A DNA stretch of 64,000 nucleotides from Zootoca vivipara (lineage: Eukaryota). The position numbers and the translations under genes are program-made. Below the pieces are notes generated by a model. That model was not told the DNA's origin. It made no database searches and saw only the letters and a program-made list of their open reading frames with translations. Location: contig NC_083282.1 of assembly GCF_963506605.1 (NCBI RefSeq), forward strand, positions 58,404,001 through 58,468,000. Reading direction: 5' to 3'. Each line of letters begins with the position of its first letter. Within the stretch, counting starts at the first letter, position 1. Positions 1 through 64,000 of the stretch are shown in pieces.

Positions 1-3000
1 TAAAACACAACACAAATATATAAAATAGCTTAGATGAGAAATGTTAATAGTAAGTTAGCTTTGAGCTCATAAAGAAAAACCTCCTCCAACAACCCTATCT
101 AGTGTTACCCCCATTAACAACATATTTTCCTAGTACATAACTGCCTGAGTCCCTGGCAATCAGAAATACTTTTGGCACAGGGAAAGGTTCCTGACAAGTG
201 GAGCAAGAAGTCTCAAGTTCTCTCTGCTATGCTTTGATGGACTCCTCTCCTTAGTGTGCCCATAAATACCTGCTCCTGCCTAAGGTTCCAAAGCTCTCTA
301 ACAGAAATGGATTGACAGGATTTGCGGGGCAAAGATCATACAGCAAAAACCTAGGGGCAGAGAGGACAGAAGCATGAGTGTGGGGGGGGGGGAGGAGGAG
401 AGAATATTTCCACATATCTCCTCCACCCACCCCCACATTTATACCACGAGTGGTAAATTCAAGGGAAAAAGCAGGTCTCTCTACCTGTAATGGGATATAT
501 GTGTAGAGCTATCTTTGCAAAGTAGCAGGGAAGGGGATTGACTTGCAGCTGTCTTCAGTGGGTCCCAGAGAAAGAAAGACGAGAGGATGAGGAAAGGCAC
601 AGCATTCCCATCTGTGTACAGTTTGAAATGTTCTAAATTGCTACACCAGCTGCACTTCCACCTTCCCATTCCATATCCCCCCTACCCTTCTGCTATCCTT
701 TTTAATTACTGTACATAAAATCACATGCATCACTCAAACATAGGAGGATCTGTCCCTATGCCCCAGACTGCTCTCACTCGAACACAATGGACACAGGAGT
801 CAGCCTCACAACTCCTCCAGACTCGGGGGAATCAGGGCAGGCCTGCAATAGGCTGTGTGGTATTTTTTGAGCCAGTGCACAGGGCCAGAAGTCACATGAC
901 TTGCTGAGCTGAGCTCATGGCAGTCCAGCTGCCACATGACTGGCTGAACCAATGACAGAATAGCTTGAAGTCAGTTGGGTCAACAGTAACTTACATCTGC
1001 ACAAACCTCAATGAAACATGTCATCTCAGCATGACTACATATTAAATTATCAATATAATATATTATACATATTTCATAATTCTTTTTTTAAAGCCAATAA
1101 ATAAGTATATATGAAAGGAATGAGTACAAAAAATGATTGTCAAATAATGTATACCAGTATAATAATTTACACAGTTTTCATTTTAAGTCATTTCAAAATC
1201 ACTTCCTAATATTATTTCTCACAAGTACAAGGATACCAGCATTGACTTGGTACTACTTCCACTTTTTTTCTACAGAAACCTCAAGACACACCAACCTTTT
1301 TGTTTGTTTGTTTGTTTGACATAGCTGCTCTGGGGCTCACTTTTCACTTCCCTAATTACAGAACTTCCTACCCAGTAATTAAATGATAAAGACTCATTAC
1401 CGTTTTCCTTGATTGCCTGATTGGCTCTGTTTTAAAAAACCTATGGGGACATTCCGCAACCCCTTATGTTTAGAGCCACTTCTTTCCTTGACTAGCCACC
1501 AGAGCCATAAAACAAATACGCAAAGCAATATGGTCCTAGACATAATTAATTAAATAATAAAAAATTGCTCCTTGTGTGAGCAGGGATGGTTGGTGCAATC
1601 CTGAATACCTTCCTCCCCTCCTTATGCCTCTATTCCCGCCTTTGTGATTGCTACCAAAACAAGCTGCTGACCTCTCTGACTAGGAGCCAACCCATGGGGC
1701 ATCCCGTCAGCGGCACACTGCCTTGGAGACCTGTCGTGGTGAGAGGAGTTCAAACAGAAAATCTATTTTTAATGACTTTGGGGAGTTCTGGGGAGATGCT
1801 GAGTAATTCAATGTAATTAAAGCTATCTATCACTCAGTGAGCAGGAGCTGAAAGTTGATGAACTTTTCAGTGATATTTTCTTTCATTCATTAAACACACA
1901 CACAACTATGTGCTCTGTTAGGAGTCATAAAATTGGAATATATCCGTATCTGTATATACAACTTATCAGTTTGTAGCAGTTATAAAGCATGAGTTTAGAG
2001 AAAATAAACATAAGAGCACCATGTCTCCCTTTCAGCCTTATAAAAGTTCAGCTAAGCCAGACAAAGAGAGTGCAGCCTGTTTCTAAGCACTGAGCTAAAA
2101 AGACATTTCATGGCATTTAAGATTTACACCTATAATTAAATATAGGAGGTAGTGTGGTTCAATAGAAAGAAACTTGGAGGCCTGACTTTAAAGCCATTAT
2201 CCCTCACTCAACTTCCTCATTTCTAGGAACACTTTTAGAATGTTGTTCCCTGCAATGACAGTATCCTCAACCAAGAATTGCAGAAGGAAGCCTCTCAAAG
2301 AAGAGTTTTGTAGATTTTTATAGCCAGGAGTCTACACATCTTGAGTGTCCTTGGTATCCTCAGGGAACTTGCCCTTTAAGGCTTAGCACAACTGCAGGAA
2401 CATAGCCTTACTTCTCCACTTCCAAATTCCAGCTGGAAAGGAGGGGAGGAGACTCATCCCCTGAGTTTGGAAGTGCCCAGAGCACCCTCAAGACTTGTGG
2501 AGGACAAGTTCTGCATTCCCTCCAGAGCTGGGGAGTGGGTGCTTGTCCCTGTTGTGCTAGACTCTGAAGTATTTAGAGTGCCTCTGAGGACAGTCCAACT
2601 GTGGGGGCGAGTTACTCTGCTGCTCTTCAACTCTAATCTGAGAAATGGCTGAAGAAGAGAGGCTGGTCCATTTCTGCTAGGTCCAGTGCTATGCCAGGGT
2701 GAGTCTCTGTCTGTCTGTAGCCTGAAGGGTATCAAACTGACTAGGGGTCTCAGCAGATTTGAATGTCTTTGTCACTGCTGAGATGAACAACACAATGGTT
2801 GATCCCAAGTTACTGACCCTGCCGTCCATCTAGACTAGCAGTGATGACTGTCAAATCGCAAGTGACTACTGCTGTAATTTAGAGTGCAGATAATTTACGC
2901 TGGATTTGGGCCACCACTTTATATTTCTGGCTGAAACATATTAGGTGCCTCTGGATGACACTCTCACATTGAAAAAAACTTCTGTTCATTTACGTAGGCC

Positions 3001-3669
3001 ATTGTAACAGAAGAGCGTATGAAATGTAGGCTATGTTGTGTGTGTTTCTGGATCAGTATTTGACCCACAAAAAAAGATGGCATCAAGCTACAGGGGTTCA
3101 TCTGTCTTGCTTTGATGGGTCTTCATGGAATTAAGGCTGCTGGGCCCCAAATGGCAGTTATTTTAGTTATGCATCCAATACTCTTTTGACTGGTCCTTAA
3201 AGGTCAACGTTTCCACATAGCTGACAGTAATTGTATGATTGCCTACGCTGACATTATGGCAGTTGCTAGATATGCATATTTATGCTAACCTCACTTGGTT
3301 CAAACCAAAGGTGGATTAATTTTAAAATATAACACGATTCTTGTTTTGACAATTCTACTGTGGCTCATTAGAATTAAAAAGGTATTCCATATTTTTTTCT
3401 GGGTCATCAAGGAGTGCAACAGAAACAGGATATTGGTGGTGTGGCATTATACCTTCCAGATTTCCTTGGGAAAGAGTTGTCTTCATTTTTAGACCATATC
3501 TGATTACCATAGTTGAAACCCATGAATGGGGTTGCTAGGTTTGCGGGAAGCGAACAAACTTTAGTTCCCTGATAAAATTGTTGGAGTATTTCGGATTCCT
3601 TCCCAATATATGGATCATGAAAGCTGCACAGTAAACACAATACCAGATGGTGTTTCTAGTTCATACTAG

Positions 3670-3962
3670 AAACGGGGCTTTTAGTGTTTTAGTTGCAGTC
3701 TTCTGCAATCATTTGCCAACTGAAATTAGACAGGTGCTTAGCATCCTGATATTTAGGTGGCTACTGGGCATTTTTGTTTAGGAAGGCTTTCCCTGAAGCG
3801 TGACCCTGTCTTTTTATGGAATGATAATTATATAATTAGAGCAGTGATTTATTTGTTTGTAGAGTTTGTAAATTTTGTTTTTCACCTAATTTTATCTTAT
3901 TCTACACAGGTTCATTAATCTCACCTTCGGCAAAGATTAATATATTTGCAAAATAAATAAAT
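3670..3962 (+). mobile_element. Degenerate L2 LINE 3' end
   Basis: Remnant of the RAFSV..LWN.LP.EIRQA....F...L...LFRKAF motif (GGGGCTTTTAGTGT...TTGCCAACTGAAATTAGACAGG...TTTGTTTAGGAAGGCTTT), followed by a T-rich 3'UTR and TAAA tail. Confidence 0.55.
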
Positions 3963-4608
3963 TGGTATATAGATAATTTGGAATTATATACCATGCTGTA
4001 ATTTTTATGCAATACACAGTGTCTGACTATGTTGCAACATGAAACCAGTTGTGTGGCTTAACGGGTCTGTATATTGGGGATACAGTGCAGATGGTAGTGG
4101 TCCTATGAAACTATGTGAAACATCAATCACATCTCCGATCACCCCTGGAAAATAATATATGAACTTTTAAAGCATTCCACATCACGAAGGATGTCGATTT
4201 TTGAGTTTCCAGAAGGCAAAGAGGCAGATGCATAGCTAACTCCACTGGGTCAAAGAATCAAAGGCATCTGGACCCATTCTTTCACAAAGTATGACGTTTT
4301 ATGACCTCAAACACAATCTGCCTTTCAAATAGATTCCCCACCATGTACTAACACCTGCAGCTACATTTCAGAGCATCTGTAGACTTTCTTTATATCTAGT
4401 TGGTTCATTGCTATATTGACTCATTTCAAAATTTGCATGTGGACAGATAGTGTGAAGTTTGATGATGCAACAAAAAGGAGAGTGGCTTTAGGGCAACACA
4501 AACATAATCTGAAAATAATTCAATGTATTGTTTTTAATCTGTACAATTGGAGTCATATGACAAAAGAGATCAAACACTATCCCCAAGCATGAAAGAAATG
4601 ACCTAAGG

Positions 4609-5001
4609 CAGGGTCCCCAAACTAAGGCCCAGGGGCCGGATGCGGCCCACACAAACCAATTGTGCGCCCCCCGACGACCCCAGCCGCCGCCCACTCTTAT
4701 TGGCGCACTGCGGTGCGGTTGCCCATCTCTGGGTCGGCGCGGCACCAGAAATAGCTTGTGCGCATGCGCGGGCCGGAGGGCAGGGGAACACGCTCCCATA
4801 TGCACGCGCACAAGCTATTTCTGGTGCCGCCCCGGAAGTGCACCGGAAATGATGTCTGCACATGCGCAGAATCCATTTCTAGCGCCGCGCCAGAAAAAGC
4901 AAGTGTGCGCGCGTATGGGAGCACATTCCCCCGCGTCTGGCCCGCCGCGTGATCAGCGCTGGAGGAACTGGCTCGAAGCCGGGTAAGTTTGGGGACCCCT
5001 G
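4609..5001. mobile_element. hAT-type MITE, CpG-rich, with internal perfect 25-bp inverted repeat
   Basis: TIR CAGGG(G)TCCCCAAACT ... AGTTTGGGGACCCCTG with GGCCC subterminal motifs. Internal IR at 4739-4763 / 4806-4830. A clean 8-bp TSD is not seen. Confidence 0.8.
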
Positions 5002-5634
5002 AAGGTTACACAGCAGGACAAGAGGCTGAGCCAAAGCTGGATTTCATGTTTTAAGTCAACTGGTCCCAGTGGCCTGGGCAATTTTCTGAAATCAAATCCA
5101 CAGATGCCCCTCATAAGTGGCAGCATTATCAAAGGGTAAATACCAAATCTGAAGCAAAAAATTCCCTACATTTGTTTATTATTTGTACCTACAGTTGTTC
5201 TTTACCTAGTGGTTTCAGGGAGGGAAGCAAAGTTACCACAATTAAAACAGGCACAACGTATATTAAAACCATGACATATGACTGCAAAGCAAAAGCAAAT
5301 AACAACAATGCAGGCGCAAGGAAGACACCCACTCAGCTAAATACCCAGGTCTAAAGAGGTACATCTCGACTGTGGGGATGATTAGGGAGGCAGGAGATGA
5401 TATATTATTTAATGATATCCTTCCTAACTTGCGCTAGCAAGTTCCATATTCTAGCAGAGTTCCAAACATCCCCCTTTTTAAATTACGCAGTGATCAGCTT
5501 GTTGCTGACTCATCTGAGTCTTACTATTAAAGATTCCTTCCTTCTAATCCCTCTTAAAAAGAATAAACACAAGAACCTGTTCAACGTTAATATAAAAGTA
5601 GTTTACTCACAGATTCATTCAGGTTCACAGACAT

Positions 5635-6134
5635 ATAGAATCATAGAATCATAGAGTTGGAAAAGACCACAAGGGCCATCTAGTCTAACCCCCTGCCAAG
5701 CACGAAACACCATCAAAGCATTCTTGACATATGCCTGTCAAGCCTCTGCTTAAAGACCTCCAAAGAAGGAGACTCCACCATACTCCTTGGCAGCAAATTC
5801 CACTGCCGAATAGCTCTTACTGTCAGGAAGTTCTTCCTAATGTTTAGGTGGAATCTTATTTCTTGTAGTTTGAATCCATTGCTCCGTGTCCACTACTCCC
5901 CTATCACCCCTTAACCTTCTCTTCTCCAGGCTAAACATACCCAGCTCCCTAAGCCACTCCTCATAAGGCATCGTTTCCAGGCCTTTGACCATTTTGGTTG
6001 CCCTCCTCTGGACACATTCCAGCTTGTCAGTATCCTTCTTGAACTGTGGTGCCCAGAACTGGACACAGTATTCCAGGTGAGGTCTGACCAGAGCAGAATA
6101 CAGTGGTACTATTACTTCCCTTGATCTAGATGCT
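5635..6134 (-). mobile_element. CR1 LINE 3' fragment with internal deletion
   Basis: ORF2 C-terminal peptide [29 protein letters not shown]...[12 protein letters not shown]...LEKRRLRGD. (ATTCTATG)n tail. Possible GACAT TSD (5630-5634 / 6135-6139). Confidence 0.92.
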
Positions 6135-6234
6135 GACATGTCCACTATAGGAATGTTGTACTTGACTTCAGTTTTACACCCCACATCGGCCAATTGTTGA
6201 AAAGTATGCAATGATGGCACAAGACACACCTCAG

Positions 6235-6395
6235 AGAGGAGGGCATTCCCTAGCCTTGGAACCACCACAGATAAATCCCTCTCACATGTTGCCACAACTT
6301 GAACCACAGAGATTGGCAACACTGCCAACAGGGCCTTTCCTGCTGATCTAAACACCCAGGCAGGTCAGTGTGAACGGAGGTGGTTCTTCAGACAT
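6235..6395 (-). mobile_element. Degenerate L2 ORF2 C-terminal fragment
   Basis: AGGGCATTCCCTAGCCTTGGAACCACCACAGATAAA...GGGCCTTTCCTGCTGATCT reads in reverse as RSA...LL...[13 protein letters not shown], i.e. the L2 RAFSV.AP.LWNAL motif. Confidence 0.55.
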
Positions 6396-6501
6396 AATTG
6401 AAAATGGATTACTAAAACCAAATTCAGAAAAAATTACCTCCTTGGCACACACATTTATTTTTTTCTGATGAAACTAGTTCTACTTTGCTCAAAGAGCAAT
6501 T

Positions 6502-6800
6502 TAAGAACATGAAAAGAGATCTGCTGGATTAGACCAAGGATGCATGTAGTCCAGCATCTTTTCCCCCAAGAGTGGACAGCATGTTTCTGGAAAAACCAAA
6601 TGAGGGCAAGGCCCTAACTGTTCTCACCCTGCAGCATTCAGTATTCAGAGAAATACTGCCTATAAATATGTGAGTCTCATCTAGCTTTCACGGCTAATAA
6701 AAGACTTATCGTTCATAAATTTCTCTGATCCTATTTTAATAAATAGGATTTAAAACTTGTGGCCACCATCACATCTTGTGGCAGTGAATTCCATAAATTA
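6502..6800 (-). mobile_element. Older CR1 3' UTR/tail fragment
   Basis: TAAGAACATGAAAAGAG..CTGCTGGATTAGACCAAGG..CATGTAGTCCAGCATC...GTGGCCACCATCACATCTTGTGGCAGTGAATTCCATA is typical of CR1 3' ends read in reverse. Confidence 0.65.
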
Positions 6801-8116
6801 ATTCAACTCCCGTATCTTAGTTCTTTCATCTTAGGACAACTCTGCCCAGGCTGTTCCCCAAAGGGAAAATATGAAACAGAACAGAATGCTTAAGGAAAGA
6901 TTCAGAACACCAAGTAAGCATTCTGGTTGGAGCAAATGAATGCTGAGGGGAAACCAAAGACTGCCTGTGGCTTGCCACAACTCCAGTGAATCATCAGAGT
7001 TCCTTGAGGAGCTCCAGTGAAACATGATGAAATAACAGTGAACTTGGGGAAGGCTATCTTTTCTTTTCTCAGATGAAATGAGGGGAAAATGTGAGTTTTC
7101 TATGCAAACAAGAACCATTCAAATCCATATTAGGGAAATGGCTTTATTAGGCCAACCAAAATGTCACAAAATAGTATGGAACTTTTGCATCCTTCAAGAT
7201 TTCTATTTCTATTCCTTTTTTTTAACATAACACACCACCTGTAATTAATCTGCACTTTGTTAATAACACATATATTGCCTACTCCCCCCCCCCCAAGTAT
7301 TCTGGTTTTCCCCTACGAAGGAGCCTGTCTGTGTTCACCTAAGGATGGAAACACATCTGGGTAACAGCTTTTCTTTTTGTATTTTCAGAGGTGTGGAATC
7401 AGCCATTGTCCATTTCTCTTTCCCAACAGGCTTAGGTCCAGTCTGATTCCTGCCTTTTTCATGTATGGAGATTGGCTTTATCCACGACACTTTTACCAAT
7501 GCAGCTCCCGGATGATTGTCCCCACCTTTTCCCAATCACTTCTGTCCATAATTTACAATTACAATGAAGCTTTCAGAGGATACTGCAAAAGTCTGTTTCA
7601 TTATCCAGCATGTGTTTGACAAGGCAGTGTGTTGAACCCTGAGGATCACTTGAATTCATTTCTGTTTTGCTGCATTTGAATCTGAGCTGAGGGAAACTGG
7701 AGAGAGCCTCTTCATTTATTTATGTCACCAAAAGTATCCTGTGCTTCAGGGATAGAATTAGTGGATGGAATTTTCTCTTTAGGGATGGAATTAGTGGGTG
7801 GAATTCTCTGAAAATTTTAATGTTGAGGTTATCTGCACATATTTTTCTTCTTCAAATTCCCATCTTGCTCCTTTTATTAATAAGTGAGGTTATTTTTTAC
7901 TAGTTCCTCTAAAAATGTGAACAATGCTTGTGTATACACATTCTTATAAATATAATAGTATATGCACATATGCACTTCAGGTTTCCTAAGTAACTAGCGC
8001 ATAAACAGGTACACACAACAATGCATATAAATATACAAATACTTTTTTGTATTAATACTTAAACAATTAGGCTGCAGCTATATAGTAAGTACCACATGAG
8101 GCTTGACTTTCATATA

Positions 8117-8358
8117 CAGTGGAACCTCGTGTTACGTACCGTCCTCCTTATGAATGCTTCGGGTTATGAGCTCCGCTAACCTGGAAGTAGATGCTCCCAG
8201 TTGCGAACTTTGCCCCAGGATGTGAGCAGAAGTCGCGCTCCGGCAGCACGGGAGCAGTGGGAGGCGCCATTAGCGAAAGCACGCCTCATGTTAAGAACAG
8301 TTTCTGGTTACGAATGGATCTCAGGAACGAATTAAGTTCGTAACCAAAGGTACCACTG
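8117..8358. mobile_element. Tc1/mariner (Tigger/pogo-like) MITE
   Basis: TA|CAGTGGAACCTC ... AAGGTACCACTG|TT. TA target on the left, degenerate on the right. Confidence 0.8.
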
Positions 8359-10646
8359 TTTGTATTATGCAAACAGTATATGTATTTATGTGATAAGGTT
8401 GCATAGGATTAGTTTAGAATTTTATGAAAATGGACCAGTGGCACAGTCATAACCAGGTTTTCAAGCAAGAGGTGGTCTGATGTGACCATTGCTTTATCAA
8501 GTAGGAACTACCAAATTCCATGTATGAATCTGCTAAAAATGGATTCCCATCTCTATCTGAAATGTACAGCAAAACAAAAAATATTCCAGCATCTTAATGA
8601 AATTTCCAGGAGTGACTAGCTAACACTGCATATGTTGCAGGTCTCCGGGCACAGGATCTATGTGGACTGTAAGATGTCATCTACAGAAGTTCCTTGAGCA
8701 GGTTCTTTATGTTTGGAGGCAGTGGTCAGCATAAGACATGTCAAGAGTCCACCAGAAAATAAGAAACTATCCTCCCACCTTCACTGTTCAAAGAATATAT
8801 TTTTGATATTAGATAAAGACACCAAACCTGAAAAAGAGGGTAAAAGAAGCAGAGAGGATCGCTGGCACATAACTTTGTGCTTCAAGTGAGCATTTATTCC
8901 CCTCCTTACCAACAACTTTGGGCTAAACTCAGGAAGGAAAATGATAGTTCTTAGATAGTTTAGAACTACCGAAGTCAGCACTGCAAAACCTGAAACCAGT
9001 GCTGGCTTCTAGGGATGGTTAGGGATAGCAGGACTGTTTGGAAGCTTGGAATCCTCTGCTCTTCAGACTCCCCCAATGGGTGGGGGCAAGTGGGGGCAAC
9101 ATGAGATGGCAGGGCCAGCAGCATCAGCATGTGGTGGATCCTCACAGGAAGCATGTACTAAGTGGGCAGGGACATGTATTCTGCTTGGAGCACCTTATAA
9201 GAAGCAGGGGAATGCTTAAAAAAATAATAGTAGTAGTCTCTTGCTCAATACAGGATTCTTAGTCTTTTCCTAACAACAAGGCACTTCAAGGCACAACAAC
9301 ATGATACTTCAAGAACACACGCACACACACGCACACACACACATTCATCAAGGGATCCTTTGCTTCTGCAAAAGCACAGGAAGGACAGAGGGACAAATGG
9401 CAGTAGGCTGGTGATGGTCAGTGGGAAAGAGAGGCTGAAAGAAAAAGTCACCCAGAATAATTCTGTGATGGTAAGTGGAATGAAAAGAAAAAGGAAATTT
9501 GGGAAGCGATGAGAGGCACGGAGAAGTGGACAGGAGTCTGTGAGGCAGGGGGAAAATTTCACATTGCTCATTTGGAACTTACAGGTCAAATATTTGGCTG
9601 CCGTTTATCATTATTATTTCCACCCTGGCTGAAAACTTGGTGCATTGCTCATATATGCTCTAGCTGGCTAAAATTTCATATAAATATCAAATAAAAGTCA
9701 ACATTTCCTCAGCAATTCCCATTGTGCCGCCCATGGCCTCATTTTCAGAAAAGCTCCATAAACTGAACAAACTCTGGCCTTATATAAACACATGGCTCCT
9801 TCCAGACACATCACTCAGACAACCTGAATAAGCTGCTGAAATCTTTATAGTATCCTGGCTCTGCCACAGGCATTGCTATTTAAGCTATCCTGCGCATGCA
9901 CATGTCACAGATAAAGCCAGTGCAGAACTAACAGCTGTGCTAGGGTGAAGAAATGAGAGAGGTTGAGCCCCAGATGCAGTGATTTAGGACTGCTCCGTTC
10001 AAGGTCATAAAGCCTCTGTTGATTTTGAATCGGGTCAGGACAGAGTAATGGCACATCATCCACAGTGGCCAACTCTGCACAATCTCTTCAACATGAACAC
10101 TAGGCAGTTGAATCTATGCATGCAGTAAGAAACCTTTTCACTTTCCTGAAAAAGGAAGACAGTTCCTCCTCTTCTAAAAAGGCTGTAATAGCTACGGACA
10201 AGAGAGTAAAGCAAGACTTTAGTAAACTATTTCTAAATAAATCCTTTCTTTGCAAATCACCTACAATTGGAACCGCAGGAACTGCAAAGCTTATTTTAAT
10301 ATTCCAGTGCCCCCCCACCCCAAATCATAGTAGTGACCTTTCTTTGTTTAGGAAAACACCCAGTCTGACTCAGCCCACGCTCCTGTGAGAATCTTGTGGA
10401 GACATATAATTTCAGTAAAAGGAGATCGCTGATTACAGATTGCAGAGTGCTTGCATCACAATGGGCAATGTTATACAGGAGAGGAATACAAAAAAAAGAA
10501 TGCAAGTCTCTAAAATTATAAACCTGCCCAACATAACATAGAGGAAACTTTGCTGAAGAAGGAAAGACTCATGCTCAAGCAAGCCATGGCTCAATCATAT
10601 TCAGTTATAAGTCAGTGGCTCGCACACACTCCTCCTCTTGTGTCTG

Positions 10647-10771
10647 GCTTTTTTCTGGGGCTACTCAAGGGTATGCCTTACTGATAACTTTTTTCAAATG
10701 TTAAAAGTGTGGCACTTACTGTAACAACTTCATGGGGAGTACTGGCACGCCTTTTCCTTAAAAAAGCACTG
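10647..10771. mobile_element. Degenerate hAT-type MITE related to 15308-15480
   Basis: GCTTTTTTCTGGGG...AAAAAAGCACTG. The left TIR is incomplete. Confidence 0.5.
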
Positions 10772-11773
10772 CTTGTTAGTGCTAACCATGATTTGCCTTG
10801 ACATCTGCATTGGTCTGGTTAGCACCTGACCTTCAAGCCAGAATCAGAAACCAAGGTTTGAAGTGAGTTTCTGATTTTGGTTTGGAAGTCAAACGCGAAC
10901 CATAGTTTGCCACTCTGGATGTCAAAAGGCTACGTAATAAAGGTAGGCAAGAGAGAGGGAAGTTCAATGCAAGGGGGAACGAGGGACAATGAGGATGGAG
11001 GTCCTCAAGGAACTCTGATGATTCACTGTGTCATGAGGTCTGATAACCACAATTCCGTTATGAGTAAAATGTCCGTTTGTTTCTTAAACTTTTCTGGGTC
11101 AAAAGCCAAAAGAGAAAATGCCAAGTATTCATACTGAAACAAAATGGCCCCTCTTTTAAAAGTTGAAAACATTTCACTTTGTTTTAAAAGACCCAAATGT
11201 TCATTTTCTTTTCTTTTTTCAACTTATTAAGGTATCATTGACATTTTGTTGAGGAGGAAGAATCATTGATGCTTTGAGTTTCAGACACAAAGACAAAAAA
11301 GGGGGGCAGAGGGCAGAATATCCAATCTGACCTATTCTAATGTCCCACCTGAACTGCCTTTTTCAAAGCATGCAGTGCCTTAACCTTTGCAAATAAGTTG
11401 TTCTTTTAAAACCTGGTAATAGATTCAGAGTCATGCACTGCATCCATATACCATCAGGTACCCGCCAATCTTATCCATCAGACCTCAAAGGGAAATAATT
11501 ATTATGGGAAAGGGGGAAATGTGTGCAAAAAATTCTCAGCCCAGGTAGAGAACTATCCAATGCAACTGGAATTTGATCTCACATTGGATAACAGCATTAC
11601 CCATGGCTGTTATTCCTCCTACCAAGTAACCTGCAAAACACATGCCTTACAGTCATTTAAAGACAGAAACTTAATTAAGGGGAATAATTATTGGGCAGGT
11701 ATCCCTCCCACTCCAGGTATAAGTAGCAAAAATAGGATTTTAAATAATTTTGGAGTTATAACCGATGTAATTA

Positions 11774-12008
11774 CCGTGTTTCTCATATTATAAGACACGT
11801 CTTATATTTATTTTTTCTTCAAAAAAACACACTATGGCTTATTTTCAAGGGATGTCTTATTTTTTTCCTCCTCCTCCTGCCGCGGCCGGCATTGCTGCTG
11901 CTCCTATCACTATGTCTTATTTTCGGGGTATGGCTTATATTCCTTGAATGCTTAAAAATCCTGCTATGGCTTATTTTATGGGGATGCCTTAAAATATGAG
12001 AAACAGGG
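11774..12008. mobile_element. Tc1/mariner (Tc2/pogo-like) MITE
   Basis: TA|CCGTGTTTCTCATATT ... AATATGAGAAACAGGG|TA, with multiple internal (G/T)CTTAT(T/A)TT repeats. Confidence 0.82.
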
Positions 12009-12802
12009 TAGGTGTTCAGTGAGCACTTAACAATCAAGCTATGCTTATTAAAATTACTGTTTTAATCAGAATGTTGCCAGAGAATCTTTATTAGCACAAT
12101 GGTTTGATTCCCCGGAACTCTAATTAGGCCCAGACTCCTCACCACCTGGGGAATGTAATCCTGCCTTGGTGCTATAGGTAATGAATTATCATCCCCCCCC
12201 CCACGACCAATCCCTGTGGGACAAAAGCATTGATGCTGCTTTGTCATGACCTCACCAAACATTCCTTTGCAGACCACAGCTAGAGGTAGAGGCTGCGGAC
12301 GCGTCTGAAAAAAAACAAAAAAGGAATGTTGGGAAAGGCTGTTCTGAAATATTACAGAATCTCACTCTATTGCCTCCAGGAGTGCGAAGGAATCAAAGAT
12401 CAGGTGTTTACTTTAGTTTGAAGAATTGGTTTCTTTGGTCGGACTGCAAAGGTCACCCCAAGACAAGCGATTCTGTAATGCCGTTGTCTCCTGCTGTAAC
12501 TAGGGAGAACCTCTGGCTGCTTTGTACTAACTCCTTTAATGCTTCTCCTCTGTGCTTCGTATAGCTCTAGGCAGGGAAGTCTGTACTTTTCTTAATTCCA
12601 TCTTCTAGCATTTTTGGCCTTGTGCCACTAATATCTTCTGTTTCAAGCCAAAATTCAGCACCTCACTTTAAGCAGAAGGGCACCAAGATCATACACCTGT
12701 GGCTGAGAGTGCAATTGAACATGCACTTAACATGCTAAACTGTGCAGTTATTCATAAGCATGGTATTATTTTCAGTAACACATTTAGAACACACACATAC
12801 AC

Positions 12803-14021
12803 GGGGTTCCGGTTTCCGCCTGCAGGAATGGCGGACCTGTTTTCCATCTCTCTGACCTTCGTAAGGAATTTGGCGGTTGCTAGGGGAGTAAATGGCAACC
12901 CCCTACCCTCTCCGGGGGTTACGGAGAGGGGCCGCTGGCCCGCGATGCCCCCAGACCCACTCCGACTGTTTTTGGAGTGGGGGGAGCTTGGGCTGAGCAC
13001 TTACGACGGCCAGGACTCCCGGACGCTAATCTGCATGGCGGGGATTTCCATGGTTAAAGAAGATAATTAGGCTTAAATCTATGGACATACTTCAGAAGGA
13101 GGGGAAGAAGCGCTGTTTACTGCTGAGAATTTTATGCTGCTGAGCGAGAGGAGTCAAAGAATGTACGGCATCTGGAAGAAGGATTGATGGGGACGGAGCG
13201 ATAAGGGAAGCAAGTTTTTATTTTTTCTTCATATTGTTGCCTCGTATCTTCCCGGACGCGATGTCCTGGCTTGTTTGGAGTGAAAGAGAAGCAAAAGACT
13301 GTGTGAGTTGAACTTTATAGCTGTTGTTACTGAGCATATTTCTTAAAGATGTGAAGTTGCCGATGAGAAAAGCCCCCCCCTAGTCAGACGGAAGGAGTTC
13401 TGGACGCGTTCGGAGGATTTATGAGCTGTGACGCACTTTAAATTGGAGCAGCGACCTGAAGCTAAGTTCAGCTATAGGGCAAGGAGATCCATTAATTTAC
13501 CAAGAGTTCATGGTTGGATGTTTGGGTCTCCTGCCTGAAAAAGCTGTAAATTCTATAAAGATAAATAAATCGTAAATGAGAGAAAATGAAAGTGATTTGA
13601 GCCTTTTAAGATGGCGCTGCTACTCCGTCGCAACAGGGAGCTCCACTAAGAAGATTTATGGGGAGGCTGGACTGATTAACTCACACAGGAGAAAGAACAT
13701 CTGTGAAACTTCGTTTGACATTTATCTCAGCAGCTGGAACAATCGGATGAAAGTGGAAAACATCTAGGTGACTGTAAGGGGAAGATTTGGAATATTATGA
13801 GCTTGGAGGACGATTTGAACTTTAGAAATAAGACGGCAGTGGACAGTTGCGAGGAATTCCCAATTTCTTGAAGCATGGGAACCCAAAAATAAATTATTTA
13901 GATGATTTGGCATAACATTCGGTTTGATTGATATATATATGTGTATAATTTGAAATATTGAATGTGATATAATTGGTTTTAATTGGAAAATTAATAAAAA
14001 TATTTTTTTTTAAAAAAAAAA
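12803..14021 (+). mobile_element. 1.2-kb non-coding polyadenylated retroelement, probably a non-autonomous L1 derivative
   Basis: Perfect 18-bp TSD TAGAACACACACATACAC at 12785-12802 and 14022-14039. GC/CpG-rich 5' end GGGGTTCCGGTTTCCGCC...ATGGCGG. AATAAA at 13993-13998, then a T run and an A tail. No long ORF. Confidence 0.8.
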
Positions 14022-14373
14022 TAGAACACACACATACACACAGAGCGGATTCTAGCACATTAACTTCCACCCTCTGCAAAGCAGAGTTAGGTTAGCGTCT
14101 GTATTCCCAAAATATATATGCCAATTAAATTTTGTGTGCAGTTCTGCTTTACATGGGTTTTATTGCACTTGTCTAGTAACAACTGCTCTCAAAACATTTT
14201 GCAACATCTTCTTCATCACCATGTCTGCACACAGTAAGCCACATGAAGGTTACTGGGAAGGAAACTGCCAACATGATCTGGATCTACCCACACTGGATGT
14301 ATATCCTTCTTCAAGCATTAATGCCCACACAGGAACATTCAATGAGAGAGCTGCATCAGCTGTAATTACCAGG

Positions 14374-14601
14374 TCATAGACTAATAGAGCTATAGCCTTG
14401 GAAGAGACCACAAGGGTCATCAAGTCCAACCCCCTGCAATGCAGGAATCTTTTGGACAACATGTGGCTCGAACCCACAACCCTCATGCATAGCTGCCAAG
14501 TTATCCCTTTTTTAAAGGGATTTTCCATTATGCTGAATAGGCTTCCTCGCGAGAAAAGGGAAAACTTGGCAGCTATGCTCATGCTCTGCCAACTGAGCTA
14601 T
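14374..14601 (-). mobile_element. tRNA-derived SINE with CR1-type 3' tail, interrupted by the 90-bp MITE
   Basis: Minus strand ATAGCTCAGTTGGCAGAGCATGAG [MITE] GGTTGTGGGTTCGAGCC (A and B boxes), then GGGGGTTGGACTTGATGACCCTTGTGGTCTCTTCCAA...CTATGA, which matches the CR1 tail at 5635-5700. Confidence 0.8.
14488..14577. mobile_element. 90-bp MITE, copy 1 (CATAG...CTATG; P-element-like by inference)
   Basis: 24-bp TIR CATAGCTGCCAAGTT(A/T)TCCCTTTT. TSD CTCATG at 14482-14487 / 14578-14583. One difference from copy 3. Confidence 0.9.
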
Positions 14602-14702
14602 GAAGTCAGTAGGCATAGTCTCACTCCCCAATATTTGTAGGGGAGCAATCAAGATGGGAGCATTGTTGGATAGCCCTTGGCCAGGAGAAGTCCTTGAGGC
14701 AC

Positions 14703-14884
14703 TGGGTTGATTCCAACACTTTACATGCAGAGTTCCACTTGCACAAAGGAACTACCTTTTATTCGTTCTGTCCCTGCTCCCATCTGCTCCTGGGGGTGCA
14801 CAGGGACTGCAGGGAAGGGGGATTTTCTGTTGTGCGGGTAGAAGTCTGTTGCACAAGCAGAATGGCAGCGCTGGATACAACCCA
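14703..14884. mobile_element. Old inverted-repeat element
   Basis: TGGGTTGATTCCAAC ... GCTGGATACAACCCA terminal inverted arms. Family unknown. Confidence 0.45.
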
Positions 14885-15307
14885 ATATCAATGTGTTCAT
14901 AATTTATCTGGGCTTCAGAATTTAATGATGGAAAAATAATGGCAGATATTTTTTGATTGGGCTTCAGTTTACTTTCATTTGGAACCCATGGAAATCATTG
15001 TGATATCACATCTATGCATCTTGGCCTAGTTTCTTTTGTCTTGCCCATTTATAATGCACATGTCTTCTGGTTCTGAGATTTGCATACAACTTCTGCTTTT
15101 AGGTCATCTGCATCTCCAAGCAAATAGACTCTACATTTGCATACCACCCACCTACAGGGGTCTTTAGGCATTTTATAAACAAGGGTGAAAATATTCAAAA
15201 GGGGGGGAGGGGTTGGAGCATTTTCAATAAGTCTAACGTTCTCTATGAAGCATACCTCCTGGAAACACCAACAATAAAAGGAAGTCTATCTAATCATTCA
15301 GTATTTG

Positions 15308-15480
15308 CAGTGCTGTTTTCTGGGGGGATGCAGGGGTACGCATACCCCTAAACATTTTGTGAATATTTGTACTTTTGTCCATTTACTATATATTTTTTTC
15401 CCAATTTGAACTATAAAATAGTGATTTTCTTGAGTCAAAATGAGAGTACCCCTAAACATTTTTAAAGAAAAAAAGCACTG
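15308..15480. mobile_element. hAT-type MITE
   Basis: TIR CAGTGCT(G/T)TTTT ... AAAAAGCACTG. Perfect 8-bp TSD AGTATTTG at 15300-15307 / 15481-15488. Confidence 0.85.
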
Positions 15481-15508
15481 AGTATTTGTACTTAGTACCT
15501 AACATTAT

Positions 15509-15584
15509 GAAGACAGGAGTGCCTGGCGTGCTCTGGTCCATGGGGTCACGAAGAGCCGGACACGACTAAACGACTAAACAACAA
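15509..15584 (+). mobile_element. Bov-B 3' end, heavily 5'-truncated (76 bp)
   Basis: Near-identical to the 3' end of the full-length copy. 12-bp TSD ACCTAACATTAT (15497-15508) / ACCTAGCATTAT (15585-15596). Confidence 0.92.
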
Positions 15585-16379
15585 ACCTAGCATTATATAT
15601 GTATTTATGTTCACATAATAAAAAAGGGAGTGTTTTGTAAAAGAGATGTGAAATAAGTCAGTGGAGGCTAACTGCAGTTCAAAAAGAGACTAAAAGTACA
15701 ACAGAAGTGTAGGAAGAATCTGTACGGTAATTTGTGTCTCAAGCAAGAATGCTGGAAGGAGAGAATATTTTTTGCCACCATAGTTCCACTAAGGCCCAGG
15801 CTACCTACAATACTTATTCTCATCAACATTAACAGATTTAGAAAGCGCTCTGCTTGAAAACACATGGATTGTTTCAGAAGACAAAACAGATTCAGAATTA
15901 CTGTGGCAAGAGATCAGCTGAAGTCCCCAATGACTTGTTAATAGCCATCAAATAAGTGTGACTGTTCTGGCATACACTCACACAGGGGATGTAGGCGAGT
16001 ATGGGGAACTAGCAAACACCCAGCTACTAACCCAGAGAGCCACATGAGAAGGATATAATGGTTAATGATATGAAAGTCAGCCAACAGATCCAGGAAACCA
16101 ACAGGGTTTCACTTTCTCTCTGGCTCTCCCCAAAAAAGTCATTCATCAGGGTGACCATGGCTGATTCTGTACTGTGTTTCCTCAAAGTGTGCTTGGAGGA
16201 AATGTATTTCTTTTCCTAAGGAAATGGTATTTGCAACTGGATATTAATTATTGCAGACCTCCAGATCCAGTGGAGGTGTTTGAGTAGTAGTCACATACAC
16301 CCCACATTTAAAAATGTAAAAGTAATACCTCTTCACTGCCACACGATAGGCACAGGAATATGTGTTCTAGCCCATGTTA

Positions 16380-16800
16380 AATCATCTTCATGGTGAGTTT
16401 CATGCCATTTGCTCTCCAACCATTGTCCAATTTACTTCATCATCCAAAGCTCCCTGGAAATCCAGAGGGCACTTTGCACTCTACAATGTCAGAGAGGGCA
16501 CCTGGGAGGGATTCCATCAATGACCCTTCTCATCCCACCATTCCACAGTGAGACCAGAATCTCGACAGAATCCCCAGCTCTACTCAACTCCCGCAAAACA
16601 TTCAGGATACCATCAGCTTCCTTAATTCTCTGGTGATGGACAATCTTAATGCATCTTCCACCCTTACAGGAAGGTAAAGCTGCCACCACTCCAGATCTTA
16701 GCAGAAAATGGTCTGACCTTGTCAACAGGCTTTTAGAGGACCATGCAGCCATTACAAGACTACACTGAGCGGTCTTTCACCATGATAGATCATCACGACT
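16380..16800 (-). mobile_element. L2 ORF2 internal fragment (end of APE domain and linker)
   Basis: Peptide SDHFLL...CKGGRCIKIVH.QRI.EADG.LN.L...AGDSVE.LVSLWN..M.R.ID.IPP.CPL resembles squamate L2 ORF2. Confidence 0.7.
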
Positions 16801-19067
16801 GTGTTCCATATCACTAAACTTTCCAGAAGCTCAGTTAAAGGGAGCTGAGCTCCTCTGGCCCATTGCCTTTAATTACAAAGGCCGATCCATTCACAAGAGA
16901 CCCGCTGTTTCTAAAGTACCATATGTTAGGAAGCAGGGAAGCCCTCCCCCCTGCCTGCGGCTGCCAGAAACCCCTAAGTTCAGTTGTGCTGTTAAAAAAG
17001 GATTAGGACAGGGTATGATTAAACCGGGGAGTTTAAAATGACAAACAAGCCTCTAAATGGGATTAGAGCCTTAATGAAAGCAGTAATGAATGAAAGAAGC
17101 ACCGGAATATTACCCATAAATATCCAACAGATAGATTAGATCCCTGGATACTGCATTAGCAGACTCTATAAAATTATTTCAATTACTCTTCATCGATAAA
17201 TAACAAGGCCATATTCCACGTAGAAGCAAATTCTTCTCTGCTGCTGTTTGGAGCCATTAAAAGAGATGTGGAGTTTTTAAATCTCATGAAAAGTGAGAAA
17301 GAGGCAACACACAGAGATGTTGAGAAATGCTGCAGAATATAACAAATATGTATTAGCAGTGTATATTTTAGAGCATATTCTTGCAGCTGCTTGGTTTCTC
17401 CTATCCTATTTTTGTTAGCATTATAAGGCTGGAGAAATACAATATTTGTTTAATAGAGTTGACGATAGAGGCCGCATTCAGACATGCAGTTTACTGTGTT
17501 AGCTTTACTGGTTATCCCTGCTTGAACAATGGAAATTCACTTTCGGCCTTGGCGCAGAATACCTAAAGGAGCTGCTTGTTCTGCATTCGATCTCACTCCT
17601 AGCATTTATATCAGACCTGGCCAGTCCATTTTATCTGCCAACCAAAGGGGCAGATGCTGGGTGTCTCTATTTCCTACCATGATTGGAGAGAGTTCTTAGA
17701 CCTGCCTGTGCACAGTGTCCTCCAATATTGCTCACCAAGCCGGGGTCAAGCATGGAGACATATGGCAGGCTTTGAGACTCCTAGTTACACGTTCCAGCAT
17801 TCCTGACACAGTACTTCCTTCAGAAAAGTGCAAAAGCAGGCACCTCTATAGAATGCCACTGAAGGAACAGAGGCACCATGAATGAAACTGGGGAAGTGGG
17901 ATGGAAAATGTATATTAACTTCCCACTGTCTCTGATTTTCCCACTCTAGCCAAATGTTCAGGAAGGCAGGAGAGTCACATGAACTATCATTCCTGCAGCT
18001 GAGGGGACAGATGACCTTTCCAATTCAGTACCTTTATAAATCTTAAGTAATGAAACTTATTACAAAAGAAATGAAAAAGCTCAGGTTAAATAATTTTCCA
18101 CAAGAGATTTATGCTCAGAGCTTGGAGCATGCAGACAGAAGGGTGGATCATATAATAGACCTTCCACATTCTTTTTCTTAAAACTACAGTAACTCTTAAA
18201 GCAATGGATGAATGACAGGAGCCCTGGGAACAGCAACTAGTTTGCCAAATCAAGGGGGTGGGTGGGTCAAAGAAGTTAAGCTGTATCTGTCCTCCCCCAC
18301 CCTTCATTATTATGACATGATTAACTCAGCCTTAACAGCAAGAACACACTTTAATATGGTATGTTCCCCACATTCCCAAGCAGTGAGAGGTGTCTGGGGC
18401 AACAGTGTTACCTAGCTTTGGTTTCTTTTGGTTGAAACCATTTTTGTCTTTGTAGAGTTTGCTTGGTTTACAAATGCAGCACAAGTAGAAGCAAACAGCT
18501 TCTACAAGGCAGCAGATCTACCACTGTACTCTGCAGATCCAGAAAGAGATATTCTGCAACCCAAGGTGCATCTCAGTTCAGCCAACACTCTGTTCTCACT
18601 TTGCCCCCATCTATTTGAAATTGATCTGCACATTTCTTTGGGGGAAAGGAGGGTCACCAAGGTTTCAGGAGACCATCTCTCAACAAGAGACATCAATTCA
18701 CCATTCCAGGCTGTTAACCTAACTGGGGGACATTTGGCCAGGAGTGGAAAAATATCGTGTTGTTATGGCAACAACAACATTAGCAGCATCCCATCAAGAC
18801 TTGACTCTTCAAAAATCCCATTCTCTTCTTGAGGTTGGACAGCTCTCACTCGTACAAGCTAGCTAGTCAAGTACATTTAAGCTCCTGGCTTCTCCTTTAT
18901 TCTGCTGCACACAGCAGAGCAAGTACTAGTGTTTGTGGTTTAGAAGTGCCCCAGGGAACTAGGGGAAAGAACATACAAGAAGCCCCCATTAGCCTACTTA
19001 AAAATAGAAACAGCTGTCTGAGCCACAGGAGGTTTGGTCAAGGAGTTCAGCCGTGAGCCAGTCAAAT

Positions 19068-22000
19068 GTTTGTTGTTTAGTCGTTTAGTCGTGTCCGACT
19101 CTTCGTGACCCCATGGACCATAGCACGCCAGGCACTCCTGTCTTCCACTGCCTCCCGTAGTTTGGTCAAACTCATGTTCGTAGCTTCGAGAACACTGTCC
19201 AACCATCTTGTCCTCTGTCGTCCCCTTCTCCTAGTGCCCTCAATCTTTCCCAACATCAGGGTCTTTTCCAAGGATTCTTCTCTTCTCATGAGGTGGCCAA
19301 AGTATTGGAGCCTCAGCTTCACGATCTGTCCTTCCAGGGAGCACTCAGGGCTGATTTCCTTAAGAATGGATAGGTTTGATCTTCTAGCAGTCCATGGGAC
19401 TCTCAAGAGTCTCCTCCAGCACCATAATTCAAAAGCATCAATTCTTCGGCGATCAGCCTTCTTTATGGTCCAGCTCTCACTTCTATACATCACTACTGGG
19501 AAAACCATAGCTTTAACTATACGGACCTTTGTCGGCAAGGTGATGTCTCTGCTTTTTAAGATGCTGTCTAGGTTTGTCATTGCTTTTCTCCCAAGAAGCA
19601 GGCGTCTTTTAATTTCGTGACTGCTGTCACCATCTGCAGTGATCAAGGAGCCCAAGAAAGTAAAATCTCTCACTGCCTCCATTTCTTCCCCTTCTATTTG
19701 CCAGGAGGTGATGGGACCAGTGGCCATGATCTTGGTTTTTTTGATGTTGAGCTTCAGACCATATTTTGCGCTCTCCTCTTTCACCCTCATTAAAAGGTTC
19801 TTTAATTCCTCCTCACTTTCTGCCATCAAGGTTGTGTCATCTGCATATCTGAGGTTGTTGATATTTCTTCCGGCAATCTTAATTCCTGCTTGGGATTCAT
19901 CTAGTCCAGCCTTTCGCATGATGAATTCTGCATATAAGTTAAATAAGCAGGGAGACAATATACAACCTTGTCGTACTCCTTTCCCAATTTTGAACCAATC
20001 CGTTGTTCCATATCCAGTTCTAACTGCAGCTTCTTGTCCCACATAGAGATTTCTCAGGAGACAGATGAGGTGATCAGGCACTCCCATTTCTTTAAGAACT
20101 TGCCATAGTTTGCTGTGGTCGACACAGTCAAAGGCTTTTGCATAGTCAATGAAGCAGAAGTAGACGTTTTTCTGGAACTCTCTAGCTTTCTCCATAATCC
20201 AGCGCATGTTTGCTATTTGGTCTCTGGTTCCTCTGCCCTTTCGAAATCCAGCTTGCACTTCTGGGAGTTCTCGGTCCACATACTGCCTAAGCCTGCCTTG
20301 TAGAATTTTAAGCATAACCTTGCTAGCGTGTGAAATGAGGGCAATTGTGCGGTAGTTGGAGCATTCTTTGGCACTGCCCTTCTTTGGAATTGGGATGTAG
20401 ACTGATCTTCTCCAATCCTCTGGCCATTGCTGAGTTTTCCAAACTTGCTGGCATATTGGGTGTAGCACCTTAACAGCATCATCTTTTAAAATTTTAAATA
20501 GTTCAGCTGGAATATCATCACTTCCACTGGCCTTGTTATTAGCAGTGCTTTCTAAGGCCCATTTGACTTCACTCTCCAAGATGTCTGGCTCAAGGTCAGC
20601 AACCACACTACCTGGGGTGTACGAGACCTCCATATCTTTCTGGTATAATTCCTCTGTGTATTCTTGCCACCTCTTCTTGATGTCTTCTGCTTCTGTTAGG
20701 TCCTTACCACTTTTGTCCTTGATTATGGTAATCTTTGTACGAAATGTTCCTTTCATATCTCCAATTTTCTTGAACAGATCTCTGGTTTTCCCCATTCTAT
20801 TGTTTTCCTCTATTTCTTTGCATTGCTCATTTAAGAAGACCCTCTTGTCTCTCCTTGCTGTTTTTTGGAAATCTGCATTCAGTTTCCTGTATCTTTCCCT
20901 ATCTCCCTTGCATTTTGCTTGCCTCCTCTCCTCCGCTATTTGTAAGGCCTCGTTGGACAGCCATTTTGCTTTCTTGCATTTCCTTTTCCTTGGGATGGTT
21001 TTCGTTGCTGCCTCCTGTATAATGTTACGAGCCTCCATCCATAGTTCTTCAGGCACTCTGTCCACCAAATCTAAATCCTTAAACCTGTTCCTCACTTCCA
21101 CTGTGTATTCATAAGGGATTTGATTCAGATTGTATCTTACTGGCCCAGTGGTTTTTCCTACTTTCTTCAGTTTAAGCTGGAATTTTGCTATAAGAAGCTG
21201 ATGATCTGAGTTACAGTCAGCTCCAGGTCTTGTTTTTGCTGACTGTATAGAGCTTCTCCATCTTTGGCTGCAGAGAATATAATCAATCTGATTTCGATGC
21301 TGCCCATTTGGTGATATCCATGTGTAGAGTCGTCTCTTGTGTTGTTGGAAGAGAGTGTTTGTGATGACCAGCTTGTTCTCTTGACAGAACTCTATTAGCC
21401 TTTGCCCTGCTTCATTTTGAACTCCAAGGCCAAACTTGCCAGTTGTTCCTTTTATCTCTTGATTCCCTACTTTAGCATTCCAATCCCCTGTAATGAGAAG
21501 AACATCCTTCTTTGGTGTCATTTCTAGAAGGTGTTGTAGGTCTTCATAGAATTGGTCAATTTCACTTTCTTCAGCACCGGTAGTTGGTGCATAAACTTGG
21601 ATTACTGTGATGTTAAAAGGTCTGCCTTGGATTCGTATCGAGATCATTCTGTCATTTTTGAGATTGCATCCCATCACAGCTTTTGCCACTCTTTTGTTGA
21701 CTATGAGGGCCACTCCATTTCTTCTACAGGATTCTTGCCCACAGTAGTAGATATGATAGTCACCCGAACTGAATTCACCCATTCCCTTCCATTTTAGTTC
21801 ACTGATGCCCAGGATGTCGATATTTATTCTTGTCATCTCATTTTTGACCACATCCAGCTTACCTCTATTCATGGTTCTTACATTCCAGGTTCCTATGCAA
21901 TATTTTTCTTTACAGCATCGGACTTTCCTTTCGCTTCCAGGCATATCCGCAACTGAGCGTCCTTTCGGCTTTGGCCCAGCCGCTTCATCAGCTCTGAATC

Positions 22001-22288
22001 TACTTGTACTTGTCCTCCGCTCTTCCTCAGTAGCATGTTGGACGCCTTCCGACCTGAGGGGCTCATCTTCCAGCGTCATAACTTTTATATGCCTGTTGTC
22101 TTTGTCCATGGAGTTTTCTTGGCAGGGATACTGGAGTGGCTTGCCAGTTCCTTCTCCAGGTGGATCACGTTTAGTCAAAACTCTCCACTATGACCTGTCC
22201 ATCTTGGGTGGCCCTGCATGGCATAGCTCATAGCTTCTCTGAGTTATTCAAGCCCCTTCGCCACGACAAGGCATTGATCCATGAAGGG
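19068..22288 (-). mobile_element. Full-length Bov-B LINE (RTE clade), 3221 bp
   Basis: Perfect 13-bp TSD GAGCCAGTCAAAT at 19055-19067 and 22289-22301. Bov-B-type 5' end (CCCTTCATGGATCAATGCCTTGTCGTGGCGAAGGGGCTTG...GGAGAAGGAACTGGCAAGCCACTCCAGTATCC). 3' end ...GGGGTCACGAAGAGTCGGACACGACTAAACGACTAAACAACAAAC. Single long ORF. Confidence 0.97.
19077..22109 (-). CDS. Bov-B ORF: AP-endonuclease + reverse transcriptase (1010 aa from first ATG at 22109; track start at 22178 is a TTG)
   Basis: APE motifs GTWNVRT, ILGISE, IQVYAPT, GDWNAK, IDYIL, SDH. RT motifs YRTIALIS, QAGFR, FIDYAKAFD, GVRQGCILSP, YADD. RTE-type basic C-terminus RRRGRQRTRW. No internal stops or frameshifts. Confidence 0.96.
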   Translation of the reverse strand: MDKDNRHIKVMTLEDEPLRSEGVQHATEEERRTSTSRFRADEAAGPKPKGRSVADMPGSERKVRCCKEKYCIGTWNVRTMNRGKLDVVKNEMTRINIDILGISELKWKGMGEFSSGDYHIYYCGQESCRRNGVALIVNKRVAKAVMGCNLKNDRMISIRIQGRPFNITVIQVYAPTTGAEESEIDQFYEDLQHLLEMTPKKDVLLITGDWNAKVGNQEIKGTTGKFGLGVQNEAGQRLIEFCQENKLVITNTLFQQHKRRLYTWISPNGQHRNQIDYILCSQRWRSSIQSAKTRPGADCNSDHQLLIAKFQLKLKKVGKTTGPVRYNLNQIPYEYTVEVRNRFKDLDLVDRVPEELWMEARNIIQEAATKTIPRKRKCKKAKWLSNEALQIAEERRQAKCKGDRERYRKLNADFQKTARRDKRVFLNEQCKEIEENNRMGKTRDLFKKIGDMKGTFRTKITIIKDKSGKDLTEAEDIKKRWQEYTEELYQKDMEVSYTPGSVVADLEPDILESEVKWALESTANNKASGSDDIPAELFKILKDDAVKVLHPICQQVWKTQQWPEDWRRSVYIPIPKKGSAKECSNYRTIALISHASKVMLKILQGRLRQYVDRELPEVQAGFRKGRGTRDQIANMRWIMEKAREFQKNVYFCFIDYAKAFDCVDHSKLWQVLKEMGVPDHLICLLRNLYVGQEAAVRTGYGTTDWFKIGKGVRQGCILSPCLFNLYAEFIMRKAGLDESQAGIKIAGRNINNLRYADDTTLMAESEEELKNLLMRVKEESAKYGLKLNIKKTKIMATGPITSWQIEGEEMEAVRDFTFLGSLITADGDSSHEIKRRLLLGRKAMTNLDSILKSRDITLPTKVRIVKAMVFPVVMYRSESWTIKKADRRRIDAFELWCWRRLLRVPWTARRSNLSILKEISPECSLEGQIVKLRLQYFGHLMRREESLEKTLMLGKIEGTRRRGRQRTRWLDSVLEATNMSLTKLREAVEDRSAWRAMVHGVTKSRTRLND

Positions 22289-25200
22289 GAGCCAGTCAAA
22301 TAAGGTTAGTGTATTGGTCTCACACAGCACACAGTGTTATTGTTTAGATCACTCATTATTTTCTTTTATTAATAGTTTATTGGGGTTTTATTATGAGCAA
22401 ATGTTTTTCTATTTAGAAGAGATACTAATACAACAATACTTTTTGCAAGTTTAAAGGATTATAGGTAAATAGGTTTTGCTTTCTCTTATATTTGATAAAA
22501 ACAACTAGAGGAAAAACTATAACACCTGATATGGACTTTGCAAGTTTGGTCATGTAAGATTTTTGAGAAATCCAATTCCTGAAAGCTTCTCAAACAGAAA
22601 AAATCCATGTATCTCTCTGTCTTGTGTGACTTGTTCAACTGTCAGCCTATGGTTACCTTGAGCCCCAATCAAGAGAAACTGCAATATTTTGCGTGTACCA
22701 AGGAAAACTGTATGAACTAATTCTGCCATAAGGAATGTAGGATATCAAATAATAAATGTTTAAAGTTCAGGAATAAGCATTGATGCTGAAAAGGCTCTAT
22801 TGAATAGACTCTATGAATAGAAACAATACTTTATTTTTTTAATAAAATAATAATATTATTTTGCTATAACTGCTAACTAGGGATTTCCTTGCCATGGGAC
22901 AGAAGTGGCCAAGAATAAGCATAATAATTAGTTGTTGGCAATATGCACAAGCAAAATGTTTAGTACATTGTAAATGCTGTAAAACATGTAACATAATGAA
23001 ATATGTTAAAAGCATAAGTTAAATTGATAAACAGCTCTGTTTCCGAATCCAAATTAAACCAGGGTATGATAAAGATATATTCATTATCTGTAATTTTGTT
23101 TGCAATAATCATTGTGTGTCTGTGTGTGAAATAATTTTGCATGTTTTAAAAACTATTACACATTATCTAATCCTGTTTAATATTTTACCATTAGGAAATA
23201 TCAATACTATAAAACTGAATGTACTATATTACCAAACAGTTTTATTTCAAAATATTCTAGTTAGCTTGAGGTGAAGAAAATATGTTCTCTAAGCGGTAGA
23301 AATAAATTGGTTCATAAAGAACAAGAAAAAAAACCATGTATTAATAGTAAAATCATCATTACTTAATAACCGTTCAATAAAATAGTTAAAACTACTAAAT
23401 CTGACCATGGGAAGAAAAGAGCACATAGGGTGGACCTGCATTCAGTGATGCTGGCTGTTAGCCTCCCGCTGCTGAAAGCGTGATGGGAACTTGACTCTTT
23501 CAGCTAGGCAGGTGGGCAAGAGGTCTTCTACCGTAGGGGAATGCAATGAGGCGTTTATTAAAAACTGTTATAAAAAACATACAGCATCATACTTAACTCT
23601 TATGAATATTAGCAAGCATCGTAACTTGCCAGATGGAGTAAAGATTGCCCGGTGATATTCCTGATGCACTCACCTTACTCTTAAAAAAATCATTCTTTTC
23701 ATTTGAATATACGAGATAACTACTTTAAAATGGCTCTGTGATGGCACCTTACATCTCCCCTATCCTCCTGAAATTTTATCAAAGGGTCAGGGGAACCTAT
23801 CAAATCTTAAGGACTGTAACATTTAGCGTTGCAGTGGAAGGAGGAAACAGCCTAAAACAGGGAATCTTGTGTGTGTAGCGCAATATTCCTCTGTCCAATT
23901 CCAGTCAATTTCTCCCTCTCATAGCAGAGCCCATAATGTTCAAGCAAGTTCTGCTACCCTTTCGATAGTGATTTTTGGGAAGAATGAAGGGAATGAGGAG
24001 GGAAAGGAAATAGCAGTTTTGTTAGCTCCCTTCCACTTTCACAACATTGTATGCAACTGTTGACATTGGGCATGAGCCCCCACTACAATATATGGTTTTA
24101 TTTGTCTCCTGAACACTTTTTAGAAAGCCTATCCAGACATACAATTTAGTTATCTACGTCTGCTTTCAAAGTTTTACTGACTTATTTTTGTGTTTTATTA
24201 TCTTTGGACATGTGGGTTTTTAAAAAAGTTTTGTGGGTTTTAGCTGCGCTTTACCAATGTTTTTATTGTGTGTATCATGTATGACCTTTAAGATTAAGTT
24301 GTCTAGAAATCTTTCTAAATGAATAAAAATATAGAATTACACCAGACAAAAAGCTGCATTTCTCAGGACGCTATGAGGCTTGTTTACACTGGTCAAGCAT
24401 ACCAAAGATCAACAGAACATTAAAATGTGGGAGATATTTGGAGCTTTGTGGCAAGTGATATTGCAACAAAGTACACAATGCTAATATGAATTATGATTAT
24501 TTGAATTTGATTAAACAACCTTGATGGCTTCTGCCATCATCGGCTTCTCTGATAAATATCAAATGATGGTGGAAATCAGAGCAGGAAACAGTATAATTTC
24601 ATTTTTATCACAGCAGCTGATGAAAGGGGAAGCCAAAATGTTTTGCCACATAAATAAAATATTATGATTTGTTAATCACAATAATGTACAGTATTTTAAT
24701 GAATAACTAAATTCTAGCAGGGATCCAGAGCCAGCTTGCAGGAAGATGCTTTTATAACTATATATTATATACATTTATATAAATACGATAAATTATCTGC
24801 CAAACGAAGTAATGACAAATAAAACTAGCATGGTAAAAATAGCCACTAAAAGATGTGGCACAACTGGGAGTGTCAGAAAATGTCCAATAGCCCTATCAAT
24901 AAGTCAGGTATGTAGCTAAGCCTCAAGAGTTTGAAAAGAGGCAATAGGTATAATGTAAAGAAAAACCCCTTCTGTAATAACTGCCTAACTCAGCCAGCAT
25001 CCAGCCTAAGCTCATTCCAGTTCTCTTTTGCTGGTTTTCTTCTCTTCTGTAGACAGCAGGGGCACAGGAAGCAGGGAAGCACTGACTTCCCTCCCTTAAC
25101 CTCCCCTTCAAAGCTGGATGAAAACTCAGTGCTGCAGAGAGGTTTCTCCATAGGACAACCAGCCAGGGATGAGGTTAATAGGCCTGCCCCATGTGTGACC

Positions 25201-50000: not shown

Positions 50001-53000
50001 CATTCCTGCACACATCACTGAAACAGATCCCTTGATAACAATTGAAATTTACTGATAGACAAAATGATGAATGCTACACAAACATATTCGCAAGCGTTCC
50101 CAAAATAGAAAAACTAGCAAGAAAAGTTTAGATTGTTTTTGGAGGATTTCTGGGGATTTGGATTGCTTTTAAAACCCATTTACCATCTTTTCTACACATA
50201 CAGGTATGTCTTGATTCCATCTTTTCTGATGAAAAATACTGGAATTTTTTTTTTGGGGGGGGAAACATGGTAGGAGGACTCACTGGAATCAGTTTTAATA
50301 CAAGGTTTTATATTACAGTCATACGTCACATGCTTTTATTATTGGAAATATTTATTGGCTGACTTCCTGAGCAAAGTACATACAACACAGCTTTAATGAT
50401 GAAAAACATCCATGGTACAACAGCAATACAAAATAAAAATAAAATTTTATTTCTACAAGTATCACAGCACTAAAAGCTATATATTTAGTTATGCATGGTC
50501 TGTAGGTACCTCTCCATTAGCCTCTGAGTTTGTGATGGTGATCTGCTATGCCATGGCCTATGCCCAAGTGGGCAGAAAGCTCTGAAAGGGCTGATGCAGG
50601 GTAATATGCCAGTAGTTTTGGATCCACAAGATCCAAATCCTCAGAAATCCTCCAAGGACCCTGATCCTCCACACACCCCTCCAATCTAAATTGATTACAA
50701 AACAACTACCCACCTCCCTGTCTTCAACTCTGCCTGGAGTAAGGCAGCCAGGCTTGAGATGCAGCTGTGGGTCCGCAACCCCTCAGCCCCACTTAGGTTT
50801 GTTTTGCCCCAACACAAAATGAAAAAGCTACAGAAAATTATAGCTCCTATCTATACTGTAGATTTATGCCACACTCGACTCAAGATACAAAAGGTTGCCA
50901 TCTTCATGAGATGAGTGTACTGTACAGGGCCTTCATTTTTTGTAAATTGCTGCTTGCCTTCTTCTGGTGATTTTGGAGATTCTAGAAGCAAGTACAGTAT
51001 CCTGAATTTGATGTCTTATTGACCTGGCCGCTCCCTTGGGGTTAATCTTCACACCTCTCACCTCCAGTAGCTATGACACAGGCATCTTGGTACAAAGGTA
51101 ACTGTACAATCCAATGCATGTCTACTTTGCGTTCAACGGGCCCCCCCAGGTAAGTGCATATAAGAGAGGTGGGAAACCTCAGGCTAGGGTCCAAATGTAC
51201 CCCTCTTAGCCTCTTCTGTCTTCCCCCAACCCAAATCCCTTATCGGTCCTGTTCCATGTCCTCCTCAACCAGGTGGAATGTCTCCTTGCACTGTGATAAT
51301 GCATCTTGCTTGCCTGGATAGAGAGATGGTTGTAGGCATGTAGAAACCTCTGATGCATGTAACTACTGGAATGTAGCCCACTTTTTGCCACCAGCATGTA
51401 GCCCATAAGGAGTTTTGGTCCTCAGGCTGAAAAAGGCCCCTAGGATTGCAGCCAAGAACAATTATAATTTCAAGGCTGCAATCGTATTTGTGTTTGTTGG
51501 GAAGTAAGAGTCACTATATACAAAGAGGATATTCTTTCTAAGCACACTTCCAGACAATTTCTCTAATTGACCACAGCCATATCCTGTTCCCTGTTCCAAA
51601 CATATAGCAAAATTTCATATTCTTCTTAAGTTGCAAATGAGTCCCCTTTATGTTGTAAATGGAGTGAAATAAGTTCAGGTTTAATAAGAAATAATGTACT
51701 GCATATATTTAATTTTCTCAAAATGTCCTTTAAAAAAAGGGTGTGGTGTAATTCACAATGGCTTCAAAATTTCCAGAAATTTATATCTCTTACTGAAATT
51801 AATGGAAGTTTGTGAAAAAAGCACTGTTCTGTTGATAGTGGGAAATATCACCTTGCACTCTTAATCTTCAGCCCTTATACCAATTAAAACAATTAATGAC
51901 ACATCTCATAACTGCCTGCAATTATGAAACTTTAAACGGATAGAAATGGATGCAATGCTTACAATTCTCCTTAGTACTATTGCATTACAAGGGCAATATA
52001 TTTTCTCCATGCTAGCTTGAGCCCCCCCCCCCATTTTCTTAACTCTGATCAAGTCAACCTTAAAATAGCCTCATTATTTTAGCTTTGTCTGTCTTGCAGT
52101 GTTTGGGTGATCTGAGTTGAGCAGCGGTGTTCAGCAATCACCAATTTTAAATTTGCCTAAATTTAAATGAACTCACATGTGCAAATTCAGACACAACAGC
52201 AGGCTTGGTGAGGAGGCAGCTCCCCCATGGATGAAGTGGCAATCCTGTGTAGATGTTGATTAGTATGCCTAGCTTCACTCAGGAGGGTAAAGAGATACCC
52301 TCCAGCTGTACTGGAATAAATTGCACACCAAACTTTGGTATTGGGTAATGAGCAGAGAACCCATCTATTCCCTCATGTCTTCCCTTTCACAACTTCTTGG
52401 AATGACTCCCCCATAGCAAATGCTAATTACCTGGTCCAATGAAAACTTCCTGGGATTGGCCTGAGGGGATCTATCGCTTTCACAAACCTTGGCAATTTAT
52501 GTAAAGTTTTTTCATGGCAATAAGGTTTCCTTGAACTGAACTATGTATGTAACCTTTCTGTGGCTCTTCTCTGGCTGCAGTTAAAAGAAGAACGCCCCTC
52601 CACCCTTTTAATTCAAATAACCTTCAAGAGTCAATGTTCCCACCTCTTCCATACAGAGTTCACCTGCCTCCCCTAGGCTTGGTGTAAGAAGGTCTATCAT
52701 TTATATAGGCAGGGGCCAGCCTTCCCTCTGCTTTGACTGTCTTGCCCTTCTCCCTGCAACGTGAGGAGAATCTTTAGGGCATGGCATTAATCTTCTCCCA
52801 CCTCCCGCCGAGTGACAGGCGTGAGTGCAGCTCTGTTCATAATATTCTGCATAAGGGTCTCTGAACTACATCAAACCAGTGTAAAAATGTCACATAAGCC
52901 ATGAGAAATCATTTCAGGTGCTCTATTGTTCACTTATTCTCTCTCTCTCTCTCGTTCAAGAATTATTTCCACAGGTGAAGCCAAGGAATGAGAACAACCT

Positions 53001-54184
53001 ATGTTTCCTAAATAAAGCATTAGGCAGGATTTGGGAACAGCAAGGTCCCAGGTTTACAGCACAGCCTTTTTGAGCTACTTGAGCAATGGAAAAGTGCTAT
53101 CTGCAGTGTGAACAAGCCAAGCTCAAAGGATGAAGTGATGTAAAGAGGCTTTATGTGGAAAGGGGGGTTTAGGGTAAGGTATACAGAAGAGGAACTGTGT
53201 GCATAAAAAGTAGTTCTTCAAATGACAAAAGGTGGTGGTGGTGGTGGCGGCAGTGGCAAAAACCACAGCAGAACTAGCATTAACACATGGTCTCCCACAG
53301 TCGCCAGATAAATCCCCAAGTGTCCTGAGAATGAGGCAGAAAGGTTTAAGCCTCTTTCACAGTGGACAAAACCCTCCCAAAAAAGAGAGACAGCACTAGT
53401 ATACTCAGAAGGAAGTCCACGTAATATCAGTGGGATTTGCTTCCCAGTAAGGGGGTTGGGGACCACAGCAGGATGAATCTGCCTCCACTATGTGGGCTGG
53501 TGGCAATCCCTGGACATTTACAAGTGTTCTGCTGTTGTTTTCTCTTTAACCCCTCAAACTGTTGTGTAATCACTGAGCGCGACTCCAGGTGCAACATGCC
53601 CAATTGTGTATCCTCATGGCTCATTAATTTCTGCAGAAGCAAGCAAAAAATAAAAATAAAAATAAATCACTAGCAGAAATAGCAGCAAGGTCCCAGGATT
53701 CAGCGCTGTATTTTCTTTAGAAAGCACACACATAAAAACATGCTAATTGAATTTGGATGTTTTTGAGAAATGCAAGGCAGCTCATGCTGGGAAGCGAGCT
53801 AAAAATGGCTCCTCACAAATTCTCTCAGTGCAGATGTGCCAGTGGGCCTCAGTTTTGCCTGCAACAGTCACTGCAATTTCTAGCTTCACTGACACAGCAT
53901 ATCATCCTATGTCAGCAATCTTCATCCTGAGTTGCAGAATCACCTGCTGCTATTCCACATATGCAAAAGCACAAATGGCTCTGCTTCTCTGTCAGAGACG
54001 ATCTATATCGCATTATTTTAAGTATGGATGCTGTGAAACAACTTTCAAAATAGCACAGATATAAAATGGTACTACATTTTTTCATGTAGCCCTCCAAACC
54101 TGTGCAGGATTCCTAGGGATATGTATAGTGACCACATGTGCAGAAAATACTGTTCCGTAGCCCTCTTCAGGTGTTGCCCCTCAC

Positions 54185-54274
54185 CATAGCTGCCAAGTTA
54201 TCCCTTTTTTAAAGGGATTTTCCCTTATGCTGAATAGGCTTCCTCGCGAGAAAAGGGAAAACTTGGCAGCTATG
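54185..54274. mobile_element. 90-bp MITE, copy 3
   Basis: Same TIRs. 8-bp TSD CCCCTCAC at 54177-54184 / 54275-54282. Confidence 0.9.
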
Positions 54275-55150
54275 CCCCTCACACAATTACCATAATGTGA
54301 CAAGAGTCATGCTGTACTCCTTGCCCCTGTAGAATGCAATGAAATGCACTCATGTGGGAGAAAATAAAAGGGTGCAGTGGAAGTTTAGCCTGTGACCCCA
54401 ACCTCTGAGAATCAACCCTGTCCTATTTGCCTCGCTGCACCTCGCTGCAACTGCATTGTCTTATCCTAGGCGCCAATCATTGTAATTCCAGCACTTGAAA
54501 TTTTTTTGGGAACTGTGCTTGGTTGACAGATAGAGTGCATGGCTTATCCTGACACATTTCAAGCTAAAATTGTTTCTCTTCATGTGATTGATTTAGTATT
54601 ATCTCTTTAACAGTTGGAGAGGCTTGCTCACAGCTCACGTCAAGCAAAGACAATGGCACCAAGTGAGAAAGATCTGCAAGGAAAGAAAGATGCATTTGTT
54701 TGAAAATACACTAAGAGCTCAGGAACTTGGGCCAACCATATCTCCCAGGCATTTTCAGTCCTCTCTCCTCCACATATTGCAATGCTCAATGAGGAAAAGA
54801 CCCTTTCTGTCTCATAGCATGCAAAGTGGCCCATAAGATCAGATCACAAGAGTACGGAGCAGTTGTGTTCAGCTTGTGAGTTAAAAGCAACAAGAGCAAT
54901 TTCTCTTATTAAGGACAATTAGCTTAGAAATAGGATATTTGTTAATCAGATGTGACAAATTATTGACAGACAGATATTACGTTCAATAGACCAAAGCTGA
55001 AAACATTGCAGATTCAGTTTCAAATGCTATACAAAAAGAAAAAAATAGAGATAAAAAGATATATGGTGACCATCAGCAACCTTTGATAACTGCTTAAGGG
55101 CGGTTTCCCAGAGAATAAAGGTCACACCATCAATTTCACCAGCTGATTCC

Positions 55151-55644
55151 CTTTTTTATTATTATTTTCTATTTTACATATACAAGTGAAATAAAAACAT
55201 AAACATATAATCCCCTTTGACTTCACACCCCCCATTGTAGATCTTAATATAATGATTTCCCCCTCTGCATCTCTTTCATAACTCTATTCTTACAATCCTT
55301 TATCATTCCACTGTTCAAATTTTTGCTACAAGTTTTCTGTCAATCCTACCAATGTATGTAATTGTTTACAATAGTTTTTCAAATAGGTTGTAAACTTTCC
55401 CCATTCGTTATTAAAGTCCACCTCTTCCTGGTTTCTAACCCTTCCTGCAAGTTTTGCCATCTCAGCATAGTTCATCAATTTTATCTGCCACTCTTCCTTG
55501 GTCAGAGTTGTAGCATCTTTCCATTTCTGGGCTAACAGAATCTGTGCAGCTGTGGTCGCATACATAAATAGCTTAATCTGGTCCTTTGGGGTCTCTGGAC
55601 CTTTAATACCTGAGAGAAAAGCTTCTTGTTTCTTAGGAAAATAA
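55151..55644 (-). mobile_element. L1-clade LINE 3' fragment (ORF2 C-terminus + 3'UTR)
   Basis: Peptide YATTAAQILLAQKWKD....KEEWQIKLMNYAEMAKL...EWGKF..YL, A-rich tail on the minus strand, and TSD CTGATTCC at 55143-55150 / 55645-55652. Confidence 0.8.
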
Positions 55645-57134
55645 CTGATTCCTAGTCTGCTCTACTAGTTTTGCAGATACACACACGCATACCACCAAAG
55701 AAAGTCAAGGAATGTAATCTGCTAATAAATAACTTAATAAAACAGAGGGAGGGTCTTTGATTGCAAATGGCAGAATAGAAATCATAGGAAAGAAAGACAT
55801 GGACCATTCTTTTCTCCCTTACATCACAACATGGACAGAACTTCAAAGCCAGTGAAGTACCAGGATATCTCCCTGACAAAACTTGTGAAGGCAAGAAAAC
55901 TTTATTCAGCTTTCTTTGCTGAATTTTTCTTTTTGCAGACTCAAGTGAAGTTTCAAAGTCTCTTCAAAATTTCACATTCGATTCCAGCTGCTTTTGCAGA
56001 TTTAATTTGGTGGTCTTTTTTTATATAAAAAAACTTACCTCTATTTTTGTCCCCAATGAAATAACCCATGCTTTTCCTCTGCTAGTCATTAAAAAGCACT
56101 CTGCACAAAAAATGTTTCACTTCCTTAAGATCTCTGTGAGAAGAGTCTCTCTCTTAACTGGGAACAGTGGTAAAGAAACAATCACGAACAGGTTAACAAC
56201 AAAGGAGACATGTAAAACACTTCACCACTGAGTAAAACACAGTTCTTAATGGAATTGCACTTTAGGTATGTTTCATTATTTAGTAACTCCCCCCAATTCA
56301 CAATTAAGAGAATTAGCAGCTCTGATGAATATTTAGGCCCTCTCACCCCATAACAGATGAGTTGAAGACATCCCTGCTCCATCTCTATTGGGAAACTTCG
56401 TGTGTGGTTCAGTTTCTTTGAATTCTTCCTGCCAAGCTAGAGATAGGGCACCCTTGCAAAAATGATTAGCCAGTTTAAATTTACAATGGGACATTATAGT
56501 TGAGGAAGCACGACTCCTGCACCTCACAGCTGGGTCCAGCTCCATTTGCTGCTTTGACAAAAAATTGAATGGAAGAAGTCATGTTGATCCATTAGAAGAA
56601 AAAGGGGGGGAAATCTAAGTTGCAGTATCATAATACATTTATTAGGAGCAACTGAAGGTCATGAAGTGCTGAGCTAGCTTTTGTGATTCATTGATCTCTT
56701 CCTACAGCTGGATGTTAAACAAACAAAAGGAGGGGAGAAGCAAAAAAGATATTGGTAAAGGGCTTAGAGCACAACCATCCGTAATATGAGTTGTAAGAAG
56801 ATGATGATTCACGAAGCTGTCTGGGGTAAACTGTACTCTGTGTTTATAGCTCCAAGGCAGGGGTGGCTAACTCTTTTCACTTAATCACACAGCAGGATTA
56901 TCATCTCTGATGGCCACGTGTCCTACTTTTCAGAGGACAGTCTTCTGTTTGCAGGCCTGTCAGAGGACAGTCGTCTCATCTGAAGGGTTGTTCAGTCCAT
57001 GTCTTGTTTACAGATAAAGAACTATAGGGTGAGAGGGCATGTTGCACATCAAGAGTCAGCATCTGGGCAGTGCAGATCACCTGGCCACAGTCTTCCCCAC
57101 AATGCGGAGATGCAACATGTTTCTATTTAAATTA

Positions 57135-57373
57135 CAGTGGTACCTCATGTTGCGAATGGGATCCGTTCTGGCAGCCCATTCACAACATGAAAAGGCCGCA
57201 ACATGAAGTGCTGCATCTGCGCACGCGCGTGATGCAATGCGGCACTTCTGTGCATGCGCACAGATAACGGACACGCCGAACCCGGAAGTGACCCGTACCG
57301 GGACTTCCGGGTTCAGTGCATCCGTAACCTGAAACGACGCAACATGAAGTGGACGTATCCTGAGGTATGACTG
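57135..57373. mobile_element. Tigger/pogo-like MITE, CpG-rich
   Basis: TA|CAGTGGTACCTCA ... TGAGGTATGACTG|TA. Three CAACATGAA repeats. Internal IR GAACCCGGAAGT / ACTTCCGGGTTC. Confidence 0.82.
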
Positions 57374-57477
57374 TATAATAATATTTTCCTAATTTGCCCC
57401 TGTACACATTAACCCATGCAAATCTAATGCAGTTCTGTGTTGCCCCTGCTAAAGAAGTTGATGGTTAACTCTTTATT

Positions 57478-57508
57478 GACAAGAGAAGCAGCTCCCATGT
57501 TGCTCTGG

Positions 57509-57550
<42 letters not shown>

Positions 57551-57964
57551 TCTAACCTCTAGGCAGCTGTTCACAGGTTGCAGCAACAATGGGCCCCTCC
57601 CCTCCTCCAGCTTATATACCCTCTTCTGAGGGGTTGCATGACTGCAACCTGAGACCTCCTGCATGGAAGTTGTTGCTGCTTTTCCCTTTCCAAGCCCCCC
57701 CCCCCCGGTCCTAGAAGACAGTGGGGTGGGAGAAAGTAAAGAGTCAACTGGCTCTTCCCTTGTCTGAATAGTTTCTTCTTCCTCCATGACATCCTGCACA
57801 CCTTCTTCTGTCTCAAACTGCCCTGACTCTTCCTCCTCTCCCTGACTTGGCTCCTGCCGTACAGGCAGCACCAAACCCCATAAATCGTTAGCTCCCTCTC
57901 CTGGGTCACACTCCTGGTGCCCTGCCTCCACACCACACTTTTTGGAGCCCTGCCAGTCCATACC
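57478..57964 (-). mobile_element. Probable solo LTR (Gypsy-like) containing a (TG)n tract
   Basis: Minus strand begins GTATGGACTGGCAGG...GTGGTGTGGAGGCAG, similar in style to 35425. Purine-rich body and TATA-like GGGTATATAAG. No TSD. Confidence 0.45.
57510..57548. repeat. (CA)n microsatellite, ~19 units
   Basis: Directly visible. Confidence 0.95.
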
Positions 57965-59563
57965 TGTTTCCCCCCGCCTCTTGATGATGCATAAATGCCA
58001 ACCTACTGCTAGCTATGGTTATTTGAATATGGCCCAAGGGTTACTTTGACTAGAAGTACATTGAATACAGCCCTATGATTCTTTTTTGTTCAATATGTAG
58101 AATTGGAAAATCAAGTCCCTTGTACTGCCTTCTGAAAATCCATTTTCAAAGAGTTAAATTCTACAAATAAAAATGTAGTACAAGCCAGACTCCTTGAGAT
58201 ACACAAATACACACAGCACTAGACGAATTATTCACCACTACAGAGCCATGAATGATAGCCACTAAAATGCTTAACTGAATCAGTGAACCCAAGAGCAGGG
58301 CTTCGTGGCTGGGACCTCTTGCATTTTCTCATCCCCGACAGGAGTGGAATGCAGTTGATCTGTTACAGTCGAGGTTCTGGATTATTTACATGGTGTTGGC
58401 TCCCTTAAGCAAGAGACTCTAGTGGACTGCAATGGCAATAAATTTCCATCATAATCATTTTGGTGTTGCCGGGTACAATCTGGTTCCTTTTTTCAGAAGG
58501 ACAGTTTATCACACTCATAAACAGGTTCAGAGCAAGGACCATGAAAACAATAAATATCAGGGAATCGAACAGCTGACACAGCCTGGGAAGGAGTGACTCA
58601 GCTACCAGCTCACTGTTTGAAATTTGGTTTAGAGGGAATTTGTCACTCTCCTCTTCCTTCTCAAGTGAAATGAGTTTTGAACATCAAGAAAGTTCAGTGC
58701 AGACCATCAATTTCATACAACTGTATGCTCACATTAAATACCATCCAAGTGGAATTGTGCTGGCTTAAGTGCATGCTTACCAGCTGAAGTGTTGTGTGGA
58801 TCACCACCCACATCTATTCCCAATGGCTGTAGGGTAAATGTGATGAATGAGAAGTACTGACAAAACAGCCTGGAGCAACTGAGATATGTACATTGTGAAT
58901 TCACTGCAGTGGGATCACTATGAAGTAGAGAAAATTATAAGCGACACTTCATGGAGGACAGCACAGATAAATTGTGCCTGATCATAAGAAAGAGAAAAAC
59001 CCATGAAGACAGCAGTGGTATCACACTAAGAAGAAACCTATCTAGATTGCATCTATTGATACAGTCTAGTTCCAGTAGAATTCATGCACATGTTGCCAAG
59101 GTCTTCAATCAAATGGTGACTATTTCCAATTTGGGTAAAGTCTTAGACTGAACCTATCAGACTGAATTGAAAAATTATTGAACAACCTAGTGAGTAGTGA
59201 ATGGATAAGATCTGAGCCCCATCACACAACCTGTTTGCAACTAGTCGGAGACAATTTCTTTTCTTCATCAGCCCATCTCAAGATAACACAGATGTAGCAC
59301 TAAATGAGCAATCCAAACCCTCCTTACATAGGGCTGAAGGTGGGTTTGGAACAAGCAGAGGTGTCCTTCCACCCAGCTCTCCTTGTGCCAACCTCCCCCA
59401 TCTACCTGCCTACCGTGCTGGTGGGTGGAAGGCACATTGGCTGGATCACTGTTGGATGCAGCCATGATGAACATTAGGGCTGTGGATGCAGTGGAGGCCC
59501 CACTGCCCCACAAAGCCACATCAGTGGGGAATTGGGGCATGGATTGCTCTAAAACCAGGTATA

Positions 59564-59946
59564 GGTTATGTAAAGGTAAAGGACCCCTGGATGGTTAAGT
59601 CCAGTCAAATTCAACTATGGGGTGCAGTGCTCACCTCTGCTTTCAGGCCAAGGTATTTGTCCACAGACAGCTTTTTCTGGGTCATGTGGCCAGCATGAAT
59701 AAACTGCTTCTGGTGCACAGAACACCTTGACAAATGCCAAAGTGCACAGAAACATTGTTTACCTTCCCCCCCACAGCAGTACCTATTTATCTACTCATGC
59801 AGGTATGCTTTCAAGCTGCTAGGTTGGCAGAAGCTGGGACAAAGCAACAGGAGCTCACCCTGCCATTCAGTTTCGAACTGCCAACCTTACGATTGGGAAG
59901 CCCAAGAGGCTCAGTGACTTAGACCACAGTGCCACCAGTGTCCCTT
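59564..59946 (-). mobile_element. Sauria SINE, older diverged copy
   Basis: Reverse-complement similarity to 39125-39474 (TAAAGGTAAAGGACCCCTG tail, GGGTCATGTGGCCAGCATGA, CCTATTTATCTACT, CTGCTAGGTTGGCAG). TSD TAAAACCAGGT(A/G)TA at 59550-59563 / 59947-59960. Confidence 0.88.
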
Positions 59947-60783
59947 TAAAACCAGGTGTATAACTGCATTGTGTGGGTGAAATTTAAAGCAAAAGATTGA
60001 ATGTATTGATTATATCTAGACATTTTAAAAACCAAGGCCAAGGTTTAGAGGTGGATCACAGAATCATTCAAACTGATTGTAAAGCTGATCATTTGGTCAT
60101 GGGACTGTATTTGAAGTTCCTACATAAATAAAAAGTACCAAAGTCTCAAAATACTTTCAATCTAAACATGCTTTGTATGTTACACTAACAACATTCAGAA
60201 GTGCCATCCAGAATCCTTGCCACTGCTATATTTTGTAACACTAAAGAAGGGAAAGTCAGGATATGGCTGGACAGAAGACACATGTAACAAAACTGTATCC
60301 TGCCCATACCTGAACACTATCCACCTACCACACATTTTATCTCCAATCACAATATTGTGATTTCATAGCCTCTTGCACACACAAACACAACCTTGAAATC
60401 TAGAAGAATAAAACAACAAAGGGCAATTCTATGTAAAAGTAGACTACTGCCAAACACAAGGAGAGGAATGAATGGAAGTGGCTTCTGCTAGGGATGGGAT
60501 TTGATAGCAGAATGAAGTCCAAATCCCCAAACCATATTTCATTCATAGTGGCACTGTCCAATTTCCATTTCTTAGAGACAATAGTGTGCTGACGAGAAGG
60601 AAAACTCCTCCTCCCCTGGTGCACTGACAGTTGTCTCTGGCCAGACTCAGATAAAAATAAAGCTACCTTTGGCACTATCCATACCTGAAGCAAATGTTAA
60701 GAGCCCTTTGGAATATGCAAGGCTTTCCCATTGCAGAGGGGCTAAGCTTAAAGCCTACTGTGGTTTTAAAGAGCAAGGCTTAC

Positions 60784-60918
60784 CTGTCTTTCTGACATGA
60801 CATAGAGGTAATTATGATCTGTGGAGAAGGCCATGTCACGAAGGATATGACTCCCGTCCTTGAAAACTGGCACCATTTCATACTGAATGCCACCATGAGG
60901 AGGCCCATCTGCTCGGAT
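60784..60918 (-). CDS. PLXNA2: Plexin-A2 internal coding exon (45 codons, phase 0/0; C-terminal part of Sema domain; corresponds to human exon 4 as I recall it)
   Basis: Translates to [45 protein letters not shown], which closely matches PLXNA2 as I recall it ([32 protein letters not shown]...YLYVMSERQ). Acceptor TCTTTATTCCAG|ATC at 60919/60918 and donor CAG|GTAAGC at 60784/60783. Length 135 nt. Confidence 0.93.
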
Positions 60919-61314
60919 CTGGAATAAAGACATACTGCAGGTTAAATCACTGTCATTAAATGTGAGGGAGAAATACAGGCAGATCCTAAGCAAGTGGCTA
61001 TATATGATGGGAATACATGGCTGGTTTGATACCCAGCACATCCAAGTGGAATCATATAATAAGAGTGCTGTGAAGAATTCACAAATGAGTTTTGGAATGC
61101 ATTTTAGGTATTCAATGGTTGAATTGCACACAGAATGGAAAGGAAAACAGAGGAGAGTCCCTGCTCCAATCTCCACGAGTCCATTGACCTTGTGTGCACA
61201 GACCATAAATGAATACTTGGATACTTATAGGCTTTCTCCATGACTGGGGCCCCCACTATTCAGGTTCCAGGTGTGTCTATGCAGATACAACTTGAATGTA
61301 TGCAAGCCCTTTGT

Positions 61315-61443
61315 CAGGGATCGGAAACCTTTGGTTTTGCAGATATTGGACTTCAGCTAGTCCCAGCCAGCATGGCCAATGGTCAGGCATGATGGAAGCT
61401 GTAGTTTAGCAGCATCTGGAGGGCCACAGACTTCCCGTCCCAG
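61315..61443. mobile_element. Degenerate palindromic hAT MITE of the same group
   Basis: CAGCCAGCATGGCCAATGGTCAGGCATGATGGAAGCTGTAGT...CATCTGGAGGGCCACAG. Confidence 0.6.
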
Positions 61444-62612
61444 CTTTATGTGTACATAATCAATGAATATATGGAAGCTGAATGATTTTGCTCATTCCCA
61501 CCCCACTATGTGTTGATTCTCCATACAATTTCACCAAGTGAAAAAGCAAGTGTGTCACTCCTAAATGTCAGCAGAACACAGGCTTGACCTGAATGCATTG
61601 TTTGATCATGCATTCCTTTGAAACAGAATATAGACATTCAAACACAGTTCTTCACTTAATTTGTGAGCAACAGGCCACATAACAGAGGTACGAATACACG
61701 AACCAGACCTTGCAGCATATCCAGATGCCAACTCTGTCCCCTTGTCTACACTGACAACACTATTACAGGTCTGAATAATGTCATACACAACATCAGCTCA
61801 TCTTCCAATGTGAAATATGTATATCTATGTCTCTGTATGACTCTATATACCTGTCATATATGTTCTGTGTTCAACATAGGACAAATACTCCAGTTGATAC
61901 ACTAAATAATAAACGGAAACAAATCTAACATCAGCAATAGCAATATTAAGAAAAAGAGTGGGAGAACATTTCAGCCTTTCAGAACGCTCTGGAACAAATA
62001 GTTCCACACTGGAACAAAGGAATTTCAAAGCAAAACTACGATGTGAAACTGCTGAATTACAATTCATCAAGAGGTTCTCACTTGTGGACTGAATCAGCAA
62101 AATTTAATTTTATCACACTATGTGTGTTAATTGGCTTAACGATGCCAGAATGTTGTATTATTTATACAACTTTGTGTGAGAGAGAATGGCAACTGTTACC
62201 ACCAGTACTTTATTTGTATTTTATTCGCTCTGCAAATACCCCCTCTCATCTGATGCAGGACCTGATTCAGCAATTCAGAATGGACACCAATTTGACCCAG
62301 ATCGATTTAGACCTGAATTGTGTTTCTCCCATTCACTTGCACTGGGAAACCAAAACAGTCATAACCTTCTTGCATTTCCCCCCACATAAGTGAATGCAAT
62401 TTGAAGTCATGATAGTCACTTATAAGGGGAATTACTCTTTGTTAGCCATAGTTAAAGTATTGCTTTTTTCAATTACCGTTATTGGAGATTGTTGAGCAAG
62501 ATTCTGGCCTGGATTGGCAGCTATAGCTGTCAGTGAGGATAGAGGGGCCTGGAGGACCTTCACCATGAGAAGATGGAAAAGTAAACAATGTAGGTAGGGG
62601 CTCCAAACACCA

Positions 62613-62615
<3 letters not shown>

Positions 62616-62661
<46 letters not shown>

Positions 62662-62889
62662 TTATGTACACCCCACCCATCTGGCTGGGTTTCCCCAGCC
62701 ACTCTGGGCGGCTTCCAACAAAATATTAAAATACAATTCTGTCAGACATTAAAAGCTTCCCTAAACAGGGCTGCTTTCAGTTGTCTTCTAAAAGTCTGGT
62801 ACAGTAGTTGTTTTTCTATTTGACATATGGTGGGGGGGCGTTCCACAGGACAGGTGCCACTACCAAGAAGGCCTTCTGCCTGGTTCTTT
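62616..62889 (-). mobile_element. L2 LINE 3' end with (TTA)n tail
   Basis: Minus-strand peptide ...TFRRQLKAALFREAFNV*, then GGAAGCCGCCCAGAGTGGCTGGGGAAACCCAGCCAGATGGG and about 14 TTA units (62616-62658). Confidence 0.8.
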
Positions 62890-63336
62890 TTATTTTTCAC
62901 TATTCCTTTGTACATTTGCTCCAAATTTGAAAACAACATTTTAGTGCACCTTTACTTTTACTTCTTTTTTTATAAAAAACAAACAAACCCAACTATTAAT
63001 TTCTCACTTATAAGCATTGGAAAGAGGACTCTAATGACCACCCATGCATGTCTGTGCCTAACGCCTTCCAAGGTGACAGACAACATCTTCCAAAGCAATA
63101 AAGTGTTTCAAAAGCCCCAAATTCTAGTATCAAAACATAAAAGTAAATAATGTAGTAAATGTAGTAAATATTTTTATTACATAAGAGCAAAAATCTTCCA
63201 TCAGTTTACATGGCATACACTGAGTGGCATAGCAGTCCACAGAGCCTGAGCTATCCAGTAGGTAGGACTAAGCAGAATCACATTATTGAATGTTCATCCA
63301 CACAAAAATAGAACACCAGGGAGAAATAGTCTAGAC

Positions 63337-63472
63337 CAGGCATCCCCAAACTGTGGCCCTTCAGATGTTTTGGCCTACAACTCCCATGATCCCCAGCTAA
63401 CAGGACCAGTGGTTGGGGGAGATGGGAATTGTAGTCCAAAACATCTGGAGGGCCGAAGTTTGGGGATGCCTG
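63337..63472. mobile_element. hAT (Charlie-like) palindromic MITE
   Basis: TIR CAGGCATCCCCAAACT ... AGTTTGGGGATGCCTG with near-full self-complementarity. TSD GTCTAGAC (63329-63336) / GTATAGAC (63473-63480), the NTCTAGAN-type target of Charlie elements. Confidence 0.88.
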
Positions 63473-64000
63473 GTATAGACATTTGCCTAAAATCAGTAAT
63501 GAAAATGTGATTTAGATCAGCCCTGTGAGGCTGCCCAGCTTGTGCAGAAGATTTTGAGGTGAGCTATTTCATTTATTATGTCTTTTTTTTAAAAAAAAAA
63601 AAAACCCACTGTGAGGAGTGTCATTTGGATTTGTCTACCTTGGGCACTAGAATGAAATACCTAAAAACAAGTTTGGAATTTTTATCCAATACGGGTCACC
63701 TCCTGAAGTTTGCAGACTCCAATAAATGAAAATATAGTCCTTGGCTGATAAACAAATGAAGCAGAAGGGTATTTGGCTTGTTCTGTACGAAGGCCTCCTG
63801 GCCTGTTGGTGTGGGTGATATTTTAGGCTTCATTATACAAATCCCTCCTGCTGCAAGAAAACTCTGCTTGGATTATAACAGACCCCTATGCACACAGCAG
63901 GAACAGAACTGTTTTGAGTACACCCTGGTTTCTTTTCCAATGTTAATCATTTATGGCCTTTGGGGAGAGAGGGGGGAGGGATAAACAAACAAATTACATT

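Follow-up and report, generated by a model that had tools for sequence, protein, structure and literature searches.

A homogeneous 90-bp MITE family of about 25,000 copies in the lizard Zootoca vivipara, possibly mobilised by a P-superfamily transposase

The genome of Zootoca vivipara holds about 25,000 near-identical copies of a 90-bp element that is almost certainly a MITE, that is, a non-coding DNA transposon of the cut-and-paste type, whose transposase is encoded elsewhere and acts in trans. Its ends, its inverted repeats and its target preference suggest, at somewhat below an even chance, that these MITEs were moved by a P-superfamily transposase and that a P/THAP9-like enzyme was working in lacertids until recently. 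Three copies lie in the window, the 64,000-nucleotide stretch analysed here. Their fixed-end terminal inverted repeat (TIR), copy-specific target site duplications (TSDs), non-coding 90-bp length, high copy number and homogeneity are those of a MITE, which agrees with the minimal non-autonomous element proposed in the initial annotation. The copies, their flanking repeats and the SINE interrupted by the first of them are located as follows.

14373..14610, minus strand: tRNA-derived SINE (approximate limits), interrupted by copy 1 within its tRNA-like head
14482..14487, unstranded: copy 1 left flanking direct repeat CTCATG, 6 bp
14488..14577, plus strand: MITE copy 1, 90 bp; C>A at element base 40, common to 11% of the family
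14578..14583, unstranded: copy 1 right flanking direct repeat CTCATG, 6 bp
34044..34049, unstranded: copy 2 left flanking direct repeat CAATTC, 6 bp
34050..34139, plus strand: MITE copy 2, 90 bp; one G>A at element base 54
34140..34145, unstranded: copy 2 right flanking direct repeat CAATTC, 6 bp
54177..54184, unstranded: copy 3 left target site duplication CCCCTCAC, 8 bp
54185..54274, plus strand: MITE copy 3, 90 bp; at all listed variable sites it has the base most common in the family
54275..54282, unstranded: copy 3 right target site duplication CCCCTCAC, 8 bp

The initial annotation had described three 90-mers on the same strand with at most 2 pairwise differences, intact CpGs, a 24-bp TIR, a separate TSD for each copy and four AAGGGA motifs, and all of these features are present. 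Copies 1 and 2 each depart from copy 3 by a single base, at positions 40 and 54 respectively, and CTCGCGAG is unchanged in all three. The ends read CATAG...CTATG; the two 24-base termini are complementary apart from one mismatch (position 16), and pairing is perfect over the first 15 bases. AAGGGA/TCCCTT motifs occupy element bases 17-22, 28-33, 37-42 and 69-74, the third being mutated in copy 1, and these subterminal repeats are predicted to be transposase-binding sites. The element has no coding capacity; two of its reading frames are open. As a single strand it is predicted to fold into a hairpin of -27.3 kcal/mol (z = -8.2). Exact matches to the first 15 bases number six in the window, namely the six ends of the three copies. 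With up to 3 mismatches allowed, this 15-base end has 11 matches (2.5 expected), and the 40-base interior occurs 3 times (0 expected).

Because neither the flanking repeats nor the wider flanks are related among the three copies, the insertions are independent. Local repeat lengths vary (6, 6 and 8 bp for copies 1, 2 and 3), those of copies 1 and 2 becoming 7 bp if the first C of the element is counted as target. Copy 1 splits a SINE that reads through uninterrupted once the MITE and one flanking repeat are taken out. ARAGORN found no intact tRNA, and the window holds no second SINE of this type, so a SINE consensus is not usable for defining the TSD of copy 1. An assembly gap at 28957-29091, which lies 14.4 kb beyond copy 1 and 4.96 kb short of copy 2, affects no element or TSD, and the spacing of 19,562 bp between these two copies is uncertain owing to it.

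The size of the family was read from raw reads of two other individuals (about 1.5 Gb each, roughly 1x). In both, depth across the copy 3 element was 25,600-26,300, against 0-2 in its flanks. The jump from ~1 to ~25,000 falls exactly at the two ends, with about 11,500 reads breaking off at each of 54185 and 54274; aligned reads numbered 31,353 and 30,530 in the two individuals. Because a read depth of about 25,000 coincides exactly with these 90 bases, the MITE family is very large and homogeneous, as the initially claimed high copy number implied, and raw-read depth gives about 2.5 x 10^4 copies per haploid genome. Similarity was at least 99% in 15% of reads and 95-99% in 56%, so that 71% are at least 95% alike. 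About 10 element positions were listed with a variant in more than ~7% of reads. CpG sites are altered in 11% and 21% of reads, the pair being retained in most copies. Family copies thus lie near one consensus with few subfamily variants, and the three local copies show 0-1 changes from it. A few reads link copy to copy, head to tail or head to head.

At copy 3, no read of either individual skips the element as an empty allele would (about 1x), and in each of them single reads cross the boundary between unique flank and element; both probably carry the insertion. Two other organisms carry 65-79 element bases at 100% identity, and on the strength of these identical stretches the family is not private to Zootoca vivipara. 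The insertions had been described as independent and young. Independence stands, on each copy's own repeats and unrelated flanks, and youth holds only in a relative sense, since copy 3 is probably shared by both other individuals and identical stretches occur in other organisms. The amplification would be recent on an evolutionary scale.

The loose ends of the reads also reveal a target preference. In both individuals, the consensus before the element is ...ATG(A/T)CTTA(G/T)(A/G)AG and that behind it is GTT(A/T)GAACTCAT..., and the T-T-A/W and A-A signals recur at matching offsets only with an 8-bp duplication, not with 6, 7 or 9 bp. The family target is a weak 16-bp palindrome, ATGA-STTWKAAS-TCAT, with the 8-bp duplication inside and with its outer ATGA and TCAT being reverse complements. 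The TSD consensus S-T-T-W-K-A-A-S has T at position 2 and A at position 7. Repeated host sequence was rejected as the source of this consensus, the 16-bp pattern not being enriched in the window. At the family level, then, the TSD is 8 bp, the length made by P elements; the initial annotation had stated no TSD lengths for the copies. The flanking repeats of 6-8 bp are without TA, TWA or TTAA, and Tc1/mariner, PIF/Harbinger and piggyBac/Kolobok were set aside because these, their respective TSDs, are absent.

Further copies and relatives were sought in several ways. No longer or additional element was found in the window with the 15-base end (up to 3 mismatches) or the 40-base interior; end-like regions at 25600-25860 (matches at 25677 and 25763) and 30600-30800 (30701) were inspected and read as chance. 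A window scan for a perfect 10-bp TIR with a perfect flanking repeat of at least 6 bp returned the 90-bp family plus one other candidate. That candidate, 781 bp long and at 44841-45621, was considered weak, its inverted repeat stopping at the 10-bp seed. The 24-base end pattern had no matches in metagenome and viral contigs, and the end sequence matched only primers, in unrelated papers, in the literature. Translations of the element had no word-sharing proteins of 55-175 aa, and a full protein-library search gave one match, a repetitive, unnamed 784-aa ENA product. No transposase-bearing element with CATAG...CTATG ends lies in the 64-kb window; since no such partner was found, mobilisation by a P/THAP9-like enzyme is something that we infer.

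Assignment of the family to a P-superfamily transposase, which falls just short of an even chance, is suggested by the CAT ends, the match to zebrafish Pdre2 and a Drosophila-like target layout. The element starts with CAT and finishes with ATG, as P elements do. The Pdre2 TIR is CATACCTGTCAAC, beginning CATACC, and the element TIR CATAGCTGCCAAG is identical to it at 10/13 positions; the resemblance to a zebrafish P TIR that the initial annotation had put forward is real. The probability of such a match is about 1e-4 in random sequence and about 1e-3 given a CA start. It is only moderately informative, because unrelated TIRs already give 7/13. The Pdre2 match would rise to 11/13 with the variant seen at element bases 9 and 82 in 7% and 13.5% of reads. 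The repeat of the Drosophila P element matches the element TIR at only 4/13.

The P-type TSD of 8 bp (7-9 bp across the superfamily) fits the family consensus and copy 3, and copies 1 and 2 show 6 bp. Only about 2% of Drosophila P insertions deviate from 8 bp, and the 6-bp repeats of two of the three local copies count against P. The Drosophila P target motif is ATRGTCCGGACWAT, and P ends (CAT) have been linked to the target flanks (PMC2577343). Anopheles and Drosophila have P-derived MITEs with 8-bp TSDs, and lizards possess THAP9 genes. A literature search turned up no mobile P-type element in an amniote. A THAP-consensus site, offered as further support in the initial annotation, adds nothing to the case. 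The 64-kb window contains 250 instances of TNNGGGNW, which gives about 0.35 expected per 90 bp against the one seen per element, a match at chance level, and the site is missing in 11% of family copies, copy 1 included. Nor would a THAP site be diagnostic, because the zfTHAP9 SELEX motif is absent even from Pdre2.

A contender that we regard as unlikely, if by no means negligible, is that the family derives from the hAT superfamily, its ends being atypical, and was moved by one of the hAT transposases recently active in lacertid lizards. The 8-bp family TSD with T2/A7 follows the hAT target pattern (Hermes nTnnnnAn), and the Anolis hAT MITE targets NNTNNANN and NTCTAGAN show the same T...A arrangement (PMC3014272). 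T2/A7 does not, however, discriminate between hAT and P, because the Drosophila P target GTCCGGAC has it too (PMC2577343). hAT MITEs are plentiful in lizards (PMC3014272), where hAT is the commonest source of MITEs with 8-bp TSDs. In Hermes, the BED domain recognises short subterminal repeats that lie directly internal to a TIR of 17 bp. The ends argue the other way. CATAG violates the YARNG rule at position 3, which is T and not a purine, whereas this rule holds for all 37 Anolis hAT families (PMC3014272). The initial annotation had likewise set the ends apart from those of hAT and of Tc1/mariner. The five printed Anolis hAT TIRs match the element TIR at 7 of 12-13 positions, against 10/13 for Pdre2.

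More doubtful is the possibility that the family belongs to another or undescribed superfamily with variable TSDs of 6-8 bp, its likeness to P ends being convergent. Local TSDs of 6, 6 and 8 bp would be abnormal for both P and hAT, no transposase is tied to the family, and many TIR bases are common to unrelated families; the family-wide flank consensus, on the other hand, fits 8 bp. Merlin, Mutator, Zisupton and Novosib, which have TSDs of at least 8 bp, end differently, and this counts against such an origin, as does the lack, to our knowledge, of CAT ends in Polinton, IS3EU and Dada (6-bp TSDs). Among vertebrates, Zisupton has been reported from teleosts only. That the element is immobile, as a dispersed structured-RNA gene, a satellite unit or an assembly artefact, is scarcely credible: its strong predicted hairpin fold and the few copy-to-copy reads are in keeping with this idea, which is refuted in practice by the own flanking duplication and unrelated flanks of every copy, the cleanly split SINE, the absence of any Rfam match in the window, and some 25,000 dispersed copies that, in independent raw-read libraries, share sharp ends and differ in their flanks.

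Under the preferred P-type reading, the mobilising enzyme would most likely be a THAP9/Pdre-like transposase of the P superfamily. It could be encoded by a still-mobile P element, or a resident THAP9 gene could have acted on these ends. Flies, mosquitoes and zebrafish are known to have P-type transposases in mobile elements, whereas the only form known from amniotes is the single-copy gene THAP9. If the family is P-type, a young lizard element of 25,000 copies would be a candidate natural substrate for amniote THAP9-type enzymes, and its 90 bp would make it a simple substrate for excision assays. Even if hAT-derived, the family accounts for about 0.15% of the genome, serves as a source of insertion polymorphism and of hairpin-forming DNA within genes, provides a useful marker system for lacertid population genetics, and illustrates how raw reads by themselves can reveal a target preference.

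Among the known systems close to the 90-bp family is zebrafish Pdre2 with its internally deleted Pdre derivatives, vertebrate members of the P superfamily moved by zfTHAP9. Both have CATA ends, an 8-bp TSD, inverted repeats inside the ends, and non-autonomous copies. No transposase gene was seen linked to the lizard family. Pdre is made up of about 50 long elements whose TIRs measure 13 bp and whose 12-bp subterminal repeats are distant, whereas the lizard elements are 90 bp long, have TIRs of 24 bp and number about 25,000. The hAT-N MITEs of Anolis carolinensis resemble the lizard family in that their TSD is 8 bp with a T...A pattern, their TIRs are short, they diverge little and they reach thousands of copies in a squamate genome (PMC3014272). 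In contrast to the CATAG of the lizard family, Anolis hAT MITEs all end in YARNG (CAG.., CAR..), and the roughly 25,000 copies of this one family equal the entire non-autonomous hAT complement reported for Anolis.

The P-MITEs of Anopheles gambiae and BuT5 of the Drosophila repleta group are, like the lizard family, short, non-coding and recently amplified. They have only their ends in common with a P element, and their TSDs are 8 bp (8-9 bp in BuT5). Unlike the lizard family, they come from insects and the autonomous P elements to which they belong have been identified; BuT5 has a length of about 1 kb. The P element of Drosophila melanogaster itself has TIRs of 31 bp. It shares with the lizard family CAT...ATG termini, an 8-bp TSD and a palindromic target, which in Drosophila is ATR-GTCCGGAC-WAT; in both, S-T....A-S lies within the TSD and AT-type outer flanks echo the ends of the element (PMC2577343). 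The core of the Drosophila target is GC-rich, whereas that of the lizard family is AT-rich, with its outer flank signal one base further out.

The 90-bp elements that begin with CATAG and end with CTATG constitute a real, very abundant and young family of MITEs, non-coding cut-and-paste DNA transposons whose transposase is supplied in trans. Three copies lie in the window:

14488-14577, + strand: MITE copy 1, 90 bp
34050-34139, + strand: MITE copy 2, 90 bp
54185-54274, + strand: MITE copy 3, 90 bp

As the initial annotation had described, the copies are near-identical and share one orientation; copy 3 has a single difference from each of the others, at element base 40 for copy 1 and at base 54 for copy 2. 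The 24-bp terminal inverted repeat (TIR) it reported is also present, bases 1-24 being the reverse complement of the final 24 with a single mismatch at position 16, as are the four AAGGGA/TCCCTT motifs of alternating orientation (element bases 17-22, 28-33, 37-42 and 69-74). Each copy likewise has a direct repeat of its own (CTCATG, CAATTC and CCCCTCAC for copies 1, 2 and 3, respectively), and the surrounding sequences are mutually unrelated. An interior 40-mer occurs three times in the window against none expected, and the perfect 15-base end six times, at the six element ends. When up to three mismatches are allowed, this end has 11 matches versus 2.5 expected. Two further regions matching the 15-base end were inspected and read as chance. 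Single-stranded element DNA is predicted to form a hairpin with a folding energy of -27.3 kcal/mol (z = -8.2). No longer, transposase-encoding element with these ends was found within the 64-kb window.

The size of the family was estimated by comparing 900 bases around copy 3 with raw reads from two other individuals (approximately 1.5 Gb each, or roughly 1x for a Zootoca vivipara genome that we take to be ~1.45 Gb) and with contigs from two other organisms. Read depth was 0-2 in the unique flanks versus 25,600-26,300 in the element. Its edges, 54185 and 54274, are exact, each being the breakpoint of about 11,500 reads per individual. The totals of aligned reads (31,353 and 30,530) agree with the depth in giving ~2.5 x 10^4 copies per haploid genome, which bears out the high copy number claimed initially and corresponds to ~1 per 58 kb and 0.15% of the genome. 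Given this average, three copies in 64 kb represent a mild local excess (Poisson P ~0.1). A small number of reads run from the end of one copy into the start of another, with 0-35 bases between them, or connect copies head to head; some genomic copies are thus arranged as tandem or nested pairs.

The family shows little sequence diversity, with a few subfamilies. Similarity to copy 3 is at least 99% in 15% of reads and 95-99% in 56%. Among the variants listed, those of higher frequency are at element bases 9 (7% of reads), 16 (21%), 27 (39%), 28 (15%), 34 and 35 (35% each), 40 (11%), 62 (11%), 63 (21%) and 82 (13.5%), and copy 3 agrees with the majority base at every listed variable site. The base-40 variant is found in copy 1, and one rarer change in copy 2. 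The two CpGs are changed in just 11% and 21% of reads. This homogeneity, together with the mostly intact CpGs, fits a recent burst rather than an old family. In both individuals, single reads connect the unique flank of copy 3 with the element, so this insertion is probably common to three animals, with the ~1x coverage there leaving room for an empty allele.

The host sequence includes three other features:

14373-14610, - strand: tRNA-derived SINE, core ...GGGTTGTGGGTTCGAGCC...GATTCCTGCATTGCAGGGGGTTGGACT... widespread
19080-22187, - strand: full-length Bov-B/RTE open frame, 1036 aa
44841-45621: 781-bp stretch bounded by inverted (TTTCCTTTCC, 10 bp) and direct (TGAACA, 6 bp) repeats

The SINE, the only one of its type within the window, is interrupted by copy 1 inside its tRNA-like head and becomes continuous once copy 1 and one direct repeat are removed. 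The 781-bp stretch is probably a chance match, its inverted repeat stopping at 10 bp. For the Bov-B/RTE frame, identity is 94% with a 178-member Podarcis muralis cluster and 99% with a partial Zootoca vivipara protein; endonuclease and reverse-transcriptase Pfam domains are present in its close relatives. Many Bov-B matches of ~79-80% bear bacterial, Babesia or fluke labels and probably reflect ruminant or host DNA contamination of those assemblies. An assembly gap at 28957-29091 touches no copy, the distance being 14.4 kb for copy 1 and 4.96 kb for copy 2, and makes only the 19,562-bp spacing of these two copies uncertain. Immediately to its left, 28736-28956 is part of a repeat recurring at 57133-57192 with 70% identity (family D5), and the gap may therefore itself lie inside a repeat.

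Words from the 90-mer (only four were sampled) were found in runs of the source organism and six other organisms. In contigs of two other organisms, 79 and 65 element bases match with zero differences before giving way to unrelated flanks, indicating that the family is not restricted to one species label. Metagenome and viral contig collections contained no copy, and querying proteins with the open frames of the element yielded no usable match. A repetitive predicted product of 784 aa (P0121, from a 236-kb ENA contig) has six stretches ~44% identical to the peptide of a + frame of the MITE; the common residues, SCQ...L.RLP...RK.LAA, are encoded by the inverted ends. This product may represent either a related element arrayed in tandem in another organism or a chance low-complexity match. 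The literature search yielded no published description of the family, whose characterization is extended here to copy number, exact ends, target site duplication (TSD), target motif, subfamilies and occurrence in further organisms.

The direct repeats measure 6 bp at copies 1 and 2 and 8 bp at copy 3; because the C after the right-hand repeat of copies 1 and 2 matches the element's first base, 7 bp is equally valid there. The family TSD was derived from the consensus of clipped read ends. In both individuals, ATG(A/T)-CTTA(G/T)(A/G)AG precedes the element and GTT(A/T)GAAC-TCAT follows it. The T-T-A/W and A-A signals align on both sides at an 8-base duplication only, and not at 6, 7 or 9. The G at -1/+1 is partly an artefact, since C-bearing reads match the copy 3 flank, extend one base and appear under 54184 or 54275; S is accordingly the best reading for TSD positions 1 and 8. 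ATGA and TCAT, on the outer sides, are mutually reverse-complementary, and beyond them the individuals disagree and the letters are A/T background. Together these signals define a weakly palindromic 16-bp target for the family, ATGA-STTWKAAS-TCAT, in which the cuts are staggered by 8 bp. The 6-bp repeats of copies 1 and 2 depart from this length; P insertions of Drosophila have a length other than 8 bp in only about 2% of cases (PMC3698922).

An 8-bp TSD excludes the TA, TWA and TTAA families as a source and makes hAT and P the main candidates; another or unknown superfamily is an improbable origin. Mobilization by a hAT transposase is conceivable if doubtful. T at TSD position 2 and A at 7 form the classic hAT target pattern (Hermes; Anolis hAT MITEs, PMC3014272), and no DNA elements are commoner in lizards than hAT MITEs. 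However, the CATAG end departs at position 3 from the YARNG end rule, which all 37 Anolis hAT families keep (PMC3014272).

A P-superfamily transposase is the best single guess, offered tentatively. The CAT start is common to the zebrafish P element Pdre2 (CATACCTGTCAAC) and the Drosophila P element. The TIR is identical to that of Pdre2 at 10/13 positions (P ~1e-4 for random sequence, ~1e-3 given the CA start), a match that is only moderately informative because five Anolis hAT TIRs already share 7/12-13 bases with the MITE; with the base-9/base-82 variant, present in 7% and 13.5% of reads, it would be 11/13. The THAP-site argument of the initial annotation did not hold and should be dropped: the degenerate TNNGGGNW occurs 250 times in the window, equivalent to ~0.35 expected per 90 bases, and is absent from 11% of family copies. 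The SELEX motif of zebrafish THAP9, the enzyme that moves Pdre elements, is absent even from Pdre2. THAP9 genes are present in lizards, and the literature search turned up no description of P-type elements being mobile in an amniote; a P-type partner would make the family clearly more interesting. Insects are well known to harbour P-derived MITEs whose TSDs are 8 bp long. In Drosophila, the P target, ATR-GTCCGGAC-WAT (PMC2577343), has the same layout as the MITE target, with S-T....A-S within the duplication, and in both the AT-type outer flanks mirror the CAT/ATG ends of the element itself.
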